Shown here: one piece after another, positions 1 through 64,000 of the stretch
How the letters are laid out: the number at the start of each line of letters is the position of its first letter
Numbering within the stretch: the stretch's first letter is position 1
Source: Candidatus Thorarchaeota archaeon
GTDB taxonomy: Archaea; Asgardarchaeota; Thorarchaeia; Thorarchaeales; Thorarchaeaceae
Reading direction: 5' to 3'
Assembly: GCA_048882325.1 (NCBI GenBank)
Contig: JBHLRS010000004.1
Location: 70,425-134,424 of the forward strand
Length of the DNA stretch: 64,000 nucleotides
Translations under genes and position numbers: made by a program
The notes under the pieces: model-generated
Seen by the model: the letters and a program-made list of their open reading frames with translations, nothing else
Told to the model about the DNA's origin: nothing
The model's database searches: none

Positions 1-716
1 CCACTAGTCAATTCCCAAGATTTCCTCAATGAATCAATCGCTGACAAATCTGTGTCAACAACAATAGCGGTGACAGGTGCAAATCTAATGGAAATGTAGA
101 GTGCGAATAACCCTCCGATAAATAAATACCCCATTGCAGCCAGCATCGTTTCCATAGCGCCCGGCGATATGATTGGATTGAATGGATCCGATATGTCAAT
201 GCCAGCTAGTGCCCGAGCAAAAAGTATGAAAGCGGGTGTAAGAACTCCAGTGACTAGAATCGTGGTTATTATTCTTACAAGTATAATATTCAAAGTCTTC
301 CCAGTAGCGTAGGAAAAACTTGTTCCAACATCCGCAACCTGTTCTCCGCCGTAATCATCTAGAGCGAATTTGGTTCCAGCTCCAGTTATCCAAGCGTTGA
401 CAATGAATGCTACAGTGGCAAACACGACTGACACAATAATCAAGTCCACAATTGGCAGTGTTGAGAAAGAGAAAAGGTTGAAAATGTAAGACAGTGGGTT
501 TGTCGCGATAGTTCCAATCAAGCCAAAAATCACTGATAGTATAAGGAAAGAAGCAACAGCAAGTGCCACCCCTGCCAACCCGACAATTATGATATATTGG
601 ACTAGTTTGCGTGTCCACAAATTGAATGTTCTTGACACAAGGCCAGTAGCACTCACTTCATAAGAGCCAGTACGAGCCTGAGATGGGTCTAATCCTAAGT
701 CGTCTTCAAATGCCAT
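1..716 (-). CDS. Multi-pass membrane protein (GDPD-membrane-domain-like); 3' end lies outside the window
   Basis: Not in the ORF track. Manual translation from ATG 716, behind a GAGGAGG SD, gives MAFEDDLGLDPSQARTGSYEVSATGLVSRTFNLWTRKLVQYIIIVGLAG...AIVVDTDLSAIDSLRKSWELTSG, open to the window edge. It has several TM helices and the 'AIDSLRKSWELT' motif typical of this family. Confidence 0.75.
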   Translation of the reverse strand, partial: MAFEDDLGLDPSQARTGSYEVSATGLVSRTFNLWTRKLVQYIIIVGLAGVALAVASFLILSVIFGLIGTIATNPLSYIFNLFSFSTLPIVDLIIVSVVFATVAFIVNAWITGAGTKFALDDYGGEQVADVGTSFSYATGKTLNIILVRIITTILVTGVLTPAFILFARALAGIDISDPFNPIISPGAMETMLAAMGYLFIGGLFALYISIRFAPVTAIVVDTDLSAIDSLRKSWELTS

Positions 717-790
717 GTGAAATCCTCCTCACACTATGACTTTACTTGCCTTTCGTTATAATTGCTCCGTATAGACTAGATGTCAATCAC

Positions 791-2386
791 TTACGCTGGC
801 TTGGGTCTATTGTCAATAATCTCCATGAACTTCATGCCACCAGCTCTTTCGACCAATTCCTCAAAACCAATTATCGTCACACCTGGAGTGACCTCTGTGT
901 TTGTCTTTGTTGTCTTCTGAATCTCCAGAATTAGGGACTTGTAATCATCAGTGACGGGACCTCTGGGAGCAATATAGACATTCAACACATCCATGCTATA
1001 CGGGTCAGACATATCCTCCTTCGCAACCTCAATTTGAACTTCCTCAACCTGACTGATTGCTAGTAGCATCTCTCTGAGTGCAGTCAGATTCACCGTTGCA
1101 CCCTTGATCTTTTTCTCACTTATACCCATGATTTCAATCTGAGCCTGAGTATCATTGGTTCGACCAATATTCCAGAAGAAGGGGCCATCAAATTCGCAGT
1201 GAGGACACTTTCCTTTCTCCTGATGCGAAGCTACATCACCGAGGAGAAATCCTTCAAAAACGGTCCCAGTTCCATCCAGATGGAACAGACACATATGACC
1301 TGATTCGTCATCACCTACGAAGTCATAGGTACCATCATCATTAAACTTAACCAGTTCAAATGCAAGCATGAGAGGGGAAACGTTGTGATATGGTCCATGA
1401 CGCTCACATTGAACTGCAAATGATATCTTACTTTCAGATGATGCGTATCCACCAACCACTCTTACATCTTTTGCACCCTTCTCGGTCAGAGTGGCAACCA
1501 TGTCATCGACTACTGGTTCGTAGATCTTCTCGCCAGCAAGCAACATGACACACTTCTCTGGAGCTTCATAGTCTTTAGCCTCTTTCATTGTTCTGAAGAA
1601 CCTGTTTCGAAGATAGCTCGGCATACCAGCAAATCCATTTACCTTGAACAGTCCAGCAAGCTCAACGAGTCTTTCGCTTGGAATCGCACCACCAGCACTT
1701 GTAGCAACATAGAACTTTGACATCTGCTTTAGACCTAAATTGACAGCGTGCCAACCGAGATGTGGTGCATACGGAAATAAGTTCATACTTGTAAGCTCCC
1801 AACTACTATCAACATAGGGATCAATGGCCATTTGACCAACCTTCACACAGTTCTTGTACAACAAATCGTTGTCATATCGAGTTAGGAAGACAGGAGAGGG
1901 CAATCCAGAGGCCCTTCCTGAACTGAACCAGAATTGAAGTGGCGAGAACTGATAGGTTGCTCGTTCTTTCAACCGATAAGTTGCAGCTGCTCTACCAATA
2001 CCAAGCTTTACCCTCGCGCCGTTATTTCGAATGAATTTTGCAAGCTCCCTATGACCTGCTTCATTTGCGTATTTCATGAGGTTTCCAATAGCTTCAGAAG
2101 AATCACGTGGCTTACCATCAACTTCTGTAGGATTAAGGACGAACTTCTGAATGTTATCACGATAATCAATCTTCTTGACAAGTGGTATGTTGTATTTTGC
2201 CCAGTCCTCGATGCACGTGATATTGAAGGGGTCAATATCGTTGTTCTTGAACATCTGTCGGTAGTATTTGTGGTTAGGCCACACCTGATACCGAATGAAT
2301 GCCCTAAACTTCTTGTCTTGAATCTCCTTGATTTCGCGATGATTAGTTCTCTTTAACTCCCGAAAGGTGAATGTATCTTTAGTCAT
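791..2386 (-). CDS. Phenylacetate-CoA ligase (PaaK)-like adenylate-forming enzyme
   Basis: YYRQMFKNNDIDP, a variant P-loop SSGRASGLP, GMPSYL, LAGE, GYASSE, GDVA and CPHC...IGR follow the PaaK/ANL motif order. Confidence 0.7.
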   Translation of the reverse strand: MTKDTFTFRELKRTNHREIKEIQDKKFRAFIRYQVWPNHKYYRQMFKNNDIDPFNITCIEDWAKYNIPLVKKIDYRDNIQKFVLNPTEVDGKPRDSSEAIGNLMKYANEAGHRELAKFIRNNGARVKLGIGRAAATYRLKERATYQFSPLQFWFSSGRASGLPSPVFLTRYDNDLLYKNCVKVGQMAIDPYVDSSWELTSMNLFPYAPHLGWHAVNLGLKQMSKFYVATSAGGAIPSERLVELAGLFKVNGFAGMPSYLRNRFFRTMKEAKDYEAPEKCVMLLAGEKIYEPVVDDMVATLTEKGAKDVRVVGGYASSESKISFAVQCERHGPYHNVSPLMLAFELVKFNDDGTYDFVGDDESGHMCLFHLDGTGTVFEGFLLGDVASHQEKGKCPHCEFDGPFFWNIGRTNDTQAQIEIMGISEKKIKGATVNLTALREMLLAISQVEEVQIEVAKEDMSDPYSMDVLNVYIAPRGPVTDDYKSLILEIQKTTKTNTEVTPGVTIIGFEELVERAGGMKFMEIIDNRPKPA

Positions 2387-2551
2387 CCTACAGTCTCCAT
2401 GACAAACGTATAGTCAGAGGCGCGCAGCAACCCGACATAAGAAAGTTGTGAGTGATATTTACAAAGGAAATACACGCCTTTAAGGGTCTGAAGTAGAAAC
2501 CCATAATAGATAACTACACAGAAGACAAACGTCTATGACCACTGGTCAGGA

Positions 2552-2992
2552 GTGATTTCATTGTCAGAAGCTGACGAAAAACTACAGAAAGGCATCATTG
2601 AACTGGACAAAGGAAACGACAAGAAGGCATTTAGCCTTTTCAAAGAAGTCTTTGAAGAGAGACAGGGAAGACTCCTGAAGAAAGTGCAGGATAATCCGAA
2701 GTCACCAACTTTGATGCTAGACGCACTTTACATGGTTCACAGCCTTGTATGGCTTAGAGTGGCTGAGGCTGGGAAAGAGAAGAAGCACAGTGTTGAACTT
2801 CTTGGTAAAGCTGTGGGAACTGTTGAGGCTGCCCGAACTGCATTGGGACCACTTGTCACAGGTCTCGCCCAGTGGGCGAAGGAGAAGAATATCAAGGTGG
2901 TCCATAACAAAGCATTGGGACTTCTTGCAGCAACAAAAGATCTTGAAGATATGGCAAAGAAGGCTCTTGAAGCAAGCAGAAAAATGGCTTAG
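2552..2992 (+). CDS. Hypothetical alpha-helical (TPR-like) protein
   Basis: 146-aa ORF with a GGAG SD and amphipathic helices; no recognised motif. Confidence 0.6.
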   Translation: MISLSEADEKLQKGIIELDKGNDKKAFSLFKEVFEERQGRLLKKVQDNPKSPTLMLDALYMVHSLVWLRVAEAGKEKKHSVELLGKAVGTVEAARTALGPLVTGLAQWAKEKNIKVVHNKALGLLAATKDLEDMAKKALEASRKMA

Positions 2993-3026
2993 ATGACAAG
3001 TCAATTCTGAAAATGAAGACACTCCA

Positions 3027-3371
3027 TCAAAAGTCATTCTTATTCATATACTGAGACCATTCCTCGACTGGAAATCTTTCCTCCATTATTTCTAGCTCAG
3101 ATAGTACAGCTGATTGGAGATCCACACCAAATGAACTAGCAATCTGCATGAAGAGATTGAAGGACTGAGCAAATTCGCGAGCAATCTCATCTTCCTTTGG
3201 AGCTTTGTGTCCCAATCCAATCACTTTGTACCCCTCTTTCACAGTGATATGACGCGATATTTCACCAAGTTCCTCAATGAGATGAGCAAACACTAGTGAA
3301 GCTGGAAATTTGTCCCATCCACGCGCTTTGTCAAACTTGTCAAGTTTGTCTTGAATTTCTCGGAGATGCAT
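3027..3371 (-). CDS. MazG-like nucleotide pyrophosphohydrolase
   Basis: LREIQ...RGW...HLIEELGEI...EFA...GVDL matches the MazG/all-alpha NTP-PPase pattern. Confidence 0.85.
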   Translation of the reverse strand: MHLREIQDKLDKFDKARGWDKFPASLVFAHLIEELGEISRHITVKEGYKVIGLGHKAPKEDEIAREFAQSFNLFMQIASSFGVDLQSAVLSELEIMEERFPVEEWSQYMNKNDF

Positions 3372-4082
3372 CTATATCATCCTCTTTGTGATCAGTAAAA
3401 CCTGAGCCCGGGCTTGATCCAACGCAGATGCAGGAGGACTCTTCATAGGTCCTAGAGGTGTGTCCATGGGGAGTGACCCACCTCCAAGAAACATGGCTTC
3501 ACTAACTATACCCATCATCTCAACAGGAGGAAGAACAGCACAGGCTAGTTTTGCTCCAGTCTTTACATCTTGGATATTCGTCACAATCTTCCAAATTCTT
3601 GTTCCATCAGTACAACGACATTCGATAAGGTTTTTCGAGTCCGGTACAGGTTGTGTTTGACTGACTTCCACAGCAAGAATGTCTACTGCATGAGCAGGTT
3701 CATCATCGAACTCCTGAAGTTTTTCGATCAGCGCCTCAACAATTCGAAATGAATAGAAAACTTCTGCCAGAGTCAGAGATTCTTTCAGAGTTACAGGTTT
3801 GTATCCAGATGTTTTGATAGAGTCCTCAAGGATGCTACGGAACTCAGCAATGCTTTCAACAATCTTCTTTGTTGCATCAAGTTCAGCCACATTACCTGCA
3901 GGCACATAAGAGTACTTGACCTCATATATCAAACTGCTTGCTTGTTGAAGAGTCGTTCCAAGTTTTGAGTAGTCCACATGAAATTTTAGCTTCCTGTTCC
4001 CCATCGTTTCATGCAGACGTCTTAGTGCATCTTCAAGCACGAGTAGCCTAGCATCCTTCGCAGTATCCACGAGAGTCACCAT
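3372..4082 (-). CDS. Archaeal tRNA-binding protein (helical N-terminus plus EMAP/Trbp OB-fold)
   Basis: AVDILAVEV...IVTN...LPPVEMMGIVSEAMFLG is the tRNA-binding OB domain signature. Confidence 0.8.
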   Translation of the reverse strand: MVTLVDTAKDARLLVLEDALRRLHETMGNRKLKFHVDYSKLGTTLQQASSLIYEVKYSYVPAGNVAELDATKKIVESIAEFRSILEDSIKTSGYKPVTLKESLTLAEVFYSFRIVEALIEKLQEFDDEPAHAVDILAVEVSQTQPVPDSKNLIECRCTDGTRIWKIVTNIQDVKTGAKLACAVLPPVEMMGIVSEAMFLGGGSLPMDTPLGPMKSPPASALDQARAQVLLITKRMI

Positions 4083-4200
4083 TTGTTATGATTCAGAGGC
4101 TCCAGATAAACCTCTCTCAATAGAAGGAGGAGGCCACACGAAGTGATATAAAGATAGGCGCAATAGTCCAGAAAGATTTCAGCAGTGGGAGCTACGCACC

Positions 4201-4812
4201 TTGATACAAGCCGTGTACATCCTGATTGCCGACAGCGGCCTTTGTGTCCTCGACAGGAAATATGGCGAGGCAGATATGGATCCCAATCTAATTAGTGGGT
4301 TTCTTACGGCTCTGATACAATTTGGACGTGAACTCAGTGACGGAAACCGAGTTCATGTTATTGATTTTGGTGCATTCGATATTTGCCTCTCGTTGAAAAA
4401 CAACGTAATTGTCGCAGCTTCAGTTGACAAGGTTGATGATGGGAACGCTGCTATGGCGGTCCTCAGCGAGGTCAATAATGCATTCACAAAGCAATTCGGA
4501 AACATGCTCCAAGAGTGGGACGGTAATCTCGAACCGTTTGAATCATTCCACTCAAAACTTGATGATATCACAAAGGAAGGTCATGCATCTGAAACCAAAA
4601 TCGTGGTTCCAGTTCTCACTGGAAAGGTCAATCCCATGCTTGTAAGATTAGGACAGATGAGTCAGGTAACTTTCGATGTCGCTAAGAAGTGTGATGGAAA
4701 ACTCACAACAAGGGATATTGCTGACCAACTGGGAATGCATATGAAAGAGGTTCAGAAATCACTCCATACTCTTGAGGACATGAAAATCCTCGAATGGAAA
4801 GAGATTGGATAA
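4201..4812 (+). CDS. Longin-like domain protein with C-terminal winged HTH
   Basis: N-terminal IQAVYIL..SGLC...Y....D.NLISGFLTAL..F longin signature; C-terminal CDGKLTTRDIADQLG...VQKSLHTLEDMKILEW wHTH. Confidence 0.75.
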   Translation: MIQAVYILIADSGLCVLDRKYGEADMDPNLISGFLTALIQFGRELSDGNRVHVIDFGAFDICLSLKNNVIVAASVDKVDDGNAAMAVLSEVNNAFTKQFGNMLQEWDGNLEPFESFHSKLDDITKEGHASETKIVVPVLTGKVNPMLVRLGQMSQVTFDVAKKCDGKLTTRDIADQLGMHMKEVQKSLHTLEDMKILEWKEIG

Positions 4813-4875
4813 GACCTGGCTATATCCAACTTGTTGTTTGTTCTTTTTTAATTGAGTGAGGAGCTGATCTGCTAA

Positions 4876-5583
4876 TTATGATGATTGACCCCACTCATTA
4901 CCAACTGCAATCAGAATGAGTCCGATTACTATCAGACCAGGTGCTAGAACTCCAGGAATTGTAGTACTATTAAACACCAGATCTCTCAGAAGATAGCGTC
5001 CAGCGTGAACTACTCTTCCTGCGAATAACACAAAGAATCCTAACCCAAGAAATAGGTTAGACTTTCGTAGATTGCCACCAGACTGCCATGCAAGATACCA
5101 AAACAGAAGCGGTATGAAGAGGGCATAAACTGCTCCTGCTGAACCTGAGAGAAGGACTCTTGTTGTGGAGTCAAATGGGACAAACCCAAGAAGAATGCCG
5201 ATTCCTACCGCAGGTATTGCGAATCCGATTTGGGCCCATCTCTTTCCAATTATCATGAAACCAGCAGTGGCTGACAGTAAGGCTAATGCCATCCATTGGA
5301 AGAATGCTCCAGCCATCAGCCAGAATGAAGATTCACCGAGGTATGGAAGTTCACCCGCCAAGATTCCCGTTAGACTCTGGGTGTCTGCGTAGAAATCACC
5401 TACGAAATAGAAGCAACGTCCAATCGCCAAGAGAAGGAAGAATAATGACATCGCAAACTGGAAAGGATTTCCAGATTTCCTCCATCTTCGGCCCAGAAAT
5501 ATGAAGAGAAAGAAGTAGTATCCTACTACTAAGAACCACAATCCTGCGTGGACTTCTCGAATAATGATCTCAGCTGGCTGCAT
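4876..5583 (-). CDS. 7-TM membrane protein
   Basis: Seven hydrophobic segments counted by eye; no soluble output domain. Confidence 0.7.
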   Translation of the reverse strand: MQPAEIIIREVHAGLWFLVVGYYFFLFIFLGRRWRKSGNPFQFAMSLFFLLLAIGRCFYFVGDFYADTQSLTGILAGELPYLGESSFWLMAGAFFQWMALALLSATAGFMIIGKRWAQIGFAIPAVGIGILLGFVPFDSTTRVLLSGSAGAVYALFIPLLFWYLAWQSGGNLRKSNLFLGLGFFVLFAGRVVHAGRYLLRDLVFNSTTIPGVLAPGLIVIGLILIAVGNEWGQSS

Positions 5584-5662
5584 CCTTAAGACTCCATCCT
5601 AAACCTTCTGAAACTTGAACGGTGCGCCGGCAAATAAAGATATTCCGCTCTTGTAAAACCGT

Positions 5663-6124
5663 GTGATACGCCCAGACAAGTTCTATATTTGCATGAAAGA
5701 TGTAATCCCTTGTTGTGAGATGAACTCAGGACCAACATGGAAACTACACAGGAATGAATCTGATATAGAAGAGTTCATCGACGTCCGTAGGAAGGTGGGA
5801 AACCAGATAATTCGTGACTACCTGTTGGACAATGTTGTAAAAGACAACAAAATCAAAAGGATACCAGGAAAACTTCGAGGGCCAAAGAATGAATTTAAGG
5901 ACCTGGCGAAATTTCTCATTCTAGAAATCTCATTGGAAGGAAAGAAAGTACGTTTTCTAGCGGAAGCTGGAGTATATGAGAACTTGAGAATTGTGGCTGT
6001 TGATTCAGATTTTCTTGCAGATCAAAGCAAAGAGGACCTGATACGGATATTCACTGAAGCTCTTGAAAGTCCAGATCTGTATGACACTTCTGTTGTTCTT
6101 AGCGATGATTCAGAAGTCAGGTGA
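5663..6124 (+). CDS. Hypothetical protein (true start may be a downstream ATG)
   Basis: 153-aa ORF in an apparent operon with the next small Zn-binding protein. Confidence 0.55.
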   Translation: MIRPDKFYICMKDVIPCCEMNSGPTWKLHRNESDIEEFIDVRRKVGNQIIRDYLLDNVVKDNKIKRIPGKLRGPKNEFKDLAKFLILEISLEGKKVRFLAEAGVYENLRIVAVDSDFLADQSKEDLIRIFTEALESPDLYDTSVVLSDDSEVR

Positions 6125-6133
6125 GTGAGACCC

Positions 6134-6328
6134 ATGACCTTCGAAAGATATGCAAAGTGCCCTATATGTAGTAAACGGACAGTCCTGAGAGTACCTCCAG
6201 ATGTACTCGACAAAGCAGAGAGATTTCCCTTCACGGTGAAAGTCAAGCATGATGATCATTATTTCTATATCAATCTTGATAGTCAAGCTTGGATAACGGA
6301 CATATTACACCCTGAACTTGTTGAGTGA
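6134..6328 (+). CDS. Small CxxC...HxxH zinc-binding protein
   Basis: AGGTGA SD before ATG 6134; CPIC...HDDH..Y..LD pattern. Confidence 0.65.
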   Translation: MTFERYAKCPICSKRTVLRVPPDVLDKAERFPFTVKVKHDDHYFYINLDSQAWITDILHPELVE

Positions 6329-6329
6329 C

Positions 6330-7145
6330 TCACCCAATATATCTGTCAGAGGGACTGGTATCGTCACTAGCAATTGGACCTTTCTGAGCAATCTCATCCT
6401 TTGCCCACTCGATGAATTCAACCACCTTCTCGACTTCAGTGTCAATAACATCAAAATGAGCTTTAATCCCCACAAGGTCCGTGAGTCGATCGAGTAGGAC
6501 TCTTGCAGCACGGAAGTCTGCTTTTATCACGCCCATAGTTTCGCCCAAGAGACATGCACCTTCCATATTGTAGATGGAGGCAGCCCAATTGGGAATGATT
6601 CCATTTGCTCCAACAACAACGCCTTCCTCTGTGGCAATCATTCCATCAGCCTGTGAAATCTTGTCAAGAAAGTCCTGTGAGCTTGCAGAGATATAAACAC
6701 GAGGAGGTGCAGGAAATGAGCCAAAGTATTCCTGATATCCCTGTTCATATGCAGCAAGCGAATACATCTCTTTCACACCAAGTCTAGAGAACTCGTTGGC
6801 AACATAATCTGCATACTCGAATACACCGGTTCCTGAAGCTGGTTGAAAATCAGCAGTCAATGTGAGAAGGTCATGAGGTTCATCTGGTGCTGCTCTATAA
6901 AGAAATATTGAAGAAGTTGGTACCCGTGAGATTCCCTTAGATACGAGAACACGAGGGGGAAAATCGTTACTGAAGAAGTCCATGACATGTTTTGCATCAA
7001 GCACCCTTGTGAGTGTCTGAATAGCGATTCTTCCAACATTGGCAATTCCTGGTAGTCCAACTATACCAATGGGGGATTTCAAAGACGATGCGTCAACATC
7101 CATGAACCGTCGAGTAAACATAACTAAAGGAGGAATTGAACCCAT
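6330..7145 (-). CDS. Proteasome assembly chaperone (PAC2 family)
   Basis: GLPGIANVGRIA, FPP.V, DFQP, G.NG, CLLGET and D.RAA motifs. Confidence 0.9.
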   Translation of the reverse strand: MGSIPPLVMFTRRFMDVDASSLKSPIGIVGLPGIANVGRIAIQTLTRVLDAKHVMDFFSNDFPPRVLVSKGISRVPTSSIFLYRAAPDEPHDLLTLTADFQPASGTGVFEYADYVANEFSRLGVKEMYSLAAYEQGYQEYFGSFPAPPRVYISASSQDFLDKISQADGMIATEEGVVVGANGIIPNWAASIYNMEGACLLGETMGVIKADFRAARVLLDRLTDLVGIKAHFDVIDTEVEKVVEFIEWAKDEIAQKGPIASDDTSPSDRYIG

Positions 7146-7168
7146 TTGGTACTTTGGGTGAGGGAGTT

Positions 7169-7921
7169 CTAAAGTCTATAGAATTTGAACGCATTCCGAG
7201 TAGTCTGTTTTGCAATATCACTTTTGGACTGATCCAATAAATCACTAAGAGTTTCAACGCCAAACAGGATGTTAGCGGGTTCATTTCTCTCAGATGTTGG
7301 TGAGAGGTATGGACCATCTGTTTCAAGAAGAATTTGCTCAAGCGGTAGGATAGTGGCGGCATCTTTTCTGTTCCGATATTTCCCAAAATTAGCAGGAAGT
7401 GTGATGAACCAACCATTATCAGCCACTCTCCTGGCGGCCTCGGAAGATCCATCAAAACAGTGCATAAGGACAACTCCAGTGAACTCCTTCTCAAGAATTT
7501 CAGTGGCGCGATCTTCCGCTTTTCGAGCGTGAATTACAATGGGAAGTTCTAGCTCTGTTGCAAGATTGATGAACATCTGAAACAGAGGTTCTTGGTTCAT
7601 TCGACCTCGTTGATCTTTGATCCAGTAATAGTCCAATCCCACCTCACCCACTGCAACAATTTCGTTTGCATATTTCCTTGTGAGTGCAATGATTTTATCA
7701 GCTTCCTCCTTGGTGAGCTGAGACACGCTACAACCTGCTGAATGGTGCACAAATCCGCGGTGCTTCTTGACAATACCCAGTGTTCGACGGAATGATGCTG
7801 ACCCGATTGAGCTAGATACCATGCCCAAAAGTCCAGCCTCTTTTGCTCTCTGTATGACTCGTTCTCTGTCATTCTTGAAATGATTCATATCGATATGTGT
7901 GTGGGAATCGAACAAGTCCAT
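7169..7921 (-). CDS. tatD: TatD-family DNase/hydrolase
   Basis: DSHTH, VGEVGLDY, IHAR, MHCF and ETDGP motifs. Confidence 0.93.
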   Translation of the reverse strand: MDLFDSHTHIDMNHFKNDRERVIQRAKEAGLLGMVSSSIGSASFRRTLGIVKKHRGFVHHSAGCSVSQLTKEEADKIIALTRKYANEIVAVGEVGLDYYWIKDQRGRMNQEPLFQMFINLATELELPIVIHARKAEDRATEILEKEFTGVVLMHCFDGSSEAARRVADNGWFITLPANFGKYRNRKDAATILPLEQILLETDGPYLSPTSERNEPANILFGVETLSDLLDQSKSDIAKQTTRNAFKFYRL

Positions 7922-7942
7922 GATGTGAGCACGCTCAATGGT

Positions 7943-8347
7943 CTAGTCCTTCTCAGAGTCCTTGCTCTCTTTGATAGCTTCCCGGACATATGAACCAAAA
8001 TCAGAGGTTTCTCCGTCACGCTGAACACGTATCTTGGGACCTTCACCCTTTACCTGACGCTCCACATATCGAACATCAAGTTGAGTTATGGTCTGACGAA
8101 GCCCACGATATACAATTAGATAGAGGAGGATATCTTCCACTCGCTTTCCAATATGTGGTTCATTCTTTTTGAGTGCAGATAGATGGCTCTGAGCATTTGA
8201 GTCCAAGAATCTCTGGAGAAGCTTTGTACGTTCCACTTCAGTCTTTTCCATTTGCTCTTTCTGTTCCTGTAACTTTTTTTCACGTGCCACTAGCTTTGCC
8301 ATTTTCTTCCTTCTGATCATTGCAAGCTCTGTGTCATCGTCGCTCAG
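7943..8347 (-). CDS. PDCD5/TFAR19-like dsDNA-binding protein
   Basis: SDDDTELAMIRRKKMAKL...LLQRFLDSNAQSHL...IRVQR matches PDCD5. The conserved N-terminus lies upstream of ATG 8320, suggesting a CTG start at 8347. Confidence 0.75.
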   Translation of the reverse strand: MSDDDTELAMIRRKKMAKLVAREKKLQEQKEQMEKTEVERTKLLQRFLDSNAQSHLSALKKNEPHIGKRVEDILLYLIVYRGLRQTITQLDVRYVERQVKGEGPKIRVQRDGETSDFGSYVREAIKESKDSEKD

Positions 8348-8427
8348 TGTGAATTCCTCATTGTTTTGCCCTTTCTAGACACAGTTAAAGATAACGATAC
8401 AGCGAGGGTTGGTTTTTTAACTTTCAA

Positions 8428-9408
8428 GTGGCATCAAGACATAGACAACTTGGACGTGAAGACTGCTTGGCATTGGAAGGTAGATGCACTTGGTTGGGCG
8501 CCACTGAGGATGAGAAGCCATATTGCCGTCTCAGAGGTCAGGAATTGCCCAAAGGAGAGGTTTCGGGCAAGTGTATGAAACCTGAACGTGCAACAATCTG
8601 CATTGACGCATATTCCTCTCTTGCTAGGGGACAGGATGCTCTTGAATCAAACAGCACAGATGCGTTTCCTTGGTTGATTGAATCTGCTTCACAGTTTGAG
8701 AATCTTGGTGAAACCGATAATGCAATTCAAGCGTACATCAAGGCAATCAATTTTGCGAACAAGAATGATATGGTGGAGAAGGCATACGACTTGTTTTGTT
8801 CGGTTCGAACCGTGTATGAAGAAGGAATAGCAGAGAATGATCCAACGCTGACAGCAGCCGAAATAAAGCATGAACTGATGAGGGCAGGAGAAGCAGTAAT
8901 AGAAAAGATCGAGCAGGTTGCTGAACGCGCACCGACCACCGAACTCCAGTCAGAGCTGAAAGCGGCTGTACTTGGAGGAGTGACTCTCAAGAAAGCAGAT
9001 TCAAAGGAACACACAAAGGATTTGGTTATCAGTCATGGAAGATCACTCTACACTAAGAAGGCACAAGAGTACAAAGATGGGGCAGCTTCATACATTAAAT
9101 CAGGCATGATAAAGAATGCTGTAACCCTCGCATGTATGGGAGCATTAGCAGACTTGATGTTGGGAAAAACGAAAGAGGGTATGGCATATCTTACAAAGAC
9201 TACTGCGCAGTCTGGTGAAGCACAGACCTTTAATGAACATCCTTGCTTTGTTTGGACTAAACTAGTCTTCAGAGCCCTGATTGAGAGGGATCAGAATCTT
9301 ATGATTACTGTGAACAAACAATTCTTGGAGATACCTTGGTCATTCAAAGATGATAGAGAATTTGCTAGACGTGTCATGGAATCGGTTGAGAGAAGTATCA
9401 GTGCTTGA
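8428..9408 (+). CDS. TPR/alpha-SNAP-like helical-repeat protein with Cys-rich N-terminus
   Basis: Five Cys in the first 60 aa, then helical repeats (ESASQFENLGETDNAIQAYIKA; AQEYKDGAASYIKSG). Confidence 0.55.
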   Translation: MASRHRQLGREDCLALEGRCTWLGATEDEKPYCRLRGQELPKGEVSGKCMKPERATICIDAYSSLARGQDALESNSTDAFPWLIESASQFENLGETDNAIQAYIKAINFANKNDMVEKAYDLFCSVRTVYEEGIAENDPTLTAAEIKHELMRAGEAVIEKIEQVAERAPTTELQSELKAAVLGGVTLKKADSKEHTKDLVISHGRSLYTKKAQEYKDGAASYIKSGMIKNAVTLACMGALADLMLGKTKEGMAYLTKTTAQSGEAQTFNEHPCFVWTKLVFRALIERDQNLMITVNKQFLEIPWSFKDDREFARRVMESVERSISA

Positions 9409-10711
9409 TTCGCAAACGAGCGATGAAGAAACCACTTGAGTTGTGTTTGTGTGGGAACAGTCTTGTGACTTTGTTTGAGCATTCAAATCCTCCATATCCT
9501 CGATTTCCAAAACTTGGAGGGTCCAATAACTCAATACTGTGATGCTTCATTGCTGAGTCGATCTGCGTTTCGCCCTCATGAGGTAGAATTGAACAAGTAG
9601 AGTAAACAATCTCTGTTTCAGGGCGATCTGCATAATTCGTGAGTATGCCTTCGAGTATCTTATTCTGAACGGTCATTAGGGCAAACAGCGTTTCCTTTTT
9701 CAAACGCCATTTGAAAGAAGGGTAGGACTGTAGAATACCAGTTGACGTGCAAGGAGCGTCAATCAAAATCTTATCAGCATCATGGACTTCAGGTTTTGAA
9801 GCATCAGAATGAATCCATTCAATTTGTTGAGCATTAAGTAGCTTGGACCGTTCGATAGCCACTTTAACGCGATCCAAATAGACATCACTTGCCACAATTT
9901 GGCCAATTCCGTCCAGTTTCTCTAATATGAGTTGAGTCTTCATTCCAGGAGCTGCACAGGCATCCCATATTTTCTCTCCCGGTTGTGGATTTAGAATATC
10001 AACTGTGATTACACTGGCTTTGTCTTGGATAAGGATGCGACCATCCTTGAATTGTTGAGACCCCACAACAGACTCAACTCCCTCGACAACTCTATATATC
10101 TCAGGTACATCAGGGTCGCTTTCAGTTGTTAGACCTTCTATTGATGCAAGGATTTCATCGTAATCTTCATGAAGTTTATTGGGTCTGACATAGTAGATTC
10201 GTTTCCCGTTGTTTGCTTTCATCAACTCTATTGCATCATCTTGCTGCATATTGTCAAGTAGAGTCTTCACTAAAAATGTTGGATGTGAATAATCCAAGCT
10301 AAGTCTATTGACTACTGGCATTTTCTTTGTTATGTTAGATAGATTATATGCTGTCGCAAGCCTGAATTCCTTTTGATAGTGTGAATCTATTCTCGGATAG
10401 TTTGATATTGTTTCATCAGAATCAGTTTCGAGCCACTTGACCTCATACAGAGCCAAACGAAGCATGTTCCTGTCACGTGGACCAAGACGAGTAAGTTTCC
10501 TTTTTCCCAACGATCGGGTAAGAATAAAGTCGATACTATTTCTGAACCGGACAACAGAGAGAGATAATGAATGGGTGTGAAACTGTGATACAAGCGAGTC
10601 TGCTGAGGTGGTCTGCATCTCACGCAAGATTGTCTTCATTGAAGTAGCAGACTTTTCATACGTTACAAGTGCATTGATGGCCTCAGTTCGAGCAGATTGT
10701 TCATGTTTCAT
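9398..10711 (-). CDS. RsmB/NOP2-family RNA cytosine-C5 methyltransferase with NusB-like N-terminus
   Basis: QDKAS, DACAAPGMKT, DAPCTSTG, YSTCS and GFFIA motifs; both catalytic Cys present. Confidence 0.92.
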   Translation of the reverse strand: MKHEQSARTEAINALVTYEKSATSMKTILREMQTTSADSLVSQFHTHSLSLSVVRFRNSIDFILTRSLGKRKLTRLGPRDRNMLRLALYEVKWLETDSDETISNYPRIDSHYQKEFRLATAYNLSNITKKMPVVNRLSLDYSHPTFLVKTLLDNMQQDDAIELMKANNGKRIYYVRPNKLHEDYDEILASIEGLTTESDPDVPEIYRVVEGVESVVGSQQFKDGRILIQDKASVITVDILNPQPGEKIWDACAAPGMKTQLILEKLDGIGQIVASDVYLDRVKVAIERSKLLNAQQIEWIHSDASKPEVHDADKILIDAPCTSTGILQSYPSFKWRLKKETLFALMTVQNKILEGILTNYADRPETEIVYSTCSILPHEGETQIDSAMKHHSIELLDPPSFGNRGYGGFECSNKVTRLFPHKHNSSGFFIARLRIKH

Positions 10712-10739
10712 GACACTGTGTCTGAAGCTATATTACTGT

Positions 10740-12782
10740 TCAATCTTGTTGTCTGTTTTTTATCGGAGGCATAACATTGGCATACCCATCCATGACAATT
10801 ACACCATCTGCATTGAAGACATCAAACCTAAGTCGACACAGGTTGTTCTCTGGGATTTTTTCAGTCACCTCAACAACTGCTCTGATTTCATCGCCAGGAT
10901 AGACTGGTGCTTTGAAGTTTACCTTCATATTGAACGCTAGTGTTCCCAAACCTGGAAGTTGCGTTCCAATAACACGTGCAACTAGTGCACCTCCAATTGG
11001 ACCATGAGCAATACGTTTTCCGAAAATAGTTGTAGCTGCATACTCATCATCCACGTGAAGTGCGTTATAGTCACCAGACATCTGAGCGTATAGATCAATA
11101 TGCTCGTCTGTTACTAACATTGTTGATTCTGCTATCTCGCCGACCTCTATTTCATCCAAACTCTTGCCTAGTTTAAACTTGGATTCTTTTTCTGTTCTTT
11201 TGGTTTCAATAGGAGCCTCATCGGTCTTTTTGGTACCTTGAAGAATCTCTGGAGTAAATCTGAACATTCTCGCGAATTTCATCAATAACTCCATGTCATC
11301 TGTGTCAATAACGACTTTCTCAGTCATCATGGCTTGCATGGCATCAAGTTTCCCTAGCAAGATATTTCGCCATGTTGCTGAGTCTGTCTTCACAGTCATC
11401 TCTGGAGTATCTGTGTCACCCTTCTCAATGGAACACTTCTGATCGTTGATCTTCAACAACCACGAATCAGTGTCATCAAAGTAGAATCGAATAACAGCGG
11501 ATACACCTTCTGCGCGTTCAGGTCGAAATCCATTTGGAATGCTGGACATCATGGCATCGAAATCAATGGCATCCATGTCAGGCAAGACTTGGAAAGAGCT
11601 ATCACGTTTACTTTCGATATAGACCTCTCTCTGGATTAAGAATCGCAAAATCTCCGAGGTACCGCCCCCGATTGTACCCAATCTTGCGTCACGGTAGAAC
11701 TTTTCAAGTGGGTAGAAGTCCTTGACATATCCCGCCCCTCCACAGACCTGAATCGCCATGTCACAGACTTCTACCGAAACTTCAGTTGCGTAGAGCTTAG
11801 CAATCGTAGCTTCCTTTGTACATGGAAGGTCATTTTGAATCATCCGTGCAGCAGAAATCAGAAGAAGTCTTGCATTGCGCATTTTCACAGCCATATCAGC
11901 AATCTTGAACGAAACTCCTTCAAATCGAGAGATGGGTTGACCAAACTGTTCCCGTTCTTGTGAATAGTTAACAGCAATCTCATATGGAGTCCTCATACAA
12001 CCCAATGCCTCTGCAGCAATTCCAACTCGCTCTGAGTCCAATTCATTCATCAAGATTAGGAATCCCTGATTCTGCTTTCCGAGAAGATTCTCCTTTGGAA
12101 CCTTTAGATTGTTCAGTCTGAAATGTGTCACGCGAACACCATCGCGACCCATCAGATTGAAGTCTTTCTCAACCTTAAAACCGTCCCAAGAGGTCTCGAT
12201 TATAAATGCAGACATGCCACTCTTACTGTCCACATGAGGATTAGTTATCGCAAACACTACAATCTGATCTGCAATACTACCATTTGTGATGTAACGCTTT
12301 TCACCATTGAGCACCCAACACTCTTCTTTTTCATCCCACTTTGCATTGGTGACCATTCCAGCTGTGTCGCTGCCAACTTTAGGTTCGGTGATGGCAAGAG
12401 CACCAATTTTCTCCCCCCGAGCCAGCGGTACTAGATACTTCTCCTTCTGTTCCTCTGTCCCATAACGAAGAATCGGAATTGCTGAGAGTGTGCAGCTCGC
12501 TCCAAACATCATAGTTGCTGAAGGACAGATTGCAGAAATCTCCTCTCCTGCAATCAGCTGATACATAAATGGTTTCTCTGATCCTCCGTACATTTTAGGT
12601 ATCAAGAGACCTGAGAGACCGAAATCTCCTAGTTTTTTGAAATACCTGCGATGATTGAAATCAGGGCTGGTAATACTGTTCACAAGTGGCGTAATTTCCT
12701 TTTCAGCCCATTCTCTAACCCTCGAGCGAAATTCGAGCTCATCTTTTGTGTATAACAACATGTCATCATTCATTTGAGTCAT
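10740..12782 (-). CDS. Acyl-CoA dehydrogenase - SCP2 - MaoC (R)-hydratase fusion
   Basis: ACAD: ITEPKVGSD, GEKRYITNG, REQFGQPI, GGAGY, IGGGTSEI. SCP2: FRPERAEG...GKLDAMQAMMTEKV. MaoC: SGDYNALH, IAHG, FKAPVYPGD. Confidence 0.9.
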   Translation of the reverse strand: MTQMNDDMLLYTKDELEFRSRVREWAEKEITPLVNSITSPDFNHRRYFKKLGDFGLSGLLIPKMYGGSEKPFMYQLIAGEEISAICPSATMMFGASCTLSAIPILRYGTEEQKEKYLVPLARGEKIGALAITEPKVGSDTAGMVTNAKWDEKEECWVLNGEKRYITNGSIADQIVVFAITNPHVDSKSGMSAFIIETSWDGFKVEKDFNLMGRDGVRVTHFRLNNLKVPKENLLGKQNQGFLILMNELDSERVGIAAEALGCMRTPYEIAVNYSQEREQFGQPISRFEGVSFKIADMAVKMRNARLLLISAARMIQNDLPCTKEATIAKLYATEVSVEVCDMAIQVCGGAGYVKDFYPLEKFYRDARLGTIGGGTSEILRFLIQREVYIESKRDSSFQVLPDMDAIDFDAMMSSIPNGFRPERAEGVSAVIRFYFDDTDSWLLKINDQKCSIEKGDTDTPEMTVKTDSATWRNILLGKLDAMQAMMTEKVVIDTDDMELLMKFARMFRFTPEILQGTKKTDEAPIETKRTEKESKFKLGKSLDEIEVGEIAESTMLVTDEHIDLYAQMSGDYNALHVDDEYAATTIFGKRIAHGPIGGALVARVIGTQLPGLGTLAFNMKVNFKAPVYPGDEIRAVVEVTEKIPENNLCRLRFDVFNADGVIVMDGYANVMPPIKNRQQD

Positions 12783-12908
12783 ATATCAGCACCAAATTTC
12801 GATTCAATCGATTAGACAACCGCACGCAGTTTAGAAGCTCTTAAATCTCCTCTCATCGCCGACCTATCCTCACCAGATTAATCTAAGAAGAGGAGACAAG
12901 GATTTCGT

Positions 12909-14567
12909 ATGCGTTTCTTTGGTCATCTCATAAAGGGTGAGAAGTCAGAACCAGTATCAGGACAGACAAGCTTCTTCCCAAACATGAACAAAGCAATCGG
13001 AGATCCTAGACTGCTTTACGCGATGGCACTTAGAGAACAAGGATCACTAAGTAGATTTGCAGCTAGGTATTTTTCAGGACAAATGCCTGAAAAGGCACCA
13101 GAAATAAGATTGCTGAAGGACTATATCAAGGTCCATGGATATCCACAAGCGTCAGATGATGAAATTCAGGAGATAATGTTTGCCGGGTACGCAATTGGTG
13201 GACCCAAAGAAGCAGCGATTGCATGTGAGGAGGCTCATGCAATCCGTCGTTTCATGCATAAGGAGTACTATGAGAAAGGGGAGGGTCTAACCCTTAAAGA
13301 ACGTGCTGAGAGTCTGATCAAAGTTGGGGAAGTGCTTTGGAAACACTATGATGATTTCAAGGAGATTGGTATAGCAGAGGGAACCCCTGTCAAATTGTTT
13401 GATTGGCAGACAACAGGTGTGTTTAAGACTCTATACAAAGAGCACATTGACTTTGCAAGTTCTAGGATAGAATCCAGAGAGATTCCTAGCTCGACAGAAG
13501 GAGAACGCACCATTCTGAGCCGCTATCCGTTTGGCGCTGTAGGACTCTTTCCACCATACAACGCAGCAATCGGTTTAGGGGGGATGGCTATCATTTCAAG
13601 CTATTGGGCTGGGAACGCGACAGTAACTAGAACGCCATCAAAGATGCCCTTGACCAACATGGAGCTGGCGTATGTCTTAACTGAAGCAATGAATGATCTA
13701 GATTTCCCGAAGAGTGCTTTTCAGTCAGTCATCGGTCCTGCTCGAAGCATTGCTCATTATATGGTAAATGAGTCACCTTTGAATGCAATGGTGTACTATG
13801 GTGATTCTAACATAGGTCTTGAACTGATGTCACAAGCTGTACAAAGAGGGCTCCATTTCGTACCTGAACTTGCAGGGAGTGGTGCAAGCCTTGTTTGGAA
13901 AGATGTAGACATAGACAGAGTGACAGATTATGTGAACCATGCACGATTCTTTGGCTCAGGTCAAATCTGTCTAGCTGCTAAGAGACTCTTTCTACATGAA
14001 GCAATCTACAATGATTTCATGGAAGTGCTCGTTGAGAAAAGCCAGAAACTGAAGGTTGGTTTCCCAGAAGATCCAAACACTGATTTACCCATTATTGGTG
14101 CTCGTGCACTCTATCAAAACATCGATATGATTCGTGAAGCAGTCGGTAAAGGTGCTAGGTTAGAAACTGGTGGCTATCGCTTAAATGCTCAAGGTGAACG
14201 CGATAAAGCAGGTCTGTTTCTTAAGCCAACAATTCTGAGTGATGTTCCACTCGATTGCAAGATGTGGTACCATGAAACCTTTGGTCCAGTGCTACCAGTC
14301 ATGAAGGTGAGCTCATTTGAACAGGCGATCAACCAAGCAAACAACTCACCGTATGGATTAAGGACATCAGTCTACAGCGACGATCCTGAAATCTGGCAAC
14401 GCTTCTTTGACGAGATTGAAGCCCCGGGAATAGCAGTTAACACGGATCATCTACACTTTGATGACTACTATCCACATTTAGGTGGATTGAAAATGAGTGG
14501 TCTCTTTGGTGGAAAATACTTCTATGAAGTCCTGACATACTTGAAGTATATGCATCTCCCTTCATAA
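12909..14567 (+). CDS. Aldehyde dehydrogenase family protein with N-terminal extension
   Basis: PYN, catalytic Glu (PELAGS), catalytic Cys (SGQICLA), ETFGPV, YGL and GGLKMSG. Confidence 0.9.
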   Translation: MRFFGHLIKGEKSEPVSGQTSFFPNMNKAIGDPRLLYAMALREQGSLSRFAARYFSGQMPEKAPEIRLLKDYIKVHGYPQASDDEIQEIMFAGYAIGGPKEAAIACEEAHAIRRFMHKEYYEKGEGLTLKERAESLIKVGEVLWKHYDDFKEIGIAEGTPVKLFDWQTTGVFKTLYKEHIDFASSRIESREIPSSTEGERTILSRYPFGAVGLFPPYNAAIGLGGMAIISSYWAGNATVTRTPSKMPLTNMELAYVLTEAMNDLDFPKSAFQSVIGPARSIAHYMVNESPLNAMVYYGDSNIGLELMSQAVQRGLHFVPELAGSGASLVWKDVDIDRVTDYVNHARFFGSGQICLAAKRLFLHEAIYNDFMEVLVEKSQKLKVGFPEDPNTDLPIIGARALYQNIDMIREAVGKGARLETGGYRLNAQGERDKAGLFLKPTILSDVPLDCKMWYHETFGPVLPVMKVSSFEQAINQANNSPYGLRTSVYSDDPEIWQRFFDEIEAPGIAVNTDHLHFDDYYPHLGGLKMSGLFGGKYFYEVLTYLKYMHLPS

Positions 14568-15047
14568 GATGCGTTCATACAGCTGAACAGACATGTCTTT
14601 AGCTTGTTCATATGGTTCACCCCATGGGCGAAAACCATACTTCTTCATGAGCTTCTCTCCTACCTCCTGACCAACAAGAATATTGCAATAGTTACGAACA
14701 CACCCATGAGCACGTCCATACTCAGCAAATTGAATATACATAGCTGACGCGAGACCCGAACCCCTACATTCTGGGAGCACAGTTTGATGCTCTCCAAACA
14801 GACCCTTCTCCGTGATTTGTGCTTTGTATAGCCCAACAATCTTGCCTTTGAATCGGCTACCAAAGTAATGATAGCCATTCCTCATATCTGCAACAACCTG
14901 CTCAGGTGTGTAGATACGTTTCTTCCGCCAATGTTCCGGATACTCGAGAGCGAGCGGCCAGACTTCTTTGAAGAGTTCTGAAATCTCCATCGCATCTTTC
15001 TCTTCAAATTCAACTATACGAATCTCTTCTGGCAAGAATTTATCCAA
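14562..15047 (-). CDS. GNAT-family acetyltransferase
   Basis: VLPECRGSGLAS motif A and KYGF. Confidence 0.85.
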   Translation of the reverse strand: MDKFLPEEIRIVEFEEKDAMEISELFKEVWPLALEYPEHWRKKRIYTPEQVVADMRNGYHYFGSRFKGKIVGLYKAQITEKGLFGEHQTVLPECRGSGLASAMYIQFAEYGRAHGCVRNYCNILVGQEVGEKLMKKYGFRPWGEPYEQAKDMSVQLYERIL

Positions 15048-15097
15048 TTTTATCAGGACCTACAAATCTGGTTGGTGTTATAATTCCTGAGGTTTAT

Positions 15098-16219
15098 CTA
15101 GTTCGTGCTAGTCTGAGCTGCCCAATCGTATGCTTCTTGTTCTGGTGTACAACCACCGCAATGATGGCAACCAGCAGTTGTCTTCTCAGGGTTGATCCCA
15201 TTTCTGAATAGAATCAAACCAACTTTTTTGTAAAACTCAACGGATTCTTCGAGGTTGTCAACATAAGTTGGGACATACTGTGCTAGCTGACTACCAAAAG
15301 CTGGACGGACTGGGGCGACGATTGGAAGAACTCCAATAGATGCCAGTTCCTCTACTACTTGGAGTGTTTGCTCACTGTCTTCTCCTAATCCTTGAAGAAC
15401 GTACGTACTAACATTACCACGGTCAAAGTGTTCTAGAGCGATTTTGAACCGCTCCCGATAGAAATCTAATGAGCCATAATCATATTTGCCTGGAACCATC
15501 TTTTTTCGAACTGATTCATCAGTACTTTCAATGTGCATACCTATGGCATTTGCTCCTGCTTTAGCCACCTCTGATATCAGCTGATGATCAACCGGAGGTT
15601 CAAACTGGACTCCAACGGGAATATCAGTCGAGTCACGTATGGCCCGGATTATCTTAATGAGTAGGGCACTTCCCATATCAGGTGAATCAGTGGTTCCTGT
15701 AGTCAACAGAACATCATCGATTGCACCTTCACGCTGGGCAGCCAGCACAACCTCAACTATCTGTTCAGGGGTCTTCTCCAGTACCGTATTGCCTGATGTG
15801 TAAGAATGAGGTATCGTGCAGAATTTACATTGTGAACCTTGGTCCCAATATTTGCAACCTTGATATACGGTAGTAGCTAGCGTACGAGAACCGTGTAAGA
15901 GAGCTATGCTGGAGTAAGGAATACCATCAGCAGTTGAATAATCATAGAACTTAGGTTTTGGAACTAATTTCAGTTCAACAGAGCCATCGTATAGCCATAT
16001 TTTTGGATCATTGGTTTCCTCAAGTTGCGCAGAATGATAGCGTTCTGCCATGGTTCCCTGTCTGATCGGTACGCCACACGGACGTCCATTGGGTAGAAAG
16101 AAATACATTGCACCAACGGGTCCTGCACCTCCCTTTCTTCCGCTGAACTTGTCTTCTGGTAGGACAGCCCCCTCTGTAAGAAGTCTAACCTTGAGTCGGA
16201 GCAGTTCATCAACATCCAT
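15098..16219 (-). CDS. Radical SAM protein, MSMEG_0568 (Nit1C-cluster)-like
   Basis: RKGGAGP, IALLHG..LATTV.Q.Cx8CxxC, KTPEQI.EV and C-terminal AGCxxCGxC. Confidence 0.8.
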   Translation of the reverse strand: MDVDELLRLKVRLLTEGAVLPEDKFSGRKGGAGPVGAMYFFLPNGRPCGVPIRQGTMAERYHSAQLEETNDPKIWLYDGSVELKLVPKPKFYDYSTADGIPYSSIALLHGSRTLATTVYQGCKYWDQGSQCKFCTIPHSYTSGNTVLEKTPEQIVEVVLAAQREGAIDDVLLTTGTTDSPDMGSALLIKIIRAIRDSTDIPVGVQFEPPVDHQLISEVAKAGANAIGMHIESTDESVRKKMVPGKYDYGSLDFYRERFKIALEHFDRGNVSTYVLQGLGEDSEQTLQVVEELASIGVLPIVAPVRPAFGSQLAQYVPTYVDNLEESVEFYKKVGLILFRNGINPEKTTAGCHHCGGCTPEQEAYDWAAQTSTN

Positions 16220-16248
16220 TCTAAGTCCTCAGGCCGTACAAATGACAC

Positions 16249-17373
16249 CTAATCTATCTTATTATACCTGCCAGAAATCACTCTGATAATAAACTCTGGT
16301 ATATCAAACACCTCAATACCAGAATCTGATTGGGAGGATAGTATATTCTTACAGAAAGGGCATGAGGTCACGAGATAACGGGCACCAACATTTTTCGCAT
16401 GCTGAATCCTTTCTGCGCCAATTACCTTCGCATGCTCTGGGAACAGTGTTCGGAGTCCAGCGCCATTGCCACAACACATTGCATTCTCCCTGTTTCGCTC
16501 CATTTCAACTATACTTGATCCGGTTACCTTTTCGATTATTTCTCGTGGTGCATCGTATATGCCTGAATGCCTTCCAAGATGACAGGGATCGTGATATGTG
16601 ACTTTACCCTCTATTCCGCCTTGTGGCAGCCTGTCTATGGATTCTCGAAGGAACTCGCTGATATGGTGTACAGGCTTGTTAAGCTTTGTATCAGTCTGAA
16701 GATAGTCATTTGTTAACGCGCGATAACACCCAGGGCATGTAGTTAAGATGGATACAGCATCACTTCGATTCAAGACCTCAATATTGTGCCTTGCAGCCAT
16801 TAAGCCAAGGTCATGATCTCCTGTTCTGAATAGTGGACTACCGCAACACCACTCATCTGCAGATAGTTCTACAGTGTAGCCAAGTTGTTCTAGAAGAAGC
16901 ACAGTGTTTTGAGCGATGTCCTTTTCTCGGTAGGCTGCTGTACAGCCTGTGAAGTAAAGGATCTTTGTTCCTTTCGAATTCCTAATTGTAATCTCTTCAT
17001 TACGAGTCAGCTGGTCTTCCCCGAAAGGATTGTGCGTTTCCTTAATGAGTTGAGCAATTCTGGCAACGCCTTCAGGTTGATGGTTTGCTTTCACAAGTTC
17101 TCGTCGTTTTTCTTCAACAAGTGTAGCTATGTCAATCTCTGGTTTGCACCATGTGAGGCAGTGACTACATTCGAGACACTGATACAATACCTCTACGCCT
17201 CGTGCATCGATCTCGCGTGTACCAGTGATTTCTTGATGAAGCAGAAGAGCACGACCATGAGGAGTAGGTGCATCTGACTTCCAAGCAAAGAATGTCGGAC
17301 AAACATGTCGACACATCTTGGGGCATGCTGCACACATTCTCACTTGCTCTGCAATTGTGTCTGAATCTAACAC
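16249..17373 (-). CDS. Fe-S/CCG-domain oxidoreductase subunit (GlcF/GlpC/HdrD-like)
   Basis: CAACPKMCRHVCP, CLECSHCLTWC and two CCG domains (CCG; YHDPCHLGR; CCG; CPFC). Confidence 0.9.
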   Translation of the reverse strand: MLDSDTIAEQVRMCAACPKMCRHVCPTFFAWKSDAPTPHGRALLLHQEITGTREIDARGVEVLYQCLECSHCLTWCKPEIDIATLVEEKRRELVKANHQPEGVARIAQLIKETHNPFGEDQLTRNEEITIRNSKGTKILYFTGCTAAYREKDIAQNTVLLLEQLGYTVELSADEWCCGSPLFRTGDHDLGLMAARHNIEVLNRSDAVSILTTCPGCYRALTNDYLQTDTKLNKPVHHISEFLRESIDRLPQGGIEGKVTYHDPCHLGRHSGIYDAPREIIEKVTGSSIVEMERNRENAMCCGNGAGLRTLFPEHAKVIGAERIQHAKNVGARYLVTSCPFCKNILSSQSDSGIEVFDIPEFIIRVISGRYNKID

Positions 17374-18797
17374 GAACGCACCCCCAATCCCAACTTTCCA
17401 GGATTCAGTATCCCATTTGGATCCAGTGCCTCTTTGAATTTCTTCAGAACACTGAAACTTGAGCCTAATTCATCTTCCGTATAACTGCTCCGAGTGAGTC
17501 CGACACCGTGTTGATGGCTCATAACCCCGCCTGCTTTGTGGCAGGCAGCCACACCAACATCCCAGATTCTTCTGTATGTTACCCACGCTGTTTCCGCGTC
17601 AGGTTGCGCTGTGAAGAAAATCATGTAAATGCTGCCACCGTTCTGATACATGTGCGAGAAATGAGACATGACTACCGCATCTTCAGCCTCCATTGCTTCT
17701 TTCATAGCTCTGTATACATTCTCGAGCTTGTCATATGTTGCGACAATGTCAATAGTGTCACCTATGGAATATCCACTAGTGGTGAGTCGAGTCGGATAGT
17801 ACATATCGTATCGATGTTCCCACCATCGTTTTGATGGGCCCTCTCCTTGGTCAACACCTCCTTCCTCTAGGCAGATTCGTACTGCATCTTGTTCATCAAT
17901 CTCTAACTTTTTCGGCTTGCCATCAAAAGCCAGTAGGAGAATGCAATGACCTTGCTCAAATTCGAAATGAGTTGAAAAGCTCAATGCTGCATCTTCAGGA
18001 TCGTAGAGTCGAACAACTGATGGAATAATTCCCGTTCTGAATATCTTACGAATTGTTTCAAGTCCACTATGGACATCGGGAAAGCTAACACTACGAAAGC
18101 GACGTTCTTCGGGAATGAGAAATAGCTTCAATGTAGCTTCAGTGATAACACCGAGAGTCCCCTCAGAGCCAATAAAGAGCTGACGAAGGTCGGGGCCAAC
18201 AGAATGTCTTGGTACATCTTTAGTTTTGATGATTGAGCCATCAGCAAGAACCACTTTTAGTCCAAGAGCCATGTCTTCGATTTTTCCGTACAGAGATGAC
18301 ATTGACCCGCCGGATCTAGTTGCTAGGAATCCACCAATGTTTGATGCACGAAGTGATGTAGGAGTATGACCTGTAGTATACCCGTGACGATTGACTGCTT
18401 CTTCTAAATCTATACCGACCACTCCAGCTTGTACCCTCACCAACATTGATTCATGATCAATCTCATAGATCTTATCAAGTCGCTTCAAGTCGAGCTGAAT
18501 TCCTCCATAGATGGGGAGGGTTCCTCCACTGGTTCCTGCACCACCTCCAACGGGTGTAACAGGAATCTTCAACTCGTTTGCTACAGTCAATACTTTGGAG
18601 ACCTCTTCAGTACTTCCAGGAAATACAATCATATCTGCAAGAGGAAGCATTTCACCTGCTCGAATCTTGGCTTCACTAAGAGGCCATGCATCATGAGCAT
18701 TCAGGATTCTATCAGTTTCCTGCATAGTGATATGGTCGTGACCTACAACCTTAGTAATTTGCTCAAAGGCCTTCTTCTTCGATTTATCATTCAGCAT
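17367..18797 (-). CDS. FAD-binding oxidoreductase, alkyl-dihydroxyacetonephosphate synthase-like (VAO/PCMH family)
   Basis: GHTPTS...IGGFLATRSGG..S..YGKIED, PR.SVGPD, GSEGTLGVIT, HFSH.Y..G.SIY and HQHGVG resemble AGPS more than GlcD. Confidence 0.8.
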   Translation of the reverse strand: MLNDKSKKKAFEQITKVVGHDHITMQETDRILNAHDAWPLSEAKIRAGEMLPLADMIVFPGSTEEVSKVLTVANELKIPVTPVGGGAGTSGGTLPIYGGIQLDLKRLDKIYEIDHESMLVRVQAGVVGIDLEEAVNRHGYTTGHTPTSLRASNIGGFLATRSGGSMSSLYGKIEDMALGLKVVLADGSIIKTKDVPRHSVGPDLRQLFIGSEGTLGVITEATLKLFLIPEERRFRSVSFPDVHSGLETIRKIFRTGIIPSVVRLYDPEDAALSFSTHFEFEQGHCILLLAFDGKPKKLEIDEQDAVRICLEEGGVDQGEGPSKRWWEHRYDMYYPTRLTTSGYSIGDTIDIVATYDKLENVYRAMKEAMEAEDAVVMSHFSHMYQNGGSIYMIFFTAQPDAETAWVTYRRIWDVGVAACHKAGGVMSHQHGVGLTRSSYTEDELGSSFSVLKKFKEALDPNGILNPGKLGLGVRSC

Positions 18798-18804
18798 TTA
18801 CAGT

Positions 18805-20043
18805 TCACTCCTTTTTGGGGAGTCTCTGAGCAATGAACACTGTTAGGTCGTCAACCTCAACAGAACTGCCTGTTCTGAAGAGGTTACTCTCAATTTGTGC
18901 TGTACAGAGTGGACAAGGTGTCACGACTCGATCAGCACCTGTTCTCTTTATGGCTTCTAGATTCTCTCTCACCACAGCATCAGCAACGTCGTCAGAATGG
19001 TACGAGACCATTCCACCACCTCCGCAGCAAGAGTCATGGGCATCTGATTCAGCTACACTCACACCTGGAATCTGATGCAGGATTTCAATGGCATAATCGG
19101 AGATCTGACGGGAGGTGTGTCGGATAAGATGACACGGGTCGTGTACAGACACATGAACGGTAGAATATTCTGAACTGTCTTCCATAGAGGCACGTAGTTT
19201 CTCTAGACCAATATCCTCAACCAGAAACTCAAGGATGTGAACTGCAGATATACCCCAATCCTGTTGATAAGAGATGTCGGACAGACTCGAAGTACATCCA
19301 GCACAGGTTGTGACAATCTTCGTGACTCCTGAATCTTTGACTTTCTTCCTGAGCTCACTTGTCAGGTGGAGGTCTGTTTCATGATCACCAATGAGTCTAG
19401 ATGGTAATCCACAACAGGACATCTCCTCGAGAAGAGTATAGTTCACCTCAAAGTGTTCCAAGATCACCTTTGCCGCCTCACGAACCTCTTGAGCGCGTTC
19501 CTCTGCCTGGCAACCAGGGTAAAACAAAACCTCTGCATTATCTGAAACCTTGTCCTCGACATAGGGTAGACCTAGACGCTCAAGCCGCATATCTCGACTT
19601 TCGTTCTTCTCTTCCCTATCCTCCCAGGGAACAAATGCAAGTCTGTGTTCGGTGAGAGACTCTCTCACGATATGGAAACCCTTGGGAACCAAATCAGGGC
19701 GGTGGTCAAAGATTCTTGCGCGAATTAAGTTGACAACCTCAGGAATATCCACATTCTTCGGACATACCTCACGGCAAGTGCCACACCCAGTGCAAAGATA
19801 CACTTTGTCTGCGGCAGCCCAAAATTCAGGAGGGGACCTGCTTAGTTCAACAGCAATGCTTCTCGGGCCACTAAAGCGATCAACTCCGACTGCCGCGACG
19901 ACCGGACAATGATTGAGACAAAGACCACAATTGATGCACCGCTCTACTGACTTCACTGCTTCAAACTCGTGTGAATGATAGGGGGTTATTTTCTCCTCTC
20001 GAAGAGTGTTTTTAGCATATTCATAGGCCTCATCTTCATTCAC
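18805..20043 (-). CDS. glpC: Anaerobic glycerol-3-phosphate dehydrogenase subunit C-like Fe-S/CCG protein
   Basis: Two 4Fe-4S motifs plus two CCG domains, directly downstream of glpAB. Confidence 0.75.
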   Translation of the reverse strand: MNEDEAYEYAKNTLREEKITPYHSHEFEAVKSVERCINCGLCLNHCPVVAAVGVDRFSGPRSIAVELSRSPPEFWAAADKVYLCTGCGTCREVCPKNVDIPEVVNLIRARIFDHRPDLVPKGFHIVRESLTEHRLAFVPWEDREEKNESRDMRLERLGLPYVEDKVSDNAEVLFYPGCQAEERAQEVREAAKVILEHFEVNYTLLEEMSCCGLPSRLIGDHETDLHLTSELRKKVKDSGVTKIVTTCAGCTSSLSDISYQQDWGISAVHILEFLVEDIGLEKLRASMEDSSEYSTVHVSVHDPCHLIRHTSRQISDYAIEILHQIPGVSVAESDAHDSCCGGGGMVSYHSDDVADAVVRENLEAIKRTGADRVVTPCPLCTAQIESNLFRTGSSVEVDDLTVFIAQRLPKKE

Positions 20044-20044
20044 A

Positions 20045-21418
20045 TTAAGTCACCTCCTTAATGTGGTTTATTGCATTCCTTGTTGCAGAAAAACCACTCA
20101 TCGCTGCAACTCCTAAACCACTTTTCTCGATGGAATAATCATATCCTGCGAGGACAGCCCCTGCGGAGTATAAGTTTCGTGCCCACTCAACACCATCATC
20201 ATCGACAGGTCTGAACTGGGGATCTAGAGTGAGACCACATGAATTGACAGGATGACCTTCTGGACTTACTGCAATTCGGTTTGTATAACGAGAGGGGACA
20301 ATCTCACTAGCAGAATGGTATGAATCTGTAACTGTCATCAACCCGAACAGAGTTTCACGAATTCCAGCATTGTCACCGCTAAGTCCTCCACCAATGAATT
20401 TGCCCGTGGAAAGAATGAACGCTTTGGCAGTAATGTCAAACGACCGTCGAGGTGTTTTTGTTTTTATACTTACAAGGCGACTCTCGGCTCTTTCATAAGA
20501 AACAGCTTCATGGCCAATAAGCAGTTTGCCACCTTTCTTTCTGAATTGATCATCTAGAGCGAGCTGCAGCCTCATTCCAGGAACCGATGGAGGAAATCCA
20601 AGTAACTCAAAAACCTCTGCTCCAATTTGATCTTCTAGACTTCGTTTGGTTTCTTGAGCTGATTTCACACCTAGGACTGGTGGAAATGCAACATGGGTAG
20701 CTCCGAGTTTGTCAACCTGAGGTTTCAATTGTCTTGCAATTTCTTCTATTGAGCTTTCATGGTCCATGTGTCTGGCTATCTCAATGGAAGAAATATTATA
20801 GGACTTACCAAAGGGCGAAACCTGCAACAGGCAATGTCCGACTTTTCGTGGTGATCCGCCAGTAGCGATTCTTTCCTCCAGATAAGTTTTCGCTGCTGTT
20901 GATGGATTGAAGTCTGCGTTTCCCAAGATTCCAGCAAAGAGAAGGACACTGTTCTCATTCTTGTGAAGACTTTCGGAGTACATTGTTTCTTGGACAAGAC
21001 AAGTTGGTTTCGTCGTTCCCAAGATTGTAATCGGGAATATGTTCGTCTTGAATTCCCCATATAATGAAGCGATTGAATCCTTCAGATTCTGTTTCAACCA
21101 AGTCATTGTTTCGTCTGTTCTGGCAACTATCTCAGAAACAACATTACTTGGATCAACGTTTTCACTGTATCCAATGATGCTGTAGGGATGGAGCGGGTAG
21201 AGGCCAGCAATTGCAGTCAATCCCTCTTCAGGTGTCATGAATGGTTCAGAAGCATCTGGCAGGTATCCAATAATGTCAATGGCTCCTGATGAATAAGCTG
21301 TAGCACTCTGACCTTTCCTGAGAATGACAGTAGAAAAGCCAGATTCGGCTGCAACAGTACCTGCAACCAGTCCAGCCATCCCTCCTCCAATCACAAGGAG
21401 GTCGCAATTCATCTCCAT
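20045..21418 (-). CDS. glpB: Anaerobic glycerol-3-phosphate dehydrogenase subunit B
   Basis: GGGMAG, SSGAID, PPSVPGMRL, STGKFIGGGL and NLYSAGAVLAGYD...SGLGVA. Confidence 0.9.
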   Translation of the reverse strand: MEMNCDLLVIGGGMAGLVAGTVAAESGFSTVILRKGQSATAYSSGAIDIIGYLPDASEPFMTPEEGLTAIAGLYPLHPYSIIGYSENVDPSNVVSEIVARTDETMTWLKQNLKDSIASLYGEFKTNIFPITILGTTKPTCLVQETMYSESLHKNENSVLLFAGILGNADFNPSTAAKTYLEERIATGGSPRKVGHCLLQVSPFGKSYNISSIEIARHMDHESSIEEIARQLKPQVDKLGATHVAFPPVLGVKSAQETKRSLEDQIGAEVFELLGFPPSVPGMRLQLALDDQFRKKGGKLLIGHEAVSYERAESRLVSIKTKTPRRSFDITAKAFILSTGKFIGGGLSGDNAGIRETLFGLMTVTDSYHSASEIVPSRYTNRIAVSPEGHPVNSCGLTLDPQFRPVDDDGVEWARNLYSAGAVLAGYDYSIEKSGLGVAAMSGFSATRNAINHIKEVT

Positions 21419-23071
21419 CTAAGAGCCCTCCTCCCATGGTTTGAGGTCATAGTCTACATCGGATTGGTCTAGGTTGGCTACGCAAGCATACATGCCCTGT
21501 GCAAGTTCTTCCTGAGCTAGCTGTTCACCCCTCATTGATGGGCGAATGCCTTTCCATCGCTCTGCTCTGAAGTCCAGAATATCGACGAGAAAGTCATCAC
21601 CCTGTAGGTCAAGCTCTTCAGCCAAAATGGAGGCGGCTTTGTAGGTGCAGAAGGTTCCCTGGCAAGGTCCAGTGCCAAGTCGAACTCGTCTACGCAGATC
21701 GTTCAGTGTCTGCGGAAATTCTTCTCTAATTGCATATCGAATCTCTGCTTCGAGAACAGGCTCGCAAGTGCAGATTGTAGTCCTCCACTCAGGATTGTCC
21801 TTTGTCATTTCTAAGATCTTGACTAGCTCGGTTCCCCGACGAGCTCGAAGACGTTCTAAAGCATGCAGACTGACTCCATACTCGATAGAGAGAGATTCGA
21901 TGTCAATATCTTTATCATTGCCAGGCAGAGGTTGCTCATGAGTTGTGCTCTTGGATTTCACACCCAGTTTCTTTGCTACAAGATCTGTGACGGTTTCAGC
22001 CATATGCCGACACAGAACTAGCTTACCTCCCGTAAAGCTAATCATCCCATTCTCATGATCTATAACCTGATATCCACGTGTCACTTTATCTTCAGGAACA
22101 TTCCAATCAGGCACGAGAGGTCTAACACCAACCATTGTCCTGATGACACGAGCTTCACGAATTGATGGTATGACAGACTCTATACTCTGAAACAGATACT
22201 CAATCTCGTCAAAAGAAGCTACTATCGTATCAGGATCCTCCCAAGTGTCCAAAGCGGTTGTTCCAAGAAGTGATGAATTCTCATGTGGAAATAGATAGAT
22301 CCATCTTCCGTCAACAGCCTTTGCAGTAACTCCAACATTCACAACTCGACGGTCTAGAATAATGTGAGCGCCTTTGTTGAGCCGAAGATTGAGTTCTGCA
22401 CCACTTCTCCTCGCAATCTTGTGTGCCCAGGGACCTGATGCATTCACAACCAGTTTTGTGCTTGCTTTCTCTGATTGTCCGGTTATTCGATTATAATATA
22501 GAACACTTTGAATTTCATTGTCTGATTTTTCGAATCCGATTACCTCGCAATACGTCTTGACCTCAGCACCGTGATTTTTCGCATCAAGAGCTTGGAGAAG
22601 ACAAAGCCGAAATGGATCAATGAAGAATTCTTCGTAGTATACACCTGCTATTACATCCGGATGAACCATTGGCTCGAGCGCTAGTGTTGCCTCAGGAGTG
22701 ATGAATACCATTTCAGGAACATCCCGTTCATCTGCATTCTCGGAGTATGCATCAATATAATCTCCATCACTAGCTGCTAGACTGAGATCTAGAATAGGAG
22801 CGATGATTGGATTCTTCATGATGATATGACGTGCGATTCTCCTGAGAAACACGACTTCCGAGGAGCATATCTTCATTATATCAGGTTCACCCCGATACTT
22901 TAGACCTGAGGAGATCATTCCTGCACATGTACCAACCGTTGCAGATGCAATATCATCACGTTCCAATAGCAATGTCTTCAGACCGCGCATCGCACAATCT
23001 CGAGCCACTGCAGTACCAGTGCTTCCACCACCAATCACCACTACATCGAACTCGGATTCAGTCATGCGCAT
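21419..23071 (-). CDS. glpA: Anaerobic glycerol-3-phosphate dehydrogenase subunit A
   Basis: GGGSTG.ARD..RG, IDPFRL, NASGPWA, GVRPL, GGKL...MAE and a C-terminal BFD-like CTCE...R.GTGPCQG..C. Confidence 0.9.
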   Translation of the reverse strand: MRMTESEFDVVVIGGGSTGTAVARDCAMRGLKTLLLERDDIASATVGTCAGMISSGLKYRGEPDIMKICSSEVVFLRRIARHIIMKNPIIAPILDLSLAASDGDYIDAYSENADERDVPEMVFITPEATLALEPMVHPDVIAGVYYEEFFIDPFRLCLLQALDAKNHGAEVKTYCEVIGFEKSDNEIQSVLYYNRITGQSEKASTKLVVNASGPWAHKIARRSGAELNLRLNKGAHIILDRRVVNVGVTAKAVDGRWIYLFPHENSSLLGTTALDTWEDPDTIVASFDEIEYLFQSIESVIPSIREARVIRTMVGVRPLVPDWNVPEDKVTRGYQVIDHENGMISFTGGKLVLCRHMAETVTDLVAKKLGVKSKSTTHEQPLPGNDKDIDIESLSIEYGVSLHALERLRARRGTELVKILEMTKDNPEWRTTICTCEPVLEAEIRYAIREEFPQTLNDLRRRVRLGTGPCQGTFCTYKAASILAEELDLQGDDFLVDILDFRAERWKGIRPSMRGEQLAQEELAQGMYACVANLDQSDVDYDLKPWEEGS

Positions 23072-23208
23072 CTTTCCTTAGTTTCTGAGACTCAGTTGAT
23101 GTATTGAACCAACGCGCAATACTAAGGTTTCGGATTGTATAAGTGGGAAAATTATAACCAAGATTACATTAAAAGGAGACACTCTGGCGTTCATCTAGTG
23201 AATACACT

Positions 23209-23457
23209 ATGCCAAACTACGATCTAGGTACGCTTGTTATCGGTAACCATGATGTGAAAAAACTCACTCAAGCCCTTGATATCCCGGATCATCGTTTTGA
23301 AGACATTGTGACCCTCGCCCGACAAGCCTGGGAGCATGAAGACACAATCAGTGAGTCAATTGAGTATATTGCACAGAATGCTAGTGGTTCCGAACTGGTT
23401 CTTGCGCTTGTATTCTTTGGTCGAATTTGGGAAGACAACCAACAAGAAGAGGAATAG
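23209..23457 (+). CDS. Small hypothetical protein
   Basis: 82-aa ORF divergent from glpA and convergent with the kinase; protein-like composition. Confidence 0.6.
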   Translation: MPNYDLGTLVIGNHDVKKLTQALDIPDHRFEDIVTLARQAWEHEDTISESIEYIAQNASGSELVLALVFFGRIWEDNQQEEE

Positions 23458-23459
23458 TA

Positions 23460-24929
23460 TCAGGAAATTGCGTCCAGTATTCGTCCAGAATATTCTATCA
23501 CGAGTTTGTTGTATATCTCGTATTGTTTCTGGTACACTTCAACATTTTCTGGAATAGGCTCGCGTCGCTCCTCAATATGAACCATATTTTCTATGGCTTC
23601 TCGATATCCTCCGTAGATTCCAGTGCCGACTGTTCCAAGCACAGCTGCACCAATCACGGTTGAATCTCTTACCTTGGGGAGAACTACGGTTTTATTCACA
23701 CAGTCAGCCATGATTTGACGCCAAAGCGGAGAATTGGCACCACCTCCAGCAATAAGGAGCTCCTTGAACTCAACATCTAACATTCCTTCCATCATTTGAA
23801 GATAGAAGGAGATAGTATACCCGTTCGCCTCCAGAATTGCTCGAGCAACATGAGCTTTAGTGTGGTTGAATCCAAGATTGTAGAGCATACCTAGGTTATA
23901 TGCCATGAATGGGAACATGAGAAGTCCATCACTACCTGGAGGAACAGAGGCCGCAGAGGCTTCGATGATTTGATACACATCTTTCTCTGTTTTCACAGCC
24001 AAAGCCATCTCCGGTTCACAGTACTGATCACGATACCACTTGTATGTGAGTCCCGTCCCTGGAGTCACACCTTCAAGAATCCACTTTCCGGGCATTGCTG
24101 AGGGATGGCAATACATGACAAAGGTCTCCTCGAGATATTCGTCCATATGTGTGATCACGAAGGTTCCTGTTCCAGTAGTAGCCTTGACAACTCCAGTTTC
24201 GATCACCCCCATCCCTAAGGCTGCGCACTGTTGATCCCCACTACCTAGAATTACAGGCGTTCCTTTTCGCAGTGATGTCGCCTTCGCGGCTGCTGAGCTG
24301 ACCTCACCAACGGTTGTTCCTGAATTCTTGATGTCTGCAAGTTTGTCAATCGGGATACCTGTTGCTTCACACAGTTCTTCAGACCACTGGAGTTTCTCAA
24401 AGTCGAATGGACCAAAACGAGCCTCACCTGGAGAACTGACCACTGCTCCACACAATCTATTGTTGATGAAAGCATCGATATGTAGCCATTTGTATGCCTT
24501 CTTGAATAGGTCTGGTCGATTCTCGCTGAACCACATCAACTTCCGGACTGCATTCCGTTGACCGATCTCCTCAGCCATGTCCTTACTCTTCTCAGTCTTT
24601 CTGGAATCAACCCACGTCACTGTAGGTGCCAAGGCATTCCCGTCTTTGTCAATAGGTGTGATTGAGTCTCTTGCAGTTGTGACAATTGCACCAACTATAG
24701 CGTCAGCCCCGTGTTTGCAACCTGCTAGTGCTCTTTGCATTGTATTAGCTGATGCACGCCAGTATGTATCTGCAAGCTGTTCATGTGTTCCAACATCCTT
24801 GGGTTTAGGTGGGTATTCTTCATACGCCTTACTGACTTCTCTTCCTTCCTCATCGACAATCACAGAACGCGTTCCAGTTGTACCAATATCAAAAACTGCA
24901 AACAGACGATCACTCATCAACGACACCAA
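23460..24929 (-). CDS. FGGY-family carbohydrate/glycerol kinase
   Basis: DIGTTGTR, WVDSR, GDQQCAALG, TGTG, RAILE and GGGANS..W.QI.AD. Confidence 0.9.
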   Translation of the reverse strand: MVSLMSDRLFAVFDIGTTGTRSVIVDEEGREVSKAYEEYPPKPKDVGTHEQLADTYWRASANTMQRALAGCKHGADAIVGAIVTTARDSITPIDKDGNALAPTVTWVDSRKTEKSKDMAEEIGQRNAVRKLMWFSENRPDLFKKAYKWLHIDAFINNRLCGAVVSSPGEARFGPFDFEKLQWSEELCEATGIPIDKLADIKNSGTTVGEVSSAAAKATSLRKGTPVILGSGDQQCAALGMGVIETGVVKATTGTGTFVITHMDEYLEETFVMYCHPSAMPGKWILEGVTPGTGLTYKWYRDQYCEPEMALAVKTEKDVYQIIEASAASVPPGSDGLLMFPFMAYNLGMLYNLGFNHTKAHVARAILEANGYTISFYLQMMEGMLDVEFKELLIAGGGANSPLWRQIMADCVNKTVVLPKVRDSTVIGAAVLGTVGTGIYGGYREAIENMVHIEERREPIPENVEVYQKQYEIYNKLVIEYSGRILDAIS

Positions 24930-25002
24930 CTAGTTGATGAACTGCACAAGGCTGCATATAGATTGTCCTACCATGAGAGTTATTTAACATAGGAACATCC
25001 GA

Positions 25003-25944
25003 TTGTCAATGGCAGACTATCCCGCTCACATTGAGATTGATTCACATGTTCATCTTGTTAGAGGGAAAAATGAGGCTCGATTTCCAGAAGCAAACACATT
25101 GTTGATTGATGATGAAATCCTCACTCTTGTGGATGCAGGTTCAAACCCCGAACAAGTCCTGTCGACTCTTAGACACCTGGGTCATAAGCCAGAAGATTTA
25201 GACCGCATAGTGTTGACGCATTATCATGCCGACCACAAGGGTCATACCATGTTCTTTCGACGCTTTTCAGATTGTGAAGTGCTGTGTCACCCACTTGCGA
25301 GAGATCCCATCGAGAGCTTTGAAGCCATGATGAAAACCATTGGGATAATTGGACCAGACACAAAAGACCAGTGGTTGGGTATGCTCCAATCAAGAATGCC
25401 ACATGTAAAGGGTGACTATATAGTTGATGACACGTTCCGAGAGGATAAACCAATAGATTGTGGAGAAATTGAACTCGTCCCTATTCATTCACCAGGTCAC
25501 ACGCACGACCACACTTGTTTTGGTATCAACGGACACGAAAAAATCCTCCTCGTTGATATAGACCTCACAGATTTTGGACCATGGTATGGAAATACTGTCA
25601 GCGATATTGAGGACTTTAAAGAGTCAATCACCAGGATTATTGATCTGCAACCAAAAATGGGAATCAGCAGTCACCTCATAAGTCCAGTGACTGATGAGAT
25701 TGGACATCAACTTGAGAGATTTTTGACATTCTTCCAGAAACGCGATGATGCAATCCTCAACTGTATTGCTGAAGGAGTTGACACTATAAAGCAGCTCGCT
25801 CAAACGCCTATTATCTACCCACGAATTCCCTATCCGGTCTACTTACTATTTGAAGAGATAATGCTTGGAAAGCATGTTGAGCGTCTTTCAAGAATGGATC
25901 TAGTTCTTATCGAGGATGGCCACCTTCAAGTATTGCGATCATAG
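25003..25944 (+). CDS. Metallo-beta-lactamase-fold hydrolase
   Basis: THYHADH, PGHT, DIDL..FGPWYG and SSH. Confidence 0.88.
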   Translation: MSMADYPAHIEIDSHVHLVRGKNEARFPEANTLLIDDEILTLVDAGSNPEQVLSTLRHLGHKPEDLDRIVLTHYHADHKGHTMFFRRFSDCEVLCHPLARDPIESFEAMMKTIGIIGPDTKDQWLGMLQSRMPHVKGDYIVDDTFREDKPIDCGEIELVPIHSPGHTHDHTCFGINGHEKILLVDIDLTDFGPWYGNTVSDIEDFKESITRIIDLQPKMGISSHLISPVTDEIGHQLERFLTFFQKRDDAILNCIAEGVDTIKQLAQTPIIYPRIPYPVYLLFEEIMLGKHVERLSRMDLVLIEDGHLQVLRS

Positions 25945-25952
25945 TCATTATG

Positions 25953-26738
25953 TTACTTATGTTTGAATTCTGCTGTTCTTTTCTCGAGAAATGCTGCTAC
26001 ACCTTCTTCTTTGTCCTCAGTGTCAAAGGTCCTACAAAATGCATCTAGCTCAAAGGCAAGATGCTCATCAATGGGTAGTTGCCATGCATTCTGTATGGAC
26101 TGCTTGATAAAATCAAGAGCAACTCCAGGCATCTGCGCCAGCCGTCGTGCGAGTTCAGATACACCAAGTCTTAATTCTTCAACGGAGTTGAAGACTTTGT
26201 TCACTAGACCAATCCTTAAAGCTTCATCAGCGGATATCAAATCGCCAGTGAATATGAGTTCTTTCGCAATCCCAAGACCGACAAGCCTTGAGAGCCGTAC
26301 AGTCCCCCCATTACCGGGAATAGTTCCGAGCTTTATTTCAGGAAGACCTAGTTTTGCATTCGAAGACGCGTAACGGATATCACATGCAAGAGCCAACTCA
26401 CATCCGCCACCCAGCGCGTATCCGTTCACAGCACAAATGACGGGTTTCTTCATCGAGATCATGTATTGCGCGATATCCCTACTCGGGTCTACAACTTCCC
26501 GAATGGTTTCTGAGTTCCGACCCACGAAATCAGTAACATCTGCTCCAGAGATGAAAGCCTTCTCTCCGTTTCCTGTTAGGATAACCACTCTGATGGATGC
26601 GTCCTCCTCTGCAAGTTTCAACAAACTCATCAGCTGTTTCTTGATTGCAATATTCAATGCATTGTATCTATCTGGTCGATTGATGGTGATAGTCGCTATT
26701 GCTTGCTCGATATCAAAAAGTACCAGATCCTCAGACAC
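25953..26738 (-). CDS. Enoyl-CoA hydratase/isomerase
   Basis: NRPD..NAL, GAD, GGGCELALACD and PE..LG.IPG.GG. GTG start at 26738 inferred from the paralog at 29535. Confidence 0.92.
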   Translation of the reverse strand: MSEDLVLFDIEQAIATITINRPDRYNALNIAIKKQLMSLLKLAEEDASIRVVILTGNGEKAFISGADVTDFVGRNSETIREVVDPSRDIAQYMISMKKPVICAVNGYALGGGCELALACDIRYASSNAKLGLPEIKLGTIPGNGGTVRLSRLVGLGIAKELIFTGDLISADEALRIGLVNKVFNSVEELRLGVSELARRLAQMPGVALDFIKQSIQNAWQLPIDEHLAFELDAFCRTFDTEDKEEGVAAFLEKRTAEFKHK

Positions 26739-26757
26739 TTTTTTCACACGTCCATTA

Positions 26758-27888
26758 TTACTGAAGCATCTTGGGAGGTGCGTAGCAATCCCCAAACTCT
26801 TGTTGAAGTTTCTTCAACTCCTCGCGCACTTTATCAAGGCCAAGTCTTTCAATGGTTTCAAAGGGGCCTTCCTTATAGTTTGAACCCAACTTCATAGCTT
26901 TGTCAATATCTTCTTTCGAAGCTATTCCAAGTTCGTATTCAATCATGGCCTCTCGTAGATATGGCACGATGATTCTGTTGACCAACCAATCTGGATCTGC
27001 ACCCTTTGGTTCGTCAAGGGTGATTTTCTTACCATCCTCATAAGCGTAGAAACCTTTACCAGCTTTCCTTCCGATTCTTCCTTCTTTCACAAACTTCTTG
27101 AGTATTTCAGGAACCTTGTAGCAGGTTCCCAATTCTCTCTCCAGTGTACTCATTGTTCCTATTGATACATCCATTCCTACAAAATCAGATAATTCTAAGG
27201 ACCCCATAGGTGTACCTAGCTTCTCTTTCATAGCTGTGTCGATCTCTTCACTGCTCGCCAAACCTTGTTCATAGATGTGTAGTACTGCTCTCGATATCTG
27301 CGCTCTGAGTCTATTGACTATAAATCCAGGACTGTCTATCGCCTTCACAGTAATCTTTCTCTGTTTCTCACCGACCTCTAAGGCAGTCTGAATGGTATCC
27401 TCATTGGTTTGTTTTCCAATAATAACCTCTAGGAGCTTCATTGCAGGGACCGGAGAGAAGTAGTGCATCCCAACTACTTTTTCGGGACGCTTAGTGACAT
27501 TACCAAGCTCAGTTATACTAAGTGATGAGGTGTTCGACGCAAGGATTGTGTGAGGTTTGGCCGCACTGTCCATCTCTTTGAAAACTTTCTTTTTGACATC
27601 CATGTTCTCGAATACAGCCTCAATGACCAAGTCCACATCGCTGACAGCTTCACTGAGATTGGTAGTTGCTTCTAACTGACTGATTAGCTTCTCTCCATCC
27701 TCTGGTGATAGTTTTCCTCTCTTAATCCCCGATTCCACGTATCCGTTAAATCTCGTCAAACCACGACCTATCGCATCATCATCGAGATCTGTCATTGTAA
27801 CATCATATCCTGATGCTCTGGATACATATGAGATACCAGCTCCCATAAGACCAGCACCAATAACAGCTATCTTCTTGACGTTCATCAA
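26758..27888 (-). CDS. 3-hydroxyacyl-CoA dehydrogenase with duplicated C-terminal domain
   Basis: GAGLMG, EAVFE, SNTSSL, HYFSP and PGFIVNR. Confidence 0.93.
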   Translation of the reverse strand: MMNVKKIAVIGAGLMGAGISYVSRASGYDVTMTDLDDDAIGRGLTRFNGYVESGIKRGKLSPEDGEKLISQLEATTNLSEAVSDVDLVIEAVFENMDVKKKVFKEMDSAAKPHTILASNTSSLSITELGNVTKRPEKVVGMHYFSPVPAMKLLEVIIGKQTNEDTIQTALEVGEKQRKITVKAIDSPGFIVNRLRAQISRAVLHIYEQGLASSEEIDTAMKEKLGTPMGSLELSDFVGMDVSIGTMSTLERELGTCYKVPEILKKFVKEGRIGRKAGKGFYAYEDGKKITLDEPKGADPDWLVNRIIVPYLREAMIEYELGIASKEDIDKAMKLGSNYKEGPFETIERLGLDKVREELKKLQQEFGDCYAPPKMLQ

Positions 27889-27891
27889 TCA

Positions 27892-28659
27892 CTACTCCTT
27901 ATTCCTGAATGCGAGTCTAGTATATGGCTTTCCCCACCGTTCATCATACAATAGTCCTTCAAGCGGAGGTCTACTTGGTCCGATGTGTCGATCTCTGACT
28001 GGAATCCCAATACAAAACGCTGTCAGCGGAGTCCATATTGGCGGAACTCCAATCCTTTCTCGAATCATCTCAGTGTATCTTGAGTCCGAACATACCAAAG
28101 CCTCATATCCGCAACCATAACCCATTGCTGATGCAACCATCCACATGTTTTGTATAGCCATTCCAGCCACCACTGAACCAAAGAGTTCATTGGGATACAA
28201 CTTTGTTGCGTCGTGCCATGCCTGACTCGCACATACAATTATGACTGTGTCACTCATTTCGGGATATCTGAAGAGCTGGCCATCACGGAGTCTAGAGAAT
28301 ACCGCAGCTCGGAATTCATCATCGATATACCAGTTCCTCCCGCTTGTGAGCTCAAAGGGGGAGTTTCCAAATACCGTCTGAGCGTTTTCGTGAGCGATGT
28401 CAGCCAGAAATTCCTTTGTGGCTTGATCATCTCTTATCACAATTAGCCGTAGCATTAACATATTCTCAGGACTTGGAGCATGTCGAGCTGCCTCCAGTAT
28501 CAACTCAATGTGTTCATCTGGGATTTTTCCGCCAGTGAATTCTCGGATTGACCTGCGTGCCCATACATGCTTCAATGCCTCAAGACCAGCTGCGATCTTT
28601 GCATCCTCTCTCTTCTCACTCCTAGAATCTGACGTCCCCTTTGTTTTGGTCGTCATCAC
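27892..28659 (-). CDS. Nitroreductase-family flavoprotein (copy 1)
   Basis: RRSIREF, APSPEN and AIQNMW...GYG. Confidence 0.88.
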   Translation of the reverse strand: MMTTKTKGTSDSRSEKREDAKIAAGLEALKHVWARRSIREFTGGKIPDEHIELILEAARHAPSPENMLMLRLIVIRDDQATKEFLADIAHENAQTVFGNSPFELTSGRNWYIDDEFRAAVFSRLRDGQLFRYPEMSDTVIIVCASQAWHDATKLYPNELFGSVVAGMAIQNMWMVASAMGYGCGYEALVCSDSRYTEMIRERIGVPPIWTPLTAFCIGIPVRDRHIGPSRPPLEGLLYDERWGKPYTRLAFRNKE

Positions 28660-28749
28660 CTCACCTCACGAAAGGTTCTATTCGATATCTGTTGTTCACT
28701 AGTATTTGCACTATTTGAATCAGTCTGACACTGAAGTCGCACCGGTAGG

Positions 28750-29535
28750 CTACTTATGCTTGAATTCCGCCTTCCGCTTCTCGAGAAAAGCAGCTACACC
28801 TTCTTCTTTGTCCTCAGTGTCAAAGGTTTCGCAGAACAAATCAAGCTCAAATGCTAGACTATCACTGAGACTCCTTTGCCATGCGCTGTTCAATGATTGT
28901 TTAGCCGCTTTGATTGCCACTCCAGGTTTTTCAACGAGCTTTGCGGCAAGCTCTCTTACACCTTCATAGAGTGCTTCAATGGAGTCAAACACTTTGTTTA
29001 CGAGACCCATCCGTAATGCTTCATCAGCCTTGATCTGGTCTCCTGTGAATACTAGTTCTTTGGCATTTCCAAGACCTATAAGTCGCGGGAGTCTAACTGT
29101 CCCCCCATATCCTGGAATGACACCCAGAAGAATCTCAGGTTGTCCGAATCTTGCATTTGCTGATGCATATCGGATGTCGCATGCCATGGCAAGCTCACAA
29201 CCACCGCCAAGAGCAAATCCGTTTACTGCTGCAATCACTGGTTTGTCAATCGATTCAATATACACACTCAGATCTTGTCCTGCTTTGGCCGCTGGACGCA
29301 CTCCTTTTGAATCCAGACCTGGGAATTGAGAGATATCAGCTCCTGCAGCAAAAGCTTTCTCTCCAGCACCTGTCAGGACAATTACTCTTACAGCATCATC
29401 TTCTTCGGCTTTCTTGAAGAACTCATTGAGAGCGGTCCTTACGACAGTGTTCAGAGCATTGTATTTATCCGGTCGGTTAATTGTGATGGTTGCGATTCCA
29501 TCACTCACCTCGTAGAGAACTACCTGTTCAGACAC
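28750..29535 (-). CDS. Enoyl-CoA hydratase/isomerase
   Basis: Crotonase motifs; close paralog of 25953-26738. Confidence 0.93.
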   Translation of the reverse strand: MSEQVVLYEVSDGIATITINRPDKYNALNTVVRTALNEFFKKAEEDDAVRVIVLTGAGEKAFAAGADISQFPGLDSKGVRPAAKAGQDLSVYIESIDKPVIAAVNGFALGGGCELAMACDIRYASANARFGQPEILLGVIPGYGGTVRLPRLIGLGNAKELVFTGDQIKADEALRMGLVNKVFDSIEALYEGVRELAAKLVEKPGVAIKAAKQSLNSAWQRSLSDSLAFELDLFCETFDTEDKEEGVAAFLEKRKAEFKHK

Positions 29536-29647
29536 AGCACTTCCTCCTGCAACTGCTCGCTTTGAATCAAAGGTGAGTAATAAGCCTTCGTGAGGATGAA
29601 ATTCGAAAAAGATATCACTTGTTCTAGCCTATGAAATTACATCGTAG

Positions 29648-31783
29648 GTGAGGAAGGGAATGAAACCTAAGCTCGTTGCATCGATAATAAGTATCGGACT
29701 CATATCGTTAATCGTTGTTTCTGGCTTTGGTCATGCTACCGCAGTACCAATGCCAATCAATCTGAAAATAGGTCCCTATGTGGACAATGCTGTTTACAAA
29801 GTTATTACCAATTCTGACCAAAGGATCCTAGCACTCCAAGCTGATGAGGTTGATCTTGACGCAAGTTTCTTTGATCCAGTGCATCTCGAAGCCTTGGACT
29901 TGGATCCAGATATAGACATTTTCAGCGCTTTGAGAAATGGATATGGCTATCTCACAATCAATTGCCGAGATTATCCGTTGAATATCAGTGGACTCAGACG
30001 AGCATTTGCTTATGCATTCGACAAGACCAATGTGACAGCAGATATAATGGATGGATTCTCTCAGGAGCATGACTCAGTGATTCCCTATGTGAATTCATGG
30101 TGTATTGAGGATGAAATGCCGTATCACTACTACACGGCACAGATTGCAATAGGCAACCAAATACTCAATGATTTGGGTTTTGCAATTGATGGTGGAACAG
30201 GATTTAGACTTGCTCCCAATGGGGCAGCATTTGATATTGAAGTCGAGTATCCATCATCATCTCCTGAGATTGGCGGAGGTGTAGCTCAGATTGCCGTGGA
30301 TGCACTTACAGCACTCCATATTGATGCTAGTGCGGTAGCTTCAGATTTCAATGATTATATTTCCAGGTTGGACAACCACGGAGCATATGACATGGTCTTC
30401 CTAGCTAAGAACTTTGGGAGCAACGATGTGGATTGGCTGGCATATGAATATTGGAGCGCTTTTTCTGATGTGGTATATCAAAACCCTTCAAACTTCGAGA
30501 ATGCTACATATGACAGCTGGAGAAACCAGCTTCTCTATGGTGTTACCTATGAGGAGGTCTATGAGGCAGCATCGGAGATGCAAAGTATTCTGCAATACAA
30601 TGTACCCATCCTTGTAGTATATGAAAACGTCTACTTTCAGGCATACAGAAATGACCAGTTCACTGGTCATGTTCCAGACTTCGCTGAGTATATTACAGGA
30701 CCATGGACTATGAGAAAAATCCACAACATAGATGGAACAACAGGAGGTACAGTTACCATAGCAATCAGCCAGGAACCGGACAGCTTCAATTTCTATGTTA
30801 CGAACTCGTTTTCTTCTTCAGCTATCTTGAAGAATTTACACGCAAGTCTGTTCAAGTACGGTCCTGACTTGACACCTCAAATGGACCTGGCTCAGTCGAT
30901 GCTAGTCGAAACACACACAGACAATCCTGCTGTGCCCACAGGACATACAAGATACACCATTGACATAATTCAGAATGCGACATGGACTGATGGGATGCCT
31001 CTTACAGCTGAGGATGTGGCGTTCACGTTCGTCTATCAGTATGAAAGTGGGACGTATGGAAATCCTGCGGCAGCAGACTTGAATGATCTTGTCGCAGCCT
31101 ATGCTCCGAATCCCTATACGGTGGTCATTGAGTTCGACAGTGAATCATATTGGCAGTTCGGAAGCTTTGCCTTCGAGTACATCATTCCTCAGCATATATT
31201 CAACGATGTCGATGGAATCGGCTACGCGGGATGGAACACCTGGAATCCTGTGCTGAATCCTGCGCATCCGAATGTTAACTGTGGTCCCTTCATATTCACT
31301 GACTATTCTGCTGGGAATTTCTATCAAATTTCAAAGAATCCCTTTTACCATTGGAGGGCACCAAACCCGCCTCCTGAGGTGAGTTCTCTGGGGTATATTG
31401 AGTACATAGAAGGAACCACAGGACATGAGATCGTTTGGCAAGCATCAGATGACAATCCATTGGTCTATATTGTATACAAAGATAGCCTTCCAATCATCTC
31501 AGACGTATGGGATGGAACCAATATAGTGGTAGACATCGATGGACTCACTGAGGGAATCTATAACTACACAATAGAATTGTATGACTATTCACTGAATATT
31601 GTCAGTGACACAGTCATAGTTAACGTGACATCCGCTATAACGACCACAAGTTCAACAAGCCCGACAACGCCAACCGGACCAGGTGGAGAATTACCTGACA
31701 TTATGGTGATTGCCATTGCCGGAGGTTCAATTGCTGTTATCATCATTGTGGTGGTGGCTATCTACAAAACTAAGAAAACCTAA
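29648..31783 (+). CDS. ABC transporter peptide-binding protein (SBP family 5) with Ig-like domain, Thr-rich linker and C-terminal TM anchor
   Basis: Signal peptide, RRAFAYAFDK, WTDG.PLTAEDVAFT, GPF, TTTSSTSPTTPT and a C-terminal TM followed by KTKKT. Confidence 0.88.
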   Translation: MRKGMKPKLVASIISIGLISLIVVSGFGHATAVPMPINLKIGPYVDNAVYKVITNSDQRILALQADEVDLDASFFDPVHLEALDLDPDIDIFSALRNGYGYLTINCRDYPLNISGLRRAFAYAFDKTNVTADIMDGFSQEHDSVIPYVNSWCIEDEMPYHYYTAQIAIGNQILNDLGFAIDGGTGFRLAPNGAAFDIEVEYPSSSPEIGGGVAQIAVDALTALHIDASAVASDFNDYISRLDNHGAYDMVFLAKNFGSNDVDWLAYEYWSAFSDVVYQNPSNFENATYDSWRNQLLYGVTYEEVYEAASEMQSILQYNVPILVVYENVYFQAYRNDQFTGHVPDFAEYITGPWTMRKIHNIDGTTGGTVTIAISQEPDSFNFYVTNSFSSSAILKNLHASLFKYGPDLTPQMDLAQSMLVETHTDNPAVPTGHTRYTIDIIQNATWTDGMPLTAEDVAFTFVYQYESGTYGNPAAADLNDLVAAYAPNPYTVVIEFDSESYWQFGSFAFEYIIPQHIFNDVDGIGYAGWNTWNPVLNPAHPNVNCGPFIFTDYSAGNFYQISKNPFYHWRAPNPPPEVSSLGYIEYIEGTTGHEIVWQASDDNPLVYIVYKDSLPIISDVWDGTNIVVDIDGLTEGIYNYTIELYDYSLNIVSDTVIVNVTSAITTTSSTSPTTPTGPGGELPDIMVIAIAGGSIAVIIIVVVAIYKTKKT

Positions 31784-31901
31784 TCCCATGACTACCAATC
31801 AGTCATAATGAACGTGCAAACGCGCGTAATATCGTGACATCACTCAATGTTTAATTACTCGTTTGTGTAGTTCTGTATAGTACCTTCCGGAGTCAGGAAT
31901 A

Positions 31902-32249
31902 TTGACGAGTTCTGAAAAGAGAAATGTCTGGATTAAGAGCCTTAGTGCAATGAAGGCATCTCTTGAGAGTTCCTATGAATTCAAGACTGTTGTCAAAGAG
32001 GAGAGAAGACTCCTTGAAGGACTGAGTGGTGTTAAGAAGGACTACATTGTCTTCTCCAGTTATAGAAGGAATGATGGTAGACGAAGGTTGGAAGACATCA
32101 AGAACGTAATTGATGTCGCTCTGGAGAAGATAGGTCACTGTAATTCCGATGAAGCATCCAAGGTATACCTTAAAACTCTGAAGACTGTGACGATGCAGAC
32201 ACGTTGGGCAGCAGTTCTTGAGTCCCTCTCAGAATACTCTCATTCCTAG
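31902..32249 (+). CDS. Hypothetical helical protein
   Basis: 115-aa ORF with a TTG start. Confidence 0.55.
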   Translation: MTSSEKRNVWIKSLSAMKASLESSYEFKTVVKEERRLLEGLSGVKKDYIVFSSYRRNDGRRRLEDIKNVIDVALEKIGHCNSDEASKVYLKTLKTVTMQTRWAAVLESLSEYSHS

Positions 32250-32316
32250 TTCCAATATAATGTCACTAAACCACCATTCATATGAAATTTCTAATTATGG
32301 ATTCCAAACCAAATAG

Positions 32317-32520
32317 GTGATTTTTATTCCAACAATACTAGACGAGAATTGTTGCGACGGGTGCGGGACTTGCGTCAAAACTTGTAGATATGGTGTCTAT
32401 GAAAAATTAGATGAGAAACCGCAAGTGGCTCATGTGCAGTATTGTAAGGAATGTGGAAACTGCATTGAAGAGTGTCCAAATGGATGCATTTCTTTTCGGG
32501 ACAGCATACGGAAGAGGTGA
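32317..32520 (+). CDS. 2x[4Fe-4S] ferredoxin
   Basis: CDGCGTCVKTC and CKECGNCIEECP. Confidence 0.88.
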   Translation: MIFIPTILDENCCDGCGTCVKTCRYGVYEKLDEKPQVAHVQYCKECGNCIEECPNGCISFRDSIRKR

Positions 32521-32527
32521 CTTGAAA

Positions 32528-32555
32528 ACAAAGAGAAAGGAGAGCCCGAAGGCTC
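32528..32555 (-). terminator. Hairpin plus pyrimidine tract after the DUF35 gene
   Basis: gagcc-cgaa-ggctc stem at 32542-32555, followed on the minus strand by a T/C-rich tract. Confidence 0.45.
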
Positions 32556-32564
32556 AACCTTTAG

Positions 32565-32978
32565 CTATACTAACCACTTGTATGTGGTCATCTTGTCTGT
32601 CGTTTCAAAAGCAAGCTTCAGTGGCATTCCAACTGTAGGAGGACCCATTGGATTGGTAATGTGTGCAGTCAGCCTCAGACCTGATGGGAACTCACCAATA
32701 GCAACAATGTAAGGTTGCTTTGATGACAGACTTGCGGGAGCAAAATCCACAATGACAAATGAGTAGAGTTTAGCTTCTCGCTCAGTGAACTCTGTTAGTT
32801 CACACTCGGTCATATCCTTCTGGCAGTGTTGTCTTGGTGGGAGATATTCAGATCCGCACTTGGGACATTTGCTCTTCATGAGCTTACCTTCATTAAGTGC
32901 CTCCAAAAACTTCTGGAAGAAAGGTGTCACAGCTTTGTCTGTGGAGTAACCTAGATAGATCTCCTTCTGTTCTGCCAT
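32565..32978 (-). CDS. DUF35 Zn-ribbon/OB-fold thiolase partner
   Basis: CPKCG...PPRQHC..D, PYIVAI; adjacent to the thiolase. Confidence 0.9.
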   Translation of the reverse strand: MAEQKEIYLGYSTDKAVTPFFQKFLEALNEGKLMKSKCPKCGSEYLPPRQHCQKDMTECELTEFTEREAKLYSFVIVDFAPASLSSKQPYIVAIGEFPSGLRLTAHITNPMGPPTVGMPLKLAFETTDKMTTYKWLV

Positions 32979-32981
32979 CCT

Positions 32982-34148
32982 CTACCAGCCCCTCTCAAAT
33001 ATGAATACGTTGACAAACTGACCTGACTGTCCGACATTGTGTGCCAGACCGTATTGAACATCATCAATTTGCCGTGACGGTTGATCAGCCTCGCCTCTCA
33101 TCTGTTTCAAGATTTCATAGGTCATTGAAACTCCTGTCGCACCAAGTGGATGGCCCTTGCTCTTAAGTCCACCATCGCAGTTCACAGGGATTCTACCATC
33201 ATGATAGTTCTCCTTGTTATCAACGAGCTCCGGACCCTTACCGGGTTCTGCAAATCCTAGGTCTTCGTAAGCAATCAGTTCAGCTATAGTGAAACAGTCA
33301 TGCACCTGGGCCATGTTGATATCCTTAGGTTCGAGACCCGCCATCTTGTATGCTGCTTGGCCTGCACGCTTCGCACCCGGAATTGATGTTAGAGTAGGAC
33401 GGTCTTGAATCATCATCTCAGAAGCTCCTGCGCCAATACCAGTGATCCACATTGGACTGTCTGTGAACTCTTTCACACGATCCTCAGCTGCAATAACCAC
33501 AGCAGCTGCACCATCTGTGATGAGGCTGCAGTCATACAGGTTCAATGGTCTGCAGATTGGTACTGCATTGTTCGCCTCTTCAAACGACACCTCTTTTGGT
33601 AGATGTGCCTTTGGATTCTGAGCGCCATAATGGTGCGACTTAACAGCAATCTTCGCCAATGTATCGTGTTCCATACCATACTCGCTCATATATCGAGAAG
33701 CCATGAGTGCATAGAATGCAGGGAAACTAATACCAAATGGGTATTCCCAACGCATATCACCAGCCTGAGACATGTACTCTGTTGCTGTAGCTGATGAAAC
33801 ACGATTCATTTGCTCAACACCTAGAACAAGCATGACATCATAAAGACCTGATGCTACCATTCCCCACGCAGCACGCAGGCTAGCAGTTCCAGTTGTACAG
33901 GCTGACTCAACTCTCATATGCGGTTTATCATGTAATCCAATATAGTCAGCAATCAAGGCAGATCCTGCACCTTGGCCACTGAACTGTGATGCAGCATATG
34001 AGAGGACACTTGCATCAATCTTGTCCTGACTGATTCCTTCGTCGTATATTGGTTTGTAGGCCTCAGCACAGAGTTCTCTCATTGTGGCATCGTATCTTTT
34101 TCCAAACTTGCTATGGCCACCTGCGACCACAGCAACCTTTCTTGCCAA
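32982..34148 (-). CDS. Thiolase (archaeal/SCP-x type)
   Basis: ESAC, DCS.ITDGAAA, HDCFT, GGLKSKGHPLGATG and HNVG. Confidence 0.93.
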   Translation of the reverse strand: MARKVAVVAGGHSKFGKRYDATMRELCAEAYKPIYDEGISQDKIDASVLSYAASQFSGQGAGSALIADYIGLHDKPHMRVESACTTGTASLRAAWGMVASGLYDVMLVLGVEQMNRVSSATATEYMSQAGDMRWEYPFGISFPAFYALMASRYMSEYGMEHDTLAKIAVKSHHYGAQNPKAHLPKEVSFEEANNAVPICRPLNLYDCSLITDGAAAVVIAAEDRVKEFTDSPMWITGIGAGASEMMIQDRPTLTSIPGAKRAGQAAYKMAGLEPKDINMAQVHDCFTIAELIAYEDLGFAEPGKGPELVDNKENYHDGRIPVNCDGGLKSKGHPLGATGVSMTYEILKQMRGEADQPSRQIDDVQYGLAHNVGQSGQFVNVFIFERGW

Positions 34149-34349
34149 GTTTTCTATCCTCCATGGGAAGAGCCATCTCTGCTATATCAGAGGCTAGCTC
34201 ATATTGTTTACAGTATGTAACTCTCCATTAAGTAGGGGGTCTTAAGGTTGACGATTAGTCATCAAAAAGGAGTTGATATTCGATAGGGTATGATTTCGTG
34301 TTTCTGGGTGGAGGCAACATTAATGACGCCAATCTAGTGTATAAGGTGT

Positions 34350-34820
34350 ATGACAATTGCTGAAACTTTAATTTTTGAGATGAGTTCGACCTTTAAGATG
34401 ATTCGACAAGCTGTATCGAGAATGGATAGCGACTTCTGGAAAGAAGATGAGAAAGATTGGGTATACGCCTACATTCTATTCCATATCGTGGAAGCGATTG
34501 AGTTCTATAATAGTCCGTCAGAAAAAGAGTGGGAGCCAATCAATGATGTATCTGCAAACTCCAGGAAGAAAGAAACGGAGTCACTTCTGAGGAAGGACAA
34601 GCAATTCTTCGAAGATTATGTTTCCCGCGTAGAAGATCAAACAATGAAGATTTTTGAGAACCTGAGTGAGAATGATGTTCTGGGAAACGATGGTTTTGCA
34701 CCTAGGGGATTCAAATCGATTCTACACAAGTACATCTATGTCATGCGACATTGCATGTATCATTTGGGAGAATTGACAAAGTCATTGCGTGCACGTGATA
34801 TGGATAGGATAATCTGGTAA
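34350..34820 (+). CDS. DinB-family protein
   Basis: His in ILFH and HxxYHLGE in a four-helix-bundle pattern. Confidence 0.8.
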   Translation: MTIAETLIFEMSSTFKMIRQAVSRMDSDFWKEDEKDWVYAYILFHIVEAIEFYNSPSEKEWEPINDVSANSRKKETESLLRKDKQFFEDYVSRVEDQTMKIFENLSENDVLGNDGFAPRGFKSILHKYIYVMRHCMYHLGELTKSLRARDMDRIIW

Positions 34821-34838
34821 GTTAGGTCAGTGAGTGAC

Positions 34839-34871
34839 AAAGAAAGAGAAGATCCTCCCAAGGGGGGAGGA
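34839..34871 (-). terminator. Hairpin terminator after ECH gene
   Basis: tcctccc...gggagga stem at 34853-34871, followed on the minus strand by a T/C tract. Confidence 0.5.
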
Positions 34872-34881
34872 CCGAATAATC

Positions 34882-35694
34882 TTACTCTCCAGTGAACTTG
34901 CCTCGGCGTTTCTCAAAAACGGAGGCAATTCCCTCAGCAAGATCCTTAGTGTGGAAACATTGAACACCCGCGTCGACTTGAAACTCGAAATTTTGTTTAT
35001 AGTCACTCTCGAAAGCCATATGTGTCGCCTGTTTTGCAAGCTTCAAAGCTACTGGTGCATTTCCACCAAACTTCGCTCCGAACCACATGGCTTGGCTTAA
35101 CAACTCATCCTTGCCAACGACTTTGCTCACAAGGCCTATATCCAGAGCCTCTTGCGCTGTGACCTGTCCGCCAGTTAGAATCATTTCCATCGCCTTTCCG
35201 AGTCCAACGATTCTTGGGAGTCTAGCGCATCCTCCCCATGATGGAATTAATCCAATTCCAACCTCTACTGCTCCAAGCTTTGCCTCAGTATCACAGATTC
35301 GGATGTCAGAGGCGAGAGCAAGTTCGAAACCACCGCCAAGACAGAGCCCATTAATGGCTGCTATTACTGGCTTGGAGAGCTTTGCAACAGTATCAATAGC
35401 TTCGATACCTTGTTCCAAAAGCGGTCGGACTTCATCAGGTGTGCTCAGGAGTGCTTGCGCCTCCTTCAAGTCTGCACCAACACCAAACACTTTTTCGTGC
35501 GTTGATGCGATTACGACTGACCTTACCTCTGGATCGTTTTCAGCCTCTTTCAGAGCTTCAACAAGCTCGTTGAGGATAGTTGCGTTGAAGGCATTCATGG
35601 CATCAACGCGATTCATCTTGATTACGGCTACGTTCTTCGCAGGTGAAAGAAACGAACCCTCCTTTGAGTAAAGTAATGTTTCATATTCTGGCAC
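34882..35694 (-). CDS. Enoyl-CoA hydratase/isomerase
   Basis: GADL, GGGFELALASD and E..IGLIPSWGG. Confidence 0.92.
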   Translation of the reverse strand: MPEYETLLYSKEGSFLSPAKNVAVIKMNRVDAMNAFNATILNELVEALKEAENDPEVRSVVIASTHEKVFGVGADLKEAQALLSTPDEVRPLLEQGIEAIDTVAKLSKPVIAAINGLCLGGGFELALASDIRICDTEAKLGAVEVGIGLIPSWGGCARLPRIVGLGKAMEMILTGGQVTAQEALDIGLVSKVVGKDELLSQAMWFGAKFGGNAPVALKLAKQATHMAFESDYKQNFEFQVDAGVQCFHTKDLAEGIASVFEKRRGKFTGE

Positions 35695-35794
35695 GTATAT
35701 CCACCTTTTGGGAGACTATGTTTTTTCGAGAGTAGTGAATGACTTATAAACCTCATTTATCGAGGTTGTAGGTTGCCCACTTTCAGTTGATTTT

Positions 35795-35829
35795 AAAAAA
35801 GAAGAACTAGACAGGGTTTTGACCCTGTC
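35795..35829 (-). terminator. Hairpin plus U-tract terminator after HAD gene
   Basis: gacagggt-tttg-accctgtc stem at 35810-35829, then TTCTTCTTTTTT on the minus strand. Confidence 0.6.
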
Positions 35830-35837
35830 AGTTTGTT

Positions 35838-36959
35838 CTAGCTTAGATACTTTGGCACTGAATAGCAGTCTCCAAAATCCTCGTGCAGCTTCTTGATGAA
35901 GTCACGGACCTTGTCGACACCAAACTGCTCGAGCATTTCGAAGGGGCCCATAGGCCAACTTGCACCGAGCTTCATAGCCATATTGATGTCTTCTACGGAT
36001 GCAATACCATCATCAACAAGAAGCATTGCCTCTCGGATAGCGGGAATGTTGATACGCTCAACAATCCAATTAGGATCTGCACCCTTTGGATCTTTAACCT
36101 CATCCTCTTCAGCACCATAGGAATAAAAGCCCTGCTTGGACTTCATACCGATGTGACCTGCATCAAAAAGCTTCTTGAGGGTTTCAGGAGGTTTGAAGCA
36201 GTCTCCAATCTCTCGATAGAGTGTCGACATAGCATTGAAGGTTATATCCAAACCAACGAAATCCCCAAGTGTGAAGGGACCTGCAGGCGCCTTTCCCACA
36301 CTAACCATTGCTGTGTCAATCTCCTCTTTTGTTGCTTCACCACGCTCTAGCATCAGAAGTGCTTCACGCATGGCAGGCATTAGAAGGCGATTGACAATGA
36401 AGCCAGGACTATTCTTAGCTATCACAGTTTGTTTTCCTTGGGTCTTGCCTACATTCTCACAAGTAGAAATCGTTTCATCAGTTGTCTTATCACCAACAAC
36501 TATCTCAAGGAGCTTCATTGCTGGGACAGGTGAGAAGTAGTGCATTCCTATGAATTTCTCAGGTCTTTTTGTGGCACTTGCTAGCTCATCAATGCTTAAC
36601 GAGGACGTGTTTGTCGCCAAAATCGTATGCTCTGGTGCAGCCGCATCTATCTTAGTGAAGACTTCTTTCTTGACTTCCATGTTCTCAAAGATAGCTTCGA
36701 TGACCAGATCAGCGTCTTTGACAGCCTCCTCGGTGTTGGTTGTGGCTTTTAGGCGACTCATGAGACCTTCTGCATCACTCATTGAAATCTTCCCTTTGTC
36801 GATACCAGTCATGACATCTGTGCGGATTCGCTCCATGCCAGCATCGACAAACTCCTGCTTTATGTCTACGACAGTGACTTCGAAACCATTCCATGCTGAA
36901 ACATAGGCTATACCCGCACCCATCAGCCCTGCGCCTATGACCGCGATTTTTTTGACCAT
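35838..36959 (-). CDS. 3-hydroxyacyl-CoA dehydrogenase (paralog of 26758-27888)
   Basis: Same motifs as copy 1. Confidence 0.93.
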   Translation of the reverse strand: MVKKIAVIGAGLMGAGIAYVSAWNGFEVTVVDIKQEFVDAGMERIRTDVMTGIDKGKISMSDAEGLMSRLKATTNTEEAVKDADLVIEAIFENMEVKKEVFTKIDAAAPEHTILATNTSSLSIDELASATKRPEKFIGMHYFSPVPAMKLLEIVVGDKTTDETISTCENVGKTQGKQTVIAKNSPGFIVNRLLMPAMREALLMLERGEATKEEIDTAMVSVGKAPAGPFTLGDFVGLDITFNAMSTLYREIGDCFKPPETLKKLFDAGHIGMKSKQGFYSYGAEEDEVKDPKGADPNWIVERINIPAIREAMLLVDDGIASVEDINMAMKLGASWPMGPFEMLEQFGVDKVRDFIKKLHEDFGDCYSVPKYLS

Positions 36960-36971
36960 TTGTATGACCTC

Positions 36972-37331
36972 CTACATCGCACCCATCATTACAGCTAAGA
37001 TAAGATTGGCAAGAGCATCACTCTCATGAGCATTTCCAATCACTTCAAGACTGCCGTCCTTCATGGTGTCCTTGAATGGTATATCACCAGTGAATATACC
37101 AAGCAAAGTTTCAGCATTCGACTTGTAGATAACATCAGGACTGGGATAAACACCTTCGAAGAGGTCAATCCTTTCTTTTGTAACAACCATGTACTGCGAT
37201 CCCTCCTCAGTGTGTACCTGAAGGATCTTTCCATGATATGGACCAACCCAATCAGCAAGTTGTTTCTTTAGGTCCTCCTTTGTATTGCATTGCGTTTGAA
37301 GGAACTTGAAAAATTCTTGTAGTTGAGACAT
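36972..37331 (-). CDS. SCP2 sterol/lipid-carrier domain protein
   Basis: PDV......ETLLGIFTG......MKDGSLEVIGN is the SCP2 pattern. Confidence 0.78.
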   Translation of the reverse strand: MSQLQEFFKFLQTQCNTKEDLKKQLADWVGPYHGKILQVHTEEGSQYMVVTKERIDLFEGVYPSPDVIYKSNAETLLGIFTGDIPFKDTMKDGSLEVIGNAHESDALANLILAVMMGAM

Positions 37332-37334
37332 CTT

Positions 37335-37862
37335 TTAGTCCTCCTTTGCTATCCAGTCATCCACTGCCTCATGCATTACAGCTTCCACTGATGTCGCCCA
37401 GATGTTGCCTTTCTTCTCTTTCACCTTGTCAAGAAATGCATCATACTTGTCGCCGTCCATTAGGACAACCACTCTGCCCTTTCTATCATTGATGAAAGCC
37501 TGGTGAATCATCTTCTTTGTGTTCCAGTACTCATGTTGGATGTCACCTTCCTTAAGTCGGGGATAGAAAGGCCATTCACCTGTTGGATGTGGTCTATAGG
37601 ATTTTCCACCGCTTTTCCACCTGGCAACCTTGTCACCAGTGGCTTCCTTAAAGCCAGGTCTGAAAGGCCATTGTGGAACATAGCGGAATCCTTTCTCTCC
37701 ATCTACTACTCCACCGGACCAACGACCAGTGTAGACACGTCCACCTTTGTTGTCGCAGAACTGTTCCATTACAACTTCGATGAAACCTTCAGGAGTTAGA
37801 CCCGCCTCTTCAGCCAATTTCTTCATGTTTTCTAGAGTTTCTCCTTCAAAATTGACGTCCAT
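37335..37862 (-). CDS. Hypothetical protein with possible RHH modules at both termini
   Basis: Both ends show beta-alpha-alpha patterns; internal WPF.P..KE repeat. Confidence 0.6.
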   Translation of the reverse strand: MDVNFEGETLENMKKLAEEAGLTPEGFIEVVMEQFCDNKGGRVYTGRWSGGVVDGEKGFRYVPQWPFRPGFKEATGDKVARWKSGGKSYRPHPTGEWPFYPRLKEGDIQHEYWNTKKMIHQAFINDRKGRVVVLMDGDKYDAFLDKVKEKKGNIWATSVEAVMHEAVDDWIAKED

Positions 37863-37863
37863 A

Positions 37864-38625
37864 TTATTTGTCCTCCTTCCTGAATGCTATCCTCTTGTAG
37901 GGCTTACCCCAGCGTTCCTCATACATGAGTCCTTCAAGTGGAGCTCTGCTTGGGCCTAAGGCTCTCGGGGATACACGTTTGCCAATACAAAATGCGGTTA
38001 GTGGTTCCCAAATCGGCGGGATTCCTAGCCTATCTCTGATTAGTTCTGCATGACGTGGATCTGAACAGACAAGAGCCTCATATGCACATCCATAGCCAAG
38101 TTCAGTGGCGGTCAACCACATATTTTGAACTGCCATTCCACAGACAACTGATCCGAATAATGAGTTGGGATATAGATATCCAGCATCATGCCATGAATCA
38201 CTTGCACAAACGATGATTACTGTGTCACTCTTTTCGGGATATCTGAATAGCTCACCATCTCTAAGTCTGGCGTATACAGCAGCCCTATAGGGATCACTGA
38301 TGAACCAGTTTCTTCCACTAGTGAGCTCAAATGGAGCTCCTCCAAAAGCCGTCTGAGCCATTTCCTGTGCAATATCAGCAAGAAATTCTTTGGTTTCTTG
38401 GTCGTCGCGTATGACAACAAAACGCATCATCAACATGTTCTCGGGACTTGGAGCATGTCGAGCTGCTTCCAATATCAGCTCGACGTCCTCATCGGGTATT
38501 TTCTCGCCAGTAAACTCTCGGATAGAGCGTCGCTCCCGAATCCATCTGAGAGATTCAAGATCTTTTGCGACTTTTACTTCTTCCTCGGCTTTACCAGCTG
38601 CTTTACTCTCTGCATCTGCAGCCAT
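37864..38625 (-). CDS. Nitroreductase-family flavoprotein (copy 2)
   Basis: Highly similar to 27892-28659; ATG 38625 preferred as start. Confidence 0.88.
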   Translation of the reverse strand: MAADAESKAAGKAEEEVKVAKDLESLRWIRERRSIREFTGEKIPDEDVELILEAARHAPSPENMLMMRFVVIRDDQETKEFLADIAQEMAQTAFGGAPFELTSGRNWFISDPYRAAVYARLRDGELFRYPEKSDTVIIVCASDSWHDAGYLYPNSLFGSVVCGMAVQNMWLTATELGYGCAYEALVCSDPRHAELIRDRLGIPPIWEPLTAFCIGKRVSPRALGPSRAPLEGLMYEERWGKPYKRIAFRKEDK

Positions 38626-39028
38626 TTGTGTTATACACCTCAACGTATTGTTGAACGGACCGGGTAATTATGAGCTACCATAAATGTATTCCTAGAAGTC
38701 GGGATTCAACGAAGAAAATCCATATCTTGTCGATTTCTTGATTCTTCATAGAATAGACCCTGACGATACCCTGAGTAGTTCCTTATCATACTCTGAGTAG
38801 TGACCCAGTATTGGCTACAATATACAAGCTGACATATGGAGAAATCTCGGATTGTTTTCTGAGCGTACATTGCTCCTCCCGGCGTATGTGCGTTCATCTC
38901 TTTATGAACCGGGAGCTGTAATGCTCCCTCCAATCACGATAGAGATGATTTCGGTATTGAATATCAACCTAGTATTACACACAGTGATATTCACGTATGA
39001 CGCTGAACATACTCAGGTGATTATCGAG

Positions 39029-39169
39029 ATGAAGCTCGTAACATTACATATACCGGAGACTTATGTCGATGGGCTAGAGAAGCTTGTAGAGAGCAATCTC
39101 TATCCCAACAGATCCGAAGCCATCCGAATTGCTATTCGTGACTTGCTCAAGAGAGAGCTGTGGGGTTGA
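39029..39169 (+). CDS. cdrS: Ribbon-helix-helix regulator, CdrS-like
   Basis: MKLVTLHIPETYVDGLEKLVESNLYPNRSEAIRIAIRDLL with the PNRSEAIR motif; AGGTGA SD before ATG 39029. Confidence 0.75.
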   Translation: MKLVTLHIPETYVDGLEKLVESNLYPNRSEAIRIAIRDLLKRELWG

Positions 39170-39205
39170 TCTCAAAATGGAGCCCCACAAGCTCCATTCT
39201 TTTTC
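39156..39205 (+). terminator. Stem-loop plus U-tract after the RHH gene
   Basis: gagctgtgggg...ccccacaagctc followed by cattctttttcc. Confidence 0.5.
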
Positions 39206-39383
39206 CTAACATCCTAGATTCATTCAAATGCGAACTCAGAGACGGGGTTCTGCGAACGCGCCACCACATGAGGCGCATTAGCTGTAGAAGAAACTTTGAT
39301 ATTATCTCTTATTGGTGAATATATGATAAGAGATATCTCAAATTTCAAGTAGTGTTATCAAAATTCGTCTAGAGGCGTAGCGA

Positions 39384-40343
39384 GTGAACATAGACCCACA
39401 ACTACCTTCAGATGCGTCAGATCATCCAACCAATCTAGTGAAGGGTTGTCCCTGCTATCGTGAATTTGGTGACGAAAAAGTCTGTCTTAACAATGACACT
39501 GTTTTTCCAATCAATGCCATCTCGGTCGACCCAGGATTTTTCCATCAACTGGACTCGAGAGATTCGTTACTAGAATTTCGAAGTGACAACATCAGCATGT
39601 GTTATCTTTTGATGTTCTTGGACAGGGCAGAGGGCTTTTGTTATTGCGTTAGTCAAAACCAACGAATCCGAATCAACGATAATGATATCAAAACCACTGA
39701 GATTGATGATGCACTGAAATTCGTTACGACCTCGGAGAAAAGCAGAGACGGTGTTCTTTGTTCTGATTGTCTCTATAGATACCTTAGAACCCTTGGTGAG
39801 AGCTCTGGGGGCTTTCTTACAGATGACGAACGCGAGGAAATTATTGCGACATATGTTCGGGAGCTTGCAACAAACATAGCAGTGCAACTGAGCATGTATG
39901 ATGGTAATAACAAGCAAATCAATTTCAACGAACATCTCTGGAGTTATCTAAGAGAAATCAATAGAAGCAGGTCACATTGGGCAGCAATGATTCTTAATCT
40001 GAAGAAATCAGGCGCAGAAAACGAGTTGATTGAACTGATTGATGCTTATAGAACTCTTGCACGATTGGAATCAGTCTTCTTATTCCAAGTACTATCTTTA
40101 GAAGATCCTTCCGAAGAAACGGACCCGCTTGGAGTTCTTCAATTCATGGTTGGAGTTTCTGAGAAAGTCATCAGTGTGAACAATTCAATCCGAGAAATGA
40201 CAAACAACCTCATTGAACGAAACGCGTTGCCTAGCAATATACATGAGATGCTTATGCAACATTCTGAAACAAGAAAGACAACGGAGTACAAGTTTAGCAA
40301 TCTCGTGTCTGCCCTCCACAACATCGACACACATACCACATAA
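39384..40343 (+). CDS. Uncharacterised Cys-rich protein (paralog A)
   Basis: GCPCY..FGDEK.C.NND, CY, YC.SQ, CSxCLY and a helical C-terminus. Confidence 0.75.
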   Translation: MNIDPQLPSDASDHPTNLVKGCPCYREFGDEKVCLNNDTVFPINAISVDPGFFHQLDSRDSLLEFRSDNISMCYLLMFLDRAEGFCYCVSQNQRIRINDNDIKTTEIDDALKFVTTSEKSRDGVLCSDCLYRYLRTLGESSGGFLTDDEREEIIATYVRELATNIAVQLSMYDGNNKQINFNEHLWSYLREINRSRSHWAAMILNLKKSGAENELIELIDAYRTLARLESVFLFQVLSLEDPSEETDPLGVLQFMVGVSEKVISVNNSIREMTNNLIERNALPSNIHEMLMQHSETRKTTEYKFSNLVSALHNIDTHTT

Positions 40344-40394
40344 TAACTGCTAAATGCCCTCCAATTGTAGTTAGGAGCGGTCCCGAAGAGCGAC

Positions 40395-41399
40395 TTGAGC
40401 GCGCAGTTGCTTGAGTTGGAGAAGAAGAACGTGTTAGACACAAGCGAGCAAAAGCAAAGGTCCAGCATCAAACTAGTTAGGGGGTGTCCCTGCTACAAGG
40501 TGTTTGGGGACGAGAAGCTATGTGTCAACAATGACAGTGTACTCGAGATTGAATCTATTGAGATAGATCCCTCAATCTTCTCATTTCACTATGACAAAGA
40601 CAGCATGAGGGAAGAGCGAGCTACTGAAGGTAATGTGTGCTACGCATCAATTTACATCAACTATCCAGACAACAAGGTCTACTGTATCTCACAAGGATGG
40701 GTTCTGAGAATCCATGGCAAGGATGTTCCGGGAAATGACTTGGAAGATGCAATGCAGTTTCTATCAACAAAGGAGATTACTAGTAGTGCTGAGATATGTT
40801 CGGAGTGTCTTTACAAGTTCATCCTTACATTGGGCGATACCTTTACGGATAACTTGACGGAGAAAGAAAAAACAGCTGAAGTGAAGAAATACGTGGACAA
40901 ATTCTCACTCATGATTGCTTTGAAACATAGCCAGACTGATAAAATGATGAAACCCATTGGTACAGAAGACGACATCGAGAACGGTGTAGACCATTTTCAG
41001 TTCCTCAGAACTTATCTGGTTCAACTTCTAGACCAACAGAACTATTGGACAGTACTAGGCAAAGAGCTTGAGAAGAATAATGCGGAAGACTGGGTGAAGA
41101 ATCTTGTATCGATGAGAGAAAGGCTTGCTAGATTGGAGTTCCAATTCTATAGCCAGACCCTGCAGCTCAGGGATATCAACGAGTTTAACATGCTTCTCAA
41201 GATGCTGCAATATGTTCTAAAGACATCTGATGAGATTATCGAACTGAATGAGAAGATACACGCTGAGATTCGGTCAGAAAGATTCTGTCAACGAGCTGAA
41301 AGGGATGACAAACTGGATGTCCTCGCAGGGTACGCTGACAAGAGTAGAACCATAGAACACAATTTTGGAAATATCCTGCAAATCCTCACAAAACTATAG
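40395..41399 (+). CDS. Uncharacterised Cys-rich protein (paralog B)
   Basis: Same conserved Cys pattern as the upstream paralog. Confidence 0.8.
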   Translation: MSAQLLELEKKNVLDTSEQKQRSSIKLVRGCPCYKVFGDEKLCVNNDSVLEIESIEIDPSIFSFHYDKDSMREERATEGNVCYASIYINYPDNKVYCISQGWVLRIHGKDVPGNDLEDAMQFLSTKEITSSAEICSECLYKFILTLGDTFTDNLTEKEKTAEVKKYVDKFSLMIALKHSQTDKMMKPIGTEDDIENGVDHFQFLRTYLVQLLDQQNYWTVLGKELEKNNAEDWVKNLVSMRERLARLEFQFYSQTLQLRDINEFNMLLKMLQYVLKTSDEIIELNEKIHAEIRSERFCQRAERDDKLDVLAGYADKSRTIEHNFGNILQILTKL

Positions 41400-41403
41400 A
41401 ACA

Positions 41404-42006
41404 TTAGACTGAGAATGTAGGATTGGAAAGAATCCGCTCTATGAATGTCTTAGAAGATGGATTCTTTTCTTCGCAATTCCATCTCTCGACAAATTCCTCA
41501 TACAATGCCAGTTCTTCTAGAACAACAACCGCAAGCTCCTGTAGCTCAGACACTTCAACTTCTGGTCCGGTTCCTAATCCGGGACAGATTGCTTTCTTTG
41601 CACTGAGTCCCCAGGTATGTTCACCATCTTTATCCCAAAAGACAAATGGGAATGACATACAAACAGCTGGTCTAATGGGATGAATCATACAAAGATCGTC
41701 TTTCAGAAAGATGCAATCTCCATTCTCTAGCTTCTTGAGTGCGATGTATGCAGGTCCTTGTTCAGTTTTGACAGCAGGAATGTCCAGAAGTCCCTTTGGT
41801 ATGTCATTCCCGGAAACTAGATAGAAATCAAGCGCCCTAATCACTTCGTTTGAATCAAGTTCAAGGCCCATCGAGATACGTGCTATATCGCGTCCAGTAA
41901 CTGTGACCAGCAAAGAGTTCTCTCTGCAACATGCTCCGCATTTTGTGCATTCAAACCGGATTGCATCACTCTTGGGATTCATGGAGAAATCCTCCAGACA
42001 TGACAA
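41404..42006 (-). CDS. YkgJ/CxxCxxCC-family cysteine-cluster protein
   Basis: FECTKCGACC, CIFL, C.IHPIRP.VC..FPF and CPGLG. Confidence 0.9.
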   Translation of the reverse strand: MSCLEDFSMNPKSDAIRFECTKCGACCRENSLLVTVTGRDIARISMGLELDSNEVIRALDFYLVSGNDIPKGLLDIPAVKTEQGPAYIALKKLENGDCIFLKDDLCMIHPIRPAVCMSFPFVFWDKDGEHTWGLSAKKAICPGLGTGPEVEVSELQELAVVVLEELALYEEFVERWNCEEKNPSSKTFIERILSNPTFSV

Positions 42007-42020
42007 CCCTCTCTCTGTAC

Positions 42021-43202
42021 CTAGAGGAGTGTTGAGAGAAACTCTGAGAGTCCTGAAAGACCTTCCTTTATCTCTGATATATCAGTTGCATATGAAAATC
42101 TAAGATGATTATCATACTTCGTTCCAAATGAGATTCCAGGTGTTGAAGTGACTCCAGTTTTCATGAGAATCAGCTCAGCCAACGTACTGCTACTGAGATT
42201 ATAAGCTGAGAAATCTGGAAACACATAGAAAGCACCCTTTGGTTTGAGACACTCGACACTTTCCATACTGCGGAAAATATTGGTGATAATATCTCGTCGT
42301 TTCTTATATTCTTCAATCATAATCTTGATCGAACTCTGGTCACCCTTCAATGCTTCAGAACCCGCATATTGAACAAACGATGTTGCACAAGAGGTTGTAT
42401 TCTGCTGAATTCGCACCATATTATTGATGGTTTCCTCATTACCAACTGCATATCCTAGTCGCCACCCAGTCATTGCGTATGTTTTAGAGAAACCATTGAT
42501 GACTAACGAGTGATCCAAATTAGGATCGATTTCCAACATTGATGTTTGTTTGAAACCGTCATAAACTAACATCTCATAGATTTCATCAGAGAAGACGACA
42601 AAATCGTAGTCTCTTGCGAGATCGTAAATCAATTTCATCTGATCCTTCTCAAGAATTCCACCAGTTGGATTATTTGGAGAGTTAATCACCAGGGCAGTTA
42701 CAGATTTTGAGCAACTACTCTTGAGAGTTTCTTCGTCAAACCGGTACCCCGGATGCGTTTCTACATCCACTGGTTTAGCTCCGACTGTTCTGATCATCAC
42801 ACGGTAGGTTGGCCAAGATGGTGACAGTAGGAGTACATCATCACCCTGATCGAGCGTGCTGAGGAACCCTTGAAAAAGAGCCATCTTTGCTCCTGGTGTC
42901 ACTATGACATTTTTTGAGCCATCAATAGAGATTCCTCGACCTGTATAGTGTTCTTGAATACCGTCAAGTAGTGGAGGAATACCTCTTGATGAAGTGTACC
43001 TAGTGAATCCATGATTTAGTGCTTCAATCCCCGCCTTGATGATATTATCAGGAGTTGGAAAATCAGGTTGACCAACCTCAAAGTGATATATTCGCTTCCC
43101 TTGAGATTCCAAACGTTTCGCTATTTCAAACATCTTGAGGGTACCGGATGCCGGAATTCGCTCCATGGTGTGAGATGTCCAGTCCATGTAAAACACCATC
43201 AT
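42021..43202 (-). CDS. aspC: Class I/II PLP aminotransferase (aspartate aminotransferase-like)
   Basis: GQPDF, NSPNNPTG, DEIY, SKTYAMTGWRLG and GAFY. Confidence 0.9.
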   Translation of the reverse strand: MMVFYMDWTSHTMERIPASGTLKMFEIAKRLESQGKRIYHFEVGQPDFPTPDNIIKAGIEALNHGFTRYTSSRGIPPLLDGIQEHYTGRGISIDGSKNVIVTPGAKMALFQGFLSTLDQGDDVLLLSPSWPTYRVMIRTVGAKPVDVETHPGYRFDEETLKSSCSKSVTALVINSPNNPTGGILEKDQMKLIYDLARDYDFVVFSDEIYEMLVYDGFKQTSMLEIDPNLDHSLVINGFSKTYAMTGWRLGYAVGNEETINNMVRIQQNTTSCATSFVQYAGSEALKGDQSSIKIMIEEYKKRRDIITNIFRSMESVECLKPKGAFYVFPDFSAYNLSSSTLAELILMKTGVTSTPGISFGTKYDNHLRFSYATDISEIKEGLSGLSEFLSTLL

Positions 43203-43283
43203 TAGAAGGTTGCAGACACCGTTTCAGGTGTTTCGAGGTCTACACCCTGCCTTTAACACAATGATAAACTCTTTCCTAATGAC

Positions 43284-44108
43284 CTATTTTCTGAGAAGCT
43301 GAGTCAGTTCTTCAATCTGATGCTCCGTACCTCTTACTGCAATCCGGTCTAGTAATGCCTCGCCCAGACCTAGAGAATGAGCTATTCTAAGATAGTCCAC
43401 CTTCATGGGATCAATACCAAGTAGAAAAGAGCAATACGAATCCACAGCTACAGGATCGGTTCCAACTATCACTCCTCCGACATGTTTCGATTGTCCATTT
43501 TCCCTGTTTCCTATGACGACTTTGGAAAGGTCAATCACTGTTAGATCTGGTCTATAGGCTAGGAGGAGGTCCATTAAGATTGGATTAATTGTTGAGTGAT
43601 AGACACTCTTGTCTAGCTCAGGCAAGAGTCCAAATAGGTTCTTGATTCCAGCACCCACCACACACACATCAGGTTCTGCTTTTAACGTGGCTATATTGAC
43701 CATGAAAGCGTTGGAGTGTAGAATTTGAGGCATTTTCCGTTCGTCAAAGTAATGCCCTGCAAATTTCACCTGAACCATATCATCATTTGAGAGGTTTACT
43801 AGTTCAATACCCATTTCTACAAATTCAGAATAACCAGATTTTGTGAATGCTTCCCTTGCAGTTCTCAGGGGATTATCGCTTTCTACAACAGTCACAGGTC
43901 CGAGAGACCTAAACATCTGAAAAATTCCAAGGACCATTCTCCAGTCGGTGTTTCCAGGCAGATCTGGATTATAAATCGAGGGTTTAATCACAACGCGAGT
44001 CACTTCATTAGGTGGGACAATGGGATGACTCAACTTAGATAGTGCTATTCTCAATGCTTCACTGGGGCTTCGCTTCAAGCCTACCGCAACTTCAGATTGA
44101 GACTCCAT
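43284..44108 (-). CDS. DUF362-domain protein
   Basis: VVIKP, LK...GIKNLFG and DPVAVD. Confidence 0.85.
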   Translation of the reverse strand: MESQSEVAVGLKRSPSEALRIALSKLSHPIVPPNEVTRVVIKPSIYNPDLPGNTDWRMVLGIFQMFRSLGPVTVVESDNPLRTAREAFTKSGYSEFVEMGIELVNLSNDDMVQVKFAGHYFDERKMPQILHSNAFMVNIATLKAEPDVCVVGAGIKNLFGLLPELDKSVYHSTINPILMDLLLAYRPDLTVIDLSKVVIGNRENGQSKHVGGVIVGTDPVAVDSYCSFLLGIDPMKVDYLRIAHSLGLGEALLDRIAVRGTEHQIEELTQLLRK

Positions 44109-44167
44109 AAGTCGTCATATCTGCTTTCCAAGGCTTTAAGTGAGTCCCTGTCTTCATTATCTGAGAG

Positions 44168-45199
44168 ATGAAGCTCACTGATGAACAACGAGAGAGATAC
44201 TCTCGTATGCTTGCACTTCGGGATTTTTCCGAGGAAGATATGGACACTATTATGAACACAACTGTTGCTGTACTAGGGGCCGGTGGTCTTGGCAGTCCGG
44301 CGCTTCGCCTACTTGCAGCCATTGGTTTCGGTAGAATAAGGATTGTAGACCGAGACATTGTTGAACTCTCAAACATTCAGAGACAGACAGTCTTCAACAC
44401 CGAAGATATTGGAAAACCAAAAGCCGAAGCTGCAGCAGATAATCTTGAACTAATGAACCCAGAGGTTCAATTTGACCCAATTTGTGTATCCATTGATGAT
44501 GATAACGCCATTGATGTGATAAAGGGAGCAGACATTATTGTCGATGGGCTAGACTCTTTCAGAGCTCGAAGGGCTTTAAACAAAGCGAGTCTGACACTAA
44601 AGATACCATATGTATTTGCAGGAGCTGTTGAGTACTACGCTAATCTCACAACTTTCATTCCTGGAAAGACAGGATGTCTCCAATGTGTGATGGGAGTAGC
44701 TGAAGATAATCCAGAGAATACATGTGCCCGAGTAGGAGTTTCTCCGACACTGCTCTCGTTTGCCGCATCGGTCGAAGCGAATGAGGCGCTGAAACTTGCT
44801 CTCGGTCGAAAGCCAGATCTGGCAAACCGTTTGATGACCATAGACACGAGTTCACTGAGTATAGATTTCTTCGAAATTGGAAAGGCAGAAGATTGTGAGG
44901 TTTGCTCCAAGCCTTTGAAGGAAACCTCGAGAATCGAGAGGGAACTCAGTGTTTCACAGCTTTGTTCACAAAGTTTCAATGTATCACCAGGAAAATTGAT
45001 GAAACTCGACCTAGACTCATTGGCAAGCAAATTGGATGCTACCTACTCTGTCGAGCGGCGAAAGCGTTTCCTCATTGTCAGTATAGAGCCGGAGATTCGC
45101 GTAACTGTCATGCCTGCTGGAAATATAATTGTGAAGGGTGTCACTGATGCTGACTCAGCCACGAAACTCTTCCAAGACATTCTAGGCAACGTAGATTAA
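44168..45199 (+). CDS. ThiF/MoeB/UbaA E1-like adenylyltransferase
   Basis: RYSR, GAGGLG, DRD.VELSNIQRQ, DGLD, two CxxC and a catalytic Cys (NTCARVG). Confidence 0.92.
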   Translation: MKLTDEQRERYSRMLALRDFSEEDMDTIMNTTVAVLGAGGLGSPALRLLAAIGFGRIRIVDRDIVELSNIQRQTVFNTEDIGKPKAEAAADNLELMNPEVQFDPICVSIDDDNAIDVIKGADIIVDGLDSFRARRALNKASLTLKIPYVFAGAVEYYANLTTFIPGKTGCLQCVMGVAEDNPENTCARVGVSPTLLSFAASVEANEALKLALGRKPDLANRLMTIDTSSLSIDFFEIGKAEDCEVCSKPLKETSRIERELSVSQLCSQSFNVSPGKLMKLDLDSLASKLDATYSVERRKRFLIVSIEPEIRVTVMPAGNIIVKGVTDADSATKLFQDILGNVD

Positions 45200-46092
45200 T
45201 CACCAAAGAAAAGTCTTCGAGCCCGACGTCTTCGCTCATCCTCGTCCTCGTCGCTCTCTGGTGGTGGAGGTGGAGCCGGAGGTTCTGTTATTGGTCCGGA
45301 GGAGTCTGAAGTTTCTTCATCTTCTGATACAACACTCTCAAATTCTTCAGTAGGAGGCTCGGGGGGTTCAGGTGTACTGACTTTATCAGACGACTCATCC
45401 ATTGACTCAATCTTCATCGGTGGGGGTAGCTCAACATCCTCATCACCCTCATCGAGTTCATGATCTTTCTCTGCTGGTGCAACTGCTTTTTCATAATCTG
45501 CCCACGTGAATGAAGGTTTGCTTTCAGTTTCCTCAGAAATCTCTTCTTCAACTTCCGGTTCCGCAATTGGTGGTTCTTCAACATCAGCAGGAGTTGAGTC
45601 AACCACAAGGTCTGTTGGTTCTACCAACTCAAAATCTGTGGAAAATTCCCGTTGTGGCCCATCTATTGACAAATCCTCGATTTCTTCTTCCTCAAGACGC
45701 CCGACACTATCTATACTAATTGAATCGCTTTCTGTTACGATTGGCACATCAGAAGAATCTGGAGATTTGTCCTCAGGTGTAAATTCGAAGGTCTCATCAG
45801 CAGGAATCTCCATCGTGGAACCTGCTTCATATCCTGATGGAACCTGTTCAACCTCCGATGTTTCGGTTGAGGATTCACCTTCCGCAAATTTGAGACCTAG
45901 ATCATCCTTTAAACAAGACTCACATCGCTTCGCCGCAGCTACTAGGCCATCATAAATGAAATCATCCAATGACTTGGCACGGTCTTCATTTCTTCGTGCC
46001 CACTTGATAAAGCTGTCAATCATGCGGAGAGCATCACGGACGCCCATCCAATATTCGTCTGTTCGTTTCTTCTCAGATTCCACTACTGACAC
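45196..46092 (-). CDS. Acidic, proline-rich low-complexity protein
   Basis: Small helical N-terminal domain with CxxC, a long D/E/P/S-rich region, PPAPPPPP and a terminal RRRRARRLFFGD. Confidence 0.75.
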   Translation of the reverse strand: MSVVESEKKRTDEYWMGVRDALRMIDSFIKWARRNEDRAKSLDDFIYDGLVAAAKRCESCLKDDLGLKFAEGESSTETSEVEQVPSGYEAGSTMEIPADETFEFTPEDKSPDSSDVPIVTESDSISIDSVGRLEEEEIEDLSIDGPQREFSTDFELVEPTDLVVDSTPADVEEPPIAEPEVEEEISEETESKPSFTWADYEKAVAPAEKDHELDEGDEDVELPPPMKIESMDESSDKVSTPEPPEPPTEEFESVVSEDEETSDSSGPITEPPAPPPPPESDEDEDERRRRARRLFFGD

Positions 46093-46137
46093 CGAACTGG
46101 AAAAAGCCAGAAACGAAAAAAAGCTTCGTGTTACGTG

Positions 46138-46704
46138 TCACTTCTTCTTCTTCTTCTTTGAGGCCTTCTTCTTCTTCTTGTCTTCTTCTTTCTTATCCTT
46201 CTTCTTCTCTTTCTCTTTCTTCTTCTTCTTCTTGTCTTTGGATTTTTGTTCCTTCTCCCTCTGAGCAAGGATTTCCTCAATTAGCTCATCAAATGTATGA
46301 TGAACCTCAGCTCGTTTGAACTCATCAAAGCTGGGTCCAATAGTGCACACACGGGTAGGAACCTTAGCGCCTAAATTCTCACGGATTTCGTTTCGGTATA
46401 CAGTTTCAATTTCAGGATCAGGGTCTCTCAACACAATAATCACAGCACTTGCGCCTTTGAAGGTCAAAGACAGAAGAATATCAAGCGCAGCATGCTTTGG
46501 TGACATGAAGACTGCCCGAACTTCAGAATCGTCTGTTGTGTGGTCAGCTGACACTATTCGTATTCCATCGACTTTCACAACTGGGTCAAATGTCGAGAGA
46601 ACATTCTCAAGGAGTGTGTCATCAGGACCTACAACTGTGATTTTGAAGAGATACTTTGATTTTGCCCTCTTCTGGGGCTTCTTCTTCTTGTCTGATAGTG
46701 TCAT
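46138..46704 (-). CDS. Rab/Ras-like pseudo-GTPase with polylysine tail
   Basis: YLFKITVVG, FKGASAVIIV and VHHTFDELIEEIL align with the Rab fold, but G1/G3/G4 are degenerate; K-rich tail. Confidence 0.65.
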   Translation of the reverse strand: MTLSDKKKKPQKRAKSKYLFKITVVGPDDTLLENVLSTFDPVVKVDGIRIVSADHTTDDSEVRAVFMSPKHAALDILLSLTFKGASAVIIVLRDPDPEIETVYRNEIRENLGAKVPTRVCTIGPSFDEFKRAEVHHTFDELIEEILAQREKEQKSKDKKKKKKEKEKKKDKKEEDKKKKKASKKKKKK

Positions 46705-46784
46705 CCAGTCAAACCCCCACACCTTCAGTGTCATCGTATGTGATAACTACTTGGGTGGCTCAGCAGTAGACATTATCGCAACTG

Positions 46785-47258
46785 TTGTTGATATGTCTTG
46801 TGTGCATTTTCACTCCTGTTGATTGTAGCCATAATTTAATAGGTAATCACCAAATGGAGCCGCAATCAGAAACCCGAAGACGAATCAACGGAGAGATTCA
46901 CTTGGAGAATAGAGACCTTGTCATCATCACAATTGGATTCATAATACTTGGACTTGGTGTCGCTCTATTGAATCGAGGAGATGGCACCTTCTTCTTTGTG
47001 TTCCCATTCTTCTTTGTAGGTGATCTCGCACCCATTCTTGCAGTAATCAGTCTCTTTGTCATGATGATGTGTTTCTGGTGGGTTAACAAGAGGTGGATTG
47101 AAGATGCAAGATTCGCTCAACCGCAAGGAAGACCAACCTACCTCCGCGTGAGCTCGATTTGTCAGTTTTGTGGTAATCCTATTCCCGAGAATGCAGCGTT
47201 TTGTTCAGCATGTGGAAATCCAGTAGAACGAACATTCGGAGAGGATCAACAATTCTAA
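46785..47258 (+). CDS. Membrane protein with C-terminal zinc ribbon (true start probably downstream)
   Basis: Two to three TM segments and CQFCG..IPENAAFCSACG. Confidence 0.75.
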   Translation: MLICLVCIFTPVDCSHNLIGNHQMEPQSETRRRINGEIHLENRDLVIITIGFIILGLGVALLNRGDGTFFFVFPFFFVGDLAPILAVISLFVMMMCFWWVNKRWIEDARFAQPQGRPTYLRVSSICQFCGNPIPENAAFCSACGNPVERTFGEDQQF

Positions 47259-47273
47259 CAGTGAGCGGATAAC

Positions 47274-47732
47274 ATGATTAGAAGAGCACGAATGGAAGAC
47301 CTCGATGATGTGATGAGAATTGAGCGGACTAGTTTTCCTGTAGCTTGGGAGTACACAATCTTCCTCAATATCTGCTTTCAGGATGGAGAAGTTGTTATAG
47401 ATGAATCGAGAATTCTCTTGATGGATGTTATAGAACAGAATAGTCATGTTATCGGTTATGCTGTATGGGAGATTGATACGAGAAAAGCGGAAGGGCATAT
47501 CCTCAATCTAGCTGTTGCTGTGAATGAACGAAGAAAAGGAAATGGGTCTAGAATATTGGCACACGTGATTGATCATCAAAAGACCAATCAGATTCGAAGG
47601 TGTTATCTCGAAGTTCGGGAAAGCAACGAACCAGCTAGGAAACTCTATGAGTCATATGGATTCTCAGCTACCAAGAAGATTCCGAGATATTACTTTGATG
47701 AGGATGCACTTGTTTACTCTCTGAATCTATGA
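47274..47732 (+). CDS. rimI: RimI-like N-terminal acetyltransferase
   Basis: IE..SF...W, GHILNLAV, RRKGNG, LEVRESN and YYFDEDA. Confidence 0.9.
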   Translation: MIRRARMEDLDDVMRIERTSFPVAWEYTIFLNICFQDGEVVIDESRILLMDVIEQNSHVIGYAVWEIDTRKAEGHILNLAVAVNERRKGNGSRILAHVIDHQKTNQIRRCYLEVRESNEPARKLYESYGFSATKKIPRYYFDEDALVYSLNL

Positions 47733-50700
47733 TCAAGCCACTTTGTTTCGAATTAGTCTTGGTCCTAGGACATCATGATACAGCTTGAGATAAGAAGCAT
47801 CCTCAGAAACTACTGCCATTGGGGTATCTGAATCGCTTCCACCCCCGACCAAGATCTCTCGATCGTCGATGACTGTGAGAAGCATAGGAGTCTTTGTCTG
47901 CCAAATACGCCAGCCATCCATAGTTTCAAGTGCTGGATCGGGTTCATCTGTTTCGGGGATGATGAGAACTCGTCGTTTGGGTTTTTTAACCCTAGCAAGC
48001 CTTTTCACATCTAGACAAGACAGATTTGGAACAGACACAACTACTGACTCTTCAGCTCTTTGAGCCATATCACTAACATGAGCGCACGCTTCTTTTGAAC
48101 CACTAAGATACCAAGTTCGTTCAGTAGGTACTTCTAGAACCTTCTCGCTAGCGGAGTGAATCGCTCTGAGAGTTTCAACTGCTGTCGTAGTCATCTTAAC
48201 CATGCCTGTGATTGTTTCTTGGACATTGTTACTTAGTTCCATAATCTCGTTCTTTTGTTTGTTAGACCATCGACGCAAGGACTTGTCTACTTGATCACTG
48301 AATTTTGATAGTTCATCACTTCGTGTTTGTCTGAGTAGCGTGATGCCCTCGCTCGATTGATTGCTACTACTGGTCACAATGTCTGTTAAAGCCAGATTTT
48401 TAGCTGCTAAATCAGAATGTGCCTTCTCAATCAACGTCGAAGTCTGTGTACTAAGTTGTGTCTTCAGATCCAACCCTATCGTTTCCAATTTCCTCGCTGC
48501 TTGCTGATTCGTTAGAATTGCGCTATCTTGCACAGCTTTGATTGCTTCATTCCGTTTCTCGGTGGTCTGAATTGATGCCTGTTCAAGCAAGTTGCGAAAC
48601 TCTTCAGAAGCTGATTCCGAGGACCGCTGAATCTCAGTGAAAGATGACACCAATTGATCCGTGACCATTCCGTAATTTTGGGTTGTTTCTTGATTGATTG
48701 CTTCATCGACCTCTGTGATTTTTTCAGCCATAGCATTAGGCATAGCTGTAAAAGCTTCACTGCCCTTAGCCAGAGCTGCTGCACAAGAGCTTCCAAAGTC
48801 ATCAATTCTAGCGTGTACACCTTCCTCGGCATCCTGCAATAGTGTAGAAGTGATATCTGCGAATTTGTCGATATCTGCATCTCCACGTTCAATCACTGTT
48901 GCTGCAGCTTCCTCAGCGGCTTTGATTAGGTTCGTCTGCATCAATATGATTTCATTTCCGAGTTTAGTTCCAAAGGTTTCCAGGGATGTGGCAACATTGG
49001 CAACTGTGGAATCAACCCAAACCGAGGCCGCATCAAAGGCTTGTGTTACCTCAGTTCTCCTTGCCTCGACAGCTTGAAGGACCTCTTCCTTTGCTGCATT
49101 TCTTCCTTTTACACCACTAGTTTCTCGCTCAGAGAGTTCAGCACGGAATTCTTCGATGGTCAGTTTTGAGGCTTTTACACGCTTTGTGGCTAGCTTATTG
49201 ATTTTCTTGCTGGTATCAGCCAAGTATCGCTGTTTGTGATCCTTCTGCTCTTCGATGAATGCATCAGCTGTGCTTTTTGCGGCAGTTGTACTCTTCTCTA
49301 ATGCATCAGTGGTCACCTGTCGAACGTTATCCAGTCTCTCAGCTATGGTGTCTCTTGCACCGTCGACAGTGACATTGAACTCCTGACTAACCTGGTCGAA
49401 ATTCTCAGTAAACTGGTTGATGATACCTGTTTCCATGCTACGCAAGTTATCTTCGGTACTTAGAATTGATTTCTCAAGCGTGTCAAGCGCCTTAGCCATA
49501 CTCTCAGAAATGGCAAGACGTTTCTCAACAGCGAGCTCTTCAAGTGCATGTTTGACTGTAGCGACAGAAGACGCAACTTCATCAATCTTGAGTCCTAGCT
49601 CGGTGGAGTATTCCTGTTGCAATTTCTGAGAGTCTTCCTTAAGACTAGTCATTTCAGATTTTAACGTGTTCTTAAACTCGGAATGAGTTGATGCGATAAG
49701 ATCACGAGCTTCAACGGTCTGACTAGACAACAGACCATTGAAGGTTGCTTCAATCCCCTGTGTTAGAGTGATGAACTGACGTGTAATATCCTCAAGGTGA
49801 GTGTGAAATTCCTCACGGATTCCAAGAGTATGCTGGTCAATTCTATTAACTTGTTGAGTAATAATGGCATCAATAGCAGATTCAATCTGATCCGCCTGAG
49901 AACTTATTGCAGTAACTCTTTGATTCATTCTTTTATCAAGTCGGTCTCTCAGACGTTCGTAGAGCTTCTTTGAGTCAAGAACCTGTTTCTCTGTCTTTGT
50001 GGTGAAGCTGGATATCAATTCTTCAAGTGTTGCACCGACACTTGCTTCAAAGTCATGGGTTGTTTTTTTGATAGACGAAATGAGAGCTTCATTCTTTGTG
50101 GTGGTTGATTTAATGATTGAGTTGAATGCAGATTTCAATCTGCTATTCATAACCTCTGCCATCGTGTTCAACTCACTTGTTTCAGTTTCGAGAATAGAAG
50201 CAATATCAGCGGATGTTGATGTCAAGTTATTGTCAATTGATTGAACTGTACTCTTTACCCATTTATCAAGCTCAGAATGGAGTGTCTTTGCGGCTTCTTC
50301 ACATCCAGTCTGTTCAGTTTCGTTTTGTGTCTGAAGAAGCTCTAAAACCATGACCCGGGTGTCTGCAAGAGTAGTTTCACACTCTGTGCCTAATTTTGTA
50401 GCCAAGCCTTGCACTTGATGATATTCCTCACTAATCATACCATTAAGTTTCTCAATATGAGAAGTTAGGGTGTTCTTTAAGACCTCAATGTAGTTAGCGT
50501 CAGTGGAGGCGACCTGGTCAAGTTGTGATGTCACGGATTGGGATGCAACATCCATGAAGCTCGATACTTCCTCTTTCCAATCGTCAATCTCTCTACTACC
50601 GGCCTCGACAATTTCAGCTGCTGCTTTGATCTTGTTCTTTGTGAATTCACCGAACTCAGTGGGGATGGTTCGTACTTCAGCTAACACCTCTCGCAGAGAT

Positions 50701-51668
50701 TCTTGTCCAGCTGTATATGTCTGGTTTAATTCGCCTTCTACAAGCGTGAGTAGCTGAGTGAGGTCCTTGGTCACTGAGTTGAGAATCGAGACTCCGTTGT
50801 CCGATGCATTGGAAGTCATTGAGCTCAGTGCCTTTGTCATTTCTTGAGTGATGTTTCGTAAAGTTGCAGAGGATGCTTCAAGTGCTTTAGTAACTGCCTT
50901 ACGAGCTGATACAATGAGTGATTGCGCCTTTGTTTCAAATCCAGAGATTGAGGTGAGTGTGGACTTTCTTTCAACTTTCAACCATTTGTCAAACTCACGA
51001 GAGATGAGTTTAACCTCCTTCTCCAGCTTTACTTGGCTCTTGTCAATTTCACTTTGTAATTCAGTCAGCTTAGCACCTAATCTGTTATCGAGTGAGGTGT
51101 CCAGCTTATCCATAATGTCTTCGACGTCCTCGGATAAAGCAAGCATTACCGCAGTGGCTGTTTCTTTTACCTGTTCAATCCGACTACTGACAAGCTCGAG
51201 CATGTCATCCTCATATTTGGCGAAGGACGTTCTCACTGTATCTAAAGACTTAGTCTGAGACTTGATTACTTTTTCCACATTCTTATCTATTTCTTCACCT
51301 TTAGAGCTGAATGTCTTTTCTGACAAGCTGGTTAGACCTTTAACTTCACCCAATACCGATGAAAGCTCACCAGATAGAGCTAGATTTGGTGGCACAGATC
51401 GATACACAGGTACTATCCCATCAATCTCTTTGACTAACCCCTTCTTAGCTAGACGCTGAAGGGCTTTCCTGACTGTTGCAATCTTCTCACCGGACATGAG
51501 AGAAACACCACCAGCAGTCATGTTCCCGCCAAGGTATACTGGTAGTAAAGCCTTGGACTCGACATCTGTTATGTCGAGATTCTTCTTCAATACGGATACT
51601 ACTTCCGTAACTGCTTCATCACTCATTTTAAGCATCCCACCACTGACAATCGTACCATGATCATGCAC
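47733..51668 (-). CDS. TrmB-like wHTH + about 1100-aa helical/coiled-coil region + C-terminal TrmB/PLD-like domain (start possibly 51626)
   Basis: N-terminus: ESKAL..VY..G.MTA...L..L..KGLV....P.Y.SVPP. C-terminus: TWYLSG...MAQRAEESVVVSVP...IDDREILVG. Confidence 0.8.
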   Translation of the reverse strand: MHDHGTIVSGGMLKMSDEAVTEVVSVLKKNLDITDVESKALLPVYLGGNMTAGGVSLMSGEKIATVRKALQRLAKKGLVKEIDGIVPVYRSVPPNLALSGELSSVLGEVKGLTSLSEKTFSSKGEEIDKNVEKVIKSQTKSLDTVRTSFAKYEDDMLELVSSRIEQVKETATAVMLALSEDVEDIMDKLDTSLDNRLGAKLTELQSEIDKSQVKLEKEVKLISREFDKWLKVERKSTLTSISGFETKAQSLIVSARKAVTKALEASSATLRNITQEMTKALSSMTSNASDNGVSILNSVTKDLTQLLTLVEGELNQTYTAGQESLREVLAEVRTIPTEFGEFTKNKIKAAAEIVEAGSREIDDWKEEVSSFMDVASQSVTSQLDQVASTDANYIEVLKNTLTSHIEKLNGMISEEYHQVQGLATKLGTECETTLADTRVMVLELLQTQNETEQTGCEEAAKTLHSELDKWVKSTVQSIDNNLTSTSADIASILETETSELNTMAEVMNSRLKSAFNSIIKSTTTKNEALISSIKKTTHDFEASVGATLEELISSFTTKTEKQVLDSKKLYERLRDRLDKRMNQRVTAISSQADQIESAIDAIITQQVNRIDQHTLGIREEFHTHLEDITRQFITLTQGIEATFNGLLSSQTVEARDLIASTHSEFKNTLKSEMTSLKEDSQKLQQEYSTELGLKIDEVASSVATVKHALEELAVEKRLAISESMAKALDTLEKSILSTEDNLRSMETGIINQFTENFDQVSQEFNVTVDGARDTIAERLDNVRQVTTDALEKSTTAAKSTADAFIEEQKDHKQRYLADTSKKINKLATKRVKASKLTIEEFRAELSERETSGVKGRNAAKEEVLQAVEARRTEVTQAFDAASVWVDSTVANVATSLETFGTKLGNEIILMQTNLIKAAEEAAATVIERGDADIDKFADITSTLLQDAEEGVHARIDDFGSSCAAALAKGSEAFTAMPNAMAEKITEVDEAINQETTQNYGMVTDQLVSSFTEIQRSSESASEEFRNLLEQASIQTTEKRNEAIKAVQDSAILTNQQAARKLETIGLDLKTQLSTQTSTLIEKAHSDLAAKNLALTDIVTSSSNQSSEGITLLRQTRSDELSKFSDQVDKSLRRWSNKQKNEIMELSNNVQETITGMVKMTTTAVETLRAIHSASEKVLEVPTERTWYLSGSKEACAHVSDMAQRAEESVVVSVPNLSCLDVKRLARVKKPKRRVLIIPETDEPDPALETMDGWRIWQTKTPMLLTVIDDREILVGGGSDSDTPMAVVSEDASYLKLYHDVLGPRLIRNKVA

Positions 51669-51682
51669 GGCGTATTGTCAGA

Positions 51683-52519
51683 TTATTCTTGCTTCTCAAA
51701 CTTTGATACTCGCTCAAACAGGTCTCTCAGTTGACCTGCTTGAAGAGCTGATGATTCCTCCCCAGCAAGGACCTCAGCTTGGATTTTTATGGAATCTTCA
51801 GCCTCGTTCACGTAAATAGCATCAAAGCCCTTTAACGACCCAGCTTTCAGCTGACTCTTTGCAGTACTTGGAGTTTGTCCCTCAACATCGATTGAGAGAA
51901 GCCACCAATTCAGTGTCAGGTCAGTTACACTTGATTCTAGACCATAGTAGTTTGAGAATATCTGACAATAAAGTCGGAATAATTGATAATTCTCAATCCT
52001 ATCATGAATCGGGTTTAGCATGACGATCCCTCTTTCAAAATCAAAGCGGAACATCAGGCCATCACCGAGTACAAGCATAACATTGTCTTCATGTGCCGAT
52101 GAGAAATTCTTCCAGGTCTTCTTGAATTTAGTCGTAAAATGACGAATAGAACTTACATCAAGTGTTGAAAGAAGGTCCTTGATGTGAATCCTTCTGTCAA
52201 TCATTTCGCGACCTTTTTTCTCTAGAATGAAACGCCGTATCTGTTCAAGATACTGACTGAAACAAAAACTCGGAAGATCTTGTGGCTTGACACCAATCTC
52301 AATGAGTGCATTCAAGAAATTCCGATCCTTACATGCGGGTCTGACAGTGCAACTAAGTCTATCCTCTTGACACTCTATGCACTTTTTTTCATGTAGTTCA
52401 ATTAGTTCTTGTGCTAGCTGATTGTCAGCCACAGTGTCAAGTAGACCTATTCTTACTGCAAGTTCTTCATTGTGTTTTTTGAGATTCATATATGTCATGT
52501 CCACCAAGATATCATTCAA
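51683..52519 (-). CDS. Uncharacterised Cys-containing protein
   Basis: CxxC-x6-C-x5-C cluster; co-oriented with the flanking coiled-coil genes. Confidence 0.7.
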   Translation of the reverse strand: MNDILVDMTYMNLKKHNEELAVRIGLLDTVADNQLAQELIELHEKKCIECQEDRLSCTVRPACKDRNFLNALIEIGVKPQDLPSFCFSQYLEQIRRFILEKKGREMIDRRIHIKDLLSTLDVSSIRHFTTKFKKTWKNFSSAHEDNVMLVLGDGLMFRFDFERGIVMLNPIHDRIENYQLFRLYCQIFSNYYGLESSVTDLTLNWWLLSIDVEGQTPSTAKSQLKAGSLKGFDAIYVNEAEDSIKIQAEVLAGEESSALQAGQLRDLFERVSKFEKQE

Positions 52520-52658
52520 CAGAAGCTGAGTTATGTCAGTTCCATTTGTTCTCGTTTACGGTGATTCCACCGAAAGTGAGTCATGTTGCGCATTGTGGTT
52601 TGACCGAGATAAACCTTGTTTTAGCAAACCCTGTTTTTGGGTTCGAATCTGAGAAATA

Positions 52659-53543
52659 TCAGCTACTTGCAGCCACTTCTTTCAATTTACTCTTCCATGA
52701 CTTAATCTCACGGCTTAGGCTTGCGATGTCATTCTCATTCAAAGTTGCAGTGGGGGGATATGATTTCAGCTCACGAGCACGTTTGCCAAATTGAAATAGT
52801 ACCGGTGTATGACCTTTGATCATCGTCGTGAGTTCATCACGAACTTCCTCAAGTGCTTCAGCCATCTCAGCTGCTTCGGTCTGTGGAATCACAAGAGTCA
52901 TCAGATTGTCCATTAGGTTATCAATGGTCGATGGAAGATTCGTCTTATCTGGAGGTTTGACCTTGGGGGTATCTTCATCTTCATCTTTCGGTTTCTTTGT
53001 AGGTTTCTTGGTTTCAGGAAATGATTCGGCAGCACCAGACTTTATGAACTCAGTGAGTGTTTCAACAGCTTCTGTGACTTTATCAATTGCAACATTGTAT
53101 TTGCGTTCAATGTCATCCAACTGCCGAACAATGATTCCAACTATTTCCTTTGTTTCCTCAAACTGACCAGTGAGATCTTGAACTTTCTCCTCAATGCCAG
53201 AGAACTCAGCAATGTAATTCTGTAAATCATCCAATTTCTTTGGTACTACATCAGCATCAGCAATGGACACAAGTATATCATCAAGCTTCTTTATGATGAC
53301 TGCAGATTCCTTTGAGTCTTTGACTTCTTTGACAGCAGTGTCGATGCCATTGACGGACTTGACAAGATCATCCAGTTTCTTTGTAGCATCAAGTCCTTTT
53401 ACAGACTTTAACAGCTCATCTAACTTCTTTTCAACATCAGAAACTGAAGGGATCTCCTTACGCAGACTAGATATCTCCTCAGACATTTTGTCTATCTTTT
53501 GTTGGATTTCCTTGATTGCAGCATCTGTTTTCTCGGTGGCCAT
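52659..53543 (-). CDS. Coiled-coil protein with KKLD repeats and C-terminal helical domain
   Basis: Four KKLD(D/E) repeats, a K/P/D linker and a C-terminal PVL...W..KL domain. Confidence 0.75.
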   Translation of the reverse strand: MATEKTDAAIKEIQQKIDKMSEEISSLRKEIPSVSDVEKKLDELLKSVKGLDATKKLDDLVKSVNGIDTAVKEVKDSKESAVIIKKLDDILVSIADADVVPKKLDDLQNYIAEFSGIEEKVQDLTGQFEETKEIVGIIVRQLDDIERKYNVAIDKVTEAVETLTEFIKSGAAESFPETKKPTKKPKDEDEDTPKVKPPDKTNLPSTIDNLMDNLMTLVIPQTEAAEMAEALEEVRDELTTMIKGHTPVLFQFGKRARELKSYPPTATLNENDIASLSREIKSWKSKLKEVAASS

Positions 53544-53672
53544 AGCATCCCCTACTCATAATGGCGATTGTGTCCGTTCTGTAGCAGGGAAAGTAATTAG
53601 CCTTTCGGGAATGTAGTTAATGTGGTTGGAAGAGTAATTAGAGTGCGAGAAATGAGTGATTAGTGAAGGGAA

Positions 53673-54536
53673 CTATGCCTTTTTTGCCCTGATTACATCG
53701 ATCCCAGCTTTTTCTAGCATTGGAAGTACATGTGCTTTATTCTCAGCATTCATTCCTTTCCAATCGATGACAGCAGACACGATGGGATTAGTCGATTTGG
53801 TGATCATTTGATTGAGTACTTCATCCGTCAAGTCATTTACTGCATATTTTGGTGCCATATGGCCTATCTTGTAGTCCTTTTCAAGAACCAGCTTGTTGAA
53901 TTTACTAGCATAGTGAGTTCCACCAAATCCAATAACCGCGTTTCCATTCAGTGGTTCAGTAGTGCAGTCCATCACTGCAGACGCCACCGCTCTTGCACCT
54001 CCCTGATGGATCCAGTATTCCTCGGAACTTCCTAACTCAACAAAGACGAGGGGAGTGTCTAGTGTAGTTGGACCATGATGCGTCACCTCAAGCGACACAT
54101 CAAACTCATCCAACCTGTTCTTGTTTCGTTCTTTGAACAACCTCCTAAGTGCAACAGAAACCAGAGATGGAGCTGACTTGGAGAGCTGGTGGGGATTTCC
54201 TCCAAATAGCGCTTCATTACCCAAATTCCCGGTACTATGTACTAGAAATGCAGGTTTTCCGGATTCTGCACGATGCCGAGAACAGAAGATGAAAGCATCA
54301 GCCTCAAAGTGTTTTTCAAGATGGTCACAATGAATCATATCACGTGTTGTTGTAATCAGTAGCACATCGTTACCCTTTGAAAAGATGGGGTGGCCTTCAA
54401 ATGATTTGGTGGTTGAAGAAAAACCATGTTCACTAAGTAGGATGTCTTTGATGGTTAAGCTGGCTGTGTCTTGCTCTGAGGTGACTAATATCCGCAAGAT
54501 ACCTCCTCCCATATCGCTAGACTTGGCACAGCTCAA
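53673..54536 (-). CDS. dtdA: D-aminoacyl-tRNA deacylase (archaeal DTD2)
   Basis: SRH, HSTGN, EVTHHGPT, ELGS, GGTHYA and IDWK. Confidence 0.93.
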   Translation of the reverse strand: MSCAKSSDMGGGILRILVTSEQDTASLTIKDILLSEHGFSSTTKSFEGHPIFSKGNDVLLITTTRDMIHCDHLEKHFEADAFIFCSRHRAESGKPAFLVHSTGNLGNEALFGGNPHQLSKSAPSLVSVALRRLFKERNKNRLDEFDVSLEVTHHGPTTLDTPLVFVELGSSEEYWIHQGGARAVASAVMDCTTEPLNGNAVIGFGGTHYASKFNKLVLEKDYKIGHMAPKYAVNDLTDEVLNQMITKSTNPIVSAVIDWKGMNAENKAHVLPMLEKAGIDVIRAKKA

Positions 54537-55746
54537 GTAATGGTTCTAGACTAACTTCCACCTGTAGAGTGACCTTCTCTCCAAAGGTTTCAAGAATCTC
54601 TGACTCAATGCGGCTCTTGAAATCCTTCACTTTGTCAATTTGCCTTGTGATGTCGTCCCGAATTCTAAGAAGGTCATTTCGATGATATTCTAGGTTCTTG
54701 GTTGCTTCATTCAGTTCACCTTGAAGAGTATCATTCTTCGTGTATACATCTGATCCAGCGTAGGTGTGGCGTTTGTTTTCGATCTCTTTTGCTTGATCTT
54801 GGTACTTTTGCAGGGCACCATTCCGAATTGCTTCTACCTCCTCCACTGCCCTTCTTGCAAGTCGATCCTTCAATGGGAGTTTTCCATTTTCAATTGCCTC
54901 CTTTAGTCCAGATAGACCTTCAATAAGTCCGGGATAACCCTCAGACTCCTCAACAATCGCAGTATAGGGGTCCTCAAAGTACTCTGTTAATGCTTTCTGA
55001 CCAGCTGGACTGATTCTAACGCCCGTATCATGCTGAAAGAATTTCTTCACCTGCTTCTTCAGGGGATTCAGCTTCATTCTGAGAAGACTACCTACATGAT
55101 CTGCCTGTTCGTCCAAGCTGAGGAGTTCAGCAACGTTGGAGGATTCAGTGAAGTCGTCATAAGCCTTCTTTGCAGAGTTATATTCGGTCTGCGCGGTCTC
55201 TATCTTTCGACGAACCTGCTGGATCTGTTCCTCAAAGATTTCTCTACTGAAGGTTAGATCATGGAGTGTGTCAATCCGTCCCCCAATTCGTTCTAAGTCC
55301 TTTATCCAACTATATTCATAGAGCAGTTTATTGAGCTTGTTCATTTCACGTGCGAGTTCTTTCATGTATGTGTCAAGTGTTTTAATCACATTCTTGTATC
55401 GCTTGTCCATCCTCTTAATCCATCGAGCACCAGCGCCCCAGAGCTCTTGGATGAATCTCTGAATCTCCTCCTTCATGGCTTCAGTGTTTTCGTACGTGAT
55501 GTCTTTGTCCACATAAAAGTCAGATACAATCTCCCCAATCTTCATGGCAAATCTCGAAGCAATACTACCGGATTCGAGTTCTTCATCCTCTTCATCTTGG
55601 AACTCCCTTGTTAGCTGCTCTATGTCTTTCAGCGTGGTTTCAACAATTCTATAGCTCTTTTCTGCGTATTTGATGAAATCCTTTGACTGCTTTCTAAGCT
55701 GTTTTCGATACCATTTCTGAAGTTGTTCGACATTAAGGTTAGTCAT
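54517..55746 (-). CDS. Uncharacterised coiled-coil protein
   Basis: About 409 aa, all-helical and charged; ATG 55746 follows a GGTGA SD. Confidence 0.75.
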   Translation of the reverse strand: MTNLNVEQLQKWYRKQLRKQSKDFIKYAEKSYRIVETTLKDIEQLTREFQDEEDEELESGSIASRFAMKIGEIVSDFYVDKDITYENTEAMKEEIQRFIQELWGAGARWIKRMDKRYKNVIKTLDTYMKELAREMNKLNKLLYEYSWIKDLERIGGRIDTLHDLTFSREIFEEQIQQVRRKIETAQTEYNSAKKAYDDFTESSNVAELLSLDEQADHVGSLLRMKLNPLKKQVKKFFQHDTGVRISPAGQKALTEYFEDPYTAIVEESEGYPGLIEGLSGLKEAIENGKLPLKDRLARRAVEEVEAIRNGALQKYQDQAKEIENKRHTYAGSDVYTKNDTLQGELNEATKNLEYHRNDLLRIRDDITRQIDKVKDFKSRIESEILETFGEKVTLQVEVSLEPLLELCQV

Positions 55747-55839
55747 AGGAAAACTCACCCGGACATGACAGGGTTTTGTGCGTGGTTTATCAACTTTATG
55801 AACGGTGAAACACCGCACCGTCATCAAATTAGCACGACG

Positions 55840-55846
55840 TTTATAT
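55840..55846 (+). promoter_or_regulatory. Putative TATA box of the candidate selenoprotein gene
   Basis: TTTATAT about 45 nt upstream of ATG 55891. Confidence 0.4.
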
Positions 55847-55890
55847 CAAGTCGAACTTAGAGTTGAATAGCATTGGTAGCGTGATCAGTC

Positions 55891-56694
55891 ATGTCTGAGA
55901 CCTTGGAAACCGGCAATCGGAAGCCGAGGCTAGATCTCACGTACTGCGTTGAGTGCATAACCTGAGGCCGAGGTAGTCTGGGTTTCTTCATGAAGCGCCT
56001 CAGTTTGATAGATTCCCGCGGGAAGGACCGCCTGTTACTCCGGAATCCTGCTGGATACAAAGGGGGTTTCTGGTTGACCTACTATGCAGATGAGATGTTC
56101 TGCATGGCTGCGTCCACTGAGAATGACTCCTTCTCTATGGTGAGTGAAGCGCATGGAAAAGGAATGCTGAGTGTATCCCTGACCCATTCGCCCTTACTTG
56201 ACGGAGTTCCGACTATAAGGATGGACATTCAGGTCTGGAGCCATAATAAACCGTTCATGCTTATCCGGCATAAGACAACCAATGTAACAGGACAACCCAT
56301 CAAGAACCTAAAACTCTTCGAGTTTATGGACTTTGATATAGGAGGACCTGCTAGCTACAAAGATGATCAGGGTCTCTACGAGCCTGACACTGGCCTTATG
56401 CTGGTGTATGATGGAAATCCTCTACTAGTCGCGCTGGCATCTCAACCAGACCCGGACCGATGGGAAATTTCAGCACCGACCAAGCTGCTGGTCAACGAAG
56501 AAATCCCGGATCTACGTAATAACAATGAGCTCGGGCCGGCTGATGTGGCGACTGGACTCCAGTGGAACCTTGGAAACTTGGAACCGGGAGAAAGCAACCA
56601 GATCGACACAATCATTGCATCAGCGACCAGTTTCGAAGAGGTCAAGGCTCTCATCCCTAAAGGATGGCAGCTCTTCGACAAGAAGATACGATGA
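55891..56694 (+). CDS. Candidate selenoprotein (Sec at TGA 55963-55965; YCVECITU motif) with a beta-rich C-terminal domain
   Basis: ATG 55891 is exactly 33 codons upstream of, and in frame with, ORF 55990. The only intervening stop is one TGA in a CxxCxxU context, and a SECIS-like hairpin lies at the 3' end. Confidence 0.75.
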
Positions 56695-56732
56695 AGCAAG
56701 AACGTAAAGTAATGCAGTTCTTGTTGAGATCT
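56684..56732 (+). promoter_or_regulatory. Eukaryote-type SECIS element
   Basis: agat-acg-ATGA-agcaagaacgt-AAAgtaat-gc(a)gttcttgtt-GA-g-atct: helix I, AUGA/GA core, 11-bp helix II with one bulge and an apical AAA. Confidence 0.78.
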
Positions 56733-56764
56733 GGGAAGCACCCAGTTCTTCTGTTGATAGCCTC

Positions 56765-56797
56765 AAAAAAAAGAGAGCGGGGACCTTCAAAGTCCCC
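56765..56797 (-). terminator. Hairpin plus U-tract terminator after wHTH gene
   Basis: ggggac...gtcccc stem at 56779-56797, followed on the minus strand by ctctc and a T run. Confidence 0.55.
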
Positions 56798-56803
56798 TAT
56801 GAA

Positions 56804-57235
56804 CTAGAGAGTATTCTCTAGATAGTCTGCCAACATCTGGGCCTCTTGTGTTAGACAAGCAAGCTGTCCTTTATTACTCAAATCACCACCAGTCAGCAGT
56901 CCCATGTTCTTCAGAGAGCGTAAATTCCACTTTACAGTACTGTACGCAACATTACTGTGACGTGAAACTTGGTCTGCGAGAGCTGTTAGGGTCAAATCAC
57001 GATGTTTCAACAGCTCATGACTCATTCGTAGTACCTGCTTCTGCGTATCGCTCAACCTAGTTTCTGCTAGTCTGAAGAACGATGCAGCAAGACTTTGAAA
57101 ATTAGTCGTCGAGACCTTACGGTCACTTAAGAACACATTCACCTCGTGACTTAATTTGGTAGTCACCTGCTGGATGGTTGTCACCTTTTGTGTTCGAGAC
57201 CCGATGTCGATGGGCAGTTGTAGTTGTTTCAGCAC
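56804..57235 (-). CDS. Winged-helix DNA-binding protein (start uncertain)
   Basis: LSDTQKQVL...TLTALADQVS...YSTVKWNLRSLKNMGLL...LT. Confidence 0.75.
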   Translation of the reverse strand: MLKQLQLPIDIGSRTQKVTTIQQVTTKLSHEVNVFLSDRKVSTTNFQSLAASFFRLAETRLSDTQKQVLRMSHELLKHRDLTLTALADQVSRHSNVAYSTVKWNLRSLKNMGLLTGGDLSNKGQLACLTQEAQMLADYLENTL

Positions 57236-57319
57236 CCATTTCGTTTTTCACCTCGGTTTATTTTGGGTCAGTTTGGCCAAATCGTTGTTTGTACTTAAGG
57301 TTTGCCAGCTGTGTGAAAA

Positions 57320-57808
57320 TTACTCCATTTCAGGCATTTCAAGACCCATACTTCTGAGCTTACCAAAACCTTGGCTGAAAAGACTCATGTGATGTCGAAT
57401 GTTTTCCTCTGCATCCGCAAGGTCTGTGAGGTATGGAACTATTTCCTCTAAGCCTCCCAACTCGTATTCTTCCTTCATTGAGTGTATTGTGTCACTCATT
57501 CCTAACATATCATCAGACAGTACTTGGGTAAGATCTATCATTGACTGCACAACCTCACGAGCTGAAGGGTCTGGCATATATGGAAGAAAATCTTCGAATG
57601 CAATACCAGCATTCCTGCAACGCTCAACCCTACCAGGAATGATTTCATCATACATTGACTGCATCCAGCTTATCCGTTCCTTACTGGTGAGATCCCTCAG
57701 ATTCTCTAGTGAAAAATAACCTGTGTATGGTCCAAATTCAGAGCTCTCATAGTATATCCAATCTTCAAAAGCCTTGAGAACTCGATGCCATCCTTCTTTC
57801 TCTGACAT
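57320..57808 (-). CDS. Hypothetical protein
   Basis: 162-aa acidic helical ORF with an AGGTGG SD. Confidence 0.65.
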   Translation of the reverse strand: MSEKEGWHRVLKAFEDWIYYESSEFGPYTGYFSLENLRDLTSKERISWMQSMYDEIIPGRVERCRNAGIAFEDFLPYMPDPSAREVVQSMIDLTQVLSDDMLGMSDTIHSMKEEYELGGLEEIVPYLTDLADAEENIRHHMSLFSQGFGKLRSMGLEMPEME

Positions 57809-57866
57809 TGGTCCACCTAAAACAGTGTTATCAATTGAGGTTATAAACTAGAGCGATTATTATAAA

Positions 57867-58547
57867 ATGACAATGTCAACAGAGATGCTGAAGATACTAT
57901 CTGAAGTTCTAAAACGTACTAGGGAAGATAGTGAGATATTACCAAGTAGCATCCTGAAGAAAGAGAATTTGGAAGAGCTGGGACTTCTACAAACAGAGGA
58001 TAAGTTCGTCATCAATAGAACTGAGCGAATCGACCTCGCAAAACGAGCAATCCAAATTGGCGCAAGAATTGGTGACATTGTCGAATTGCTGACATGGAAG
58101 GACTTTGAGGGGTTTGTAGCCGCTATCCTCATATCGAACAACTACAAGTGTGTCGAGAGCTTTCGAAGGCGAGGTAACTCCTTGATGCACGGTATGGAGA
58201 TTGATGTTATCGGAGTCAAGGGGATGAACATCATTGCAATCGATGCCAAGATGTGGGGGGCTCGAACTGGAAAAGCATCAGCACTCAAAACAGCGGCGGA
58301 GAAACAGAAGAACAGAACACAAGAACTGAGTGTGGAGTTAGACAGACTAGCTGATAAACTTGGGAGTCTTGAGGGAAGAGAGTACCAACTGTTTCCAGTA
58401 ATTGTGACTTGGCTCGTTGAGGAGGTAGAGCTTCATGAAGGTGTACCAGTTGTACCTATTTTCAAACTAAACTCGTTCATTCTGAACCTACATCAATATG
58501 AAGACCTGATTGCATCCTGTTCAGGAAATTTCAATTCATCAGACTGA
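57867..58547 (+). CDS. Mrr/NERD-like PD-(D/E)xK endonuclease-domain protein
   Basis: WKDFEGFVA, EIDV and IDAKMW. Confidence 0.8.
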   Translation: MTMSTEMLKILSEVLKRTREDSEILPSSILKKENLEELGLLQTEDKFVINRTERIDLAKRAIQIGARIGDIVELLTWKDFEGFVAAILISNNYKCVESFRRRGNSLMHGMEIDVIGVKGMNIIAIDAKMWGARTGKASALKTAAEKQKNRTQELSVELDRLADKLGSLEGREYQLFPVIVTWLVEEVELHEGVPVVPIFKLNSFILNLHQYEDLIASCSGNFNSSD

Positions 58548-59551
58548 AAAAGCGTGTTTGTGACAGTGTCCATTAGAATCTCATCAATCTCCAACCCAAA
58601 GAGATCATGTGCCTCTGCAATAGCGGGGTAAGTAAGAAGGTTCTTGCGAACAGCTTTTGACATTGATTTCACACGGTCTTCAGGAGTTGTCGGATTATTT
58701 GTCTCAAATTCTTGTGCAGCCTGTCTGATTTCCTCAATCGCCTGTCTCAGAAACTTGCTTGATATCGCCGCCGGGTTCAAAGAAGCCGTACCTACTCCAC
58801 AGGATGCTCCATTTCCTTCAAAGTTACCATGTGCAACAATGAGGATTCTCTTGGCATTGTCTTTGGATTGCAACCAATTTTGGAAAAATCTATTCAATTG
58901 CCTAGTTTCATCTTCCATCCGAGTCAAAGGGGGGATATAACCACCCAGTGTCTGAATAGACATTGGTATTCCTTTGTTGGTATAAGGTGGACGAACTCTG
59001 GAGTCTGAGCAGATGAAGACGAGAACAGATGTGTCAACTTCATCAGGTAATCTGACTCTCCGGAGAAATTGGATTTCAGACTCATAATCTCGACCTTTGC
59101 CATGAACAATTATTTTCAGGTCAGCTGTATTGTAGTTCACCTGAAAAGCAATGATTGGCATAGATTGCAAATCTGGGTAAAGCGAGATGCTCTCTATGGT
59201 TTTTCGAATAACCTCTAAAGGTTCATCAAAATCAAATGTTACTATTACTCCTTTTTTGTTCGGAAATTCGTGATTATATGCTGCAGGCCACTTGAGCAGA
59301 GTCGGCGACAAATCTGGAGATAGCAAAGCGTGTCCTGGTACTCGAGTAGCATGAAAAGCATCTCCTATGCTCATGTTGAATAACTGAAGATCTTGTCCAC
59401 TCCTGTTAATTGGGGAGATAAGGAGGTATCTGGGAGATTGGCCCTGAGTAGCAAGCTCCATCCTTGCCCTGAGCACCGGATCCTGCTTTCGCTCGTTGGC
59501 GATTCTTCTTGAGATTTGCACGAATTCGTTTATCATATCTGACACTCGCAA
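58493..59551 (-). CDS. Atypical beta-carbonic-anhydrase-like protein with two domains
   Basis: C-terminal half has CSDSRV, H and C ligands; N-terminal half has a beta-CA-like GQSP segment without ligands. Confidence 0.65.
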   Translation of the reverse strand: MRVSDMINEFVQISRRIANERKQDPVLRARMELATQGQSPRYLLISPINRSGQDLQLFNMSIGDAFHATRVPGHALLSPDLSPTLLKWPAAYNHEFPNKKGVIVTFDFDEPLEVIRKTIESISLYPDLQSMPIIAFQVNYNTADLKIIVHGKGRDYESEIQFLRRVRLPDEVDTSVLVFICSDSRVRPPYTNKGIPMSIQTLGGYIPPLTRMEDETRQLNRFFQNWLQSKDNAKRILIVAHGNFEGNGASCGVGTASLNPAAISSKFLRQAIEEIRQAAQEFETNNPTTPEDRVKSMSKAVRKNLLTYPAIAEAHDLFGLEIDEILMDTVTNTLFQSDELKFPEQDAIRSSY

Positions 59552-59579
59552 GTTGAAGCGTATGATTATTCTAGCTTAT

Positions 59580-60356
59580 CTAGTGTGCGACAGACCAAGT
59601 GAAGTTTTCGGCTTTCTTGGTCACGATGATTCTCTGCAAAGAATTCTTTGAAAATGCTAAATATAGTGAATTGAGACTGAATAACGAATATGGAGGTTTC
59701 CATGAGAGGTTCAAGCGAGATTCATAGACACTCATGGGAACGCCGATATCAGCGACGAAGAGAGCGCCTGTCAGATTCTGGGGGACTGTAAGCAGTCCAC
59801 TCTTCATGAATGCAATGGTCATGGTTGCGTAAGGACTAAACAAACTCTCCGATTGACCAGTCGTCGAGTCTAGACCTGAAGGTACATCAAGTGATACGAT
59901 CTTTGACTCGCTTCGAAGAAATGAAAACACCTCCTCAGAAACAGAGTCCTCCTTCTGTTGGTATCCATAACCAAGATACGAGTCGATAATTAGATAGGGA
60001 TTAGCCTTGTTTGGTTTGGGGAGACCCTCGAATATTCGAATGTTTAAAGCTCTCGCACGCCTGAGCTGTTCAGTTGGAATAGCTCTTAGTGTGTCTATAC
60101 CTCGAGGGAGATAGATAACTACATCGTGTCCCCAGGATTTGAGATGCCGTGCAGCCACTATACCTCCACCACCATTGTTACCAGGACCTGCAATCACCTT
60201 GAAGAAACCCTTGCCAGCAGGCGCAAGATCAACACACAATCTAGCAAGATTGTTACCTGCAAGTTCCATCATCAGGTCAACTGAAATCTGCAATTCCTCC
60301 ATCATTATTCGGTCTACTTCTTCCATCTGTAAAGTAGTAATACCAGGCAGTCCCAT
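59580..60356 (-). CDS. nnrE: NAD(P)H-hydrate epimerase (YjeF_N)
   Basis: MMELAG, GPGNNGGGG.VAARHL, DVPSG and ADIG. Confidence 0.9.
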   Translation of the reverse strand: MGLPGITTLQMEEVDRIMMEELQISVDLMMELAGNNLARLCVDLAPAGKGFFKVIAGPGNNGGGGIVAARHLKSWGHDVVIYLPRGIDTLRAIPTEQLRRARALNIRIFEGLPKPNKANPYLIIDSYLGYGYQQKEDSVSEEVFSFLRSESKIVSLDVPSGLDSTTGQSESLFSPYATMTIAFMKSGLLTVPQNLTGALFVADIGVPMSVYESRLNLSWKPPYSLFSLNSLYLAFSKNSLQRIIVTKKAENFTWSVAH

Positions 60357-60465
60357 GAGACAGCCTATCCAATCATGCTATTTGGGTCTGTCTACACAGC
60401 GTGGCATTTCAGTGGATAGCTCTTTTAACGGAACACCAAATCTCATGGTATGGAAACAGCAGGTG

Positions 60466-61368
60466 ATGTCCATGTCTAGTCTGAAATTTGGAGTTGTTTA
60501 TCACGAGAATGTCAACAACTGGGCAACGAAGAGTCTCATCGAAGCTATACAGGCAAAAGGACACATCTCAAAGCCATTCAGACTCCCAGATATTTCCGCT
60601 CAACTCCCCAACAAGTTCATGTATCTGGAAGAAGAGGATCTATCAGATTTGGACGGTGTGCTAGTAAGGACCATTGGGTTTGGTACAGGAGACCAGATAA
60701 CATTCCGAATCAGTCTTCTCGAGCATTTTGAGGACGCAGGAATCTATGTGATGAACCCAGCATATTCGTTCCGTAGAGCAAAGGACAAGTATGCGACCTT
60801 GACAGCTCTGCATAAAGCAGGAATCAAAGTACCAAGAACATACATAGGAGAGAATCTTGAGGCGGCAATTGACTTTGTGGATGAGGTGGGGGATGTGGTC
60901 GTCAAACCCCTTATTGGCGCAAGGGGAATGGGAGCAATTAGGGCTGAACATCGTGAACTCACCTACCGTGCAATGAAGTTCATTCATCAGTTGGGACAAG
61001 TGTTGTATGTTCAAGAGTTAGTTGAGAAACCAAACAGAGACATTCGCGCATTCGTGATTGGTGGGACACTGATCGGTGCAATGTATCGATATCTTCCAGA
61101 GGGAGTAGAGGGAGAGTGGAGAACCAATGTTCATGGAGGCGGTAAGGCAGAATTGACTATTCTGACAGCTGAATATGAAGAATGTGCGATTAAAGCTGCA
61201 GAAATTTTGAAACTGGATTATACCGGTGTTGACATCATCGAGTCGCCGGATGGTCCTTGTGTCATTGAGGCGAACGCCGCTCCATCATGGAGTGCACTAT
61301 CACGAGTGACAGGTATAGATATTGCTTCATTAATTATTGATAGACTTGTGGAGCAATCAAGCCGCTAG
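60466..61368 (+). CDS. RimK/LysX/MptN-family ATP-grasp ligase
   Basis: DKY, VPRT, KPLIG..G.G, DIRAFV, WRTNVHGG, GVDI and EAN; start reassigned after the AGGTGA SD. Confidence 0.88.
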   Translation: MSMSSLKFGVVYHENVNNWATKSLIEAIQAKGHISKPFRLPDISAQLPNKFMYLEEEDLSDLDGVLVRTIGFGTGDQITFRISLLEHFEDAGIYVMNPAYSFRRAKDKYATLTALHKAGIKVPRTYIGENLEAAIDFVDEVGDVVVKPLIGARGMGAIRAEHRELTYRAMKFIHQLGQVLYVQELVEKPNRDIRAFVIGGTLIGAMYRYLPEGVEGEWRTNVHGGGKAELTILTAEYEECAIKAAEILKLDYTGVDIIESPDGPCVIEANAAPSWSALSRVTGIDIASLIIDRLVEQSSR

Positions 61369-62097
61369 TCGTGCTTTCAAGACCTCTTCGACTTCTTCAT
61401 TGCTCAAAATGCTGAATGTTTGAGTCTTGACGTCAATCTTCCCGATCTCAATTGTCCGAGCCTGTTCACCTGGACTCACTTCAGCTCTATCTGTCGTTTT
61501 CAAAAGGCCTTCGATAGCCAAATCGAGAGCTCCATCGAGGTTGATAGAATCTTTATACTTCTCAGCAAAGAAATCGCGGACCACATCTGCTTCCTTACCG
61601 ATTGCGGCTGCTTTCCATCCCCAGAATGACCCAGAGGGATCGGTTGTGAACAACTGGGGACCATGATCATCAACCCCTGCAACAAGTAGGGATACTCCAT
61701 AAGGGCGAACTCCACCGTACTGAGTATGCATCTGTTTTGTATCACAGATGTTTACTACTAGAGAGGATATAGTTATGGGCTCATCATAGCTTAGTCTGTT
61801 GATTTGAGCTTGAACGCGGGCCTGATCGATGAGCTTTCGGGCATCAGCATGCAAGCCAGCAATTGCTGTTCCCACATGGTCATCGATAAGTAGAATCTTT
61901 TTGAGTGAGTCAGGGTCTGCCATTGGATGAGGAGAGCGCTTCTCTCCAACCAAGACTACTCCATTCGTGGCTTTCACTCCGACTGCAAGTGGTCCATGAC
62001 GTACCGCTTCAGTAGCATATTCTACTTGATACAATCGCCCTTCAGGGCTAAAGACTGTAATTGCTCTATCATAACCCATTGACTGTGTGGGAAACAT
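61357..62097 (-). CDS. psmA: Proteasome alpha subunit
   Basis: GYDRAITVFSPEGRLYQVEYA, RPYGVSLL and DPSG. Confidence 0.97.
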   Translation of the reverse strand: MFPTQSMGYDRAITVFSPEGRLYQVEYATEAVRHGPLAVGVKATNGVVLVGEKRSPHPMADPDSLKKILLIDDHVGTAIAGLHADARKLIDQARVQAQINRLSYDEPITISSLVVNICDTKQMHTQYGGVRPYGVSLLVAGVDDHGPQLFTTDPSGSFWGWKAAAIGKEADVVRDFFAEKYKDSINLDGALDLAIEGLLKTTDRAEVSPGEQARTIEIGKIDVKTQTFSILSNEEVEEVLKARLAA

Positions 62098-62206
62098 GTT
62101 TACAACAACACTCCAGCAATATCTGACCTAGCAACTGGTGTGGTCAAATCAACGTCATTCCTAGGGCGTTTAAAAGGTTGTCTGTGTGTTCGCCATATGC
62201 AGAGTC

Positions 62207-62917
62207 TTAACGCCATTCTAAACAAAGGCTGACACCTTTGGGAATTTGGTCGACGATGGAATTAGGTTCATCAATCATGGGTTCAGTAAATTGTTCTACA
62301 TCAGATTTCCTTGTACCTGCAGACTTGATGAAGTTCTGTAAAGTATAGTCTCCATTGAAACCCAGGTCAATCAAGAGTTGGGATATTCGGACAATGTCGG
62401 ATGGTCTAGTGAGACCCCCAACGTATGTTGTTCTTGGCCAGAAAGCAACTTCTGAGTCTAGGATGAGTTTGATGCTCTTCTCGACTCGGGGCCATGGGTC
62501 ATTCATCACTCTGGTCATGTCACGATATTGTTCAGGTGTTGTTTTGATATCAAACCAAATGGAATCAAGGAAAGGAATGCTCTTCTCTAAAATATCAGGA
62601 ACGGTTCCTTGAGTATTAAGATTGACATGCTTATCCTCCTCAGAGTGTAGATCCTTGAGAAGGTCAGGTAGATCCTTCTGAATAGTGGGTTCACCCCCAG
62701 TGATACAATATCCATCTGAAAGGTTACCACGAAGTTGCTGTACAATATCTCCAATTGCCATTTCTTCCCCGGAATTGATAGGAATGATTTCAGCATTCTG
62801 ACAGTACGGACAGTCCAAATTACAGCCTGCGGTGAAGAGTACAGTGACAGGAATTCCTGGTACGTCAACAAGACTGATGTCTATAATAGATGCCACACGC
62901 ATTTCTATCAAGTCCAC
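62207..62917 (-). CDS. nrdG: Anaerobic ribonucleotide reductase activating-like radical SAM protein
   Basis: SLVDVPG, GCNLDCPYCQN, TGGEPT, DIK and RTT. Confidence 0.8.
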   Translation of the reverse strand: MDLIEMRVASIIDISLVDVPGIPVTVLFTAGCNLDCPYCQNAEIIPINSGEEMAIGDIVQQLRGNLSDGYCITGGEPTIQKDLPDLLKDLHSEEDKHVNLNTQGTVPDILEKSIPFLDSIWFDIKTTPEQYRDMTRVMNDPWPRVEKSIKLILDSEVAFWPRTTYVGGLTRPSDIVRISQLLIDLGFNGDYTLQNFIKSAGTRKSDVEQFTEPMIDEPNSIVDQIPKGVSLCLEWR

Positions 62918-63038
62918 TTGTTTCCCTAGTATCCTTGGTTATAATTTCAACCCATACAAGCTAATATTCGAACAGTATTACTAGATTTCATGAAGCTTTT
63001 TTCTAGAATATTCTTAAGAAAAATTCCACCCCGATTAG

Positions 63039-63332
63039 GTGGGGACCGTGCATATGACAATGGAGAACAAATGTATCTCTAGAGCCGACATTCTACGTAG
63101 CACACTGTTTCACATCCAAATCAAACAGTGTCAGTATATCGACAACTTCCCAGAAGCAGTCACGACGATCATAAATAATGCTGTGGGAAAGAAAAGACTC
63201 AAGAAGTACAGCGAGATAAAGAACAAGCTTTACCGCATTAAGACTAACTTCTTCACCATTAACAAAGGTAAGATAAAGAAGAAGGATTTCTTCGAAGGCC
63301 TTTACGAACGACTAGAGAACAGAATTAGGTAG
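63039..63332 (+). CDS. Small basic hypothetical protein
   Basis: 97-aa Lys-rich ORF filling the gap between annotated genes. Confidence 0.45.
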   Translation: MGTVHMTMENKCISRADILRSTLFHIQIKQCQYIDNFPEAVTTIINNAVGKKRLKKYSEIKNKLYRIKTNFFTINKGKIKKKDFFEGLYERLENRIR

Positions 63333-63343
63333 AATACGATTAT

Positions 63344-64000
63344 CTACCGTGCTTTACGGGGTTTGGCTCTTCTAAGGTTGACAATAAACTTGGAGCCCAT
63401 AGCTGGTTTGCCGATTACTCGGTCATGCACCTCAATGGTTCCTCCATATTTTCGGATCATCTGAGAAACAAGTGTAATTCCTACTCCACCCCCATGTTTG
63501 CGTTCTTTGAACAGTGTCTTCTTCCTCATATCACTAAGACCAGGTCCATCATCAGCAATTATCAAACTGCACATGTTTTCTTTGGCTTCACAAGTGACCC
63601 ATACTTGTTTCTCTTCCTTGGGATTGTGACGTGCTGCATTCTCGAGAAGGTTCCAAATCATTTCTCCCAGAAGAACATCTGCCTCTACTAAGAAGCTCTT
63701 TTTCAGACCCTTCACCTGAACCTTTGCACCATATACACGCTCTAAGACTTTGATTTTCTCTTTCAGAACTGGAATTGCGTCAATACGAGAGAGTGGGATA
63801 TATCGAATCTGAGCCGCTCGTTTCACCTTAGTTATCAGTCTATTGCATCTTTCTACAGCATCTAAGATGTCTTTCCTTGCATCATCAACATAGGACGGAG
63901 GAACCTCTTCCTCAAGAAGCCCACTACTAGTCATAATCACTTGAAGTTGGTTTGCAATATCATGTGAGAGGAGATCAAGATAGAACTGAACTGCATCTTC
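63344..64000 (-). CDS. Sensor histidine kinase, C-terminal part (5' end outside the window)
   Basis: Frame open to the window edge: H-box FYLDLLSHDIANQLQ, N-box NLLENA, DDGPG and GGVG. Confidence 0.9.
   Translation of the reverse strand, partial: EDAVQFYLDLLSHDIANQLQVIMTSSGLLEEEVPPSYVDDARKDILDAVERCNRLITKVKRAAQIRYIPLSRIDAIPVLKEKIKVLERVYGAKVQVKGLKKSFLVEADVLLGEMIWNLLENAARHNPKEEKQVWVTCEAKENMCSLIIADDGPGLSDMRKKTLFKERKHGGGVGITLVSQMIRKYGGTIEVHDRVIGKPAMGSKFIVNLRRAKPRKAR

Follow-up and report, generated by a model that had tools for sequence, protein, structure and literature searches.

Results

An in-frame TGA lies within a 267-codon reading frame

The window analysed here is a 64,000-nt stretch of a Candidatus Thorarchaeota genome (positions 70425-134424 of contig C4; genome size 3.6 Mb, 93% complete). 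Towards its end, on the forward strand, lies one gene that runs from ATG 55891 to TGA 56692-94 and comprises 267 codons, including a probable selenocysteine (Sec) codon at position 25. The sole in-frame stop ahead of the terminal TGA is the TGA at 55963-65, which is codon 25 and follows the residues ...YCVECIT. The start codon, the only internal stop and the terminal stop are all located where the initial annotation, made from the sequence of the window, had placed them. An automatic ORF listing shows just the 234-codon portion that begins at ATG 55990. Database homologues are recorded as 'hypothetical proteins' of Thorarchaeota or Promethearchaeota, and nearly all of them are 233-238 aa long or shorter and begin after the TGA. 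No family was obtained from Pfam (E ≤ 1) or NCBIfam (E ≤ 0.01) for the read-through protein, and the 234-residue version likewise gave no Pfam or NCBIfam family.

The coordinates of all features are compiled in Table 1. The TATA-like box that had been noticed ahead of the start codon is present as TTTATATC; this sequence or a near variant occurs at an equal distance in nearly all of 49 orthologous loci and probably works as a promoter element. The start codon is also preceded by a Shine-Dalgarno-like GTGATC, which we take to be complementary to the 3' end of 16S rRNA. In most loci, (G)GTGATC or GTGGTC is kept 4-6 nt upstream of the ATG.

Table 1. Features of the putative selenoprotein gene in the window and of the Sec gene cluster on contig C26.
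Feature	Location	Position	Strand	Remarks
TATA box TTTATATC	window	55840..55847	+	~47 nt upstream of start codon; conserved
Shine-Dalgarno-like GTGATC	window	55881..55886	+	4 nt before ATG 55891
Putative selenoprotein CDS with stop TGA 56692-94	window	55891..56694	+	full-length one-TGA frame conserved in ~65 species
Probable Sec codon UGA, residue 25 (C22-x-x-U25, predicted tip of N-terminal beta-hairpin)	window	55963..55965	+	TGA in 48/49 loci
SECIS helix I (lower), 5' strand, in last codons K-K-I	window	56678..56686	+	pairs with 56747-54
SECIS core AUGA; UGA is also the stop codon	window	56691..56694	+	UGA invariant, first base A/G, 50 loci
SECIS helix II, A56716 bulged	window	56696-704 with 56715-24	+	compensatory changes in all pairs
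Apical loop with conserved (G)UAAAG, AAA 56706-08	window	56705-14	+	3'-end alignment
SECIS core GA, 3' side of G.A/A.G tandem	window	56726..56727	+	near-invariant GAG 56726-28
Third hairpin CUGGG-AAGCA-CCCAG	window	56731..56745	+	between core and helix I 3' strand; compensatory changes
SECIS helix I, 3' strand UCUUCUGU	window	56747..56754	+	covaries with 5' strand; lost in Cys-form locus L033
PSTK-like gene	C26	30504-31208		149 bits, below 290-bit cut-off; adjoins tRNA-Sec
tRNA-Sec	C26	31246-31332		58.6 bits
SepSecS	C26	32055-33320		457 bits
SelB	C26	33352-34752		TIGR00475, 290 bits, over its cut-off

The frame is conserved on both sides of the TGA in Thorarchaeia

A six-frame search with the read-through protein was performed over 87 species genomes of the class (Thorarchaeia) and matched 69 of them. 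At about 60 loci, the match covered query residues 1-267 with exactly one stop inside, which was always TGA. The full 267-codon frame with a single TGA is found in about 65 Thorarchaeial species genomes belonging to 15 of 17 genera, with identities to the window protein ranging from 81% down to 33%. In all loci the frame is kept across the TGA without an indel. At codon 25, 48 of 49 loci have TGA; the remaining one (G035) has TGY, which encodes Cys, and its protein reads ..ECSSCGQGR... Hence, as the initial annotation had anticipated for a search against related genomes, TGA aligns with TGA or Cys and both flanks are conserved.

The N-terminal consensus of the 50 loci examined is MSEiLETGNRxPRLDxxYxVECxS-U-GxGRxGFYIKRLSLID, and an ATG is located exactly 11 codons ahead of the invariant PRxD in 46 of 49 loci. 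Unchanged residues upstream of the TGA are specified by various synonymous codons (four each for G8 and P12, six each for R13 and L14, two for D15). This constancy of residues despite synonymous codon variation indicates that codons 1-24 are a translated region. The possibility that homologues start near 55990 did not hold, as the Met at this annotated start is Ile in most species and the upstream segment is conserved in frame. A CxxCxxU motif had been described originally; the in-frame UGA and C22 of this motif were recovered across the loci, but its first Cys, C19, occurs nowhere except in the window and its closest relatives, L003-L011 (10 of 50 loci). C22 and U25 are the only conserved motif residues, and the conserved motif is therefore C22-x-x-U25. 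Three distant homologues (P0089, P0109, and P0192) carry CxxCxxC with the last Cys aligned with the Sec position, as determined by hhalign for P0089 (probability 98.9) and by sequence comparison for P0109 and P0192.

The mRNA ends in a covarying SECIS element

The end of the mRNA is a covarying kink-turn SECIS element of the Asgard eukaryote-like type I. In helix II, 85.5% of the cells of the alignment are paired; shuffling lowered this value to 66%, and sliding the partner strand to about 40%. None of 500 shuffles reached the observed pairing of 85-86% of cells, values of 86-93% were also obtained for this helix, and the folding z-score of the region of helix II and the apical loop is -3.0. 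For helix I, 75% of the cells are paired and changes on both sides occur in five of eight pairs, with GGAAGA/TCTTCC, GGCAAGAAG/CTTCTTGCC, GAAGC/GCTTC, and ACAGGAA/TTCCTGT as compensatory cases. The third hairpin covaries as well (CAGAG/CUCUG, CGAGG/CCUCG, CCGGG/CCCGG). Both G and A of the core GA are invariant in a 40-locus alignment. As a kink-turn core would lead one to expect, pairing is mostly absent at the nucleotide that follows AUGA and at the one that precedes GA. The U-rich stretch at 56747-54 is the covarying 3' strand, and its partner lies in the last codons (56678-86). Locus L033, of the Cys form, has lost this 3' strand of the lower helix; its loop is altered and the hairpin is partly retained.

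The eukaryote-type SECIS proposed at the outset was thus confirmed as a hairpin that is kept across species with compensatory changes, and its AUGA, apical AAA and GA are positioned as described. It had been drawn too small, however, as there are three helices in all. The proposed 11-nt arm pairing with 56714-25 is a genuine helix with compensatory changes whose true extent is that given for helix II in Table 1, including the bulged A. The outer AGAU/AUCU helix is not conserved; instead, AGAAGA (56681-86) and UCUUCU (56747-52) form the conserved lower helix, which encloses the third hairpin.

A loose AUGA-stem-AAA-GA pattern occurs 372 times in the genome of the window, indicating that the motif in a single sequence is not beyond chance and that the evidence lies in the covariation across species. 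No Rfam family, SECIS models such as SECIS_1 included, gave a match, either at the gathering score on the whole window or at E ≤ 10 on 56640-56790. When the genome was scanned with a covariance model of the 44-nt core built from the orthologues, the window locus was the sole hit (56 bits; next best 16 bits). Hence it is by its anatomy, and by the comparison with SelD described below, that the element can be likened to other SECIS elements. Type I elements have been defined by a core 5'-GA_[G/A]A-3', an upper stem of 7-15 bp with at most two mismatches and an apical loop of 8-20 nt (Huang et al., PMC11227280). The window element has its core in GA 56693-94 and GA 56726-27, nine pairs plus a bulged A in the upper stem, and a 10-nt loop.

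The element resembles the Asgard eSECIS-like type I elements (PMC4989117, PMC11227280) in its AUGA...GA core, its upper stem of 9-10 bp and its location at the 3' end of the gene. Its apical loop of 10 nt begins with GUAAA, as does the loop given for Thorarchaeia frhA in the main text of Huang et al. (PMC11227280). SECIS elements of Lokiarchaeota can overlap the coding sequence, and the AUGA of VhuU.1 doubles as the stop codon (Mariotti et al. 2016, PMC4989117), so that the overlap of AUGA and stop is an already known feature. In contrast to the published Asgard elements, the window element belongs to a gene from none of the listed families, and its lower helix covaries and has a 5' strand within coding sequence. 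An inserted third hairpin was not found in the main text of PMC4989117 or PMC11227280.

A similar anatomy was observed for the SelD genes of the class. In 20 genomes, the stop TGA of SelD is part of [A/G]UGA. An upper stem comes next, followed by GAGGA and by a GC-rich hairpin that has a loop of 5 nt and shows compensatory changes over the 20 loci; the 3' strand of a lower helix comes last. This layout equals that of the window element, including a hairpin at the equivalent place. The two differ in that a ministem makes the SelD element one of type II, the window element being of type I, and in the loop of the inserted hairpin, which is YGCRA in SelD and NAGCA in the window family; the covariance model of the window family does not detect the SelD SECIS. 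As SelD is an undoubted selenoprotein gene, the common anatomy provides independent support for the window SECIS. Judged by this anatomy, the element would form a three-way junction on a kink-turn, i.e. a k-junction layout. Such a three-helix layout is absent from the Asgard models in the main texts cited above and bears on how a SECIS is recognized without SBP2.

The gene follows the Sec machinery

The genome of the window was expected to encode a Sec machinery, and all parts were found. A Sec gene cluster on contig C26 comprises a PSTK-like gene, tRNA-Sec, SepSecS, and SelB (Table 1), and SelD, with its own in-frame TGA, is located on contig C13. Across the class, presence of SepSecS was scored with the specific model TIGR03531, which gave 71 genomes over the cut-off and two fragments, 73 in total. 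The TGA form of the gene occurs in 65 of these 73 genomes and in 1 of 14 SepSecS-negative ones, counts in which related genomes are not independent observations. An intact TGA form without detectable SepSecS is present in G069, an assembly that is 65% complete. Three SepSecS-negative genomes (G021, G022, and G045) still carry Sec-SelD, indicating that some of the 'negatives' are assembly gaps.

The SepSecS-negative species of the window's own genus represent natural loss experiments. Here, G035 has a Cys codon, G041 and G044 have decayed copies, and G031 has no copy. Just codons 196-267 remain in G041, between intact neighbours, and in G044 codons ~84-217 are deleted and a frameshift has occurred. 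No SelB orthologue and no tRNA-Sec above the cut-off was detected in any of these four genomes, and SelD is absent from G041 and G044 as well. G044 holds a decaying Sec locus with SelB fragments broken by TGA, TAA, and TAG beside a tRNA-Sec-like gene of 46 bits. G037, which served as control genome, has the gene and the full Sec machinery. Thus, in this genus the TGA is replaced by Cys, or the gene is decayed or absent, where the Sec machinery is missing, and one genus displays Sec-to-Cys conversion, gene decay and decay of the machinery. Among the known Sec clients checked in the genome of the window, four FlpD/VhuD-type domains lack a TGA and no NiFeSe hydrogenase was found. As these clients are Sec-free or absent, the gene may be a main reason for keeping the Sec machinery.

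Relatives beyond Thorarchaeia

A profile run over 400 Asgard genomes yielded the full-length form only in the family to which the window belongs. Another large family, f22, gave weaker matches in 123 of its 135 genomes, and such matches also occurred in f21, f23, f30, f20, and f16. For 24 of 28 loci of this kind, the annotated ORF is delimited by a TGA at the equivalent position, and a conserved in-frame peptide precedes this TGA. This peptide is IVLKVxFNxIxAT-U-NxxGYLMGFS in f22, where a Cys at -3 is found only in one genus, FDYVCTI-U in f23, and RMLCSK-U in f30. In f22, a strong GGAGGT precedes a conserved ATA codon by 8-9 nt; in one f22 genus, GTG or TTG is located one codon after the conserved ATA position. 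A SECIS of the Loki type (AUGAUUCAAAUAAAAAA...UUAUUUGAUGA) lies downstream in the f22 loci; it comprises a lower helix and, once more, an inserted hairpin. In the databases, the f22 proteins are entered as 'hypothetical proteins' of Lokiarchaeota or Promethearchaeota with a length of 286 aa, and all of them start after the TGA. Two f22 loci look frameshifted. In f23 and f30, TGA and CxxU are present and no clear AUGA-type SECIS was recognized by eye. As a negative control, f21 has CxxC and carries Lys where Sec would be; it shows neither a stop nor a sequence resembling a SECIS. Taken together, the family extends beyond Thorarchaeia, a shorter-headed form being present in f22 as a second large Asgard family.

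A profile search against 1.8 billion representatives revealed stand-alone relatives of 250-320 aa from other Asgard archaea, among them the CxxCxxC homologues P0089, P0109, and P0192. Large distant relatives of 600-4000 aa are secreted and composed of several domains, such as transglutaminase, PKD and comparable ones. They have only the C-terminal half of the sandwich in common with the window protein, and no clue to a function came from them.

The predicted protein is a stand-alone beta-supersandwich

An AlphaFold2 model based on a 29-sequence alignment had a pLDDT of 90 and a pTM of 0.89. The predicted structure is all-beta apart from one C-terminal helix and a short helix at residues 153-158. 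It superposes on 1ug9 and 1lf6 with a Z-score of 23.3 and an rmsd of 2.5 Å over 227 of 267 residues. Foldseek assigned a probability of 1.00 to supersandwich domains, and the structural matches listed were all sandwich domains. The body of the protein had been described as beta-sandwich-like, and the model refines this to a beta-supersandwich. The whole chain (residues 1-267) superposes on the N-terminal beta-supersandwich of GH15 glucoamylases and glucodextranases (1lf6, 1ug9), and superposition was also obtained on the N-terminal domains of GH94, GH116, GH149, and GH161. Sequence identity to the GH15/GH94-type domains is 9-14%, with no Pfam match. Unlike GH15 and GH94 enzymes, the window protein stands alone and ends after the sandwich, with no (alpha/alpha)6 catalytic domain. 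According to the model, the protein is a stand-alone galactose-mutarotase-like beta-supersandwich of the GH15_N/GH94_N type. The likeness concerns the overall fold, the Cys/Sec hairpin being described for the window protein, and a common fold shows no common function.

In the model, C22 and U25 are located at the tip (residues 21-30, pLDDT 58) of a hairpin made up of strands 13-22 and 29-40; model confidence is lowest exactly at this Sec loop. Invariant residues cluster in the motifs DFDxGG, SYKDD, GPxD, and LQW.

A Cys-x-x-Sec 'redox box' is typical of SelW, SelT, and SelH, which form the thioredoxin-like Rdx group. The window protein shares this box with the Rdx group and with the Prx-like, DsbA-like and AhpF-N-like selenoproteins of Asgard archaea. 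In contrast to these thioredoxin-fold proteins, its predicted fold is an all-beta supersandwich, which places it outside the thioredoxin fold, and its CxxU lies at the tip of a beta-hairpin instead of at the start of a helix. The f22 proteins differ from the CxxU selenoproteins in that they mostly have Sec without Cys.

Discussion

We conclude that positions 55891-56694 of the window very probably (at roughly 90%) encode a 267-residue selenoprotein in which UGA25 specifies Sec. The initial annotation had proposed such a protein, and the proposal gained support from conservation of the frame, alternation of Cys and Sec, covariation of the SECIS and presence of the Sec machinery. SelB and Sec-tRNA(Sec), directed by the SECIS 726 nt downstream, would decode UGA25 as Sec. 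The terminal UGA, located inside the SECIS core, would not be recodable and would terminate translation.

If the TGA were an ordinary stop, a 24-codon uORF or leader would precede a 234-residue gene starting at ATG 55990, and the hairpin would be a terminator or stability element. Every public annotation calls a protein of 234 aa or similar, a U-rich stretch follows the hairpins and the hairpin is partly kept in the Cys form L033, all of which fit this arrangement. It is hardly credible, however, given that ATG 55990 is not conserved and is Ile in most species, that the frame is unbroken across the TGA in all loci with no indel, and that Cys in place of the stop joins both parts in one species. 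The Shine-Dalgarno sequence and the TATA box precede 55891 and not 55990. The 'U-rich stretch' is a strand of a covarying helix, and the gene decays upon loss of the Sec machinery, on which an ordinary gene would not depend. Scarcely more credible is decoding of the UGA as a residue other than Sec, i.e. as Trp or Cys by a near-cognate or suppressor tRNA, or by a lineage-wide reassignment. One gene caller did put W at the codon in database entry P0080, but TGA also ends this gene and the SelD gene, which argues against reassignment. Moreover, Cys, with which Sec usually alternates, is the residue found in place of the codon, the occurrence of the TGA form follows that of SepSecS, SelB, and tRNA-Sec, and a SECIS laid out like that of SelD lies downstream.

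With regard to the function of the probable selenoprotein, we tentatively propose, at slightly less than even odds, a Sec-based redox site. In the predicted structure, Sec would be the attacking nucleophile, forming a C22-U25 selenenylsulfide in the Thorarchaeial form, and the Asp-rich conserved face (DFDxGG, GPxD, LQW) would hold the ligand on which the site acts. An obligatory CxxU selenenylsulfide is disfavoured by the lack of Cys at -3 in most f22 members. The Cys/Sec hairpin may alternatively be a metal knuckle for Zn, Fe, Ni, or Fe-S, possibly completed by a second subunit. The C-x-x-U-G at the tip of the beta-hairpin resembles the CxxCG knuckle of rubredoxins and zinc ribbons, and distant homologues have CxxCxxC, a typical spacing for cluster binding. 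We nevertheless regard a metal site as unlikely, because most f22 members keep Sec alone, f21 has CxxC with Lys at the Sec place, a ligand loss of the kind that metal sites rarely tolerate, and the Thorarchaeial form conserves just two ligands. The retention of Sec in subfamilies that have lost the neighbouring Cys, which is common in redox families and rare at metal sites, is the reason for preferring the redox site.

Five selenoprotein families and 'no further selenoprotein candidate' were reported for Lokiarchaeota (Mariotti et al. 2016, PMC4989117), and HdrA, Prx, and MvhD were reported by Sun et al. 2021. According to the main text of Huang et al. 2024 (PMC11227280), more than 400 Asgard genomes were searched only with known families, giving seven: SelD, FrhA/VhuU, HdrA, FrhD/VhuD, Prx-like, AhpF-N-like, and DsbA-like; the same text calls for new selenoprotein families. 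A 2026 review repeats the seven-family list. All seven listed families were found by homology to known selenoproteins. The window family is in none of the Asgard selenoproteome lists given in main texts published from 2016 to 2026, and a full-text literature search yielded nothing further. The earlier statement that the protein resembles none of the known families agrees with the absence of a Pfam or NCBIfam match and with a predicted fold unrelated to the seven listed Asgard families. The sequences thus point to a selenoprotein family that the main texts of the Asgard surveys do not list and that occurs in most Thorarchaeia, including the great majority of species genomes with SepSecS. The prevailing view is that archaeal selenoproteomes are small and consist of known families; the new family would add an Asgard-specific selenoprotein without thioredoxin fold and would correct hundreds of truncated 'hypothetical protein' annotations. 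It is conceivable, if doubtful, that no other 'client' selenoprotein of Asgard archaea is as widespread as this one, which would occur in Thorarchaeia, f22, and possibly two more families. It would then combine Sec chemistry with a supersandwich of the carbohydrate-enzyme type, a combination known in no domain, and the three-helix SECIS shared with SelD would be a platform for an archaeal SECIS-binding factor.

Gene neighbourhood

A divergent gene of 409 aa and a convergent gene of 143 aa flank the putative selenoprotein gene in 50 of 50 loci. Synteny extends over an entire block of five or six genes, however, and both neighbours are intact where the selenoprotein gene has decayed, so that we do not claim a functional link to them. 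For the 409-aa neighbour, no glycosidase family of Pfam or NCBIfam was matched, and its sequence matches were limited to weak PhoU-like ones. One of its relatives has a precomputed BAR-domain Pfam hit. A split GH15-type enzyme, in which this neighbour would be the catalytic barrel, was considered and dropped in view of the PhoU-like matches and the BAR-domain hit.

Distant homologues and the SelD SECIS

By sequence comparison, an equivalent in-frame TGA is also present in distant homologues of the selenoprotein from other Asgard families (f22, f23 and f30; see table). At the f22 loci the TGA is accompanied by a Loki-type SECIS. Translation of f22 likely starts at a conserved ATA located 8-9 nt 3' of GGAGGT, with GTG or TTG in its place in one genus, and the database entries of these homologues all start 3' of the TGA.

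The SECIS of SelD was compared between the genome under study (L063) and other genomes of the class (L117-L135). In these loci the gene ends in ..CCC[A/G]TGA, and the SECIS core includes the stop codon. GAGGA is followed by a conserved GC-rich hairpin with a loop of 5 nt (YGCRA) and compensatory changes in its stem, 3' of which (G)GUCUC is able to pair with GAG of the last codons. The resulting SelD SECIS of the class is a three-helix element. No such element was found in the main text of Mariotti et al. 2016 (PMC4989117) or Huang et al. 2024 (PMC11227280).

Features described (positions in the window unless a genome, contig or locus is named)
Feature	Position or loci	Strand	Remarks
Compact Sec gene cluster	G000:C26:30504-34752		PSTK-like (+), tRNA-Sec (-), SepSecS (-), SelB (-)
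Decaying Sec locus	G044:C1:34554-35746		SelB fragments broken by TGA, TAA, TAG
SelD stop (L063)	G000:C13 30470-30472	-	SECIS 3' of stop
f22 homologues	L082, L085, L086, L091-L106		in-frame TGA at equivalent place
f23 homologues	L081, L089, L090		in-frame TGA at equivalent place
f30 homologues	L080, L087, L088		in-frame TGA at equivalent place
Coiled-coil protein (294 aa) and D-aminoacyl-tRNA deacylase	52659-54536	-	
Divergent neighbour, 409 aa	54517-55746	-	
GC-rich hairpin	~56766-56797		after an A-run
Convergent neighbour, 143 aa	56804-57235	-	

Sec machinery and selenoproteome

The genome under study (G000) carries a compact Sec gene cluster. In the congeneric G044, neither SepSecS nor SelD was found in the genome, the selenoprotein gene is broken, and a tRNA-Sec-like gene (46 bits; cut-off 47) adjoins the SelB fragments; this Sec locus is in decay. 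None of the four FlpD/MvhD-type domains of G000, which lie within long ORFs, has a TGA in its matched part, and a search of the whole genome yielded no real NiFeSe hydrogenase large subunit. Therefore, judged by these two groups, its known selenoproteome may comprise little beyond SelD.

Neighbouring genes

The 409-aa neighbour adjoins the selenoprotein gene in 50/50 loci and remains intact where the latter has decayed. At 70-87% identity across Thorarchaeia, its conservation is far above that of the selenoprotein. No Pfam family matched this protein; the sequence matches found were only weak and PhoU-like, and one relative has a precomputed BAR-domain match. The nearest clusters in an atlas feature search consist of family-less hypothetical proteins, the few classified members being mostly from Bathyarchaeota or Methanobacteriota. 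The 143-aa neighbour, likewise present in all 50 loci, weakly matches the TK0271 family of transcriptional activators (28 bits; cut-off 130), and the GC-rich hairpin probably belongs to its 3' end. Two further members of the conserved gene block are the D-aminoacyl-tRNA deacylase (PF04414, 224 bits) and the coiled-coil protein, whose ATG17-like and filament-like matches were weak.
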